Source: Guillardia theta CCMP2712
Taxonomy: Eukaryota; Protista; Cryptophyta
Direction: 5' to 3'
Assembly: GCF_000315625.1 (NCBI RefSeq)
Contig: NW_005434604.1
Coordinates: forward strand, 62,001 to 126,000
Length of the DNA stretch: 64,000 nucleotides
Part shown: positions 1 through 64,000 of the stretch, one piece after another
Layout of the letters: each line of letters starts with the position of its first letter
Position numbering within the stretch: the stretch's first letter is position 1
Made by a program: the position numbers and the translations under genes
The notes under the pieces: generated by a model
Seen by the model: only the letters and a program-made list of their open reading frames with translations
What the model was told of the DNA's origin: nothing
The model's database searches: none

Positions 1-6
1 TTTCCA

Positions 7-1383
7 TCAGCAATCTCCCTCCAACAAGAAACTTACATCATCCCTCGCTCGCATCAAGGCTTCATAAGCGTTGTCTCGTTCCAGCATGGCCTGTCCTCCA
101 CTCTCAGGCTCTTTCCCGACGATTCTTCCATCACCTTCTTGTTCTCTGAAATCTGCAACGACAACCTTTCCTCTAGCGCCTGTCGCCATTTGAGACGACC
201 GGAAGGGCTGGAGGGGGAGGACGGGGAGGAGGAGGAGGAGGGGAAGGAGGAAGGGGGGGGTCCATGAAGTCACCTGGATCACTCCAGCCGCCTTAACTTT
301 GTGCTGATAGAAGTTCTCCTCGGTCTGTTTGCACCTTGTTTCCGCTTCCTGCAAGACGGCTGACTGAGCAAAAGTCCTGTGAAATACACCAACCTCTCCT
401 CCTGCTCCTGCTCCTGCTTCTGTCCCTCACTTCTCCTCTCCTCTATCCCTTTCTCCTCCTCCTCGCTCCTCCTCCTCCTCCTCCTCGCTTCTCCTCTTCA
501 TTCTGGCCTTTCGTCATCATTCTCTTCCTCCATGACCTCCAACTTCTCGGTGAGCTCGTAGACTTTGGCTGACGTTTGCACGCGGACTTCAGTCTCTCGT
601 GAAGCCATCCATTGCAAAGTGTCGTTTTGCTTCCTCAGGCGCAGATTTTCCTGCAGATAGACAGGAGGGAAGAGGGGATGGGAGGGGAGGGGAGAGGAGA
701 GAAGGGGAGAGAGGAGAGGAGAGGAGAGGAGAGGAGAGGAGAGGAGAGGAGAGGAGAGGAGAGGTGGAGAGGAGAGGAGAGGAGGGGAGATGGGAGTAGA
801 GTAGAGGGGAGGAGGATCGTAAGATTACATAACACGTGAAGCATTTCTCGCACATCAAGAACGGTTGAATGTTGCATTCCAAAGTTCATCGCGTTTGCTG
901 AGAAGTTCTCCTGCGAGCAAGTGAGAGCAGCGAGTGGAAATACAAACTCCTTCCACCTCCTTCGTCTGCTTGAGAGTCTCTATGAGAGAAATTTGCTGCT
1001 CACTTTCCAGCTTGCGACGGGCAAGCTGGGTTTCAAGGTCCTGACGGGAAGTCAGGGAGGGAGAAGGAGGGAGGGAGGAAGCAATGCTGGGAGGGAGGTT
1101 GAGTAGGGTAGAGAGGGAGACGGAAGGGGGAGAGTAGAGAGGATAGGAGAAGGGCTGAGAGAGAAAGAGGAGGATGTAAAAACAGAAGTAAAGGGAGGAA
1201 AGGGCCCCTTGTGCCGCAGTCAGGAGGGAGGGCAGGAGAGAGAGCATGCATAGCGAGCGAGGTACTAGAACAGCAGGGGCAAGAAGATCAGGAGTAAGAG
1301 ACCTTCACTCTCTCCCTCGCTCTCTCCGTGTCCTTCAGCATACTTGACTGCAGCAGCACTCGCCGGTCAGAGCACGCTACAAC

Positions 1384-1436
<53 letters not shown>

Positions 1437-4002
1437 TCCTCTAGCAAGCAGGATCGACTGGTCTCTCCAGGAGTGTCTTGCCTGCATTTGGACGGCACTC
1501 CTCAGCTGATCTTCGAGCTGCGCGATGCGGCGGTGGGAGAAGTCGTCCTGGTTCGACTTGAGCTCCCTCTCGTGCCGCGCCTTCATCCCCTCCATGTCCC
1601 TCGTTAGACTGTCTCGCTCCTCCTTCAGCTCCTGCTGGGAGCTCAACGGCCAAGACGCCATCATCGGACGGCAAGCTCACCTCGTAGCGCGATCGGAGGA
1701 TGTTGAGCTGTGACATGAGGCTGGAGCGATCCTCGGAAGAAGACTGAAGGACCGGCGCCACGGCCTCCTTAACGATCTCATACAGCTTTTCTTTCTGCTG
1801 GTTTCGAGTAAGCTGCAAGCTCAAGATCATGTCGTCTGTCATGATGTTTTTGGTCCTGAAAGTCGAAGACCAAGATAAGTGGACCGCAAACAAGAAGAGA
1901 AGGAGGAAAGATTGGAGGAAGGGAGGGAGGGAGGGAGGGAGGGAGGGAGGGAGGGAGGGAGGGAGGGAGGGAGGGAGGGAGGGAGGGATGGAGGAGGATC
2001 AGGTATCTTTGACGGAGAGTTTAAAGGTCTCACTGCTCCAGCGGGCTTTGGAAACCAACGTGAACTCCTTGCATCAATCCGTTTCTTGCAAGTCCCTCGT
2101 CCTTCCTGCCCATCGCTCCATCCTCCCGAAGATTGCTCTGCAGCCCGCGTATCGAGATCTTGTTCACCGGATACATGGGTGCCCCTTGGAACGGATGCGA
2201 CGAAGCAGGCGCCTCCTGCGTTTTCGTGCTTCAGTCTTCTGCTGCTCTGGCCCTCAAGAACGACACACCTGAGGGACGTCTTGGGCAATGAGCTGGGGAT
2301 GAAGTTCGTTCAGCAACCTGTCGATCTCTTCATCGAGCCCGGTGCTTCCAGAGCTTGCGGAATTGGTCAGAGGAGGGAAGAAAGGGAGGAAAGGGAGGAT
2401 ATGTAGTAGAGGGAGGAGAGGATCGAAGTTGCCAGAGCGATGAAGAAATAGCTTCACACGGGTTCAATGCAATCAAAGGGAATGGAAGATTTCGTCAACC
2501 TCAAGTCACCAACATCATCATTTGATCGTCACGATCGTGATACACGTTCGTTCTCACCTCAGCCTATACTGCATCGCATCCTGAGTCATGATGCTCGACG
2601 AGCCGCTCGACCGCACGTCAAAGTGGTTCTCATGTCCCATGACCATGTTGTGCGAGACGTTCCAGCCCTCCCTCTCCATCTCGTTGGCAGCCGGCGGGAC
2701 GGCAGGAGCAGCACGATAATCCATCAGCCCCCTCGGAATCCGCGAGAACGTCGGGCCCTGGGCATACCCGCCCTTGCTGCGGAGCTGCTCGAGATCGTCC
2801 TCAAGACGCATCCTGTCTTCCTCAATCTGATGGAGGAAGCATGAGAAAGGATTGGGATAAAGGAGATGCAGAAAGAAGGGGGAGGACGGGGGATGGGGAG
2901 GCAGGTCAGAACGGCAGACTCGATCTCCTTTCCTCCTCTTACCTGACGTCTGGCTGCGCTCATCGCATCCTCAGGCAGCCCCTGTTGATCTCTTTTGACC
3001 TCCTGTGACGACAAGGGCGTGTTTGACCGGGAGGTCAGTTTGTGAACCCCCGAGTTGTAGAGCAGGTCCTTGGAAGACAGAAGATCTTTCACGAGACCCT
3101 TGAAGTCATCGAAGTGAAGCAACCTAAGAGTAACAATGGAGATCAGTGAGGTAAAGACTTTGGAATGCAATCCCATGGAAACAACAATCAAGACATGGTT
3201 TCAAGAAAGCACAGTAGTTTCAAGAAAGTTTCAAGAAATCACAACCTGAACCTCCATACCGCATTTATCAAAGGGTTCAACACAGATTTTGAATCAGAAT
3301 TGCATTCATGCATGGAGGTAGGGACATTCTGCAAGATCACCGTTTCTCCCGATCAAGCTTTGGGTTGCTGTTGAAGGCTTTCACTGCATCTTCATCGGTT
3401 ATCACCTGCGGAAGCAAGTTCTTGATTCTCAGCAGCTCCATGAACTGATTCTGATTGATGAAAGAGCTGTATCGGTTGACTTGAGGAGCTGATGACGACC
3501 TTTGAACGTTGACCATGTCTGCACCTCGAGTCTCGCTGTAAAATCCTCCACCCCCATATCCATTGCTCATGCTTGCGCCTGCAAGGTTTTCGGCATTTTT
3601 GTGCAAAATTGCCTCAGCCTGGCTTGTGATGCCATTGTTAAGAGGCTCACGTGTGAAAGTTTCTGCAGCATGTGCGACTTCATTCAGACCCTGCTGAGCG
3701 CTATCCGCTGTTCCATCCTTCTGTTCAAAGGTGTTCAACAGGTTGAGGAAATTCATCCTCCTCTGATGCTTTTCCTCCGCACTCCTTCTTACCATTGATT
3801 CAGGCCTGCTACTCCCACTCTCATCAGACATCCGCTGTGCAGTTTTCATAGCACTTCTTTCATCCATTGCAGCTTGCGCTGGCGCCCCCTCCATCCCTTC
3901 TTGCTCCATTCTGTCCTCCTCTGACAACCAACTCTCGTCCAAGGAGCTCAGTCCGTGATCCTCGGAGTACCCGCCCGCTTCCTCTGCCATCATCGCAGAC
4001 AT
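7..4002 (-). CDS. Multi-exon coiled-coil protein with an EF-hand/p25alpha-like segment; 3' end probably outside the window
   Basis: First exon 4002-~3340 (MSAMMAEEAGG...LLPQVITDEDAVKAFN). Further spliced exons read LHFDDFKGLVKDLL, IRLEDDLEQLRSKGG, ELKEERDSLTRDMEGMKARHERELK, DLETQLARRKLESEQQISL, EAETRCKQTEENFYQHK. E/K/Q/L-rich heptad composition. Confidence 0.7.
1386..1433. repeat. (CAG)n tract in an intron; other simple repeats include (GAGAG)n ~705-765, (GGGA)n 1921-1988 and 14360-14447, (GCCCTC)n 8622-8695
   Basis: Direct inspection. Confidence 0.95.
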
Positions 4003-4517
4003 TGATCTGTTGCCCTCCTCAAGACGAGCTCGGAGAGTTGTTCCCTTCTCCGTCAGTTCTTTACCATGCCATCGTTTTGGTTGAAAAGCGTCAAAAAAAA
4101 ACTAAAAAAACAATCGATCGAGTCAAATTCACTTGACAGGGACTAAAAAAAACCTGCCCGGGCCGGTTTAGTTAGAGGAACCCTGATAACACCAGGTTTA
4201 AGTTCAAGAGGTTTAGTCTTGCTTTGAGTGAGAGGGGATGTGGTCACCTATGCTAGAAATAGCTCGGACCACCCCTGTGCTGTCAAAGTCAGTCGCGATG
4301 AGGGGTCATAGGAACCAGAGGAAAAAAAAGGTCTCCCGATTTAGCAAATTTGACTAGAACAGGGGGTAGGGTACAAATAAGATTGAATGGGGTGAGGGTG
4401 GTGTATATCCCGTTGGATTCAACGAAAAATAGTTTAGGTGAAGGGGGTATGTCTTGAAGAGTGGGGTCGAGGGGGTAGGGTGAGGAATATCTGCAAGGTA
4501 GGGTGGGGAGGCTGTTT

Positions 4518-4523
4518 TATAAG
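4518..4523 (+). promoter_or_regulatory. Putative TATA box of the small peptide gene
   Basis: TATAAG lies ~35 nt upstream of the donor at 4558, leaving room for a short non-coding first exon. Confidence 0.5.
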
Positions 4524-4771
4524 CCGAGGAGGGAGTAGCGGCGGCACAGACGAAAAGGTGAGAGCTGAAATTGCACGCTATGGCTCCCTCGATCGATGGA
4601 AGATTGTGAAAGTTTGTGAACCAATGGCTGTAAAACTGTGCAAGAAATGTGTGAAACTATCATATTCTTGTTCCTTTTCGATTTTTGTGGATTTCTTGCA
4701 ATGTTTGATGTATCCATGTGGTTTGTGCACTGCGAATACTACTGCAATCACCTTGACTGACTTTTCCGTAG

Positions 4772-4933
4772 ATGTTCGCTCTCCTTGCCATGACCATGCT
4801 CGATGACGTCAACACCATCAACACCTGGGCTGAGCCTCACAACGCCAATGGCATCACCCCCAACAGCGTCATCGACTCCAACGACGAGCCCCCCTGCAAC
4901 AACCAGCAGCGCATGGCCGCCCGCGGATACTAA
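4772..4933 (+). CDS. 53-aa peptide MFALLAMTMLDDVNTINTWAEPHNANGITPNSVIDSNDEPPCNNQQRMAARGY
   Basis: ATG 4772, TAA 4931-4933, strongly C-ending codons. TATAAG at 4518-4523. Intron 4558-4771 (GTGAGA...CTGAC..CCGTAG) ends immediately before the ATG. AT-rich downstream region. Confidence 0.75.
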   Translation: MFALLAMTMLDDVNTINTWAEPHNANGITPNSVIDSNDEPPCNNQQRMAARGY

Positions 4934-5156
4934 ACGATCTGTGCAATAGCATCTTTTCCGATTTATTTAAAATGAAAGAATAATCACATTTGTTCTTTTA
5001 TTCCTTGCAAACCTCTGATTCCTATTTCATTCTTCTGAAAATGATTTTGAGTGGGATGTTATTAAGATCGACATGAAAGAGAAGATTTGCATGGCAGTCT
5101 CAATTTAGAGCTCAGTGTACAGTTTGACGAAATGATGTTTTTCGCCTGCGACACTT

Positions 5157-7734
5157 TCACCCATATCCAAAACAAATTCGGTTTCGGGTTACCCATACAT
5201 CGACCAACGCGCCATTGACAGCGAATCGATCTTGAAAACGATCAGAGGGTAACACAAAGATTCCTCTTATCACCTGCGAGCGGAAGGTAAACTGTTTCCA
5301 TCTTCTCGCTGTCCTCGCATGCAACGTTGGTGATATTAAGCTTCTCGCAAATCTTTCCGTCCCCGTCGTAATGTATCTTGGAAGCCCATCAACAAACAAT
5401 CCCTCAGGACACAGAAAGATACCTTGAAGAAACATGTATTCACCCAAGGGATTGAATAGCAGAGCCCTGATGGTACACCACAATGGTTCAGGGTTGGGAA
5501 GTGATGTGTTGGTGAAAGCAACCAACCTAGCTCTCCGTAAAGGTACCCGCCATCGACTGTGCCACTTGATGACTGGGAGGAAATGCTTGCTTGCATTCTG
5601 GGAAACCTGCAGGAGACAGCTGTCAAAACATTTTGGGGATCAGACGAGCAGCAGCACTCTGTTACAGTCGGCATGTACGAGCTGGGCTCAACGTGGACCA
5701 CCAAAAACTCGAACTGAAGGAGTTTGGTGTGGATCTCAACGTTACCCTCGTAGTTGAAGTAGTAGAACATCAAACTCTTGCTCTTGTCATTCCAGATCCC
5801 TGCTAGTCGTCAGGTAGTCTGTTCTCATCGAAGATGAACACATGTACCATGCCCTGGGTCGACTTGTTCACCGGCTGAGAACATTAAGGAGGAATCTTGT
5901 CCTCCAATCTTTACGAGGTATTCGTCTGCATTCGTAGTCGCTGGGCCCACCATGGAATAGTACTGCAAGCCGCTGACTGTAAAACGCGTCCCTTGTTGGA
6001 TCTGGAGTCGAATCATCATAGCAGCAAAACTGACGTGCGATTTACGATAGAGTCCGCCTTTAGATTGACGGTCAACTTATGATAGAATGCTGCAGCATGT
6101 AAGAAGAAACATGCTCAAGACCTTCAGTACCATCGAAGTCACAAGTTTCGCTCAATTCCTTGATCTGATTAGGAGTCATGGGACAGCAATTGTAAAGACT
6201 ATTTTTTTTGACGAACCGGGAAGCATTCAAATGCAAGCAACCCAAACGGATCCTGGAGAGCGATGCTCTTGCCATCTTATCGCAGTCTCACTTGATGAAA
6301 AAGGATGCTTGGTGATGAACAATACCTATCAGAAGCAAGGGAGTTTCATGGAACTCCCTCGGATTCTCTGTGGGGTTGATGACGGAGAACTGGAAGCTGA
6401 TCAAGGAAAGGTCCGCCCCTAAGTTCCTGCAAATTGTATCACAACAATCAAAGCAGCACGTCCATTTGTGCAGCACATGGAAACGCCCCGACGAGCTTGA
6501 CTCTGTCCGTAGTTCCATACCGCATCCCCTTGGCTCCCTCCGACCAAGCTTGATGCAGATGCGCCAGAAAGGGGAAGCTCGGCAACGAACCTGTTCACGG
6601 ATTGAGATGTGAATGAAATCTAGAGGGAGCCATATGTGGGCTCACCCGGGAGGAAGGGTATGCGCTAGACCGCCGAGCTCAACCTTGGCGCCCGATGAGA
6701 TCGGAAGCTTGGCTGATTCCATCCTCAGAAAGGTCGGGAGTGAGTACAAGTTTCTTACACGCGATGATGACAGACAGAGTATTCAGCCCTCCACATTTCT
6801 TCGACGACTGACTGACCCAAGAGGTTGTCTTGGTCAGAAGGTTTGACAGAACCGTCTTGAAAGGCCCATCATTGCACCTGCAAAGCGTTGAGGCTGGTCG
6901 TAAACCGGCAACAGCTCTCAGAGGTTGAGGTACATCGCGGCATTGCAGGAAACGAAGTAGGCTGGGAGCCCGTTGAAGGCAGATGCCTGCATCTCGCCGA
7001 CTTCGGCGCTGGGCTCTGGGTAGAACGAGGTCCTTGACTGGATTTGATAGTCTTGGAGGACCTTTCAGAAGCATGTCAGGGTAGAGCGATGTGAAGGCCA
7101 GCCCCGACCTCGTTCATGAGGAGAAACACCCGATCGCCCGACACGCACCCTCCTCGCTGCAGCCCATCGTGAAGGGTGGCGACGCATCGAAAGGTTGCAG
7201 GGCAGCTGAGGAGACGGAGCAGGCATCATGCAAGGCGCGATCAGCAGAGGCACCTCGACCTGATCATCTGCTGCGCGCCGGAGGAGGTGGAGAGGCTCTC
7301 GTTGTAAGTGGAGCAGTTCAACGTCTCGACCGCTCGGTTGCACCTGATGCTCTCGCACGTCAAGAACATCCCTCCACCCTCTCCCTTGCTCCGTCCTACA
7401 TGTCCGCCTGGCAAACATAGTAGAAGAACCCGCCGGTGTAGGAGTATCCCGTCCTGCTTGCAGCATGAGGAGAGTCAGGCCGCCTGCCTCTCACTCACAG
7501 GTTTTGCAGGGACGCGTCGACACAGCCGTAGAGGGCTCCGTCCGGTCGGAATCGATAAAAGCATCCCAGTGCACCTGCAGTGGAGCCTGAGGAGGTTGCA
7601 GGCAGTCATGGCCGTGAGGACTCACACTCTACCGCCTGATCGGTTCCGTTGTAGCAGCTGTAGGCCTCAGAGACGCTGAGATGGCCGACGGCAAGGATGG
7701 CAAGGACAGGAAAGAGTCGGGAGAGTCGACCCAT
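5157..7734 (-). CDS. Secreted multi-exon protein: signal peptide, two Cys-rich Ly6/uPAR-like repeats, beta-rich C-terminal region (3' end uncertain)
   Basis: Signal peptide MGRLSRLFPVLAILAVGHLSVSEA. Spliced repeat 1 is YSCYNGTDQAVECSTAGALGCFYRFRPDGALYGCVD...YYVCQADMCN; repeat 2 is LNCSTYN...FRCVATLHDGLQRGGCVSG...FVSCNAAMCN. Later exons IQQGTRFTVSGLQYY and LLQFEFLVVHVEP. Confidence 0.65.
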
Positions 7735-8294
7735 CGTTTCCAAGTGACAGAGGGAGCAGGAGCCGCCCTCAGATTGTTGACACTCCAAGAGGCAGGGGAA
7801 GGTCAACAGGATATGAGAGAGTGAAGGCAGGCAAGTGAGGACAGTTGATGAGAGTTAGGGAGCGGAGCAGGGAGGAAGTCAGTCCAGGTTGAAACGAAGG
7901 ATGTAGCTAGAGGAGAGGGACGAAGGTCAACAAAGTTCTCAAGAGGTCAGGATGAGGATGAGGATGGGGATGGGGATGAGGATGAGGATGAGGAGATAGT
8001 GGTGCTGGTGGTGGTACTTGTGATGGAGCAGGAGGAGAAGGATGTAGTCAGTGGCCCGGAGGGTCAAGACATTCGCTGTCAAAGGGTTTGTCGAGAGATT
8101 TCAAATGTTTATTCAAATTGCCTTTGCAAGCTCTAAAATTCTGGAGAAATTTCAACTATTTTTCAAATCTTGCGAATGCGTCAATGGATGTGTTAGCAGC
8201 AGAGAGTCGAGCGACGGGGAGAGGAGTGAACCAAGTAAGAGAGAGAAGAGAGCGAGTGATAGGGATGAAACGTGTTTCAGGATGCTGTTTGAAT

Positions 8295-10080
8295 TTATCC
8301 AAAATAGAACATAACGATGTCGAATACAAGAAGACCTGCAAGTACTATCGATCCCCACATTGCGCCACGAGTCATGAAGATGAAAGTTGAGACTCCAGCG
8401 GTCAAAACTGGCCCAAGCAAAATAAAGCCGATCCACGAGCCGGCATTCCAGCTCTTGCTCCATCCACCAGATTGTTGTTGTCCCTGCGATCTTTGAAACG
8501 CTTCATACTTTGCCTACATCACAGAAAGTCAAATTCTCTGCGAGAACAAGAGCTTCTTACCCTCATCCGTGGATCAAGCGCGTAAGGGTCATAAGTGACT
8601 GAGTCACTTGCACCAACCGACTCGCCCTCGCCCTCGCCCTCGCCCTCGCCCTCGCCCTCGCCTTGAGCTTCCCCCTCGCCCTCGCCCTCGCCCTCTCCCT
8701 CTGCAGGTTGTCCCCCCCAAGCTTGCTGTGCCTGAGCTTCTCTCTAAGATAGCACATGTCAGTCCAATAACCTGCAACTCCACAACGCTAACCTGGCTCT
8801 CTCTAATCTGTTCAGGATCGACGTTGGCGTTGGGCGGAATGACGTTTCCAAACACCACAGTGCCGTTGGGAGCATCTCCGTTTTCATCTTTGATCCAAGG
8901 CTCATTGTTCTCATCCATCCACTGACGCACAACATCAGATGAGAAGAACTTACACTAGATGTCACAATACCTTGAACCCATTGCATTGCGGTCCCACACA
9001 ATGCTCCAGCTCCTGACCAGTGTGCGGATCGATGCTTCTGTCCAGCGACCAATACTCCTGGTATTCTGCAGGAGGAGCGTTCTTTGGTCCCACACCTTGA
9101 TGAATCACTTGACCCGTTCTTAAGTCAACAACCTGGTCGCCCGCCATTCCCCAAGCATCGTCGCACTCTCTGCCGCTGCAGTAGAACGTCTTGTTCTGAC
9201 CATCAATCTGCACCCGCATGGCTTCGATCTCGTCTGACTTCGCCTGCAGTGCATTGAGCTGTTTGTCACGGATCTTGGTGTATTGCACATCCCTGATGGC
9301 AAGCGGTCGATCGCGGAAGCCGATCCCCTCACCGAACTTTCCAAAAGTCCCTTCGGACGCGTTGATGGTGTTCTCTCCGAAAGCGCCTTCTCTGAACACT
9401 CCAAGAACAGGACCCTGGTGCTTCGAGACTTTTCCATCCGCAGTCACGTGTTTGTCTGACAGGCCGTGAACATGGATGTTAAGAGACTTGGGAATGACGC
9501 TCTCTCCGTCTGGATAGATGTACTTGGAAGGAACGAACTCGTCGTTGAGAGGGTCAGTGAGTGCGTCAACGTCAGCCTGCTCCTTAGCTTCATCTTCCAG
9601 CCTTCGGATACGCATGAGCCGCTTCTGTTCGTCCGTGTACTCTAGCGGCTGCCCCGTCCGTGCATCGACCACGAAGTCTGTGAACTGCCTCTGCTTGATG
9701 ATCTTCTCGAACTGTTGGTTCTTCAAGTCTTCTGGAGTTGCTGCAGAGGAAGCAGTCAATGGCACCCCCGGGACAGACCCGTTTGCCATGGCAGCGTCGG
9801 ACCGGTAAACCCATCCACGCCCCATTCCCGACCGAAGTGCATTCTCATCGACCTGCGGAGCAGGAGGCGATGCAAGTATCTGTACTCGATGTTTAACCAG
9901 AGCATTGTGAAGATTGAGCTGGTTTCTTCCGAGGGAGAGAAGGTTGACCGTTCCCATCCCCTTGTCGTGAGCAAGGAGGAAGAAAGTGGACTTAGCTACA
10001 AGAATTGAAATGATTGCAGGCAGAAAGAGATCAACCCTCCTCCTGAAAGGCCCTGGGCCCAATAGAGGGCTCAACTCCAT
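8295..10080 (-). CDS. Uncharacterised membrane protein (N-terminal hydrophobic segment, two C-terminal TM helices)
   Basis: 372-aa first ORF with LFLPAIISILVAKSTFFLLA, then exon WMDENNEPWIKDENG. Last exon AKYEAF...WIGFILLGPVLTAGVSTFIFMTRGAMWGSIVLAGLLVFDIVMFYFG, TAA at 8297-8295. Confidence 0.75.
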
Positions 10081-10237
10081 CTGTCTTCTACTTCTTGGCA
10101 GGAAACGGAAACCTCAGATTCTCTCACCTGCGAAGGATGATTCAGACACACCTCTTGCACATGATGCATGTCGGATGTTCAACAGGATAAGTGTGAAGAG
10201 GAAACAGACTCGACCCATACCCAGTCAACATATCTCA

Positions 10238-10387
10238 GAATGCTAACAAATCTGAACGAGACTGGTGAACACATAACAATGCTAACACAACTGAACAAGA
10301 CAGGTCAATATACACCAAAATGCTATAACAACTGAACAAGACAGGTCAATATACACCACAATGCTATGACAACTGAACAAGACAGGG
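10238..10387. repeat. ~41-bp minisatellite, about 3.5-4 degenerate copies
   Basis: Unit aatgcta(t/a)aacaactgaacaagacaggtcaatatacacca repeated head to tail. Confidence 0.85.
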
Positions 10388-11105
10388 ACCCGCGCTCTCA
10401 TCCGCGACATTTCATCACAATCCCTCACCTCGCCATGGCCATCGCGAACAGCCGCGACTGATGAGTAATTGTATGATACTCCCTGCAATCAAGGGGTAGG
10501 GGTACTTCATCACCCCACCATTTATCAATAATCAAAACTGTGCAGGACGGGTACTAGATGAAATTTTGATTTGTCTTATGAAGTCCTGGACTTACGGCGG
10601 CAGGCCGGGCCGGGCCCGGGCGCCGCCCGGCGCCCGGCGGCCTCGGACCGTGAAGTCGTCACTGCCGGGGCCGCGCCACCGACAACTACTGAACGGTATC
10701 AGTTAAGTTTGGCAAGTTTGGGGACAGCAGAAGGCAGGATGAGGGTTGGTTCTCGCTGTCTTTTCTCTTCTCGCCGTATGGCCTGTGCCGCCTGGCACCG
10801 ACATGAAAACTTACAGTGCCACGGTGAGTTCAAGGTTACCGACCCGGCCGTCACTCATCGGACCGTCTGATGTCCCGGCGAGTCACCGTCGGAGGACAAT
10901 CAGGAGAGGAGAGACTTTGAGTAAACAGAGAGTCAGAAGGCTTGACCGTTTTACTCAAAGACCATGGCACTACACTCAACCGGGTACTGTCTCTCGGCGC
11001 ACGGAGCCTCCGGGAAGAGAAAGCAGCCTGCCAGCAGCCTAAGTAAACTCTAGTTCAGTAATCCAAGGTAAGTTGGCAAACTGGCAACCCTCACCATCTT
11101 GATTG

Positions 11106-13546
11106 TCATGCTTCATCATGATGGGACCCAGGGGAGCCTTGCTGGGAGGGGCTCGCATCCGCTGATACACCTATTGTCACAATGCAGTCTCGTTGCAAGT
11201 CCAGCCAGGCACAAACGCGCTCCGCCAGGTCCATGTCGCTCAGCCTCTCCCTCGTCCAGCTCTCGCTCCCCTGCACTGGCATGCGAACAGGCTCCTTCCG
11301 GTCCTCTGAGCGGCTGGGCTGCATGAGAGTCAACGCCTCGTGCAGCGGCCTCTGCCAGCGTTGCTGCAGGAGCCTGGGAGGCACGTCCATGCCCATCAGG
11401 AAGCAAGCTTCCTGTTGCATCTCAAGCCGAGCAAGATCCAAGTCAATGGCGTAGCACTGGTTGACGAGGTCCTCATGCGGGACTCCCAGCGGCTTTCGTC
11501 TCCCCATCTCCTTCTGCGCGTCCAAGTATCTCTGCTTGGCGGCCCGGTACTTGAGGTACTGCCTGTACAGGTCCGGCAAGACTCGCTGGGCTGCATCTGT
11601 GCTCATAGAGGACCTGCTGGTCCGTTGGAGCGGAACGAACTCGCGGATGATTCTCTCCAGCTCGAGCTGGCGCTGCATGTCCCGCAGCCTGAGCTCCTCT
11701 GATCTCCTCTGTCTGCGCTCCTCTGCTCTCATCAGTCTATAGAGCTCCTCCGATGTCTCCATCAGCCTCGCAGGCTCCTCCACTCTCTGTCGCAGCCTGG
11801 AGAGCTGCAGAGAGTCGGCTCTCCTGCTGTCCTTGTCGACAGGCAGGCCAGCTACCAAGTGCTTCTGAGTGTACTCGACCAGCCTTCTCTCGAGGAGGGA
11901 CTGTTCGCGGTCGCGGTACTTGTCCACGACGTCCTTGACGGCAGGCTGCAGCGCTTGGGGGAAGGAGAGCGGGTTTGGCTCCCCCGGGCAGCTCGTGTAC
12001 GAGTGGCTGGCCCATGCCCCGAGGCACATCCAGCAGAACTGGTGCCCGCACTTCCTGCACGTCATGTGATTGCATCCTCCCATCTTCTGGATGCGATATT
12101 CGCACTTCGTGCATGGCTTGGTGCTCCGAGCAATCTCCTCTTGGTCACTGGGAGCCTGGGCTCCTGCTTCCTCCTGCTCTTCTCCGCTAGCAATCTTGAT
12201 GATCCTCGACTTCAGGGCCGTCAGAGAAGCTCTATCGCACAGGTCGAGGATGTCTTGGAGGTTATACACATTCACCGGCTGCTCCTCACCAGACACCGTC
12301 TGATCATAACGGGGCCTGAACAGCCGGAAGCTGGCGGAGGTGGCGATCGTGTCCAAAATGTCGATCTGGTCTTCCTCATCTTGCATGTCGTGTAGGAACA
12401 GATTGAACAGCTGGTTCGCGTCTGCTCCCCTCATCTCTGTTGCTGCTCCAAGACCTGCGACCGGGGGGGGATCTCTCAGCAGCCTCCAGCTGTTGGCCTC
12501 GCGGGTCGCCTGCTCGGTGCCTGACGTGACCTCATGACTCTCTACCGCTGACGAGCCGTCGGGCTGGCGGGAAGACTGTCGGGCGGCTTGAGCTGCTCGG
12601 CTCGAGCTCAGACGATGCTCGCTGACGGGAAACGAGCGGAGCTGACAGGCTGCGACCTCACGCGTTTCAGCTCGAAGCTCTTCCTCAAGGAGTCTTCGCC
12701 GAACCGTTCTCTCAAACGAGACTCCAAGCTCTGCTTGTTCGTTGCTTTCAAGCTGCTGGCAGACTGCATCGTGAGCCTCATCGAGCTGCCGCAATCTCTC
12801 TTCCAGCAATACCCGCGACTCGCACCCGACGATGACGTGCGCAGGCACCAACTTTCTCGATGCCAGTGAGCAACCGACGCAGAACATGGCCATGCAGCCC
12901 TCACACTTGACCGTAGCTGTGCTGTTCTGATGGGACACAGCGGCCATGGTCGAGACCGAGGTCGAGACGGCCTGACAGCAGGGAGAGGTACACGGCAGTA
13001 TGCCCGCCTGCCACGAGATGTAGCTCCTCTCTATGCTGCCGTATGTCTCCAGGAGGACCCGCCATTCATCGTCGTTGGCAAAGCGAGTCTGCAAAGCTTG
13101 TCGGTCGAAGCGCAGCTTGTCCGTGCATCCAGCATTGGGACAGCCAGGAAGCTGGATTGTCACTTCTTGGTCATTGATGGCGAATGCCAGGAATCGCTTG
13201 AAGCAATCTGCGTGAAGCCTGTGGCCGCAGCTCAAGCGCACGCTGCTGATCGCATCGGTGTCTTGGCAGATAACGCAGTGGAAGTCTTCCTGTTGGTGCT
13301 GGTGCTGGTCAGACTCAGATGTCGAGGGGGCAGGATCAGCGAAGAGCATGCCTAGGGCATCGCCTATCCTGTCAGGGTCTCCGCAGGTCTGATCAAAAAT
13401 GCTGCATGTACAAGTCAGCAACATTATTTCGACCAAGACAACGACGCATACCTGGGGGCGTCCCACCCGCAAACTTCGAGGACGAAGGAATTAGCGTTGG
13501 TGTTCGGAAGGCTCGGTGGAGCATGGCGGTGCTGTTGACAAGACAT
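11106..13546 (-). CDS. RBR (RING-IBR-RING) E3 ubiquitin ligase, Ariadne-like
   Basis: RING1 CVIC...CGHRLHADC...CPNAGC; IBR CEGCMAMFCVGC...AHVIVGC; RING2 KPCTKCEYRIQKMGGCNHMTCRKCGHQFCWMC with the catalytic Cys motif. A short intron (~13404-13451) gives the N-terminus FVLEVCGWDAPSIF. Start codon uncertain. Confidence 0.9.
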
Positions 13547-14560
13547 TGTACCAACTATGTGTTGTGTTCACCAAGAAGTTCTGCAAAAAGTAAGAATCAA
13601 GTGCGAGAGGAACCAGGAGGATTTGGTTGAGTGAGATACAGTAGGTTGGGTGTGGAAGAGACGATGCAGAAGAGAGGAGGTAGTGTATCTACGGACAGGG
13701 GGAGGAAGCGAGAGCAGGTAAGAAATCATCGATTCCGAAGAGGGGTGGGGTCCTTTTCTTTGGTGAAAATGGGGGTATGGATATGGATTCATTGAAGAGC
13801 GGCATGGAAACTGGAGGTAGAGAAGGTATATACCCTTTTCTATTCGAGCAGAACATATAAATTTCTTTCCTTTACTGAGGTGAGAGATACTGGAGGAGAA
13901 AGTGTTCGAGACCAAACAGATAGGGAGGGTAGGGGTGTGGAAGTGAAGGGTAGGGGGTAAAGGGGTGGTTGACTCAGATTCAAACATGTTTGTAGGAATT
14001 TGGGACTGGCCGGCGGCTGCACGTGACCAACTTTCAACTGACTGGTCCGGTCATCCGGGCCTTCTAGCCCGCCGCCAAGATGGCAGGCCCGGCCCGGAAT
14101 CTGAGTGACCGCCGGTCGGTCAGTGATCACACGAGTCAGCGGCCGTCCAAATGGGCTGAGCCTGTCACTGTGTGAACGGTGACTCTCTGAATGTCTGGAT
14201 GCTTGCCAATCCTGAGTTGTTCAGCAAGTTCCCGTGACCTCCCGGCTGTGCATTCAACTCCGAGTCACCCGTGTTGAGCAAAACTTGAAAACAGTCGGGA
14301 GCTGGTTGCAGCTCACTGAGTCAGAAGCGCAAGAACAAGTTAGAGGAAGAAAGGGAAGGGGAGGGAGGGAGGGAGGGAGGGAGGGAGGGAGGGAGGGAGG
14401 GAGGGAGGGAGGGAGGGAGGGAGGGAGGGAGGGAGGGAGGGAGGGAGTAGAAAGCAAGGGAAGAGAACGTGAGTGTGAAAAGCTTGCGGAGCGGATCAAA
14501 AAGTCAGAGGCAGCAAAGCTCCATCGCCCCTTCTAGCTCTTCTCGTCACTCCACCTCAAG

Positions 14561-23325
<8,765 letters not shown>

Positions 23326-24348
23326 ATCAATCAAGTCGAAAGGTTGTTTTCCAAGCTGTCTTTGCTGTTTACTGTTGCCATGGAAGCGGCAAGAGCGTTC
23401 AAGTTGCACATTCCATACCGCTGCTTCAACACTTGTCATCGCAGTGCGCTCATCGCCCGATTTTCCGAACCGTCCAACTTCCGAAGTTGGGACTCGAAGT
23501 TCGGGCCCGGGCTGTTCAGCCGGCCGGGCCCCGGGCACCTTTAGACTGTTCGGGCCCGGCGGCACTTACTGGGCCGCATTTCGTATCCAACTTGGCGGCT
23601 GCCACGGCATGGGACGCAAGTCTAAAATGTGGTTTTAAAACAAGCAGATCGATGTACTTTCGCATCGTTTCAACTAGACTTCTTCGGAAAGTTGCTGAAA
23701 GAACTCGTTTGATGATTTTTTACATCCTTGTAGTATCTTTAAAATATAAAAATCCGTTGCGGCCCTTGGACCCTAGCTTGCTTCTGACCTTTCAACTCAA
23801 GGATCAAGTCTTATAAATATAAAAGTCACCATAAATATTTTTTAATTACACAAAAACATTACTATTTCAAAAAAATACTTTTTATCTCTAAAAAGTATTT
23901 TGTATCCCAACTCTTGTCAAAAAGTGTTTTAGGAGACCTAAGGCAACGCGCTCATGCAAGTGCGCAGGAGTATCAAGGCGAGGGGCTCAGGGCATGCGGG
24001 AGCTTGTTAGGTGGGAGAAGGGAGGAAGATGAGGAATGATAGAAACATGGGAGGAAGAAGCATTATATGCACCAGTAGCCATCGATATCCAGGAAGCGCG
24101 GCATTGCTGCAAATGTGTTGGCCAGGTTTTAAAGTGGGAACAGAAGATTGTATGTTGTTTTACTCCGAAAGCCGTAAGAGGTTGCATGCCCAAACAGTCA
24201 GATCCTAAGTAAAACCTTCCTGATTGAATCCTTTTGGTGCAGGGGATCCCTTGGGAGGCTACATATTGTTCTTGTCTGGTTCTTTCGCACAGGAACTCAA
24301 TGCTCGGGGACGAAAGGCGGTTGACGTTGCGTTGAGACCAGCATCTGC

Positions 24349-24810
24349 AATGAACGACTTGCATGAGACGAAAGACCAAGAAATCGAATCTAGCAGATCG
24401 AATGCCCGCCAGCTCTTGGAGGAAGAGAATTCAGAGAGTTATGCTTGCGAGAAGAGGAGGAGGACAGCAGGACACCAACGATGCTGCCCAGTGTCGGAGG
24501 GGTCGAACACGGAAGATTGTACTTGCGTACAAAGTGAGCATGTGCTCGGTGCTAAGGTTACAAGCATAACGAGGGAGAAGTTGCTGATGTTGAAAGACCT
24601 TCAAGCTACCAACAAGCGGCTGCGGCAGGACGTGCTCTTCCTTTACCTCCAAGTGATGACTTGTCCCTTGTCTTGATTGCATCTCACCTCCTCGCAGGTG
24701 CAGTGGCTGAGACAAGTCCTCCACCAGCTCGACTCAGGAGGGTTGAATCTTGAGCAGCCGGCAGCAGAAGGCGACACCTCCTCGTTGTCGTCTAACGACT
24801 GCGTTCAGTA
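24349..24810 (+). CDS. Small coiled-coil protein (5' exons uncertain)
   Basis: MNDLHETKDQ...KRRR...EKLLMLKDLQATNKRLRQDVLFLYLQ spliced to VQWLRQVLHQLDSGG...DCVQ stop. Confidence 0.45.
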
Positions 24811-24889
24811 GCTTTCTGCCCGTCCTCCATGTCCCTTGCCGTGAATCTCTCTCCCGCTCTGTCTGCTCTGCCTCTGCTCCATCATGGGC

Positions 24890-27068
24890 ACACTCAGTGA
24901 GATGGGTCCTCTGCTCGGGCGTCGGGCTCAGGCGCTGGCATCTCTCCCGGTTCCCAGCAGGTTCCGCTCCCTCTTGGTATAGAGATCTGCCGCCCCGCTC
25001 TCTCTGTATCCGATTTCAGCGGTTCCCCTCCTGCCATCCTGCCATCCTGCTCTCCCTCATCCTCTGCTCTGCTCTGCTCTGCTCAGCTCTCCTCACCCCT
25101 CCTCTCCTCTCCTCTTCCCTCTTCTTCTCTCCTCGCCTCGCCTCGCCTCGCCTTCCCCCAATCTCTTCCCTCGTACCTCTCCACTTCGATGGTCGCTCCT
25201 TTGTGTTCCCAAACCTGCGGACCACACTCAGGACTGCTCGGACAAAGAACAACAACAGGGATAAACCCATGAAGAAAGCGGCAGAGCTGGAGAGGCTGGA
25301 GGGAGTGAGGAGAAGGAGAGAAGGGAGGGGCATGGCAAAGGAGATAGACTTAAGAGGAGGAATACAATTGGATTGTACCGTCCGATCCTCATTGAACCAT
25401 AAGAATCTTGATCTGATCTTCCCACCGATGAATTCAATCCGCGCATTTCCACCTCTCGCATGGTACCTGAGCAGAGATGACAATGTTATCTTCTGACCAC
25501 CTCCTCCTTCCTCCCCACTGTTCTCCTGCTCTCAAATCACCCTATTTCCCTCCTCACATGCAGTGAAAGACTGCTACTTTGAAATGTTGAATGCAAGTCT
25601 CCTCAAATCGAATCGACGAGTAGCTTGAAAGAGAAAGCAGTCAGACGCGCACGAACTAGCCCTGCTTGTTGAAATTCGCTCACTCGTCCAAAGTAGCTGC
25701 GAACGCCCCTTGCTCCAGGTGGCAGTGGCTGACTACAGCCCGACCCGCTCCGTAGCTGTGTGCTGCTTCAGGATAGCGCGCAGTAGAGCACGAGGCAACC
25801 TCCGGATCGATCTGCCGATGTCTCCGGCGAGGAGGAGGGAGCATCGTTGCAGGGACACTTGGGAGCTGTCCCTGACCTTGATGACGTCATGAGCGTGGAA
25901 GGGACGTCTCTCTTCCCGCTCACCTGAAAGACGTCCGCGCATCTTGCCCGCTCAGAGATCCCTCCTATGCAGCAGTCTCGCGCTTCTACATCACTGACTG
26001 GCACGTCAGCCGTCGCCTTGCGGGGCTGGGGGGAGCACGTGGGGACGGGGGAGTGATCCTCACCTTGACAAGGAGCATTTCACGACTGTGGCGGTGCTGT
26101 ATCTCATGGTACATTTCTTACCAGCAGACTAGTCAAAGCTCCACCTCACACCAGCTCTTGTCACCTCAAACAGCCAGGGCCCGCCCAGGATCAAGAACAA
26201 GTGCATGTAAAGCTGTCATGGTATACAACTCACACGCAACTTTGCGCTACTACTTGATGAGTCACCTCGTCCGATCGCATCAGCATGTTCAGCCCTGTCG
26301 CTCAACGCCCGTCAGCCCTCGATCTCTTCATGGGTACAAGGGAGCCGACCGCTGAAAGTTCCGCACGTCTCCTGCAGCATCCACCACCTCCCTGACAGCA
26401 CAGCAGGGTTGCCCTGGCAAGTTCGCCCTTCAACCGAGGAGCATCACACAGTCCAACTTGCCTGCGTCGAACTTCGGAAGTGATAGAAGGAGCCTTCCCT
26501 TATGGTGAACGGGCTCTTCCACGTCACGTACGGCGTACTGGTAGAGCTGTTGGTCTTGGCCATACAGTCAGTGATGTCTTCGATGGCCGTTGCCTCGTCC
26601 TCCTGGTACCCCAACCTGACAGTATGCGGCATCAGAGTATCCTCGCCACAGATCACGATCAAGGGCGCACGTCTCAGTCTGTCGGAGCAGGAGGAAGCTG
26701 TTGTTGAACACTGGGTTCCTGATGACCTGGGGCATATAGAAGACGAGGACGGCTTTGGTCTTGTTTTGCAGCTGACTGACGAATTCCTCTGCAGGCCTCA
26801 CTCGGATCACAGGGAAAGACGGCACGATGGTCGGATCGATAGGAAACCGGCTGAATACCAGCGTCCTCCTCTCAGGAAACGACCAGGTCGCCTTCTTGGT
26901 GCGCACATGATAGTAATACTCCCTGCCTCGCCGATCCTTCGCTGACTTCCACTCGGGCGGCAGAGCGCCATCGGCTCTTGGGTAGGCAGCGGGCCTCAGG
27001 GGTGAGGAGGAGAAGGAGGGATGGAGGCAGCGGGTCAGGAGGAGCAAGAGAACAAGGACTCGCTTCAT
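24890..27068 (-). CDS. Protein with hydrophobic leader, WW domain and probable right-handed beta-helix repeats
   Basis: Leader MKRVLVLLLLLTRCLHPSF; WW domain LPPEWKSAKDRRGREYYYHVRTKKATWSFP. Downstream exons ARDCCIGGISERARCADVFQ/VRDSSQVSLQRCSLLLAG and ARIEFIGGKIRSRFLWFNEDR. Linkage of all exons into one gene is inferred. Confidence 0.6.
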
Positions 27069-27548
27069 CGTGCCCTCGTTCCCGCAAAACAGCACAGCGA
27101 TGAATCCCCTTTCACAACAACCATAGCTCCGTACTCCTCACTCCTCCTACTCTTCTCTTCTCTACTGCTCTTGTCTTGTCTTGTCTTGTCTTGTCCTCTC
27201 GGCTCTCCCTCCACTTACTCTCTTCCAGTGCCCCTGTTCATTCTTCGCCAAGAATTCGCATAGAGCGAACTGAGCAGGTCTGCCTCAGGCAGTCCTGCAA
27301 GTCAGCTAGCTAGTAGTAGTAGAAATGCTCTACTACGGGCTATGACGTTCTGCCATGGGAGGCAACAGAGAGAAGGGTCGCATCAAGAATGCTGATGAGC
27401 AGGAGGATGGATGGATGGATGGGGGGAGGGAGGAGGGAGGGAGGGAGTGGAGGGAGGGAGGGCGAGGAGGGAGGGAGGGAGGGAGGGGGGAGGGGAGGAG
27501 GGGAGGGAGGGAGGGCGAGGAGGGAGGGAGGGAGGGAGGGAGGGAGGG

Positions 27549-27648
27549 NNNNNNNNNNNNNNNNNNNNNNNNNNNNNNNNNNNNNNNNNNNNNNNNNNNN
27601 NNNNNNNNNNNNNNNNNNNNNNNNNNNNNNNNNNNNNNNNNNNNNNNN
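27549..27648. other. Assembly gap (100 N) inside a (GGGA)n tract
   Basis: Run of N flanked by GGGA repeats. Confidence 0.99.
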
Positions 27649-27853
27649 AGGGAGGGAGGGAGGGAGGGGAGGTGAATCGAAGAAACGAAGAGAGGAGGAG
27701 GAGAAAGAGGGGCAGGCTAGCACAGCAAGGTAGAAGCAAGACGTGACGGTGCAATGAGCGAGGGGGGAGGGTGGCGGATAGGAGTGACATTGCGGGCAGG
27801 TTGGTTGGGGTTGATCTTGTTGTCTTCGGATGCATCAGTAGCAGATCGCCTCG

Positions 27854-29404
27854 ATGAAGATGGTCGGCATGAGGGGTGGGAGCATCCCTGTCCTCCTCCT
27901 CCTCCTCCCCCTCCTCCTCCTCTTCCTCAATCATCGGCCAGCGCTTGCTGACAACATCCTCCCTGTCATTCCCGATGCCTTCGCTGGCGACATGGACGAC
28001 GGGATGGTGGACGAGCTTCCAGAGTACGTTCCAAGGTGAGGCAGGAGGAGCAAGACCTAGCGCAGGGTGACTCTCGATGCCCAGCGCAGGGAACCTGAAG
28101 CAGCGAGCATGGTTCCGGTCGGCAGGACTCGGCATGTTCATCCACTGGGGAGTGTACAGCGTGTTGGGAAGAGGAGAGTGGGTGCTGAACAACGAGAGGA
28201 TGAAGATGAGCGACTACGAGCAGCTTCGAGGTCACTTCCACCCCTCCAACTTCAACGCCACAGAGTGGGTTCTCCTAGCCAAGTCAGCAGGCATGTCGTA
28301 CATAACCTTCACCTCCAAGCACCATGATGGCTTCTGCATGTGGCACACCAAGCAGACGAGGTGGAACATAGTGGACGCCACCAGCTACGGGCAGGACATC
28401 CTGCGGCAGCTCGCGGAGGCCTGCAGGGAGCATGGCCTGAAGCTGTTCGTCTACTACTCTCCTCTCGACTGGAGCCACCCCGACTACTTCCCTCGTGGCT
28501 TCACCGGCACTGAGACGGGCCGGCCGGCCGGCGGCAACTGGAGCGAGTACCTTGCCTACATGCACCGGCAGCTTGAGGAGATCCTCTCCGAGTACGGGGA
28601 GATAGCTGGGATCTGGCTGGACGGGTGGTGGGACAAGCCGTCGCACGAGACGTGGAGAACGGAGGAGACGTACAAGTTGATCCACCGGCTGCAGCCGAAT
28701 GCGCTGATCGGCAACAACCACCATCGGTCTCCTTACTGGGGGGAGGACATGCAGATCTTTGAGAAGGACGCGCCTGGTGAGAACACGCAGGGGTACGCTC
28801 ACAGCTCGCTGCAGGTGGACTCGTCCCTGCCTCTCGAGACATGCGATACTCTGCATGCCAACGGAGCATGGGGATACACCGGCGACCACACGCCCAAGCC
28901 CATGGAGCACGTCGTTCGCATGCTCGTTCGGTCTGCTGGCTTCGACGCCAACCTCCTCCTCAACGTGGGGCCCATGCCCACCGGGGACATCCAGCCGGAG
29001 TTCCAGCAGAGTCTCCAGCTGCTGGGGGCTTGGCTGGGGCAGTACAGAGAGAGCGTGTTAGGAACGAGAGGAGGCCCTTCGCCTCCAGCGCCATGGGGGG
29101 TGACGACGAGGAGGCAGGGGATCGTTTACATCCACATCCTTGAGTGGGCGCGAGGAGCCGACGGCGAGAATTTACCGCAGATGCGAATCCCTCTTCCTCG
29201 CCTGGCGTTTGAGAGCATCCTGGTGATCACGTTTGTCTTGTTGAGTCAGAAGTTCTGGCGTTGCTTTGCTCTTGTTCAGTCTCTGCAAGGGGATTCTATC
29301 CACAGATCCGTGTTGTTTTCCTTCGTTCGAATCTTCCTCATTCCTCGCCCCCCCTCCCCCTATCCTCTCCTCCTCCTCTTCTCTCTCCCTTAACTCTCTC
29401 CCTT

Positions 29405-29463
<59 letters not shown>

Positions 29464-29482
29464 CATCTCTCTCTCTCTCTCT

Positions 29483-29529
<47 letters not shown>

Positions 29530-29641
29530 TCTCTCTCTCTCTCTCTCTCCATCTCTCTCTCTCCATCTCTCTCTCTCTCTCTCTCCATCTCTCTCTCCAT
29601 CTCTCTCTCTCTCTCCATCTCTCTCTCTGTCTCTCTCTCTG

Positions 29642-29739
<98 letters not shown>

Positions 29740-30112
29740 GCTCTCGCTCTGTCTCGCTCTCTCTCTGTCTCTCTCTGTCTCTCTCTGTCTCTCTCTGTCT
29801 CTCTCTCTCTCTCTCTGACTAGGTTCGTTTACGACTTTAGGGTGCAGAGGTCATGTCTTGCCAGCCTCCTCTCTGTCATCAAGAGACGTCTGATGTTCAG
29901 TTCTCCAAGTGCGTCCATTGAACGCACCTGTCAACGCACGCTCATTTGACGTCTTTGTTTCTTGACACCCCAGGGACTCCACGGGGATAACTGAGGTCGA
30001 GGTGAGAACTGTAGAGGGCATGTCAACGATGGTGACGTCACCTCAGGTCCAGGAGGGAGTAAGAGACGAGTACGACACCATCATCAAAGTGTCGATAGAC
30101 GACAAGGCATGA
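27854..30112 (+). CDS. Secreted alpha-L-fucosidase, glycoside hydrolase family 29
   Basis: Signal-peptide exon 27854-28035, intron 28036-28084. GH29 motifs WF...GMFIHWGVYS, AKSAGMSYITFTSKHHDGFCMW, IWLDGWW (nucleophile Asp), NLLLNVGP..G.I. Last exon VRDEYDTIIKVSIDDKA, TGA 30110-30112. Confidence 0.95.
29407..29816. repeat. ~400-bp (CT)n microsatellite in a fucosidase intron
   Basis: Direct inspection; followed by a ctgactag acceptor. Confidence 0.97.
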
Positions 30113-30420
30113 GAAGCCCGCGGGCCTTCGACTTGATAGCTGCTGACTGTCTTGCAGCAGGGCGTCAAGACGGAGTTGTGAAACATTAGAAGCTTGTCTG
30201 CAGTTGAGAATCGATGGAAGACAATAGACAGCATCACAAGCTATCGAATGGACTGTATTCATCACGAGTCGAGTTTATCCCCCCCCCTTATCCCCTCCCT
30301 CCCTCCCCCTCCACCCTCCTCCCTCCCTCCTCCTCCTCCTCCTCCTCCTCCTCCTCCTCCTCCTCCTCCTCCTCCTCCTCCCCCTCCCCCTTCCTCCTCG
30401 AACATCAACTCTGTCGCAAC

Positions 30421-33420
30421 TTAGAGCTGGAGGGCGCGGCAGGCGCTGGTGGAAGTAGAGAAAGAAGACTTGGGAGAGACGCGAGAGACTCGGATGAGTC
30501 GCTGATGCGCGATGTCCTAGGAGAGAGGAGGGTCAGAGATGCGATGGGAGCGATGGGGGAGGAGAGGAGGGGGAACGTGAAGGAGGAAAGATTTCGAGCA
30601 GGGGAGAAGAAGGGGAGGAGGGAAGACAGAGGCGGCAACAAAGCTGTTGGGAAGGAGGAGAGAAGGAGAGGATAGGATTCGCTTTCACCTGCAACGTGTA
30701 CCAGAGGTTGGGGATCTTGCGGAGGAGAGGCCAGGCGTCCTCAAAGGAGAGAGCCAGCAGCTCGCTGCAGGAGCGTGAGTCGCTATCGACTGACAGCAGC
30801 GCAGGCAGGTGAAGAGAGACAATCCGGTGAGGAAGAAACGCAGCAGGAGCGAAGGCAACATCGCAGCATCCATAGCAACCTAGCAACCCAGCAAGACAAC
30901 GGGGCATCTGCATGCTCTGTCCTTCACCTCTTGTCAGTAGCGACGACATCTGCTGCCCGGCGGCATCGGTGAAGCGCTTCCTTGCGGGGGATCCCTGACG
31001 AGAGCATCTTGGCGATGTTGATGAAGCTCAGCTCTCCTACGCACTAAACAAAGAGTTAACTTCTCCACCCTGCTCCTCCTTCTGTCCTGCTCCTCCTTCT
31101 GCTCCATGCACCCACTCCTGGTCCTCGTCCTTGTCCTACTGTGCCCCTACTTCTGCCATTCCCCTCCCCCTGCTGCAACTTGCTCCTGCTCCTGCTCCTA
31201 CTCCTGCCATGCTCTTCCTACCTGCCCCTTGGTGAGCCGCTCAAGTTCCTTGTCGTTGAGGGTGCAAACCAAAGAGCCGGAGACGATGAAGTACATGGGG
31301 TCACCGGGAGAGCCTGTGGACGCGACGAGACATCACCTTGCGCGGTCTCGGGGCAGAGAGCCAAGGAGTACGCGAGGGATCGAGATGAGGGAGGAGTAGC
31401 AGCCGGGAGGGGCCACAAAGAGAAGGAAGAAGGAGGAGGAATGGGGAAGGGAGGGAGGGAGGGAGGGAGGGAGGGAGGGAGGGAGGGAGGGTGGGGACTG
31501 AAGAGGGGTGGGGGGGGACTTGGACGCAAACGAAGACGATGCCGAAAGAAGAAGGGGGTGCAAATTAAGAGATGAAATAGGAGGGAACCAACCTTTGCGG
31601 GTCAGGTATTGTCCTTCTTGGATGGTGACGGGCTTGAGCTTTTCCGCCATCATCCGGATCGCAGCATCGTCGACCTGGAAGGAGGCAGAGCTGTCAGAGG
31701 CCCAGAGAGGAAGAGGTCGAAGGAGACCCCTCGATCCTATCGTCTACCAGACTCTATCCTCACATTCTACACTCTCTCCTTCTCAGTTCACTGTCATTCT
31801 GTCCTACCCTCGCATGGTTCGTGGGCCCTTCTTGTCACTCCTGCTGTTTCTTTCTCCCACCTATCCTACCCTCCCCCCCCTTGTCTCTCCTCTCCTCTCC
31901 TCTGCTCTGCTCTCCTCTATTGTCTTCACCTTGCGGATAGTGAATGCCATGCACTTCTTCAGAGCCTGCATCGAGACTCAGCTTGGAGTAAGCTGGGGAG
32001 AGGGGGCTCTTACTACGACTCGGTCCTCCACGTCCTCTAACGCGCTCTTCAGGTCCTGCCCTCCTTGGCCACTTGGGATGGACATGTGATTGGTGATCGC
32101 CTTGGAGAGTGTCTGCGACATGTTGGTCAGGAGGCAGAGAGGGACAGCAGACGAGAAAGTTGAAGAGGCAAGTGAGAGGGGAAGAGGCGGCCGAATCAGG
32201 AGAAGACGAGGTAGAAGAGCAGAGACGGGAGAAGGCAGAACGAGGAGAGGAGGAGAGGAGACGTAGGAGGAGAGGGAGTGTTGAGGTAGGAAGGGAGGAA
32301 GGGGAAGGCAGCTCGTGAGTGCCTGCAGCATGGCGCACTGGTCGAGATCGAAAGAGGTCCTCGGCTCTGAGTCGAAGACACAAATTGTACCTACGGGCCT
32401 GGCGACGAGAGTGAGGAAAAGAGTCGGGGAAGGGAATGATAGGAGAGGATGAATGAGAGAAACAAGCTTGATGGGAGGAGGAGAGGAAAAGGAGGAGAGT
32501 CGAGGAGGATCAGAAGTGGGAGTAGCAAGGAAGAGAGATAGAGAGAGGATGAGGAGGAGGAGGAGGAGGAGGAGGAGGAGGAGGAGGAGGAGCATATGGA
32601 TTCAGGAATAGAAGTTTGGGTAGAAGAATGTGAGTCGGGGAGAAGGAGGAATTGAAGAAGGACAAAGAACAAAAATGCGGCAAGTGCATAAGTGAGTGTC
32701 AAAAGAACAACCAAGCGACTCCATTTCGAAAAATGTTGATAGGACACCCCGCGTAGAACTTGATCTGGTTGACACCAGCTGAAGCAGAAAACGTCATCTC
32801 ATATGAGGATGTAAACGCTGATTCTCACCAGTGCACAAGTCGTTGAACTTGAATCTTTCATCTTTCGATGTATCTACAATGGTGCTCGTCACGCGAGAAC
32901 GACAAGATAGCTGGGGAACGAACCTAGAACCACCAGCACACCCTTGGTGCTCTCCCTCTCATGCTCCTTTAAGATCGTGTGCGCACAGATGGAGATGTCT
33001 CTGTCTGCGGATCCTTGTCAACTAGCTGGGAGCTCACGAACTCCCCCTGCACTTACCAATGACATGCACGTCGTAGCCGATGGTGGCCTTGGACCACTGT
33101 CTCTCTGCGTCGATGAAGTTGATGGCGGCACTGAGCGTCCTAAATGCCCTCTGCTCGACGTCAGGTGCACAGCCCGACATCGAGCTCCTCCTCACTCACT
33201 TGCGCAAGTAAGGCAAACGAGTCAAACTCTGAATCTGCTGGCGTGTCCATGATCCCCAGCTCTTCAAGGACTGCGAGGAGGAGGCAGAGAAGATCCGAGT
33301 CAACCTGAGCTCACTCTCCCGTCGCCTCCTCTTGCTCTCACCTTTCAGCCTCCCTGCCTCGTCGGGCGGCGTCGGAGCAGGAACGTGCATCGGGTGCCTG
33401 CTCAACAGGATCATGGAGGA
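30421..33420 (-). CDS. GAF domain + cyclic-nucleotide-binding domain protein (5' end may extend towards ~34200)
   Basis: Spliced GAF: PAPTPPDEAGRLKVLEELGIMDTPADSEFD...INFIDAERQWSKA...RDISICAHTI...DTSKDERF...IKFYAGCPI...VGTICVFDSEPR. CNBD: LKPVTIQEGQYLTRKGSPGDPMYFIVSGSL...LTKGQCVGELSF...RAADVVA...LLALSFEDAWPLLRKIP. TAA at 30423-30421. Confidence 0.85.
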
Positions 33421-34891
33421 CGCAGACGTGCTCGCAGCCGACAGAGCAAGGAGGACAACACGCGACATCAGGCTGAGCCCATAAGACGCAAACGTAGCAG
33501 GAACGATAGAGGCAAAAGAGAAGCGCAGCAAGGCATGATCTTCTCTTCTTTCAGTGTGCATTCATATCAGATTTCGCGCGTGACAGCACCATGGCTTGAT
33601 GAGTTGACCATCTCCGTTCCATATCTCCGCATCCAAATCTTGATCTCCAAACGAGCCCTCATTCAAGGAGCTGAAGAAGTTTCAATATAGAGCACAACAC
33701 GCACTCCGTCTCCCTCCGTCACCTCTTTCTGTCCATGATGCGCAGCCCTCACAACGTCAACGATATCCGGAGGAAGGAGGAGATTCAGTGAGTCCCAGAG
33801 AACTGCTAATAGGATCAGTCTGGAGATGGTTGACAACTCAGCAAAGGGACTGTGGCAGGAGGATAAACACGATGGAAACATGGTGATAGGACAAACGTTG
33901 TGCCAACATACCTTCATTCCCTCGGAGCTAAACCACCTGCATGCCAACAACCTACTGTATCTGCGAAGCCGACCAATCAGTCTTGTCGCCGACTGAAGGA
34001 CAGCAAGGATGTTGATTCGCAGCACTCAAGGTATTCCGGGTGACTTCTAACAATCTAACGCTATCACTCCACTGATTGCTCACAGCGGAAGCTCGATCCC
34101 ATCCACTGACGTCCTCCTTGTCGTACCAGCCTCCACAGGTGTATTTCCCTGCACCACCTGCGGCCTCTTTTTGCTTCTGATGCTCCTCATTACATCTTGG
34201 CTACACTTCCCTCTAGGGCACCTCCTGGTAACTTCCTTCTCACTATGCCTGCTCCTGTCCTGTCCTCTCCTCTCTCCTCCTCACCCCCTAGACCCTCCCT
34301 TGCTGCTCCTCCGCTCCGCCCACCAATGCGGCATTCTCGACTGGCTTACAACTTAAAAATGCACAGAAGCTGATCTTTTAGCGATTTTGTACAATTGTAT
34401 ACAAAAGTGTTTACATATGAGTGATTATTTGAGTACAATAAACTTAAAAGATTTTAAGCAAGAGGTCAAAAGGGAACAGACTTGTCTCGTTTTTGATGGT
34501 TGCCATGGTAATATGACGAGGACACCGAGCAATCCGCCCCATGGCTGAGCAGAGTCAAGGAGGAGAAGTGTAGGGCGAAACCAGTCTTGGGGAGAAAAGT
34601 TGCAGAAGGACCCAGAGAAAGCTCCTCATTGCAGTGCAAATTGAATTATTACGTAGAATCTACTCGACCTTGCGATTACTAAGTGGAAAAGCTGGAAAAG
34701 CTGACAACTTGTCATAACTTTCACCCAAATGGCATCGTCTAAGGCAGATATACTTTCCGAATGACTGAGACCTGAAGATAGAAGAGGGCACACTCTGAAT
34801 GCAACAAGGGGCATAGCAAAAGTACACGTTATATTGCAGTGTGTTGATGATTTTCCTCTTTTTAAAGAACGAGTTCCTCTCTCCCAAGCTT

Positions 34892-37203
34892 TCATTTGTT
34901 TCCTTGGCTCGCAGGAAATTCGTTGGATCCTTGACCTTCACCAAGTGAGACGCTTCAACATGTCAAACATGCTCTCACCGAAGCTTCCGCGCGCGGCATG
35001 GTCGTTCTTTAGCATGGTATTTCCTCGTGACTGATTCTGCTAGACAGCGCGTGAATGAAGGACATCTTGTGAATGAAATCCCTCCTCTACCTGTCTGTTC
35101 TGCTCCAAGATCTGCTGGAAAGAGCGCATTCCAAAGGGGGGAGGAGGAACATTTGCCACGCCCTGAGACAGCGAGTTAGCGAGGAGAAGACCTTGGGATG
35201 AGGTCACATTGTTGGCGATGGGAGCCTGCTCTCCTGGCTTCCCTGGCGGGTGCGGCATGGCAAAGAGGGAGTTCTGCGGGCTCGACCATCAGATCATCGC
35301 ATCCTCCTGCAGTCAGCCAACCTGGAATGGGTTGAGGCCTGGCGCAAACATGTTGGGCTGGTGAGGCAGCTTGCCGACTTGGCTCGCATCCATGCCCTGG
35401 CAGGGGAGCAGGTCAGAGGAAGGGGTGGGAAGGCGCGATGCTGCCGCACCATCTGCATCATTTGCTGGTTCATCTGATCGTGCGGGATTTGCCCGTAGAA
35501 AGGTGGCCTGCCAAACAAGCATCAGCGCTGCTGAGAAGGGCTGAGTGACGCTGACGCTGTACTCACATGCCCCGGTGGAAGAAGGATGCTAGGAAAGGCG
35601 AGTTGGGATCCATCCTACAAACCTTTCAGTTCTTGAGCTCACGGTCGCTCAGTTCGCACCCCTCGGGAGCTCCTGCAACCGCACCGGCCGGTGGGATGGG
35701 CATGGACACTGCGACAAATCTCAATGCGACCACCGCAGGTTCGACATGCTGTACCGTAGCATCCTTTCTTATCGAGAGCGCAAGGAACGTGCTTGTACGG
35801 TCTTGGTCCTGTGAGAGAGAGGGGTAGTAAAGTCTGAAGACGGACTTTGGCGATGTATGTGCTGGGAATCAGCTTGTCGTGCTCCTGAAGCAGCTCTTTG
35901 TACACCTTTCTTAGCGTAACCTCAGTCAAGCCGGTAACCTAGAAGAGCATGGATTCAGAGGAGCACTCAAACAAACAGCCCTGGCGAACTCACCTTACAA
36001 ATCTCTGTTTGGGTTTTCTTCTGATCTTCTAGATTGCAAGCTAGGTAGATTGCAGCCGCCGCTATGCTGATAGGATTCCTTCGTGTGCATACATTGTGCG
36101 TTGTTGCATTCTCCCCGATTGTAATCGCGAGCTGTTCTGCTTGCCCTTGCATCCCAAGAACTCTGCAAAATTGGGGCATGTGGGAGCTCACTGGATGGTG
36201 TGTCATTTAAGAGAAACACATAACCGCCTGTCTGAACCTGAGGCAGTGCTAGACATGCTGCTCGAGTCCAGCGCTTGCTGAACAGCTTTGATACCCTGGA
36301 AACAGAGCAAGTGGGTTCCCGCACGGATGGATCAAAACTATAGCTCACCTGAATCAAATCCTTCTGTAAAAGCCCAGAGGCAGCCGCAAACTCTGGCAAG
36401 TCGCGAGCGCGATCAGCCTTCCTCATGACGAGAACAAGGGAGGCGATAGCAAGAGACTCGACATTCTTGCTCCGAAGGTTCGAAGAGGCGTCGACGAACT
36501 GTTTGAACAACCTGAGGGCCTCATCGATATCCACCCTCTTAATCCCCATCATCTCGCCGACGTCCAGCAGCTCGAAGTAAGCCACTAGGATGTACCGCAG
36601 TTTCGCATACCCCCCGCTGTCCTTCTTTGACTTGGGTTTCACGCCCGTCAGTGCTGCTGCTGCCTGCTGCTGCTTCGCTGAGACTGGGCAGTCCACATCC
36701 AGATCGTGCAGGAGGCGCTCCAGCTCCGCAAGATCGCCCGGAAAGGTTCGAGCCGTCAGCGTGAAGGCTCCTTGTTGCTGCAGGGAGACCTGGGAGAAGG
36801 CAGTGATGAAGCCAGCGGCATGAAAGGGATCTCCTTCAACGTTGGAGTCAAACCTGTAGAGCAGTGAATTTGTATCATCGTGAAACCAGATCAAGCCAAG
36901 GGTCAAAATTAGGATTCATATCAACAAACTCCATGATCAGCACAGATAGTCTCATATCATTCAGTCCATGAACACTACTCAACGATACAGCTGCACTCAC
37001 TTGTGCTTGGCTAATGAGTCGTTGACCACTGCACAGTATGGGCTCTCCCGCTCGAAGTTGATGTTTGTGACACGGTAATCATTGTATCTTTCCTCAAGAA
37101 TATGGTCGCAGGTCTCGCACTGTATTGTTTCGTTGGCTCTGTTCACCTTGAGGTCGGTAGATTTGCAAAACGCGCATTCCAAGCAAGAGCCTTTCATGCT
37201 CAT
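34892..37203 (-). CDS. PBRP1: Plant-type TFIIB-related protein (pBrp) with a P/Q/M-rich C-terminal extension
   Basis: Zn ribbon CAFC...CETC. pBrp-like motifs DPFHAAGFITAFS and FPGDLAELERLL. Cyclin repeats LRSKNVESLA, HMPQFC, CTRRNPISIAAAAIYLACNLEDQKKTQTEICK/VTGLTEVTLRKVYKELL closely match Arabidopsis pBRP1 as I recall it. Confidence 0.9.
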
Positions 37204-38670
37204 CGTGTATTATGAGATGGGTAACTGAGAAAGACTGTGGTCCCCGAAGCTTATTCTTGATCGGTTAGGTTGAAGCAGGACAGCAAAAGTCAAACCCTCA
37301 GCCTTCGTCCCTGTCTTGCAGCATCTATCTCCGTTACCCTTGTTCTCGTCCTACCTCCCTAAACACGTCCCCAGCTCTTTCACAAACCGCTGCTTTCCAG
37401 GACAAGCTGCCGCCCTTGGCTCTGTGTACCTCTCTTCCGTTCTCACTGTGTCTCACTCCACTTTCTGTGCGTGCCTTCCTCTTCCACCACTTCCCAGCCG
37501 CTGACCACCGGCGGCATGGCGGGGCCCTTGTAGTGGCGGGCGAAACGCTGGTACTAAGAGAGAAGCCGGTACCGATTCAGCGATTTACACAATACAAATT
37601 TAAAAACTATATGAGATTAAAAATATATATCGCATCCAAGTTGGCACAAAGAGGTAGACACAAAACGTTTAAAACTACATGTAATATATACAATTATTTT
37701 GAGTGATGGTAGGTGTGATATGTAAAAATGCATCTTGGCTCGTGTAACATGGTACAACTGTGGGGACATTTTACTTCACTTTCTTTTTAAAAGGATGGGT
37801 ATATTGAGATATACAACTCATTACTAAAAATCTTTTATTCTTAAAATATTATTTTAAAACCGCACGAAGGGGGGCGAACGGGCCCACCCCGCCATGAAAG
37901 CACCCCTACCACACCAAAAATTGGCCCAAAGGAGGGTGTCATGAACAAAGATTGAAAAAGTGGTGGGTGGGTGATCTTTAGTGAGGGTAGTCGACTTGCA
38001 ATTTGGGGTCTGCAAGGTTGAAAATAAGGGGTAGGGTAGTAATTACAGTCATTCCTTAGGTGGGTCCGGATGTCTCAGGTTGCAACTTCATGCTGTGAAG
38101 GAGGCGGTGCGAGAAAGAGACGAGGAGGAGGATGGCGACGCCGACGAGACATGAGACATGGAGGAGAACTGGGCTAAGATTGATGTCGAGCTGCCATGAC
38201 TTGTTGCGCCGAGGTGAGCAGAGGAACTTATGTGTGCGGGTGCGATGAAGTAAGAATACTGCAAGTGTTGTTCTGATTCCTCTGCATAAGAAAGGAATGA
38301 GCTCGTTAGTTAGTGTGCGATTGTTGCTGGATCTCGTGACAAATTGTGACGGAATGCTATCCCGAGTGTTTTTTCTTCTTTTTCTTCCTGTGCTCCCTAT
38401 CCTGATGCTCAGATCCGCTCCCCTGTATCGTCGCTGCTGCGCACGAAGTTTACACCCAGCTTCACATCTTTCTATTTCCCTCTGTATACACCTCCCCCCC
38501 TTCTCCGCTTTGATGCCATTCTTACGCCTGATTCGTGCTGACCTCTTCAACTTCGCAGGAGCAGGAGATATTCTACGTTCTCGGGCGTACAGCAAGTTCT
38601 TAGCACCTCCCAGCAGCTCACTTCCCTGCATGGACTGAGATTGCATTTCCTGCTATCAGCGCTGCTCAAC

Positions 38671-41600
38671 ATGGAAGCTGACGACACCCGAGGACCTCCG
38701 GAAAATGGTGGGGGGAAGAACACGATACTGAATCGCCTGCATCAAGTGCTGGCACGCGTCGGAGTTCGGAGCGGGCCCAAGGACGAGAGTCCGACGAACT
38801 CACCGAGTCACAGTTCCTTGTCCCGCTCGACGAGCGACGAGATCAGCCAGCCTAGCCTTCACCAGCACGAGTCGCTAGAGGTGGCGGACGGGAGGGTCTA
38901 CCAGCATGCGCTGTCGCAACTGAACTCCTCTCAACCCCTGGAGAGACGGCTGGAAGTTCTGGACGAGCTGAGTGAGCTGGTGAGACAGTATAAGTTCGAG
39001 GATCCTAGGGAGATTTGGCTGAACCTCAAGGACCTGATAGAGTCGTCTCGTCCCTATCACTCCAAGGAGAAGGTGATCAACTTCATTGGAGCGCTGTGCT
39101 CCGGCGACCCCAAGAATCCTGGGTGCAACTTCAACCGCCTTGGGGTCTTGAGATGTCATTTCTTTGCTATCGCACAGAATCAAGGGAGCAATCTGGGGAG
39201 GAAGCTGCAGCTGCAGCTTCTCTCGCACGTCACGAAAGGCGGGCAGAATGCGTCGCCCTTTGAGAGGGAGACTTGCGACTTGTTGATTGAGTGGTTGGAG
39301 GGCATCGCCACCGTTCAGAGCGACGAGGTGGACCACAAGTTTGGCTGCAAGCTCCTGATCTACTCCGCGACCTTTGTTAAGTACAACCCCGTCACTCTGT
39401 TGGATGACCAGTCGACGCGACTGCTGCAGGCCGTTTGCTCAGTTTGCGAGTCCAACTGCCAGGATTCCACTTCCAAAGAGGAGAATCAGGTTGCTCGGCA
39501 AGCAAACAGGATGCAGAAGCAGGATGAGGTGGTTGGCTGCTCCTCTACAGGCCTGAAATCCGAGGTCTGCTACGAGCTCATCAAATCCTGCCTGGCATTC
39601 TTCGACGTCGTCGCTCGCTACACGATGCCGCAGGAGAATTCGGTAAGGGCACTCTCCCGTCCTCCTCTGTTCCTCTCTTACTGTCACCTTGCAGGTGCGA
39701 ACTCTCACAGAGACTCTTTGCAGGGCGGTGAACGAGGCAAAAGTGAGCAAGGACTCGTGGCTGGTGATGCGGAGTGTCTTGATGGGAGCATATTGCAGTG
39801 TGGCCTTCAACCGCCTGCTCGACATTCTGCAGGAGCCCCCCCGCTCGAAATCAATCTTGCCAGCCACGAGTGTCTTGCACAAGGTGGCAGAGAGTGACTT
39901 TGATCCTGAGAGGCACACAAACAAGACAAGAGGTGCCATCTACCTTGTCAGCATGGCGGCCTGGGGGTCGTCGAAGGTCGAGTCGCTCAGCATGCTGTAC
40001 TCACGACAGGTGCCCTTACCCTGGGTCCTGATGAATTGCTGATCTTGTGATAGAGCATCTTGGAAGCGTTGCTGGCGTCCGTGGAAGCGAACCAGGAGCC
40101 GATCATCGCGCATGAAATCCTCCTTTCAGTGGATCGACTGCTCAAGACTTCGGGGAACACCCTCCGGTTCGAATGGACCGTCATCATCACCATGCTGCAG
40201 AGAATCGCTGCTGTCATGAACTTCTCCATCGGCCCTTCCGCCTCCTTCGTCAGCCAGAGCCCAAAAGCACGGATGGTGCAGGCCATAGATGCGTCTGAGA
40301 CTCAGCATGAACCTCAGGTGAAAACTGTCCTGCTTATTCCCTTCCCGCACCGCACTGATCAAGGACTGCAGAGGTTTGGGACTAATTATTCCAGGAGCCT
40401 GGATCAAGACAGTTTCATGGCCTTGTCACGGGCAGCCATGATGTCATCCTCGCAGAAGAACCTGCTCGTCTCCTCAGAGAGTTCTTTGACCAGCAGTCGG
40501 GCGAATCCAAGGGCCCAAGACGCCGCCATGAATCTGAAGACTTGTTCTGTGGAGCTCGAGGACCTGAAGCGAGTGTTAGCGACAATGAAAGCAATGCACG
40601 ACAGCGACATGTTTCAAGGGCTCGAGGCTGATTTCTATGGTTTGATTCGGATGGTGGTGGCGCATGTGCCGGAGCAGGTACGTCAGGATGATCCTGCACG
40701 CGACAGCATTAGCTGCCCACTGACTCCCTCGCAGCTGGCCCTGGAGTGTTTCGAACATCACATAGATCTGATATACCCCGCGCATCCTCTCTGGCTGCAA
40801 ACTCTGTCTGAGGTCATGTTCTCATTCTACAAGACCTGCACGTTCCCTGAAGTGAGAGTGCGCGCCCTGCAATCCCTCCAGCTGTTGCTGGAAGACTACA
40901 AGAGCATGTGAGCAAGCGTCCAGTGCCAGCATCCTTAAATGCTTGCTGTGACCTATAAACAGGTACGAGCAGGAGATCACAGATGTAGCCGTTGTTCCCT
41001 TCCTCGGGGACATCGCCACGGAAAAGAACGCCAAGGTGTGGAAGCAGGTAAGAGAAGGGATGCGGGCTCCGGCTACAAAGTGACAGAAACTTGTGGCCAG
41101 GGCCTTGAACTTCTCATCTACCTGGCAAAGCACATGAAATGCGACAGGTGAAAACGTTTGCAGATGCTGTCTCGTCGATCTCACTCTCCTCCCCTCCTGC
41201 TATCCTCCTCCAGATTCGAGGTCATCCTTCAGATCCTGCATGACGCGGCCAAGGTGGAAGGGAACGAGGATCTCCGGCTGGCAGCAGTGCAGGCGCTGAT
41301 GAGACTCCTCCCAGCTGCAGTCAAGCACCTTCCCACCTCGAGGTTCACGGCCCTCTGGGACAAGTTGCTGGGGCTTGCAGATCAGCCTGTTAGCCCCAAC
41401 CGCCTCAAGAGCGCTGCTGCTGACCCTGTCAAGTGCGAGATCCTCTCGTTGCTCACGTGCATGCAGAGGTTGACTTGTTTTTTCGGTGCTGCCCGTTCAC
41501 CTGCTAACCTGAGCCCCCAGCACCTCAAACTACCGACCGAAGCTTGAGATCCCCGGGGAGGAGGCATCGGTTTGCCCTTGCTCGCTTGCGCAGACGAGCA

Positions 41601-44126
41601 GCAAGCAGTCTAGCTCGTACGTCTCCCCTGCCTGATGATCTCCCTTGCTAACGAGCAGAAACTTCAGACATGGTGGAGGCAGCGAAGAAACGGCGAGGCT
41701 GATGATCGACACAGAAACCGAGAAGCTGTCCGACAACGTCCCGTCTGGGAGTCTGGGAGACAGAAATGTCAGCAACCAGAGCAGTCAGAGCGCGAGCGTG
41801 CGCTGCCACCTTGATGTCCAGCATTTGTTCGATACTCTCTTGACGTCCATCACAAGCGACAGAGTCAGCCAGCAGGAGTTCACCGTATGCACTGCAGGAT
41901 TGATCCGCTGCCTTCAGAACCATTTCATCTTCGATGGGCAGGACATCTTGCCCCTCTACCACCTGCTCCTTGAGCGTCTCCCCAGTCTGTCGTGGGGGCC
42001 AACAGGCAACAATCAATCTTCCAACATGAAAGACTTGGACGTGCAAAGCCAAGGAGAGAGTCAAAACAGGAACAAGAACTACAAGGCAGGATATCACCTG
42101 CTGGGACTGCTGTTGGGAGGATGGAACAATCAACTCGCAACCAAACATGTTCGGAGTGGAATACATGCTCTGACCTATGGCTTATATTCCGCGCACAACT
42201 CACAGCCTGGAAGGAATCTGAATGACTCTCAGGTGACGAATGATTTTTTTTGGTTGCTCTCGATGGTTTGACATGCGTCCTCCTTGATAGAATCCCAGCC
42301 CTGCCGCATCGCAGCCTCCCGACCCTGGCGAATTCTTTCAGCGCATCAAATGCAACGGGGAGGTGACTCTGACGTGTTTGGACTACCTCTCCATCTTCTG
42401 CGTCATATACCCCGATCTCATCCTCGAGCACCTGCCGGCCATGCTGACAATGGCAAAGTTGCTCGCCGACCGGCCCAACGAGACCACTCTCATCATCCAC
42501 TGCCTGGAGTACATGAAGTTCGTCGCTGTCAAGATTCCCGGCATGACAACCCCGATGCCTCATAACATGTTCAGGCAGGGCCTCGATGTCATGATCGTCT
42601 TCATCAACAAGAACCGTTGGGGAGGTCTGATAGCCAACCTGGCTGGCCGCGCGCTCTCGCTCTGGTGGATCCATACTCCTGTCATGCTGCGAGCGGAGTT
42701 CATCCGATCGGTCGCACAGCCGATGCTGCTGGACAGCGCGCACAAGGAAGACTCGATGAGTGCGATCATGCTGGACTTTTTCCTGCTCAACGACGACTCG
42801 AGCATGCGGAGCGTCGGCCTGCCCTACAACGACAACACGGAGGCCCTGTTCGACAGGGAGGGCGTGAAGAAGAAGACCTACGTGCTGAGAGACACATGCT
42901 TCACCATCCGGTCCACTCCCCTAGGCCTCATCGACCTCAAGACGAGAAGGGCAACGGACATGCGTCGCTGGGTCTTCTTCGCAGCTGTGGGAGGGAGTGG
43001 GATGGGGAGCTCCCACTGCAATCCCGTGGTCGCCATCGACGGGCTCCTCCACCTGATCTCTGCTACCCTGACTATCCGGGACGTCTCGCACATCGAAGTG
43101 CCTCAGGCTGAAGCAGAGGAAGAGGAGGGGCTGACGGGGAGGAGCGAGGAGGTTGAGGCTGCTGAGTCCAGGAATGGAAGTGAAATCCTGTCTTCAGCTA
43201 CTCCGCAGCTCTCGGCTGCCGATAAGAGGAGCAAGAGCCAGTCCCAGGAATGCCAAGTCAGCCCTGGAGGGCAGAGGAAGGGTTCGTCCTCAAGCTCCGC
43301 TCTGCCAGCGGCACCTGTTCCAGCGGCTGACTGCGAAGCTCCAGAGCCGGACCTGATCCTCATGGAGTGGAGGAGAGGACCGTTGGGGGAAGGGATCAAG
43401 GACAGCTCCCTGACTCCCTGCGAGCTGAAGCAGAGTGACGCTCTCAACCGGGCCATCCGCCTCCTCGATAACACCCCAGTCACCCTGACCCACAAGTTCG
43501 GCGTCATTTACATCGCCCATGGCCAGCGGACAGAGGCCGAGTTCCTGGCAAACACGGGAGGGAGCGCGAGGTACGAAGCCTTCCTGCGCGGCCTGGGTCA
43601 CTATGCGTCTCTGGTGGACTGCAATGATGACGTGTTCACGGGGGGGCTGGACCGGAGCATGCAGAAGCGAGACGGGGAGATCGCGCTGTTCTGGCGGAAC
43701 AGTCTGGTCCAGTGCGTCTTCTTCGTGGGTACCCTGATGCCCAACGAGGCGGGGGCAGAGCAGGTGAACAAGAAGAGGTTCATCGGCAACTCGCACGTCA
43801 AGGTCGTGTACACTGACTCGGACTACGGATTCTCCCTGGACTCACTGTCCGGCCAGTTCAACCTCGTCGTCGTCCTCCTCGTCCCCCTTGCCGACGGCTT
43901 CTTCCGCGTGTCTGTCCTGCGAGCGCCCTCGGTCCCTCTCATCGGCCCCGGGCTTGACTCCTTCCTAGTACCCGAAGAGTCTCTTCCCATGATCGTCCGC
44001 CGGCTGCTGATAGATGCGGACATTGCGGCTATGATCGCCTCTAACGGGGACGAGCAGTACTCGTCCAACTGGCAGGAACGGCTGAAACAGCTGAGGCTGA
44101 TGAAGCAGCGGCATCAGATGACGTGA
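38671..44126 (+). CDS. TSC2: Tuberin-like protein with C-terminal Rap/Ran-GAP domain
   Basis: Long helical N-terminus (LGVLRCHFF, SWLVMRSVL, RGAIYLVSMAAWGS). GAP domain RAIRLLDNTPVTLTHKFGVIYI..GQ.TE.EFLANTGGSARYEAFLRGLG, FTGGLD, FFVGTLMP, KKRFIGNSHVKVVY, SNWQERLKQL. Confidence 0.88.
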
Positions 44127-44859
44127 GGGAGGGTAGGAGGAGGGAAACTTATTCTTTTTACTGTTTGTCCGGCTTGCAGGGGTGAAACGGAGTCTCAACC
44201 ATGTGAAGCGATGATGTAGTATTGTTTGTGTTGATAAACTCGGATAAACCAAAGACCCTCAAGACTGTCGGTCGGTCTCACAGGCTGCTGACTCCGTGAC
44301 ATGCTGGACTTGACCGGCTCAGCCGGAGGAACCTTGCTGGGGAGCAGCGGCGGGCCACGGGCCGCCGGGGACGGGGCGCCTACTAGTACTGAGAAGCTTA
44401 TTAGTTGTGCCAAGGGTAGGGTAGTTGCACTTCGGAAAGAGGGTCATGGTTCAGAATCGAAATTATCCAAGAAAATGTGAAACTTCTGGATAAATTTTCA
44501 ACTATGTGTTTATATTTTGAACAGAATTGGAAAATTCAAAATGAGTGGTTTGACTTTTTTTCCTTTCGGGAGTGGCGAAATGATGGCGGCGAAAGAGGTA
44601 AGAGAGAAGGCAAGGAAGAGAAGGAGGAGGGGTAGGGGGAGGAGGAGGAGGAGGAGAGTAGAAGGTAGAGGGTGGAGTAGGAGTTGAGGACGATGATTGT
44701 ATCTAGTATCAAAGATGATTGGATGGAACATGGCCAGGATTAGAAAGTCGAATCGATCGGCCGCAAGCGGGAATTCCCTCTTGCAGGACGACGTTGCTGC
44801 ATGAGTCGAGTAGTTCAACTCTTACAACACGTCACATTGATTTGTTGCTTCCTCTACAG

Positions 44860-47800
44860 GGCTATGGCGCTTCATCAGATGCAGCCGGTAGCTCCAAGCC
44901 AAGCATCCGAAGCTTTGGCGCATACAAGAGGTTTTGGGAAAAGAAAACCGGGACATCTCCCAACAAAGACGATGTTTCTCCACCGTCCAAGGGAGGAGGT
45001 GTAACTCAGTCTGAATACAAGCCGGTCTTCCATCCTAGGAAGCTGCCGGTAGGATCTACCAGACCAACTGCTGCTGAAGGCAGCGGGCAAGTGAAGCAAG
45101 TTGATTTCGCTTCTACGGTCAGAAAGGAAAGACCTCCACAGACGTAAAGATAAAGATGGTGATGGTGATATCATGACGGCTCTGTTGAACAGGGTTTCAA
45201 CTTACGGCGCAAACTTCAACACTCCCCGAATCAACAAGCTGAAAGAATACCTCAGGAAGTTAAAACTTGACAGGTAGATTCTGAAGTTTGAAACTGATGA
45301 AAAGAAGCTGAGATGCTCTTCAAGGTATCTTGGCGCCATGAACAGGAAGCTGGGGGTTGGCCTGATCTCTGACCTCTTGCTCATCACCGAGGAGGTCGGA
45401 AGCACCTTTGCCTTACCCTTGCCACCCGGCCCTTCTCATCTCGCGTACAGGATGTCAACTCTCTTGGTATGCGGCCGATAGAAGCTCGGAGGTTCCTGTT
45501 GGAGCTGGAGCACCTCAGGTCCCCCATCATTCATGAGGATGAAGCCTTGACGTCTCTTCTCCGTTTGAAGGACCGTGGACGCGTCCTGTATCGACGGCAG
45601 CCGAAGTGAAGTGAAGAGGAGTTTTGAGCTTACTTGACAAGCTTCCTCAGCCCCCCCTCTACGTCCGAGCTCTGAGATGTCATTTACATCGGTACGAAGC
45701 GTCCCTGTCCTTGCCATGCTCTCCGATTGCTCACTGTCTTGCCAGGACGCCGAGCAGCGAGAGATGGGGTCCGTAGACTGGCAGCTGTTGAAGTTTGAGA
45801 CTTCTCCCATTGCTTCGAAACCAGCGCATACCAGCATCGAGCTCTCCCCAACACAGCTGCTGACGTTGGCAAACCAGAAGATGGTGGCGGAGGCCAAGCA
45901 GAAGGTGCTGAATGAGATGCGTGAAAGCAAGTAAGGTGAACGACAACTCTCAGGAACTAGAGAGGCAGGAGGCGTTGCGGCACAGGAACGCTGTGAATGC
46001 CAGGCAAAGTCAGGTGAAGAGGAGGATATTCGTTGAGGCATGGCTTGACTCTCTGCTCTTCCCCGTCCTCCCTTATCATCTTTGTACCTTGTCTACATTG
46101 CTTCTCTCCTCGTTCCATTCTTCGAAGGTCTACTTGGAGCACCTGGTCATGAACGCTTGCGTGGTAGCGCACCTGATTCACTAAACTCCTTCTGTCTTAC
46201 ATTCATTATCAGAGTCAATCCCCTGGCAACGTTTCTTCGTCCTCCTTGGATAATTCAATCACTCACAGCGGGAAAACTAACAACGTCAGGAATTGTTTGT
46301 ATTCGGCTTCAGTAGTTCTGACTGCTTGTCTATCTGCAGTTCGCTGAAGTCAAACAGCTCGGCCGCAGTCAGGAATTTGTTCGTCTTGCGGCGGCTAAAC
46401 CCGTCGAGGCACAAGCACCACGCGAGCAAGAGCAAGAATCTGGTACGGCAACTTGTGCGTGGTCAGGGGATGTTTGTAACGTTGAGCTCGAAGACGCAAA
46501 TGTCTCTGTCGCTCACGGCAACGAATGGTTCGGTCTGCCTTCAACGCCCAGCCAGCCGCACAAGCCCGAGTGAGTGACACCATTATTTGGTTACATAGAG
46601 CTCAAACTCTCTGCAGAATGCCTGACATGCAGAGGTCCACGCACATGAACAAGGTTGTCTAATGATCGACGGGAGCTATTGTGTTGACACTTGCCAGGAG
46701 GGCATCGCGGCAGGTCGAGGAGATGCGTCAGTGGATGGGGAGAGGAGGCAGGTGAAGCAGGTAAAGCCGAGCACATGAGCTATGAATGCTCTGACCGGCA
46801 TGGCCTCAGCTCCTCAAGAGTCAAGAGCCAGCCATGAACGGTTCGACACCATTCCAACCTGAAGGTAAATATGCGAATGATCCCCTACCTCTCCTCTACT
46901 CCTGCGATCCTCGTCTGCTCGCTACTGAACGTTTGGTGCAGAGAACGATGAGCACGAAATAGAGACGGTTGAAGATGTTTCGACAGAAACATCTCAGCGA
47001 GGTCAACAATTACGCTCAAGTGAGGCAGACTGATTGGTTTTCAGATCAAGTTTCGACTCGGAAAAGTTCTAAGACGTTGGTAAAAGAGACTCCCAGGACG
47101 GTAGGGCTCGATGCCTCCTCTTTCTTTCCCTCAATCACTCCTCTCTGTCTCAGTTTTGCTCTACTGTCTTTTCTTCGTTGTCTGTAGCTCCTCTCTCGTC
47201 TCTTTCTCTATCTTGTTTCCCCACAATGACCTGCTCGTAGATCGCAGGCCAAGCTGCCAAGGCTGAGACAGACAAAGCTGCCACCTACAACATGTGACAA
47301 CGGAGGAGGGAGGAGGGAGGGAGGGAGGGAGGGAGGGAGGGAGGGAGGGAGGGAGGAAAGATTGAATGAATTTCAAGGTGTGGAGGCCGTGAAGGAGCAA
47401 GAAGTAACGTGCTGAGCAGGAGAACTCTGGCAGCATGGAAAACTTCAAAGCACATGCGGTCTCAGACCATCCCTGCGGTTACCAAGGAAGAGGGACAAAG
47501 TTTCAGCCCGCAAGGAGACAGCAGATGGAGCGCGGGGTTCTCGCTTCCTCCTCAGACGGTTGGCCAGAGGCTTCCCAAGAATGATTGGGCTTCAGCTCTC
47601 AAGAAGTCCAGTCTCCTCTCCTCTCCTCCTCCCCCTTCCCCACCTGGTAGTTACAAGCCAGATTCTCCCCCGTCCTCTCCCTTCTTACAAAGCTCAGGTG
47701 CTTCGAGCGTCAAGTTCAACCCTGTGACCGGAATGAATGCCGGGAGCTTGCAGGATAGAGAGGTAACATTTTGTTGGTTGTTGTCAATGATTCTGATACC

Positions 47801-49212
47801 GTCTCTTCCTCCTCTTCCTCCTCTTTCCTGCCCCCTTCCTCCTTTCCTCCTCATTCCTCAGAACATCGACAAGAGCAGACTTCGGCTCCACCTCCTCTCC
47901 CAGCTCCACACTCCCAACCTCATCTCCCGCCGCAACGCCATCGAGGCGATTGCCTCGCTCGTCAATGCACAGGACAAGGTTGGTGATAGACATGAAGGAG
48001 ATGATAATCATGCTAAAGTGATGATGATGAAGATAAGGACGATGATGATGATGATGTAATGATGCATGTTTTGCAGGTCCTGGTTGCCGAACTTCTCCTC
48101 TCCCTCAACGACAATCACGTTGAGATCCGAAAGGCTACGATCGACGCGCTTATCCCAGCAGCCAACCAAGGGCACTTGGAAGCGTACGCGGGTGACGAGT
48201 GCCCTCGTCCTTCCTTCCTCCTTTCGTCCCTCCCTCCTCTTTGTCCCCTTCGTTCCTCGCCCTCTTTCCTCCCTCCCTCCTCTTCTGACTCTCCTCCTAT
48301 CTCCTCCTGTTGTGCAAGCGCCTCCTGAGACGCCAGGCAGGGATCCAGAGCTCTCTGGACGACAAGGAGGCTGATGTCCGCCTGCATGCCATCAAGGCGC
48401 TGATTCAGGTGACGGGAGTAAGAGCAAAAGGGAGGGAAAGCAGGGCGGCGGGGGGGGGGAGAAGACAGGAGGATGAGGAGGGAAAGGGGACTGATGATGG
48501 AGGATGGAGGACGGAGGACGGAGAAGGGTGTACGGGGGGAGGGAGAAAGGGAGTAGTCAACGAGGATCTGTTCTCATGATTGCTGCAGGTGGACTGGACG
48601 CAAGAAGGGACGCCGAAGGCTCTGATGAACAGGCTGAGCGACCCTGATCGCTATGTAAGGGGGGGAGAGGAGGAGAGAGGGAGGGAGGGCAGGGACAAAA
48701 GCTTGGGGGAGAAGAAACGGAAGCGAGGCAGGAGCAGGAGAAGGAGAAAGAGAAGGAGAGGAATTTTTACGCTGCTTCATTCAAGGTTCGAGCCAAGGCC
48801 AAGGATCTGCTAGTCAAGTATGCTACGGCTGGGAACGCAGAAGCTGCCTCCATCCTCCTCTGCTCGGGGTACCCTAGATCCCCACCATAGCGCTCGAGCT
48901 ACTGACCCTGCTGGCAGGTTTCAGCCATCTCCTGCTGTCTGGAAGGAGCAAAACGAGGTGAACAGCCTCCCGTCCGCAGACCTTCTCTCATCCCCTCCCC
49001 TCCCTGGACCTTCCCGAACCATCTAGTTGCCACCTCTCCTCTCCCCTCCTCCCTCTAGCTCACCTCTCTCCACTCTCCTCCCCTTGCTTCGCCTTCGTCT
49101 CTCCTTCTGTCCCTCTCGTCTCACCTCCACCCATCCCCTCCTCGCTCCCTCACTCACTCTCCCACAGCAGAGCTCTCGTCCTGGGAGAGAGTCTGTGGCC
49201 TTCCTCTGCTAG
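44860..49212 (+). CDS. Multi-exon protein with a SAM domain and C-terminal HEAT repeats (start uncertain)
   Basis: Spliced SAM-like KLKEYLRKLKLDRYLGAMNRKLGVGLISDLLLITEEDVNSLGMRPIEARRFLLELEHL (~45235-45515). HEAT-like LLSLNDNHVEIRKATIDAL, SSLDDKEADVRLHAIKAL, RLSDPDRY/VRAKAKDLL. Confidence 0.65.
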
Positions 49213-49958
49213 CTCACCGAGTCTCACCATGAGTTTCGGTCATGTATCATAATTCAATTAAAGGTTGTGATCCTTTTAATGTCCTCCTCACCCACCTCTC
49301 TTATCCTCTCTTCTTCTCTCCTCCTCTCCTCTCCCCCCGTTGTCTCCGTTCGTCCCCCCCCCCCCCCCCCCCCCTCCTCCTCCTCTTCTCCGCTGCTCTC
49401 CTCTCCTGCTTCTTTGTTCCATACTTCCACTTTTACCTTTAACCTTACCTACCACCCTCCTCCCCCCCCCCCCCCCCTCCCCGCCACCTTCCCTCCCTCC
49501 CTCCCTCCCTCCCTCCCTCCCTCCCTCTCCCATATCCTCCCTCCTCTCCTGTCCCTGCCCTTCACCACCTTCACCTCTGTCCTCCCGGCTCGTCCTCGAG
49601 TCGCGCCATGCCGCCTTCAGCTCTTCGACCTGATGCCCCATGAAGCAGGATGAAGGATCGGCTGAGCGTGCATGTGGAGGAGGTCGCTCCCCTAGACGAG
49701 GAGGGGAGGGAAGACAGAGGAACGGAAGAGAGGGAGCAGGAAGAGGACAAGGACAAGGATGGGGTGAGGTGGGAGAAGGTGGAAGTGGAGGGGGAAGCGA
49801 AGGGAGAAGAGGAGGAGGGGAGGGAGGGAGAGTACGTGAGAGTGATCCTAGTAGATCGCGTTGCAAGGCCAAGGGGTGAAGCACAGACAGTCAGCCAGCG
49901 ACGCCCTGCCAGCCATGCCGAGCAATCTCTCGCGGGGCGAGCGAGGGCGGTTCTGGCC

Positions 49959-52740
49959 ATGAGCATGGGGAAGGCCAAAGAGGAGGAGGGGCAGGAGGAG
50001 ACCGATGGGGAGGCGGTATGGGAGTGCTTGAACCTGTTCAGGCACGAGAGGAGCTACCGGAGGAGAGACCTGATCCGCTCAGGCTTCTTCCGCAAGCTCA
50101 TGGCTGGTGACTTCTCCTCCGCCAACCAGCTCCAGATCTCCATCAGGGACGGCTGTACCAACGCTGATGCGATGGCGGCGGCCCTGGACTACCTAGAGGC
50201 GAAACAGCTGCTGACAGGAGACTTCGACAGCTTCCAGGTGTTCGTAGCCTCTCGGCTACTCATCATCCCAGATCTCTCCCAGCAGGCAGCCCAGGAGATC
50301 GCCAGCTGCCTGGGCGCGGCGAACATTCTGCGAGCGATGCACCATGCTCGAGAGTACCACTCCGTCGAGCTGCAGAGGGTCTGCCTTGAGTTCTGCTGGA
50401 CTACCTCAGCACGGCCGCAAACGTGGTGCAGGGGATGCTGGTGGACTCGTCGGCGCACCAGGAGCTGCTGGCGCAGCTGAGAAACCTCCCGCACGACTCT
50501 GTAAGCTCCTGCTGGTTGAGGGGGGGAAGCAAGAGGGTTTGACGAGCATGCGAAGTTCAGGGAGCTGGTGGTGAGCAGGAGGAAGCGGGTGGAAAGGTAC
50601 TACCATCCCCTGCCCGCGTACAAGATGTGCGTCATTCGGAGGACCAAGAGCCCAGAGAAGAGCTGGGCTGTGTACAAGCTCTACGAGGAGCACACTATGG
50701 AGTTTCAGCTGTCAGCTGCTCGAGATCTCAAGACTGGGGAGTGAGAGCATATCACCGTTCTTGTCCTCTCCTCCCGCTGCCCCTGACCTCAAGTTGCTGC
50801 CAGCATCGTCGTCACCACGGACGAGAACCTCTCCCAGACTCCCCGGGGCATCCACAGCGATCATGTCGTAGCTGTCCTCCACTCCAACACCTTCGAGACT
50901 CACGTGAGAAGGAATTTCGCTCCTCCTCCTTTTCTTCCTTCTCCTTTTTTCTTCCTCCTTTCTCCCTCCCCCTTCCCGCTCCTCCTCCTCATCCTCTTCT
51001 CCCCCTCCAACACCCTCCTTGCTCCTTTTACTATTCCACATCCCCCAATACCTCCCCTCCCCCCTCGTCCACCTCGCGTCCTCCAGTTCCTCTCAACTGC
51101 TGTCTCCTTCCCCGAAACCCCAGCTGTCCTCTTCCTCAACCACTTGCTTCTGTGTTCTAGTCAGTGCGTCCTCCTCCTCTCCTCCTCACCTCCTCTCACC
51201 TTCTTCTCAGTTCACCCTCTTCGACAACGGGATCAACAACAGCCGCCTCCTCCTCAACCTCCCGGGCTGTCAGAGGCGGGAGCTAGGAAGCATCCAGTAC
51301 GACTCCTCGCTCCTCCACCACGGCCCAAGGAGCATCCTCTGCGTGTTTGCAGAGTTCCCCTGCAGCCAGAGCGCTGCGGACGATTTTGTTGGGGAAGAGG
51401 AGGGAGAGAGTGCTGGCGACGACTCTCCTCCTCCTCCATCCCACCATGGTTACCTCCACCACCTCCTCCTCCTTCCACTCCTCCTCTCCTACCATGGTCG
51501 TCCCCTCTTCCTCTGCTCCTCTGCTCCCCTGCTCCTCTCCTTCCCTCCTCCTCTCCTCACGACTCCGCAGACAAGACACGCTGGGGCAGGCCGGAAGGGT
51601 TTCTTCAGAAGCAGCTTCATGCTACGACGGTGAGCTGCCTTGGACGCCATGCACGTGTCGGTGCTGAGAGGACATGCAAGGTGAACGAAGGAGTCGTGAA
51701 GCTGCACAACCTTGCGCCGAAGGTACTCCTCCTCCTCCTCNNNNNNNNNNNNNNNNNNNNNNNNNNNNNNNNNNNNNNNNNNNNNNNNNNNNNNNNNNNN
51801 NNNNNNNNNNNNNNNNNNNNNNNNNNNNNNNNNNNNNNNNCCTCCTCGCCTCTCCCTTCCAAGTAGACATTCGATTCCTGACCTCCTTCCCATTAACTTG
51901 CGGCGCAGTGGAACGAGAAGACAGGAGCATACAGCCTGGACTTCTACAAGCGTGTCAGGGTATCGTCCTTTCTCTTCCCCTACTCGTCATCTTGCACCCC
52001 TTGCTGATCTCCTCCTGCCTTTCCCCAAGATCTGTTTCTCCTCCTCCTGCCTTTCCCCCAAGATCTGTTTCTCCTCCTCCTGCCTTCCCCCAAGATCTGT
52101 TTCTCCTCCTCCTGCCTTCCCCCAAGATCTGTTTCTCCTCCTCCTGCCTTCCCCCAAGATCTGTTTCTCCTCCTCCCAACCTCCTCCTGTTGTTCGTCTC
52201 ACTGCTGGCGAAGCTTCCGAGTAAGAAGAACTTCATCCTCGTGCCTTGCGACAACGAAGGTCCAGTCCTGTCCCTCCCCTTCCTTTGTTCTCCCTCCCTC
52301 CAGTTTCCCCCCTGTTGCTCTCCCCTTCTCTCCCCTCCTCTCCCCTCCCACACCTTCTCTCCTCAGCAAATTCCTTCACTTTGCTTCTTCCATACACTCT
52401 TCTTACACTCTTCTTCTCCTCATTGCCGTTTCCCTTCGTCTTTTCCTCCTCTTCTCACCAACTACTCAGAAGACGTAGTATGCATCTTTGGCAAAGTTCG
52501 CAAGGACACATATGTGAGCCGTTCCCTTTCCTTCCCCCTCCTCTCTTATCTCGTTCTCGTCAGGCTCTCGACTTCAAGCCCCCACTCTCCATGCTGCAAG
52601 CTTTTCTCGCCGCTCTCAGCAGGTTCAAGCCAAACCCTCCACCCGCCTGTTCGTCCAACCATCCTCTGCTAGCCCTCTCCCCTCCTCTTCTCCTCGCTCA
52701 CTTTCTTTCCAGCTTCGAACATCGCATGGGGTTGACATGA
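49959..52740 (+). CDS. BTB/POZ domain + Tubby C-terminal domain protein (apparent 1-nt frameshift near 50393)
   Basis: BTB: RSGFFRKLMAGDFSS...ISIRD...AMAAALDYL...VFVASRLLIIPDL...LQRVCLEF. Tubby: CVIRRTK..YKLYEE..QLSAAR, VAVLHSNTFETH/FTLFDNG..RRELGSIQYDSSLLHHGPR, LHNLAPK/WNEKTGAYSLDFYKRV, PSKKNFIL, IFGKVRKD, LDFKPPLSMLQAFLAALS/SFEHRM. Confidence 0.88.
51741..51840. other. Assembly gap (100 N) in an intron
   Basis: Run of N in a (CCT)n tract. Confidence 0.99.
52008..52176. repeat. 32-bp intronic minisatellite, 5 copies
   Basis: ctcctcctcctgccttcccccaagatctgttt repeated. Confidence 0.95.
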
Positions 52741-52813
52741 TGATACGACGAATACACGTACACGCAGAAAACAATCTCATCACTCCTCCCTCCTCTCTCT
52801 ACACCTCTTCATG

Positions 52814-55800
52814 TCATGTGAAGCTTGCATCCTGCGCTAGCCGGTCAAGTCCAGCTGTCCACGCCTCTTCGTCGTCCATCGCCGCGTCCTCCCCGGTCCT
52901 CACTCCCCAGAGCATCTCTTGAAACGCTGCTCTCTCCGTCTCCGAGGACAGGTCGTGTATCCTTTCTCCCTCCTCCACTCCTCTCCCCCTCTCCCCCCCG
53001 TCGCTCGACCCTGCCGGTCCCCCGTGATCTCCTCCTTTTACTCCGCCATGAGCCGCAGGAGGCTCGCCCCCCAACGTCTCCTTGCTGTCCTCCTCCGCAG
53101 GCCCAGCTCCAGCTGCAGCTCTTGCTCCAGCTCCTCTATCTTCATCGAAGGTGGACGGGTCCAACTGGCTCCCCGGCGAGGTAGGCTGCAGTTTCAAGTC
53201 CGTGGGATACAAGATGTACTGCAAAGTTCCTGCCATGAGGCAAGTGAATGGAAGAAGATTCGGCAAAAGGCAGAAGGAGGTAGAGCCAGCGGCAGGATAA
53301 GGGGTAGGAAGTGGATGGGGCAGGAGGAGAAAGGAAAACAGCCGACGCCAACAAGAAGTGGAAGTCGAAAGGTGAAGGAAGAGGCAGAGGAGAAAAAGAA
53401 AAAAAGAGGGAGAGAGGGAAGAAGAGAAAGGAGGGGGAGGGGCAACTTACGATCAACTGGCCCCATCCCTTGTTCTGCCATGCTGCTGATCCGGTTGCTC
53501 GTCTCCCTCATCGCTCCGATCCACTTCCCAGTCAGGCTCGCCTCATCCTGCACATCCTTGGAGTGAGGAAGGAGAGTCTATGGAGAGTCAGAGGATCAGT
53601 CAAGGGGTTGAGCTCTTACCTCGCTGCCTATCTTCATCCCGTCCGTTGCCGCCTTGTACATCTCGTAAAATGCCTGCGACCCGTCCTGCAGTCCTCAGTC
53701 AGATCGAGGTGGGTGGAGGGAGAGAGGGACTTGCGGAAAGTAGAGAGGAGGGGGGTGGAGGAAGAGGAAGAGGAAGAGGAAGAGGAAGAGGAAGATGGAT
53801 AGTAGACAAGTGTAGGGGAACTGAGATTCAGACCTTGCTCACGAAAAAATTTGTCAAGCTTTCATCCTTCTCCTGTTCAACATCCCCAGCACGCAAATGC
53901 TTCATCTCCGCCATGCGTCCCGCCCTCTCTCCCTCGCTGTCAGCTTCCCTCCTCGAGTGGCTCCGAGCATTCGAGCCCCACTTGGCATCAAGCTCCTCCT
54001 CCCACGCGCGTGTGGCTCGATGGTGATGCTTGATCTCGGGGGAATCACGGTAATCGACTCCTTCCCCCCTGCCCTTCTCCCTCTCCCTCTCCCTCTCCCT
54101 CTCCCTCCTCTCCCTCTCTTTCCTCCTCGATCTCTTCTGATCACTCCTCACTGTACTCGCCGAGCTCGCGCCGTCTCCCTCGTCCGCCCCGCCTTGTGCG
54201 TTGGAGCTCGTGACCGTCGGGAACATCACAGACTCCAGTAGTCGGTCGACCCCCTTCGCCAGCCCCGACAGATAGTCTTGACCTGGGAGCCGAGAGGAGG
54301 AGCTAGAAGACCTGTCCATGGCCTTCCGCTCCGACGTCGCCCCTCCATGCTCACTCGAGGCTCGGCTCGACTTGCCTGACCCTCCTCCCACTGTGGACAG
54401 CATGGCGAGGTGGTTTGCGTCCTCCTCAGAGATGGCAAGGACAGACATGGCGGATGAGTCCAAGGAGGAGAGCGCTTCCAGCCCTCCTTGTGCCGTCAGG
54501 AACCTCTGCCGGCATGCGATGATGATGTTCTGCAGGTTTGCGAGGATGGAGAGCTGACTGCCGTTGGGTGTGGCCTGCAGCAGCGAGACGTCAACAGGCA
54601 TCACCCCGTGAGCGGCCAGCAGCTGATCCACGTCCTTGCTCAGCATCAGCACAGCTACTTGCACTCTCGTCCTGTCCTGACCCTTGAGGAACAGGGGGAA
54701 GTCGTTGCCGTCCTTGGTATTGTTCCTGGAGGATGAAACGCTCAGGTCGCGCATGACGCTCCTGGAGGACATCGGGACAGGGAGGAAGCGAAGGGTCAAG
54801 CCGACGTACTTGGACATGAGCAGTACCACATGGCAGACGTGCCCGAGAGCAGTCGAAACCATCTCATCGTCTCCGCTGCTGGAGGATGTCAAGGCTGGAA
54901 GCATCAGCCCGCAGATCGTCCGGGTCACCCCATCTGCCGCCGTGAAGATGGGATAAGCGCTGTGGAGAGCAGCGGTAAGGAAGTTCTGCCGAGTTCGCAG
55001 CTCCTTCCGCGCGTCTCTCAGCGCCTGTCTGTCTGCATCGATCGCCTGCGAACGCTTCCTCCTCGCCTCATCGAGGGAGTTTGCGGGGACCATGCTGTCT
55101 TCCTCAGCTGTATCCGAGGACCTCCGCCTTGCACTCTCGTCAGCTGGGGAGTCTCTTTCCATCTGAAGGTTCATGACAGTCAACACCCTTTGTCCGAGGC
55201 TCTTTCGCAGTCTCTCCGACTCAAGGCTGACTTGCACCCTGCCTTCCTCCCGTTCCACCTGAGCTGACAGCTGCTGCACCTTGTTCTCCTCCTCCGCCAC
55301 CCTCCTCCGAAGGTCTCGCAACCTTCCCGCACTTTCTCTCTTGCGTAGAAGCTCCTGCTCTTTGGCAGCCTGTGAAGAGAGTAGCTCCTCCAGCCTCTGC
55401 TTCGCCAAAGCCGTCTGAACTTTCTTCAGCATGACGCACTTTCTCATATACGCGAGGGCCTGTGATCGAGCAGAACAAACCCTGGGAAGATGTTTCTGCT
55501 CCTCAACGCCTCCTTCCTCTCTCACCACCTCCTGCAGTCTCGACGCTGACGAGACTTCAGGAGTGCTCTGACCACTCGCGTCTTCGCTCCTCCTCTCACC
55601 ATTGGAGAGATGCAGTGTCACTGTGCCGTTCGAACTGTCGTGGACGGTGGGATTAGCATTCTTGATGGTGTCCCCGAGGATGTTTCCACTGGCAGCAGCT
55701 CGCTTGCGATGCTTCTGGTTGAAGCCATCTGCTCTTGAAGCTTGCATCGACAGATCTCGATTGAGATTCATCTTCTGAAGCAACCCGGACATGGACGAAA

Positions 55801-56611
55801 TGCTGGCATCCACGTAGGTAGACCAAACGCCGACTGAGTCTGAGATGCTGAAGAAAATTGCGTTCCTTGGGAGAGAGAGCTTCACCTGAGCAGAGAGTCA
55901 ACAATGAAGAAAGCAAACACAAAGAGGAAAGAAGGCGACTTACTTCGCTCAAGGAAGATTCTACCTTCACCCACATCCTCAGATCCAACACATTCTCAAA
56001 CAGCAACTTGGTCTCCACGATCTCACCATGGACGATGGAGGACCGATCGGGAAGTTTGCATGCCGCCGAGGCTGCAGGGCACCCGCCATGACCTCCATCG
56101 TTACATCGTCTCCCGCATAGATCCTCGTCCAGCTTCCATCTATGGCACGACCATGGTGCGGGTCTGGGAAGAGGTTGTTGCATATCATGTGGCACATCAC
56201 TGCTGCATCCCCGTCCTGCGTATGGGCGGCAAAGGCAGTTCCATACGCGGATGACAAACTTGTTTTTCTCCGCGGTACCGCGCTCAATCGCGCCCATGTT
56301 TATGTGCATAAGCATCTCAGTGTGGTCTACGTCCGTCCACGAAGGGTTGGATGTTTTGCGGCACAAGGTACTGGAGTAGAAGCTCTCCTTTACGACGGCT
56401 CCAGTCTTTCCATCAACCAGGTGCATGCTAAAGAAGCAAGCTATCTGGCAGGTGTCACTTTCTTTCAACAGCATGTTTGCTGTTGACATGTTCCGGATCA
56501 GGACACCTTTAAGATCCTTCAGCAACACCATCCTAGTTGAAGGTTGATTGGCTTCTGGCAATATCGTACAGGTTCGGTCAGTGTATCGACCTCCAAGTTA
56601 CCTCCTTCCAT
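52814..56611 (-). CDS. UVRAG: UVRAG/Vps38 (class III PI3K complex II subunit) with N-terminal C2-like domain and long C-terminal tail
   Basis: C2-like LKDLKGVLIRN..FFSMHL..FYSSTLCRKTSNPSW, then coiled coil. Conserved block YPI...TICGLMLP...STALGHVCHVVLLMSKYVGLTLRF...SRSVMRD...FPLFLKGQDRTR...AVLMLSKDVDQL. Three further exons run to the stop at 52814. Confidence 0.85.
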
Positions 56612-58368
56612 TTGCTCTTCATAGAGGCAGTTTTTGCCCAATGTGCATGCATCATTCAAACAACCTTCCAACAGACCAGATCACTGTTGACTCACCAACT
56701 TGCACTTAGTTCTGATCTGTTTATCAGCTTCTTCCTCGTCGTCTTCCCATTTTGGGCCCCATTGCTCCGACTCCGCCACCACCGGCACAAGCCGCCATGA
56801 CGTGGTGAGGAAAAGTATTGTATGCTCGGTCTAAAACTGTAATAAAAATGCATTCTGTACCAGGATCAATCCCCGCACTGTTTGTAAAAGGTTTTACATG
56901 GGTATTTGTAAAAACCTTGACTAATATATTTTTTATATTGATATAGTAGTACAGAATAATATATTTTTACACTTATGGCACAAATCAGTAGTGATGTGGC
57001 GCGGGCCGGCCGGGCGGAAGTTCGCCGGGCCCGGGTACGGTCGGCCGCCGGGATCGGACCCGTGTGAATGGCGGCGGGGCCCGGTCGGGGCTGCAATTGG
57101 ACTGCACAGTTAAGTTTGGGGATTTTTAACTTAACTTTGAGTAAAGAAGAATTTGGGGGACTGCACCTAGTCCAGTTGGAAGAGACTAGACTCTCACTTA
57201 ACCGTTTGAGTAAAGGCCAGCAGCCTGGCCGGGCGCACGGCCGGGAGTGACTGCAGTGCGGCAGCGGCACGTGACGCCGGTCCCGGGTGCCGCGCACACC
57301 TGAGGGTCGGCCCGGGCCGGGCGGGCCCGGGGTCACTGGACTGGCAAACTGATGAAAGCCTGGCAGTGCCGGGCTCGCCGCACTGAGAAACAGATTACTA
57401 ATTTTAACTTAACTTCAAGTGAGTAAAGTTACGAACTGTGAGCCCCGCACCGTCACGGTCTAACTTTGGACAAGGCAAGATTCACTGGCTAAAGACTCCC
57501 GATGGTTCCGAAGTTCCTTGTTGCTGAGAGATGGGTCCTGAATTACTCCGGGAACTTAGCATGCGGAGCTGGAGACTCCTTAGCGAAGATAGACCGTGGG
57601 CTGGTACTAGCAGGCGTGAAAGAGAATGGGCGAGCACCAGAACCTGGATGTGAATCCTGCTGTGGTCGATCTTGCATGATTGAATCAACATCTCTCGTTA
57701 CGGAAAGAAAACGGGGAATTGAAATTGTTCAGCTCCAACATTGGTGTGGATTGATCGATTTCAACAGTTTGCTTGCCTTCTTTGCGAAAATCATTCTTGG
57801 AATCGTTTGAGATTCTGAATCAAAGCTGGAATGTGAACCAATTTGCTACCACACAACATTGCGAAAGACCTTGAGCTCAGATAATCTCAGGACCATCGTT
57901 TATTAAGCACACACTCATCAGATCAGCAGCACCACTGCAACGATCTGGCATCGTCATCCTATACGCGCAAGGGGCGTCCGGTATGAGTCCAGAATACAAC
58001 AAATCGGACGATTACTTGAGTGTGCGATGAGGCTCTTGGCTGAGTTGCTGCACCCAACGATGAAGCAGGATTATTGACAGAAATGAGGTTGTTTTGATAG
58101 TGAACGAAGTTGCACTGAGTCTTCGCATTACATTGAAAAAGCTTCAGCTCAGCTGTTATCACAAATACAATCGATCAGTATTGTCATAACCTTCTGAACG
58201 GCCAGTTGTGCTGACGTGTAGGATGCAATGCTATTATGGAAACGCCTCTGCTGTTCTTGCCCGTAAGGTCTAGATAGCGGCAGCGTAGCTATTCCACATC
58301 TATACTACACTAGTGCAAAATATCATCGCCTTGTAAGAGAGCGGGTTGCTTCATACTTTGCTGGACTT

Positions 58369-58647
58369 TCACATGACGCTGACTCGTTTGAACTTGAAGG
58401 TCTCACTAAAGTGCGGCAGCGCTAGCCTCTGCTTGTCAAAGCTGTCATGGCATGCCAATGGTAAGACGTCAAAGTCGGTTGCAGCCGAGGGCTGAAGTTC
58501 AAGGCAATAGGGGTGGAAGACGTGTGGGATATCATCATGAAGTAGCCACGTGACGGTGCCGATTAAGATTTGGATCGACGCAGAGAGGAAAGAGCCGGTA
58601 AGTATGAACCCGGCGAGCAGTGCCTGCACAAGGGCCTGCCAGAGCAT
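58369..58647 (-). CDS. 92-aa small membrane protein, diverged paralog of the array ORF
   Basis: Shares WLL.DD, D.LP.AC, FD..RL..PHF..TFK.KRV.V and the stop position with the + strand array ORFs, despite obvious DNA divergence. Confidence 0.75.
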   Translation of the reverse strand: MLWQALVQALLAGFILTGSFLSASIQILIGTVTWLLHDDIPHVFHPYCLELQPSAATDFDVLPLACHDSFDKQRLALPHFSETFKFKRVSVM

Positions 58648-58911
58648 GGAGCTGCAGCGAGGCGCTGAATCAATCTCCGGATGTATCTGGGGGAGGGGAT
58701 AAAGACCATTAAGAGTCTCCCGGCATCAAGGAAGGGGTAGACGAGGGCAGGAGGAAACCAACGACGATCCCGGATGCCAGTCAAAACCTATTTTGACCAG
58801 GTAAAAACGCGACGTTTGAAAAAGACAGTCAGATAAACCCTAAAACCCCTCCCAACAACTTCATTGCTATCTGATCAACTTCTGCAGCTTCCAGTCCTTA
58901 CTATCCCTGCC

Positions 58912-59250
58912 ATGTCCTCCTCCTCCCACGACTGGCAAGCCTCTCCCGTCCCTTCTCTCCCTTCTCTCCCCTCCCCCTCCCGCATGCCTGCCCACGCCGC
59001 CCTCCTGCTCCGCCTCTCCCTTGCGCTGGCCGTGGCTTGCCTCGCGAGCCTGGTCAGCGGCCTTGTCTGGCTCCTCCAAGACGACGACTTGGAGTCTCCC
59101 GTCACCCTGGACTCTCGTCTGGCGCTCCCGTCGGCGCCCCGGCTGGATCTCCTGCCGGCGGCATGCCAGGCAGGCGGCTTCGACAGGCGGAGGCTGCTGC
59201 AGCCGCACTTCGGTCAGACCTTCAAGGTCAAGCGCGTCGGCGTCCTCTAG
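58912..59250 (+). CDS. 112-aa single-TM protein, array copy 1
   Basis: MSSSSHDWQ...ALLLRLSLALAVACLASLVSGLVWLLQDD...PHFGQTFKVKRVGVL; AATAAA ~50 nt after the stop; homology to the 58369-58647 paralog. Confidence 0.75.
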   Translation: MSSSSHDWQASPVPSLPSLPSPSRMPAHAALLLRLSLALAVACLASLVSGLVWLLQDDDLESPVTLDSRLALPSAPRLDLLPAACQAGGFDRRRLLQPHFGQTFKVKRVGVL

Positions 59251-59796
59251 ACGACGGGAGAGAGGGGCTGTGTAGAGTAGCGAAGCATGTATGTAGAGTA
59301 AATAAAGAAGCACGACTTTGAGCTGTCTTCTCGTGTGTCCTGGCAGCGTCGGGGGAGGAGGTGGAGTGCTGGCAGGCAGGCTCTAGCCTGTCAGCCACGA
59401 CCAGGGGGAGCAGAGGAAACGTCTGGACCGACGAGCATCGCTCTCCGGAGCCTTGCTCCATGCTGTCTTCTGAGTGGGAATAGCCTTGGAGTCTCAAGAG
59501 CTCCTCATGAGACAGCAGGTGAGGCTGGAGCGACAAAGCTCCCTGCCTCTGCCTCTCTCAGGCGCGTCCCGGTCCCGCCCAAGAGCCAACAGTCTCAGCC
59601 ATGGTCGAGAACGCACGCAAAGGGTGCCGCATGCCTTGAGCGAGGAAACGCAGCGATACGACCGCACGTGTAGCAACATAGGCCATGCGGTCTAGCGCAG
59701 TGCTCTCAGCCTCTCCCAGGCGGTACAGCGTCCTATCAGCAGATACCAGTCTTTCATTCATTACCAACCATCGCCTCCTACATACACCCTCTCGTC

Positions 59797-60102
59797 CTAT
59801 CTTACTACCCTCCTGTCCCTCGTCGCTCTGGATGGCCGCTGGCTCCATGCTGGCTCACAGCTTGGCTCCTCTGCCCCGCCGCTGCTCCCCTCCTTGACCT
59901 CCGTCGCCCCCATTCCCCCCGCTCCTGCCGTCCTTCCCAGCCGCACCCACTCCCCCGTCGCCCCCATCACGGCCTTGCCCGACTCGATGAGGCGGATAGA
60001 TGCCTGCAGGCATGCCAGCTGCTTGACCCGCAAGGGCGCTGGGCTGTCGGGGCAGGGGCGGCGGTCGGCGGGCGGCGAGTCGACGCAAGTATCGCACGGC
60101 AT
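59797..60102 (-). CDS. Possible second gene of the repeat unit, 101 aa (copies at 61494-61799 and 63126-63431)
   Basis: MPCDTCVDSPPADRRPCPDSPAPLRVKQLACLQASIRLIESGKAVM... The ATG follows an acceptor-like pyrimidine tract/ACACAG. Open in all three copies, but the copies are too young for this to prove coding. Confidence 0.35.
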   Translation of the reverse strand: MPCDTCVDSPPADRRPCPDSPAPLRVKQLACLQASIRLIESGKAVMGATGEWVRLGRTAGAGGMGATEVKEGSSGGAEEPSCEPAWSQRPSRATRDRRVVR

Positions 60103-60608
60103 GTCGCTGTGTACAAGGGATGCCAAGAATGAGAGGAGCGGCAGACGCCAAGGAGATGAGACGAAGGGGGGATGTTTACTCCAGGCACGGCTGTCATGAT
60201 CAGGCATGCTTGTCCCATCGAAACATCGCGATTGGCGGTCACTTGTTGACATGCGACTAGGCCAAGCGATCTGTTTTTTTCGAGCTACATCGCAATCCAC
60301 AACGGCGTCCGGACTTCTTTCCTGTCAGCAAGATCTCCGACTGATATCCATCCATTGCGGTCGATCGTCTTCCGGCTTCAGTCCCATCGAATCGTCGCCC
60401 TTCCCAGTCACCCGCCGCCGTGCCAGACCCGGAAGCGCTGCGCTTCGCCAAAAGATCCTATTCGGTCCCCCCCCGCTCCCCCTTACAAGATCGCGCACCT
60501 CCCTTCCCTATCCTCCCCATTGCCCCCCACCTCATCAAACGCGCTTGAGCAAGCCATCACTCGATACCCGACATCTTGCCCTACCCGCGCCTCCTCCCCT
60601 CCACCGAC

Positions 60609-60947
60609 ATGTCCTCCTCCTCCCACGACTGGCAAGCCTCCCCCGTCCGTCCCTTCCCTTCTCTCCCCTCCCCCTCCCGCATACCTGCACACGCCGCCCT
60701 CCTGCTCCGCCTCTCCCTTGCGCTGGCCGTGGCTTGCCTCGCGAGCCTGGTCAGCGGCCTTGTCTGGCTCCTCCAAGACGACGACTTGGAGTCTCCCGTC
60801 ACCCTGGACTCTCGTCTGGCGCTCCCGTCGGGGCCCCGGCTGGATCTCCTGCCGGCGGCATGCCAGGCAGGCGGCTTCGACAGGCGGAGGCTGCTGCAGC
60901 CGCACTTCGGTCAGACCTTCAAGGTCAAGCGCGTCGGCGTCCTCTAG
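60609..60947 (+). CDS. 112-aa single-TM protein, array copy 2
   Basis: Intact near-identical copy. Confidence 0.75.
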   Translation: MSSSSHDWQASPVRPFPSLPSPSRIPAHAALLLRLSLALAVACLASLVSGLVWLLQDDDLESPVTLDSRLALPSGPRLDLLPAACQAGGFDRRRLLQPHFGQTFKVKRVGVL

Positions 60948-62239
60948 ACGACGGGAGAGAGGGGCTGTGTAGAGTAGCGAAGCATGTATGTAGAGTAAAT
61001 AAAGAAGCACGACTTTGAGCTGTCTTCTCGTGTGTCCTGGCAGCGTCGGGGGAGGAGGTGGAGAGCTGGCAGGCAGGCTCTAGCCTGTCAGCCACGACCA
61101 GGGGGAGCAGAGGAAACGTCTGGGCCGACGAGCATCGCTATCCGGAGCCTTGCTCCATGCTGTCTTCTGAGTGGGAATAGCCTTGGAGTCTCAAGAGCTC
61201 CTCATGAGACAGCAGGTGAGGCTGGAGCGACAAAGCTCCCTGCCTTTGCCTCTCTCAGGCGCGTCCCGGTCCCGCCCAAGAGCCAACAGTCACAGCCATG
61301 GTCGAGAACGCACGCAAAGGGTGCCGCATGCCTTGAGCGAGGAAACGCAGCGATACGACCGCACGTGTAGCAACATAGGCCATGCGGTCTAGCGCAGTGC
61401 TCTCAGCCTCTCCCAGGCGGTACAGCGTCCTATCAGCAGATACCAGTCTTTCATTCATTACCAACCATCGCCTCCTACATACACCCTCTCGTCCTATCTT
61501 ACTACCCTCCTGTCCCTCGTCGCTCTGGATGGCCGCTGGCTCCATGCTGGCTCACAGCTTGGCTCCTCTGCCCCGCCGCTGCTCCCCTCCTTGACCTCCG
61601 TCGCCCCCATTCCCCCCGCTCCTGCCGTCCTTCCCAGCCGCACCCACTCCCCCGTCGCCCCCATCACGGCCTTGCCCGACTCGATGAGGCGGATAGATGC
61701 CTGCAGGCATGCCAGCTGCTTGGCCCACAAGGGCGCTGGGCTGTCGGGGCAGGGGCGGCGGTCGGCGGGCGGCGAGTCGACGCAAGTATCGCACGGCATG
61801 TCGCTGTGTACAAGGGATGCCAAGAATGAGAGGAGCGGCAGACGCCAAGGAGATGAGACGAAGGGGGGATGTTTACTCCAGGCACGGCTGTCATGATCAG
61901 GCATGCTTGTCCCATCGAAACATCGCGATTGGCGGTCACTTGTTGACATGCGACTAGGCCAAGCGATCTGTTTTTCGAGCTACCTTGCAATCCTCAACGG
62001 CATCCGGGACTTACTCCCATCGAATCGTCGCCCTTCCCAGTCACCCGCCGCCGTGCCAGACCCGGAAGCGCTGCGCTTCGCCAAAAGATCCTATTCGGCC
62101 CCCCCGTTCTCCCTTACAAGATCGCGCACCTCCCTTCCCTATCCTCCCCATCGCCCCCCACCTCATCAAACGCGCTTGAGCAAGCCATCACTCGATACCC
62201 GACATCTTGCCCTGACCCCGCCTTCTCTCCTCCACCTAC

Positions 62240-62578
62240 ATGTCCTCCTCCTCCCACGACTGGCAAGCCTCTCTCGTCCGTCCCTTCCCTTCTCTTCCCT
62301 CCCCCTCCCGCATGCCTGCCCACGCCGTCCTCCTGCTCCGCCTCTCCCTTGCGCTGGCCGTGGCTTGCCTCGCGAGCCTGGTCAGCGGCCTTGTCTGGCT
62401 CCTCCAAGACGACGACTTGGAGTCTCCCGTCACCCTGGACTCTCGTCTGGCGCTCCCGTCGGGGCCCCGGCTGGATCTCCTGCCGGCGGCATGCCAGGCA
62501 GGCGGCTTCGACAGGCGGAGGCTGCTGCAGCCGCACTTCGGTCAGACCTTCAAGGTCAAGCGCGTCGGCGTCCTCTAG
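62240..62578 (+). CDS. 112-aa single-TM protein, array copy 3
   Basis: Intact near-identical copy. Confidence 0.75.
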   Translation: MSSSSHDWQASLVRPFPSLPSPSRMPAHAVLLLRLSLALAVACLASLVSGLVWLLQDDDLESPVTLDSRLALPSGPRLDLLPAACQAGGFDRRRLLQPHFGQTFKVKRVGVL

Positions 62579-64000
62579 ACGACGGGGAGAGAGGGGCTGT
62601 GTAGAGTAGCGAAGCATGTATGTAGAGTAAATAAAGAAGCACGACTTTGAGCTGTCTTCTCGTGTGTCCTGGCAGCGTCGGGGGAGGAGGTGGAGTGCTG
62701 GCAGGCAGGCTCTAGCCTGTCAGCCACGACCAGGGGGAGCAGAGGAAACGTCTGGACCGACGAGCATCGCTATCCGGAGCCTTGCTCCATGCTGTCTTCT
62801 GAGTGGGAATAGCCTTGGAGTCTCAAGAGCTCCTCATGAGACAGCAGGTGAGGCTGGAGCGACAAAGCTCCCTGCCTCTGCCTCTCTCAGGCGCGTCCCG
62901 GTCCCGCCCAAGAGCCAACAGTCTCAGCCATGGTCGAGAACGCACGCAAAGGGTGCCGCATGCCTTGAGCGAGGAAACGCAGCGATACGACCGCACGTGT
63001 AGCAACATAGGCCATGCGGTCTAGCGCAGTGCTCTCAGCCTCTCCCAGGCGGTACAGCGTCCTATCAGCAGATACCAGTCTTTCATTCATTACCAACCAT
63101 CGCCTCCTACATACACCCTCTCGTCCTATCTTACTACCCTCCTGTCCCTCGTCGCTCTGGATGGCCGCTGGCTCCATGCTGGCTCACAGCTTGGCTCCTC
63201 TGCCCCGCCGCTGCTCCCCTCCTTGACCTCCGTCGCCCCCATTCCCCCCGCTCCTGCCGTCCTTCCCAGCCGCACCCACTCCCCCGTCGCCCCCATCACG
63301 GCCTTGCCCGACTCGATGAGGCGGATAGATGCCTGCAGGCATGCCAGCTGCTTGGCCCGCGAGGGCGCTGGGCTGTCGGGGCAGGGGCGGCGGTCTGCGG
63401 GCGGCGAGTCGACGCAAGTATCGCACGGCATGTCGCTGTGTACAAGGGAAGCCAAGAATGAGAGGAGCGGCAGACGCCAAGGAGATGAGACGAAGGGGGG
63501 ATGTTTACTCCAGGCACGGCTGTCATGATCAGGCATGCTTGTCCCATCGAAACATCGCGATTGGCGGTCACTTGTTGACATGCGACTAGGCCAAGCGATC
63601 TGTTTTTTTCGAGCTACCTTGCAATCCACAACGGCGTCCGGACTTCTTTCCTGTCAGCAAGATCTCCGACTGATATCCATCCATTGCGGTCGATCGTCTT
63701 CCGGCTTCAGTCCCATCGAATCGTCGCGCTTCCCAGTCACCCGCCGCCGTGCCAGACCCGGAAGCGCTGCGCTTCGCCAAAAGATCCTATTCGGTCCCCC
63801 CCCGCTCCCCCTTACAAGATCGCGCACCTCCCTTCCCTATCCTCCCCATTGCCCCCCACCTCATCAAACGCGCTTGAGCAAGCCATCACTCGATACCCGA
63901 CATCTTGCCCTACCCGCGCCTCCTCCCCTCCACCGACATGTCCTCCTCCTCCCACGACTGGCAAGCCTCCCCCGTCCGTCCCTTCCCTTCTCTCCCCTCC

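Follow-up and report, generated by a model that had tools for sequence, protein, structure and literature searches.

In animals, Tubby proteins are membrane adaptors that depend on phosphoinositides; in plants they serve as ligase receptors with an F-box. Two couplings of the Tubby β-barrel to cullin ligases are known, one through the F-box in plants and the other through the SOCS box of animal TULP4. The plant Tubby-like F-box proteins (AtTLPs, NtTubic) dock onto Skp1-CUL1 by their F-box and carry the Tubby domain C-terminal of this ligase-docking part, while TULP4 consists of a β-propeller, a SOCS box of the CUL5-recruiting type and a Tubby domain. What the barrel recognises when it is part of a ligase receptor is, to our knowledge, little understood so far. 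In the Kelch and MATH receptors of Cullin-3 (CUL3), among them the BTB-BACK-Kelch proteins KEAP1, KLHL11 and KBTBD2/4 and the MATH-BTB protein SPOP, a cullin-docking part and a β-rich target domain are combined in one chain. GMCL1 (germ cell-less; PDB entry 9ijj) is a CUL3 adaptor with a BTB-BACK-GCL layout.

The window analysed here is a stretch of 64,000 nucleotides of Guillardia theta CCMP2712 (contig NW_005434604.1, positions 62,001 to 126,000; positions below count from its first letter). It contains an 11-exon BTB-Tubby gene on the + strand, which is transcribed and has a coding span of 49650-52740, from the ATG at 49650 to the TGA at 52738-52740. Removal of the ten introns, all with GT..AG ends, gives an open reading frame of 1704 nt without stop, encoding 567 residues. 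The read evidence comprises four runs, one of DNA (X1) and three of RNA (X4, X5 and X7, from independent studies). Spliced RNA contigs of the three studies cover a single transcript from about 49536 to past 53100, with the reservation that a contig spanning two genes is in itself no proof of one transcript; all ten introns are spliced out in these contigs and retained in the DNA run. The transcript is organised as follows.

49536 to 49649, + strand: 5' leader; RNA contigs start at 49536, 49570 and 49610
49608, 49633 and 49640, + strand: upstream ATGs in the 5' leader, each with a short open reading frame
49650 to 50500, + strand: coding part of exon 1 (residues 1-284), seen in RNA contigs, with an acidic disordered N-terminus, BTB and 3-box/BACK-like helices
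50501 to 50555, + strand: intron 1, 55 nt, phase 0, dividing the BTB/3-box part from the Tubby part; spliced in X4, X5 and X7
50556 to 52737, + strand: Tubby part, exons 2-11 and introns 2-10, from splice joints; domain residues ~298-567, from nucleotide 50595
50556 to 50740, + strand: exon 2 (this and the following exons from RNA splice joints)
50804 to 50903, + strand: exon 3
51211 to 51448, + strand: exon 4
51571 to 51629, + strand: exon 5
51681 to 51722, + strand: exon 6
51909 to 51959, + strand: exon 7
52214 to 52259, + strand: exon 8
52470 to 52513, + strand: exon 9
52564 to 52622, + strand: exon 10
52713 to 52740, + strand: exon 11
52738 to 52740, + strand: stop codon TGA of the spliced reading frame
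52741 to 53100, + strand: 3' UTR; RNA contigs extend ~560 nt past 53100

A first-pass annotation, made from the sequence alone, had placed the BTB and Tubby parts on the same strand of one gene and had proposed RNA reads linking their exons as a check. Both hold: the contigs of X4, X5 and X7 splice the two halves into one transcript with one reading frame. The Tubby domain, which it had assembled from about eight exons, is indeed complete and on the same strand, but is spread over ten (exons 2-11). The start that it had chosen at 49959 is the internal Met104 and has to be replaced by the ATG at 49650. The 103 residues N-terminal to Met104 are kept in the homologue P0001 of the cryptophyte Hanusia phi, and they include the first strand of the BTB unit. 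Guesses from the sequence of 33 nt or 46 nt for intron 1 are superseded by the reads. If left unspliced, this intron would bring an in-frame stop after 13 codons.

The N-terminal half contains the following structural elements.

49833 to 49856, + strand: first β-strand of the BTB unit, residues 62-69 (VRVILVDR), with h-V-x-h-h-D-R kept in all family members
50028 to 50306, + strand: BTB core, residues ~127-219 (Pfam BTB positions 33-106, family profile, Foldseek)
50316 to 50500, + strand: 3-box and further BACK-like helices (AlphaFold2 model, model of the orthologue P0002, Foldseek, atlas neighbours)

In the AlphaFold2 model the BTB fold is predicted with a pLDDT of ~90 over residues 130-247 and over the strand 62-69, which in the orthologue L001 is encoded by an upstream exon. 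A variable linker of ~55 residues separates this strand from the BTB core, a stretch by which the window protein differs from the Kelch and MATH receptors. The Pfam BTB profile (PF00651) scores exon 1 of the window at 13.9 bits (E 0.062), under the cut-off of 20.5, and does not match residues 1-247; among the orthologues it scores P0002 at 20.8 bits and P0003 at 20.5 bits, with no match in P0001. The profile of the family (A1), searched against solved structures, finds the BTB of GMCL1 with an E-value of 1.5e-8, over the BTB and the first BACK helices, and weakly matches the BTBs of ZBTB8A and ZBTB7A (E 0.02-0.06). As to whether the N-terminal half matches a BTB profile at all, a question raised with the first-pass annotation, the family profile is significantly similar to solved BTB domains, and Pfam matches the window exon below its cut-off. 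A Foldseek search with the BTB model returns KEAP1, SPOP, KBTBD2/4 and KLHL11/22/3 at the top, with probability 1.00 and rmsd values of 2.5-2.8 Å over ~117 columns for the BTBs of KEAP1, SPOP, KBTBD2 and KLHL proteins (~2.6 Å over 117-122 columns for KEAP1, KBTBD2, SPOP and KLHL11); these best matches are all CUL3 adaptors, and the P0002 model matches the same BTB folds. For the window protein, whose own Pfam score is below threshold, the assignment as a BTB is based on the profile of the family, on its orthologues and on the predicted fold.

The 3-box is predicted to come directly after BTB helix A5, with one helix over residues 223-235 and another from 239 to ~262. Equivalent helices are present in the P0002 model with pLDDT values of 75-89, whereas helices beyond the 3-box are of low confidence. 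The pattern N-x-L-x(3)-A-x(2)-Y-x(4)-L-x(3)-C-x-x-F-L found here corresponds to the start of BACK, and the Foldseek alignments extend into the BTB/3-box of SPOP and the BTB-3-box/BACK region of KLHL11. The neighbours of the N-terminal half in the protein atlas are all BTB-BACK proteins. Pfam BACK (PF07707) has no match at E ≤ 1 in P0001, P0002, P0003 or exon 1 of the window; only the first helices are BACK-like. Profile, AlphaFold2 model and Foldseek thus agree with the N-terminal BTB and BACK-like helices of the earlier reading, and place the BTB in the dimeric CUL3-adaptor structural class, followed by 3-box/BACK-like helices.

The window protein shares with KEAP1, KLHL11, KBTBD2/4 and SPOP the BTB fold and 3-box helices, the combination in one chain of a putative cullin-docking part with a β-rich domain, and a hydrophobic residue in the α3-β4 loop of the BTB core. 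It differs from them in having a Tubby barrel in place of the Kelch propeller or MATH domain, a BACK reduced to a few helices, and no Glu in the φ-x-E motif. The α3-β4 loop has a role in Cul3 binding, and its residue Met233 in SPOP, or Phe130 in KLHL11, clamps helix H2 of Cul3 (PMC3597819). In the window protein this loop reads GDFSSAN (residues 153-159), and the GMCL1 alignment puts Phe155 at the place of these two residues. The φ-x-E motif is incomplete in G-D-F155-S-S157, where the hydrophobic residue is present and Glu is replaced by Ser157. Within the family the loop is variable, reading F-S-S, W-Q-G, C-Q-T or, in P0002, R-R-A. By sequence, the family profile matches GMCL1 best, at low identity; the window protein lacks its GCL domain and has F-S-S where GMCL1 has W-K-E.

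The layout, with an acidic disordered N-terminus, a BTB of the long form, a 3-box with a few BACK-like helices and then directly the Tubby β-barrel, suggests a working mode like that of the BTB-BACK-Kelch or MATH-BTB proteins. The gene structure, its transcription as one reading frame, the two folds or families and the conservation of the fusion are observed, whereas binding to CUL3, dimerisation, binding of a lipid or substrate and any cellular role are inferred; a link to cilia, which the first-pass annotation had considered possible, would be conjectural. The BTB would dimerise, and BTB and 3-box together would dock onto the N-terminal cullin repeat of Cullin-3, while the Tubby domain, in place of Kelch or MATH, would select a target or a location by binding either another protein or an acidic lipid of the membrane. 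The outcome would be a two-headed CRL3 ligase receptor. Cul3-type cullins already existed before the major eukaryote lineages diverged (PMC2785787). We judge the chances for and against a CRL3 receptor mechanism to be evenly balanced.

A serious competitor, itself somewhat doubtful, is that the BTB serves self-association only, with no cullin involved, in which case we would be dealing with a Tubby adaptor that works as a dimer or larger assembly and whose paired barrels raise the avidity for a membrane or cargo; a comparable adaptor part is the N-terminal region of TULP3, which links the barrel to IFT-A. Many BTB proteins, for instance those of the BTB-ZF type, function without CUL3, and the missing Glu of φ-x-E, the variability of the Cul3-clamping loop and the marginal Pfam BTB score would all fit such a protein. 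A weakened single-site lipid pocket (see below) would also profit from avidity. However, among relatives of solved structure the one closest in sequence, GMCL1, is a CUL3 adaptor like all of the best structural matches. In addition, the 3-box, for which we know of no role besides cullin binding, is not only present but is among the better-conserved stretches of the family.

The C-terminal half is homologous to the barrel of mouse Tubby, TULP1 and TULP3 (PDB entries 1C8Z, 1I7E, 2FIM, 3C5N and 8FH3), with its central C-terminal helix, and as read from the sequence it makes up a complete Tubby domain. Searched singly with Pfam Tub (PF01167; cut-off 27 bits), exon 7 of the window scores 16.4 bits (E 0.0078, HMM positions 182-201) and exon 10 scores 14.5 bits (E 0.029, HMM positions 234-252), in the correct order, single exons being short for this cut-off. 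The colinear orthologues exceed it, with 34.8 and 50.3 bits for open reading frames of L001 and 33.6 bits for L005. The window model and L001 are colinear over the whole Tubby domain, with 38-59% identity and an E-value of 1.6e-106. As in mouse Tubby, Arg332 and the motifs W-N-x(4)-Y-x-L-x-F and F-G-K-x(9)-F-x-x-P-h-S-x-h-Q-A-F are kept. Differences from mouse Tubby include ~25 inserted residues, acidic and rich in Pro, that follow the pocket strand, and the changes in the lipid pocket, the loop of which is located as follows.

51316 to 51330, + strand: HHGPR loop, residues 415-419, aligned with FKGPR of mouse Tubby (pocket loop K330-G-P-R332)

In mouse Tubby, K330 and R332 lie in the PI(4,5)P2 pocket, where the lipid is no longer bound after the mutation KR330/332AA and is bound more weakly after R332H, and the basic residues 301-305 form a second PI(4,5)P2 site (PMC10445746). 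The alignment bears out the earlier reading of this loop as HHGPR with the Arg kept and the Lys replaced: Arg332 is retained as R419, while Lys330 is replaced by His415/416 in the window protein and by Ser in L001, the pocket of which aligns with 1I7E/1C8Z as YETNVLGFKGPRK against YDTSLTG-SSPRS. The basic patch 301-305 is replaced by RDLKTG, and the second basic site appears lost in a by-eye alignment from conserved flanks, with A-A-R-D-L-K-T-G-D in the window protein and A-A-R-D-V-E-S-G-H in L001. With just one half of the lipid pocket conserved, membrane targeting is uncertain, and the remodelled pocket may read another lipid or a protein ligand.

Outside the barrel, the window protein differs from Tubby, TULP1 and TULP3 in lacking Tub_N and an IFT-A-binding N-terminus. 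No F-box or SOCS box was found N-terminal of the barrel in any piece of the window or in any orthologue, this half being the BTB. The order of a putative ligase-docking part followed by a C-terminal Tubby domain is the same as in the plant Tubby-like proteins, but with a BTB for the F-box and in a different lineage. With TULP4 the protein shares a Tubby domain and a candidate cullin-recruiting box, but it has neither SOCS box nor WD40, and differs in order and size.

A second alternative takes its model from mammalian TULP3, which associates in trans with CUL3 and KBTBD6/7, co-purifies with the latter, and has its stability under CUL3 control (PMC7948452). In a cis version of this system the Tubby domain would receive CUL3 by way of the BTB fused to it, and the protein, substrate-like, would control its own level. 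BTB adaptors are indeed often auto-ubiquitylated. In every BTB fusion of such a layout known to us, however, the C-terminal domain binds other proteins, and no sequence feature was found that favours autoregulation in particular, which makes it an improbable explanation.

The CRL3 receptor mechanism would also bear on Tubby proteins in general. It is plausible that it represents a third, independent Tubby-cullin coupling, BTB+Tub records being absent from limited surveys. Its full form, in which cryptophyte- and haptophyte-like protists couple the barrel through BTB/3-box and CUL3 in a dimeric CRL3 receptor, and in which a Tubby domain whose pocket is remodelled (Lys330 changed to His or Ser, the second basic site missing) determines target or membrane location, is put forward tentatively, as a possibility that falls short of probable. 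A BTB-Tubby protein of this kind, conserved across protist lineages, would mean that three different docking modules, the F-box, the SOCS box and the BTB, have each linked the barrel to cullin ligases in evolution, and would argue for a general function of the barrel in selecting targets or membranes for ubiquitylation. If so, the use of Tubby as a cullin-ligase receptor domain would be recurrent across eukaryotes and no peculiarity of plants, and BTB-3-box-Tubby would offer a compact single-chain system for testing the role of the barrel in ubiquitylation.

The best hit, P0001 of Hanusia phi, has 55-66% identity and is the sole match of a word search with exon 1, run under a length filter that would have excluded full-length relatives. 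Its record holds the BTB half only and seems to run on into an intron matching intron 1. The fusion, which recurs in a few marine protists, is colinear over both halves in L001-L004, L008 and L009, all from marine metagenomes, and in L005, and two introns of L001 match introns 3 and 7 of the window at the same residue and in the same phase; L008 and L009, from a second metagenome scan, are again the L001 organism and the only finds of that scan. Because it is conserved in other protists, the BTB-Tubby fusion is not a chimera of annotation or assembly. When 1.84 billion proteins were searched exhaustively, four relatives turned up, all fragments, and a word search with the family alignment (A2) gave only more N-terminal fragments (P0010-P0015), the contigs of which (L006, L007) end before any Tubby part could show. 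A word search with exon 4 returned nothing, and no Tubby-only model of the gene (133-421 aa) is on record. The atlas sets for the C-terminal piece are Tub, Tub+Tub_N, Tub+F-box and Tub+SOCS, with none of BTB+Tub. Searches of the literature and of protein records found no paper, characterised protein or full-length record of the BTB-Tubby architecture, in agreement with the first-pass annotation, which knew of no characterised example. The gene itself seems to be absent from public protein sets except as fragments, and its frame is broken by a one-base assembly error, so that routine annotation would miss the architecture.

This error lies in exon 1, where the assembly lacks one T behind position 50390, causing an apparent frameshift. 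The T is present in the DNA run and in all three RNA runs, and with it restored the protein reads CLEFLLDYLSTAAN, the Hanusia counterpart being CLEFLLHYLSTAAN; the break in the frame thus stems from the assembly. A second irregularity is a gap in the sequence.

51741 to 51840, no strand: assembly gap of 100 N, wholly within intron 6 (51723-51908)

That read-through, or the assembly of transcripts that overlap, has merged two adjacent genes, or that the locus is a pseudogene, might be suspected from the frame break, the N gap, the reservation about RNA contigs and the BTB-only record of Hanusia, but is highly improbable given that the halves are only one short phase-0 intron apart, spliced in all three RNA sets with a continuous reading frame beyond it, that DNA and RNA reads alike correct the frame while the gap is intronic, and that other organisms have the colinear fusion with shared intron positions. 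A BTB, a 3-box and a Tubby domain are almost certainly the architecture of one expressed gene. Across the gap, RNA contigs of the three studies skip from 51721/3 to 51906/8 with GT..AG ends; position 51722 is thereby connected to 51909, and the frame continues in phase 0 as ...HNLAPK|WNEKTGAY..., a stretch that is contiguous in the intron-free homologue L001. No coding sequence is lost to the gap. A DNA contig of X1 enters the gap with unlike sequence.

Translation of positions 49500–53300 in the three forward frames yields protein-like stretches that switch frame repeatedly, with C/T-rich, intron-like stretches between them. As assembled, the N-terminal ORF (49650–50480) loses its protein-like frame near 50395, and a gap of 100 N is present at 51741–51840. 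Sequencing runs were sampled for words of the window; one DNA run contains 98% of them and many runs about 60%, which is roughly as expected of exon-only data sets. Contigs from the DNA run X1 and from the RNA-like runs X4, X5 and X7, which belong to three different studies, were aligned to 49400–53100, and none of the contigs was classed as human. From 49536 up to the gap the X1 contig and the window are colinear, and each RNA run provides one contig, starting at 49536, 49570 or 49610, from which the same ten segments are absent, all with GT..AG ends. The introns are short, C/T-rich and of the GT-AG type, in a window of about 55% GC. All four runs, DNA and RNA, contain an extra T behind 50390 (TTT versus TT in the window at 50390–50392); exon 1 owes its broken frame to a one-base assembly error rather than to a mutation. 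With this T restored and the ten introns removed, an ORF of 1704 nt (567 residues) extends from ATG 49650 to TGA 52738–52740. Intron 6 (51723–51908, phase 0) encloses the whole N gap, and its flanking exons join HNLAPK to WNEKTGAY, for which the matching stretch is uninterrupted in L001, the contig of the marine homologue (VAPRWNERLGSF). Between the two halves lies nothing but intron 1 (55 nt, phase 0), which places BTB and Tubby in one ORF. Spliced RNA contigs from three studies, with a single open frame, thus bear out the linkage of BTB and Tubby exons in one transcript proposed in the first-pass annotation; the fusion is confirmed with corrected borders, and the architecture is real. Exon 1 is out of frame as assembled, which may explain the absence of a full-length protein record, and the error at 50390 may partly account for the lack, in protein searches, of an annotated protein for this gene from the window's own organism.

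Several minor features accompany the transcript. If intron 1 (50501–50555) were read through in frame, a stop would be reached 13 codons on, leaving a BTB-only product. The sole Hanusia phi family record (P0001, EukProt) covers the BTB half only and apparently continues into the equivalent of intron 1 (LPHDT then VRLL); this intron-reading form may be a regular isoform, may derive from an unspliced contig or may have arisen by chance. Intron 7 contains a 32-nt unit repeated 5.2 times with 97% identity (52009–52176; consensus CTCCTCCTGCCTTCCCCCAAGATCTGTTTCTC), to which short separate X4 and X7 contigs also map. The RNA contigs, those of X4 and X7 extending beyond 53100, run about 920 nt past the stop, from 52741 to approximately 53660, across ORFs on both strands; either the 3′ UTR is long, or a neighbouring transcript overlaps. 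One X1 DNA contig joins 49827 to 51453, with GA..TA ends, a 21-letter side and purine/pyrimidine-rich low-complexity stretches on both sides, and most probably reflects an assembly artefact driven by repeats.

The start previously placed at 49959 is the internal Met104; the gene starts at ATG 49650. Residues upstream of Met104 are conserved in the Hanusia phi homologue P0001, and the strand VRVILVDR (residues 62–69), modelled with pLDDT ∼90, is kept as h-V-x-h-h-D-R in 11/11 family fragments. The equivalent strand in the marine homologue L001, VVVLIDR, lies in an upstream exon. The 5′ leader contains the following feature.

Upstream ATGs of the BTB-Tubby gene
49608–49649, + strand: three upstream ATGs in the 5′ leader, with uORFs of 11 and 6 codons and a 79-codon ORF

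The 79-codon ORF extends, in a different frame, into the beginning of the main ORF, and the upstream ATGs may control translation.

The N-terminal BTB domain is supported by the family profile and by fold. Pfam BTB scores 13.9 bits on the window exon alone, under the cut-off of 20.5, and 20.8 and 20.5 bits in the orthologues P0002 and P0003. Among PDB sequences the family profile matches the BTB-BACK protein GMCL1 (germ cell-less-like 1; E 1.5e-8) and, weakly, ZBTB BTB domains. The AlphaFold2 model of residues 1–247, calculated with an 11-row family alignment, has a confident core (pLDDT ∼90 over 130–247). In the PDB, Foldseek matches this fold to BTB domains, with those of the CUL3 adaptors KEAP1, KBTBD2/4, SPOP and KLHL11/22/3 ranking first (rmsd ∼2.6 Å, 115–122 columns, probability 1.00). 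Beyond BTB helix A5 the model shows two helices (223–235 and 239–246+), a predicted 3-box with the sequence pattern of a BACK domain start. The 3-box is shared by BTB adaptors of CUL3 and required for high-affinity CUL3 binding (PMC3597819). The orthologue model (P0002:50-265) contains the same two helices and further, less confident ones, and matches the SPOP BTB/3-box at 20–22% identity; the Atlas neighbours of P0002, by language model and structure, are all BTB-BACK(-Kelch) clusters. Pfam BACK has no match in the window exon or in the orthologues P0001–P0003, which counts against full BTB-BACK membership. The BACK-like helices described earlier are supported in the model by the two predicted 3-box helices with their BACK-start pattern.

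Directly after the helical region all conserved barrel landmarks follow in order, in agreement with the complete Tubby C-terminal domain read initially.

Conserved Tubby landmarks
Y-H-P-L-P-x(4)-C-V-I-R-R
L-S-A-A-R
F-T-L-F-D-N-G
E-L-G-x-I-x-Y-x(6)-G-P-R
L-x-N-x-x-P-K-W-N-E-x(3)-Y-x-L-x-F
S-K-K-N-F
F-G-K-V-R-K-D-x-Y-x-L-D-F-x-x-P-L-S-x-L-Q-A-F, then the C-terminal helix

Pfam Tub scores 16.4 and 14.5 bits, in the correct order, on the window's single exons, which are too short for Pfam, and 34.8 and 50.3 bits (L001) and 33.6 bits (metagenome contig L005) in the colinear homologues, with a cut-off of 27. In phmmer searches L001 matches the structures of mouse Tubby, TULP1 and TULP3. The HHGPR loop noted in place of KGPR is present at residues 415–419, with the Arg kept and the Lys replaced. 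Relative to the mouse Tubby pocket (FKGPR), Arg332 is retained, whereas Lys330 is substituted by His here and by Ser in L001. An acidic, Pro-rich insert of ∼25 residues follows the pocket strand. The basic residues 301–305 of mouse Tubby are reported to form a second PI(4,5)P2 site (PMC10445746); aligned by eye from conserved flanks, this region corresponds to RDLKTG here. Both departures from mouse Tubby, in the pocket loop and at the second site, are relevant to lipid binding. Judged from sequence, the canonical lipid pocket appears only half retained (Arg, but not Lys).

The layout is the counterpart of that of BTB-BACK-Kelch and MATH-BTB receptors, with the Tubby barrel as variable domain. 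In the most likely reading, to which we give about an even chance, the protein would be a dimeric CUL3 receptor with the Tubby barrel in place of the Kelch or MATH variable domain. Tubby is combined with an F-box in plants and with a SOCS box (TULP4) in animals, and BTB-Tubby would be a third docking module beside these. The eukaryote ancestor already had Cul3-type cullins (PMC2785787), and in mammals TULP3 associates in trans with CUL3 and with KBTBD6/7 (PMC7948452). At the putative CUL3 contact, the hydrophobic Phe155 in the α3-β4 loop takes the same place as SPOP Met233 and KLHL11 Phe130. The loop is variable among relatives, and the Glu of the φ-x-E motif of CUL3 adaptors is Ser here. This degenerate motif favours the main rival, a cullin-independent dimeric Tubby adaptor, which we regard as somewhat less likely. 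As a candidate dimeric CUL3 receptor, BTB-Tubby would belong with the known cullin-ligase receptor modules fused to Tubby. The interpretation in the first-pass annotation is partly supported, with the architecture established and the function inferred. Nothing in the present evidence points to cilia. In a limited literature survey, no paper was found with both 'tubby domain' and 'BTB domain', and none of those mentioning tubby together with BTB was found to describe a BTB-Tubby protein. In the Atlas, also a limited survey, the clusters closest to the Tubby C-terminus comprise Tub, Tub+Tub_N, Tub+F-box and Tub+SOCS+propeller, with no BTB+Tub. In keeping with the first-pass annotation, no characterised protein with this architecture emerged from these limited surveys; it is apparently undescribed within them, and BTB+Tub with another kind of BTB may exist.

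An exhaustive HMMER search with exon 1 among 1.84 billion representatives retrieves only four proteins (P0001, P0002, P0003 and P0004), all of them fragments called from contigs of metagenomes or transcriptomes. The cryptophyte Hanusia phi has the closest homologue (55% identity over 200 residues in phmmer, 66% in BLASTP), and a cryptophyte of that group is the probable source of the window. P0002 and P0005 are carried by contigs L001–L004 (up to 147 kb, GC 64%), which have Tub-positive ORFs immediately downstream in the same orientation; a metagenome scan recovered two more L001-type contigs (L008 and L009), one from a marine metagenome. In tblastn the window model is colinear with L001 over residues 85–567 (38% identity overall, 59% at the C-terminus, E 1.6e-106), and the two introns of the L001 gene, of 90 and 124 nt, coincide exactly in residue and phase with introns 3 and 7 of the window gene. 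L005 (JGI sample 3300017220) is colinear across BTB, Tubby N-part and Tubby C-part. The colinear fusion in L001 and L005 and the introns shared with L001 thus indicate that the fusion is old and maintained, and no local accident.

A second, more distant metagenome group (L006 and L007, with P0010–P0015) has the N-terminal strand and BTB exons in common (IVEIVDR, LLRSPYFARLLCG, LQLNLRD) and has more introns; its contigs stop short of any possible Tubby part. Both L001 introns, at contig positions 6931–7020 and 7474–7597, apparently start with GC, not GT (CAG/GCCTGC and AAG/GCACCT), and end with CAG; the former contains a CTAAC branch-like site, in a contig of 64% GC. GC-AG introns are frequent in some haptophytes, and those of L001 may hint at its organism.

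Follow-up and report, generated by a model that had tools for sequence, protein, structure and literature searches.

The window, a stretch of 64,000 nucleotides of the Guillardia theta CCMP2712 assembly (contig NW_005434604.1, positions 62,001 to 126,000), ends in a locus that is made up of an old paralog in inverted orientation, A', together with a young tandem array of two-gene modules, each with an A gene on the plus strand and a B gene on the minus strand. The following features, in window coordinates, compose this locus:

58369..58647, minus strand: A', a diverged 92-aa family-A paralog, head-to-head with array copy A1
58648..58911: divergent spacer of 264 bp separating the start codons of A' and A1, a candidate bidirectional promoter
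58912..59250, plus strand: A1, a 112-aa single-helix protein gene, first array copy
59301..59306, plus strand: AATAAA after A1, 51 nt past the stop and preceded by ATGTAG, a candidate poly(A) signal
59797..60252, minus strand: B1, a family-B gene and the unit's second small gene, longest Met-ORF 151 aa
60609..60947, plus strand: A2, second array copy, 112 aa
61494..61949, minus strand: B2, a family-B gene, conserved core at about 61635-61724, short form from 61799
61942..62010, plus strand: non-coding block that precedes the A start codon by 230-300 nt and may serve the A module as promoter or 5'UTR element
62240..62578, plus strand: A3, third array copy, 112 aa
63126..63581, minus strand: B3, a family-B gene
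63938..64000, plus strand: A4, start of the fourth array copy, cut by the window end and complete in the genome

The sequence-only reading had described a 92-aa ORF on the minus strand and a 112-aa ORF on the plus strand, facing away from each other about 265 bp apart, with a hydrophobic helix and a C-terminal motif in common. The start codons of A' and A1 are indeed separated by 264 bp (the 112-aa length of A1, A2 and A3 being counted from the conserved Met), the motif is present in both proteins, and BLASTP aligns A' to the 112-aa A protein at 41% identity over 68 residues (E 8e-14). A' matches the family profile at positions 26-121 (E 1.7e-21), lacks the N-terminal S-S-H-D-W and opens with the hydrophobic helix itself, and the 250 nt downstream of the gene contain no AATAAA. 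Its placement in the family tree, on an end branch of 2.06 with the local array (C70) as its nearest relative, agrees with the earlier description of an old head-to-head paralog.

The plus-strand copy had been read as recently amplified at least four times in units of about 1.7 kb, each with an AATAAA. The assembly holds five copies, the fifth lying just past the window end after another B, and one AATAAA lies 51-52 nt 3' of each of the stops of A1, A2 and A3 (at 59301, 60998 and 62630). Successive tandem periods are 1697/1631/1698/1632 bp (1.63-1.70 kb) and the array copies are 97.6-99.1% identical, as a recent amplification would have it. Unit 1 is 99.1% identical to unit 3 and unit 2 is 98.6% identical to unit 4: the array has grown by duplication of a 3.3-kb (A-B)2 block. 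Among these near-identical copies, 9 of 9 amino-acid changes fall outside the three conserved motifs. The non-coding block at 61942..62010 is 78% identical to the sequence at the same position upstream of the A genes in a second array (C81).

A profile search of the G. theta assembly in six frames gave 47 matches, corresponding to about 45 intronless family-A genes genome-wide. The encoded proteins are about 105-140 aa long and share a common layout: a Ser-rich N-terminus that carries S-S-H-D-W, a variable stretch rich in Pro and Ser, one long hydrophobic helix, the acidic patch W-L-L-[QE]-D-D directly after it, a linker that is variable and disordered, and the C-terminal motif G-F-D-[KR]-x-[KR]-[ML]-L-x-P-x-F-G-Q-T-F-K-x-x-R-V-G, which is strongly basic, Phe-rich and ends 3-7 residues before the stop. 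We defined the family by the single helix, the acidic patch after it and the series F-D ... P-x-F ... T-F-K-x-x-R ending near the stop. All A copies in the window and A' match the profile at E 1.7e-21 or better and keep the invariant residues F90, D91, F100 and R108. In the sequence-only reading, the conserved S-S-H-D-W, the approximately 45 members genome-wide and the minus-strand second gene of each unit had all been overlooked.

Several lines of evidence bear on whether these ORFs are genes at all. In a GC-rich repeat or transposon remnant, chance open frames or decaying pseudogenes could look similar: the array is 62% GC and overlapping spurious ORFs crowd all frames, the window's own copies are missing from public protein sets, the A linker regions evolve near neutrally, and A' sits on a very long branch and lacks an AATAAA. 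Against this, about 36 of the 47 matches cover the profile from end to end in a single stop-free frame, with start and stop positions conserved across the family despite saturated DNA divergence. Entropy in the A core is highest at the third codon position (0.69/0.59/1.09 at positions 1/2/3), and the C-terminal block shows dN/dS of about 0.08-0.4 for many pairs, with saturated dS, in line with the protein-level selection on this motif that had been proposed; outside the motifs, where the alignment is uncertain, dN/dS is 0.5-0.9, near neutral. An AATAAA lies 24-131 nt past the stop in 24 of 38 distinct family-A downstream regions, versus 2% of random 250-nt windows, and a second, sister genus, Hanusia, also has family members. 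Since third-position variation is highest, AATAAA is enriched and relatives occur in Hanusia phi, we regard the family-A ORFs as genuine genes; the sequence evidence places them in the nuclear genome of Guillardia theta CCMP2712 as real genes without introns, members of a taxonomically restricted family. The non-functional reading is largely refuted and very unlikely.

A transposable-element fragment, which the sequence-only reading had named as a finding that would speak against it, was checked and rejected: inverted repeats (54-64 kb), terminal repeats and domains of a transposase or reverse transcriptase were all absent, and homology between arrays is limited to the A module, a gene-sized segment of about 0.8 kb that is the only part alignable between loci. 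Cryptomonad spliced-leader RNA gene arrays carry a 17-nt leader followed by a GT donor (PMC5619915). Such an array was also rejected here, as the leader went unmatched in the window with up to 2 mismatches and in all of 51 retrieved loci. Rfam gave no match over 58-64 kb.

G. theta genes are usually intron-rich, and one Hanusia protein (P0013, 226 aa) runs 120 residues beyond the motif, so the A ORF might be a single exon of a larger spliced gene whose apparent stop is intronic. However, almost all members combine a conserved Met start with a stop 3-7 codons past the motif, an AATAAA follows within about 50 nt of the stop, no GT donor consensus occurs at the stop, and the next conserved coding block lies on the opposite strand. 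The stop falls at this position in annotated G. theta models and in Hanusia P0010 as well. We consider the exon reading extremely improbable.

New here is a further small gene, B, that every repeat unit carries on its minus strand, and the alternation of A(+) with B(-) in each of the genome's four A tandem arrays (C70, C81, C160 and C111). Family B has at least 139 genomic matches, with the conserved core A-K-Q-L-A-C-L-Q-A-S-I-R-L-I-E-S-G-K ... G-A-T-G-E; the start of B1 is likely the Met of M-P-C-D-T-C-V at 60102. We ruled out that the minus-strand block is a non-coding element: its frame is open in all copies and its variation is synonymous at third positions (core entropy 0.46/0.35/0.99 at codon positions 1/2/3), which together argue that the block is coding. 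Nor are A and B distant homologues, given an hhalign probability of 0.1%. What has been amplified is a unit of two genes, the A/B module, rather than one gene, and the window holds one locus of an approximately 45-gene family.

Beyond the four arrays, a fifth A locus (C13) has a B gene 1.9 kb away, so that 5 of about 20 A loci have B within 2 kb, versus about 0.1 expected, an estimate based on some 139 B genes across 87 Mb. Many A genes lack a B neighbour within 1.5 kb, and B genes are found mostly in A-free arrays; in four B-only arrays (C20, C62, C274 and C79) a second conserved ORF was not obvious. Three different subtypes are represented among the B genes adjacent to A, whereas the A genes of C70 and C81 are each other's closest relatives, which implies that A/B pairs did not simply co-diverge.

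Both families appear to be lineage-specific orphans. A profile search of 1.84 billion protein representatives returned only 13 relatives of family A, all named ones from Guillardia theta or Hanusia phi and the others a few environmental or ENA sequences, as the earlier claim of lineage specificity would have it. Family-A translations from the assembly are letter-for-letter identical to GUITHDRAFT proteins. The true family-A members among database entries (GUITHDRAFT_115064, _119337, _155721, _118367, _117490 and _117491, and EukProt Hanusia phi P058525; E 1e-21 to 1e-32) share motifs, length and helix with the window's proteins and are hypothetical proteins without name, domain or publication; the window's five array copies and A' are not among them. 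Annotation routinely overlooks small membrane proteins of narrow taxonomic range. The public data for Hanusia phi are believed to be transcriptomic. In Hanusia phi, P0010 and P0013 are family-A members, and P0010, at 60% identity to its G. theta counterpart, keeps the motifs and helix and not the linkers. Transcriptomic sequence of H. phi was used in PMC5619915.

That no known domain would be recognised also stood up to database searches. Even at E up to 10, A, A' and B matched 0 Pfam families; NCBIfam and PHROGs matches of A, A' and B all had E above 0.07; PDB sequence profiles reached a best E of 0.074 for A and 0.85 for B; and the ESM Atlas held no match for A or for one B member. The B core is predicted to fold confidently, and a Foldseek search of the B model against the PDB returned nothing at E 0.001 or better. 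The window's A, A' and B proteins were absent from a 15-billion-protein collection, the array's ten genes are all missing from public protein sets, viral contigs held no relative of A or B, and a literature search by locus tag or topic found no publication on the family.

The single transmembrane segment that had been read from the DNA recurs throughout family A: every member has one hydrophobic stretch (Kyte-Doolittle 19-residue mean 1.6-2.6), and AlphaFold2 predicts a single helix at residues 27-55 with pLDDT above 90, the remainder being disordered. Flank charges run from about 0 to +3 on the N-terminal side of the helix and from -2 to -8 on the C-terminal side, a difference that predicts a cytosolic N-terminus and a lumenal or outer C-terminal motif. 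This topology is predicted from flank charges alone, and the very basic C-terminal tail would fit the cytosol equally well. In size (about 100 aa or less), single membrane helix, short motifs next to the helix and basic tail, A resembles FXYD, phospholamban and sarcolipin. In contrast to these, A has no sequence similarity to them, its N-terminal motif lies 20-45 residues from the helix and no pump or channel partner is known; the FXYD signature P-F-x-Y-D before the helix is absent from the family-A alignments, and Pfam gave no match.

The same layout recalls secreted-peptide precursors, in which the helix would serve as a signal anchor, the variable linker as a pro-region, and the C-terminal 20-25 residues would be released or trimmed at basic sites as a signalling or antimicrobial peptide. 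As in plant and animal precursors of this kind, among them RALF/CLE-type proteins and prohormones, which are also multigene and often tandem, A has a hydrophobic start region, a fast-evolving middle and a conserved basic C-terminal peptide. The motif [KR]-x-x-R-[VM] is near-invariant, with one exception to the basic residue three before the invariant Arg; the flank charges predict a lumenal or outer C-terminus, and A' and one other member begin at the hydrophobic segment, as a signal peptide would. However, in most members the hydrophobic segment begins at residue 20-57, with the helix start 25-55 residues from the N-terminus, behind a conserved N-terminal motif of its own, unlike a cleaved signal peptide and unlike RALF/CLE proteins or prohormones. 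In place of a strict dibasic site, the first basic cluster has the form [KR]-x-[KR], frequently K-L-K or K-M-K, and a cut after the invariant Arg would take off just 3-7 residues. An exon-by-exon search of the genome did not find the P-domain of kexin/furin-type convertases (P_proprotein, PF01483), which leaves kexin-type processing of A unsupported. We regard a peptide precursor as an unlikely identity for A.

A genetic-conflict pair is a further possibility, with A damaging membranes and B neutralising it (or the reverse) as a toxin-antidote, killer or antiviral module, and with conflict driving copy-number expansion, inverted duplication and fast turnover. In its favour, A and B are confined to Guillardia and Hanusia and change rapidly except in short motifs, both have expanded repeatedly via tandem and inverted duplicates, their adjacency is far above the estimated chance level, and B modules of different subtypes have been swapped in beside related A modules. 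On the other hand, neither A nor B resembles known toxin, antitoxin, defence or viral families, viral contigs are empty of relatives, most A and most B genes occur without each other, and nothing indicates toxicity of either. As a conflict pair in the strict sense the module seems improbable. A broader proposal, to which we give slightly more weight while still holding it doubtful, is that A and B form an undescribed two-part Guillardia/Hanusia system, in which a mini-domain B (at least 139 matches) and a membrane-anchored A (about 45) would be repeatedly re-paired and co-amplified as modules, and which would fit self/non-self recognition, killer-antidote function or antiviral defence better than a housekeeping structure.

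Taken as a whole, the locus is best explained by genes of an A/B module in which A would be a membrane-anchored docking protein co-expressed with a partner B, a reading on which our confidence is evenly balanced. A would be a bitopic membrane protein whose helix is only an anchor and whose two conserved termini may act as short docking motifs, and B a soluble mini-domain protein with a helix and a beta-hairpin, often with an acidic tail. B is the most likely partner of A, given its alternation with A in each of the four A tandem arrays; we infer the A-B interaction purely from adjacency. The paired, arrayed layout could provide high, balanced expression of A and B, as in divergent histone gene pairs, which resemble A/B in organisation only, as two small unrelated opposite-strand genes in a repeated unit with high balanced output; unlike them, A and B are unrelated to histones and often lie apart. 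From copy number only, we also infer an effect of the array on dosage.

These results define two orphan families of a model cryptophyte together with their diagnostic motifs. The physical coupling of A and B in every A tandem array raises the testable idea that the two are partners and that the array sets their dosage. Should the module prove to act in recognition, conflict or defence, it would represent a novel system of eukaryotes; a structural role, in turn, may point to a cell feature peculiar to the Guillardia-Hanusia lineage.

The window ends within a tandem array of small genes on the plus strand, A1 to A5, preceded head to head by the diverged paralog A', and each repeat unit carries a second small gene, B, on the minus strand. 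Numbers prefixed C denote contigs of the same assembly, C70 being that of the window; L denotes genomic loci that we compared, and P database relatives.

Small genes at the end of the window
58369-58647, minus strand, A' ORF, 92 aa
58912-59250, plus strand, A1 ORF, 112 aa from the conserved Met
59797-60252, minus strand, B1 gene
60609-60947, plus strand, A2 ORF, 112 aa from the conserved Met
61494-61949, minus strand, B2 gene
62240-62578, plus strand, A3 ORF, 112 aa from the conserved Met
63126-63581, minus strand, B3 gene
from 63938, plus strand, A4 ORF, running past the window end

The facing start codons of A' and A1 are 264 bp apart, and over 68 aligned residues the 92-aa and 112-aa proteins are 41% identical (E 8e-14). 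The sequence-only reading had located and described both ORFs correctly, and its estimate of at least four ~1.7-kb copies of the plus-strand gene also holds: the assembly contains five A copies at C70, after which the array ends. In direct-repeat analysis successive starts lie 1697 or 1631-1632 bp apart, and with the sequence beyond the window included the units measure 1697, 1631, 1698 and 1632 bp. Units 1 and 3 (99.1% identity) and units 2 and 4 (98.6%) are the most alike, the remaining pairs sharing 97.6-98.2%; the array therefore last grew when a block of two units, 3.3 kb long, was duplicated. The local amplification is recent, and the five near-identical A copies differ by an amino-acid change at nine codons, all outside the protein's three motifs, and synonymously at four.

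The array as a whole (window 58912-64000 plus L038:1-1900) has a period-2 higher-order structure, with the 3.3-kb dimer duplicated, and a G+C content of 62% against 51-58% in its flanks. Differences among the young A copies are concentrated in the CT-rich codons 11-36 (window 60609-60700 and equivalents), with ~10 variable sites per 100 nt compared with ~2 in the rest of the unit and a 3-codon deletion in copy 5, which suggests slippage-prone low-complexity coding DNA. An ENA protein from an independent assembly (P0001, 109 aa, 1555-nt contig) is one residue (H6R) away from the fifth copy and may come from another strain or from an array copy absent from the reference assembly.

Across the 87.1-Mb, 669-contig assembly of Guillardia theta CCMP2712, searching all six frames gave 46 matches for the 112-aa protein and, for a profile built from 17 family-A members, 47, about 36 of which hold the whole profile in one stop-free open frame. 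The family is spread over at least 16 contigs, with tandem arrays on C70 (5 copies), C81 (6 copies, period 2.0 kb), C160 (3 copies) and C111 (2 copies), inverted pairs on C167, C144 and C13, and single copies elsewhere. Aligned members begin with Met, Ser/Thr and then S-H-D-W; a hydrophobic segment ~25-30 residues long is followed immediately by an acidic patch (W-L-L-[QE]-D-D or E-E-E-E), a variable linker and the C-terminal motif G-F-D-[KR]-x-[KR]-[ML]-L-x-P-x-F-G-Q-T-F-K-x-x-R-V-G, with the stop 3-7 residues beyond. F90, D91, F100 and R108 are invariant. A divergent subfamily on C74 (L031, 225000-234000) carries F-D-K-R-K-L-L-R-A-E-F-G-E-T-F-K-V-R-R-A-S and then 8 more residues; its R-R-x-S looks like a classic kinase site, and one copy has an in-frame TAG.

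In the C-terminal core, codon positions 1, 2 and 3 have entropies of 0.69, 0.59 and 1.09 (23 distinct DNA sequences), and dN/dS in the C-terminal block is 0.08-0.4 in many pairs (dS 0.4-1.8), bearing out the protein-level selection first proposed from sequence; over the entire protein dN/dS is 0.4-0.9, since the linkers are almost unconstrained and difficult to align. Start and stop positions are conserved. Of 38 distinct downstream regions, 24 have AATAAA at 24-131 nt from the stop, mostly with ATGTAG or TGTA ahead of it, against 2% of random 250-nt windows. Two rival readings, non-functional ORFs and an exon of a larger gene, are largely excluded. Family A is a real, orphan, intronless gene family of small proteins with one predicted membrane helix and conserved termini. 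Past the stops of both A and B genes, ATGTAG(A) recurs with AATAAA or AATGAA within the next ~5-40 nt (window 59285-59306; L006:1855-1875; L043:1860-1890), a pairing that looks like the general signal for 3' ends in nuclear genes of G. theta.

Pfam, NCBIfam, PHROGs, PDB sequence profiles and the ESM Atlas returned no match to family A, and a profile search without a length cut-off across 1.84 billion representative proteins returned 13 relatives, the named ones from G. theta or Hanusia phi and the others ENA or JGI sequences; both the absence of a known domain and the lineage specificity had been anticipated. All 13 are short, and none of the representative proteins carries the motif as a domain of a longer protein. 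A scan of viral contigs found no encoded relative. GUITHDRAFT_155721, GUITHDRAFT_119337 and others are letter-for-letter family-A members on other contigs, and some members are already deposited as unnamed hypothetical proteins. The window's own proteins are missing from a 15-billion-protein collection, so the locus is unannotated.

Two relatives, P0010 and P0013, belong to the EukProt set of H. phi, which we take to derive from the MMETSP transcriptome. P0010 and its G. theta counterpart share 60% identity; conserved between them are the motifs at both ends, the helix and the acidic patch, but not the linkers. Transcriptomic sequence of H. phi was used in PMC5619915. In P0013 (226 aa), residues 1-106 form a normal A protein, followed by 120 unrelated residues that may stem from an assembly artefact or read-through, or belong to a genuinely longer form.

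From the helix onward A' fits the family profile (E 1.7e-21), and its invariant C-terminal residues are retained; the N-terminal motif is missing, and no AATAAA occurs within 250 nt downstream. Its very long branch (2.06) falls nearest the local array, a placement with no statistical support. A' is an old head-to-head paralog, as the first reading proposed, and as an inverted duplicate it is either specialised or decaying; inverted A pairs and inverted B pairs also occur at other loci.

Conservation between the C70 unit and other A loci extends outside the A ORF. A block at window 61648-61756 shares 80-83% identity with sequences from C78, C4 and C111, with synonymous variation on the minus strand (codon-position entropy 0.46/0.35/0.99), and is the core of the second small protein, B. 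B has a probable M-[TP]-C start and a Pro/Ser-rich stretch, followed by the core P-S-R-x-K-Q-L-x-x-L-x-x-S-I-R-L-I ... A-T-G-E-x-x-x-L and an acidic tail or an immediate stop. AlphaFold2 models the core as a helix and beta-hairpin (29 residues above pLDDT 90), for which structure and sequence-profile searches of the PDB gave no match. An A-versus-B comparison rejected homology between the two families. Family B is much larger than family A, with at least 139 six-frame matches in the assembly, many in A-free arrays on C20 (L052), C62 (L053), C274 (L054), C79 (L055) and C217 (L056), and was seen only in G. theta, H. phi and ENA records. B proteins span 58-110 aa with a C-terminal domain of ~35 residues (helix and beta-hairpin, P-S-R-x-K-Q-L ... 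S-I-R-L-I ... A-T-G-E-x-L-x-L); the majority sit in arrays, tandem or with alternating strands, and hardly any are annotated. A large palindrome at C78:188000-193000 (L041) holds two convergent B genes and, on either side of them, an ORF of 183 aa (983-1534, minus strand; 3407-3958, plus strand), the two ORFs being nearly identical.

Family A is physically coupled with this second orphan family. Plus-strand A alternates with minus-strand B in all four A tandem arrays, and at a fifth locus, on C13, B lies 1.9 kb downstream; five of ~20 A loci have B within 2 kb, against ~0.1 expected by chance (our own estimate, given ~139 B genes over 87 Mb). Within the genome the A genes of C70 and those of C81 are mutually closest (57-62% identity), and their loci share ~0.8 kb comprising an upstream block, the ORF and a 3' end with ATGTAGAGTAA(A)TAAA. 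The B genes beside them are of different subtypes, that of C70 resembling B of C111, C108 and C78 and that of C81 resembling B of C79, so A modules and B modules came together on more than one occasion, or B has been replaced. Either this strengthens the argument that the adjacency has a functional reason, or it points to a peculiar duplication mechanism. A rival reading of the pairing is that A and B form a conflict or defence pair.

AlphaFold2 (24-sequence alignment) models A as a single helix, residues 27-55 (pLDDT > 90), with disorder outside it and a mean pLDDT of 65.9, and every member has one hydrophobic segment (19-residue Kyte-Doolittle mean 1.6-2.6), in agreement with the single transmembrane segment initially suggested. 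Net charge is -4 to +3 in the 15 residues N-terminal to the segment (0 to +3 in 16 of 24 members), 0 to -8 in the 15 residues C-terminal to it and +2 to +7 in the last 30 residues. Under the established charge-difference rule, A is predicted to have its N-terminus inside and its C-terminus outside. The alternative that A is a processed peptide precursor is weakened by the conserved N-terminus before the helix, the absence of any strict dibasic site, and an exon-by-exon genome search that found no convertase P-domain.

A literature search by locus tag or topic found nothing. Tandem arrays of orphan small-protein families are of a familiar kind; what is new here is the definition of the motifs, the A/B module and how large family B is. 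We propose that the helix would anchor A in a membrane, that its termini may serve as docking motifs with B as a putative partner, and that the array, by analogy with histone gene pairs, could provide balanced high expression of A and B.
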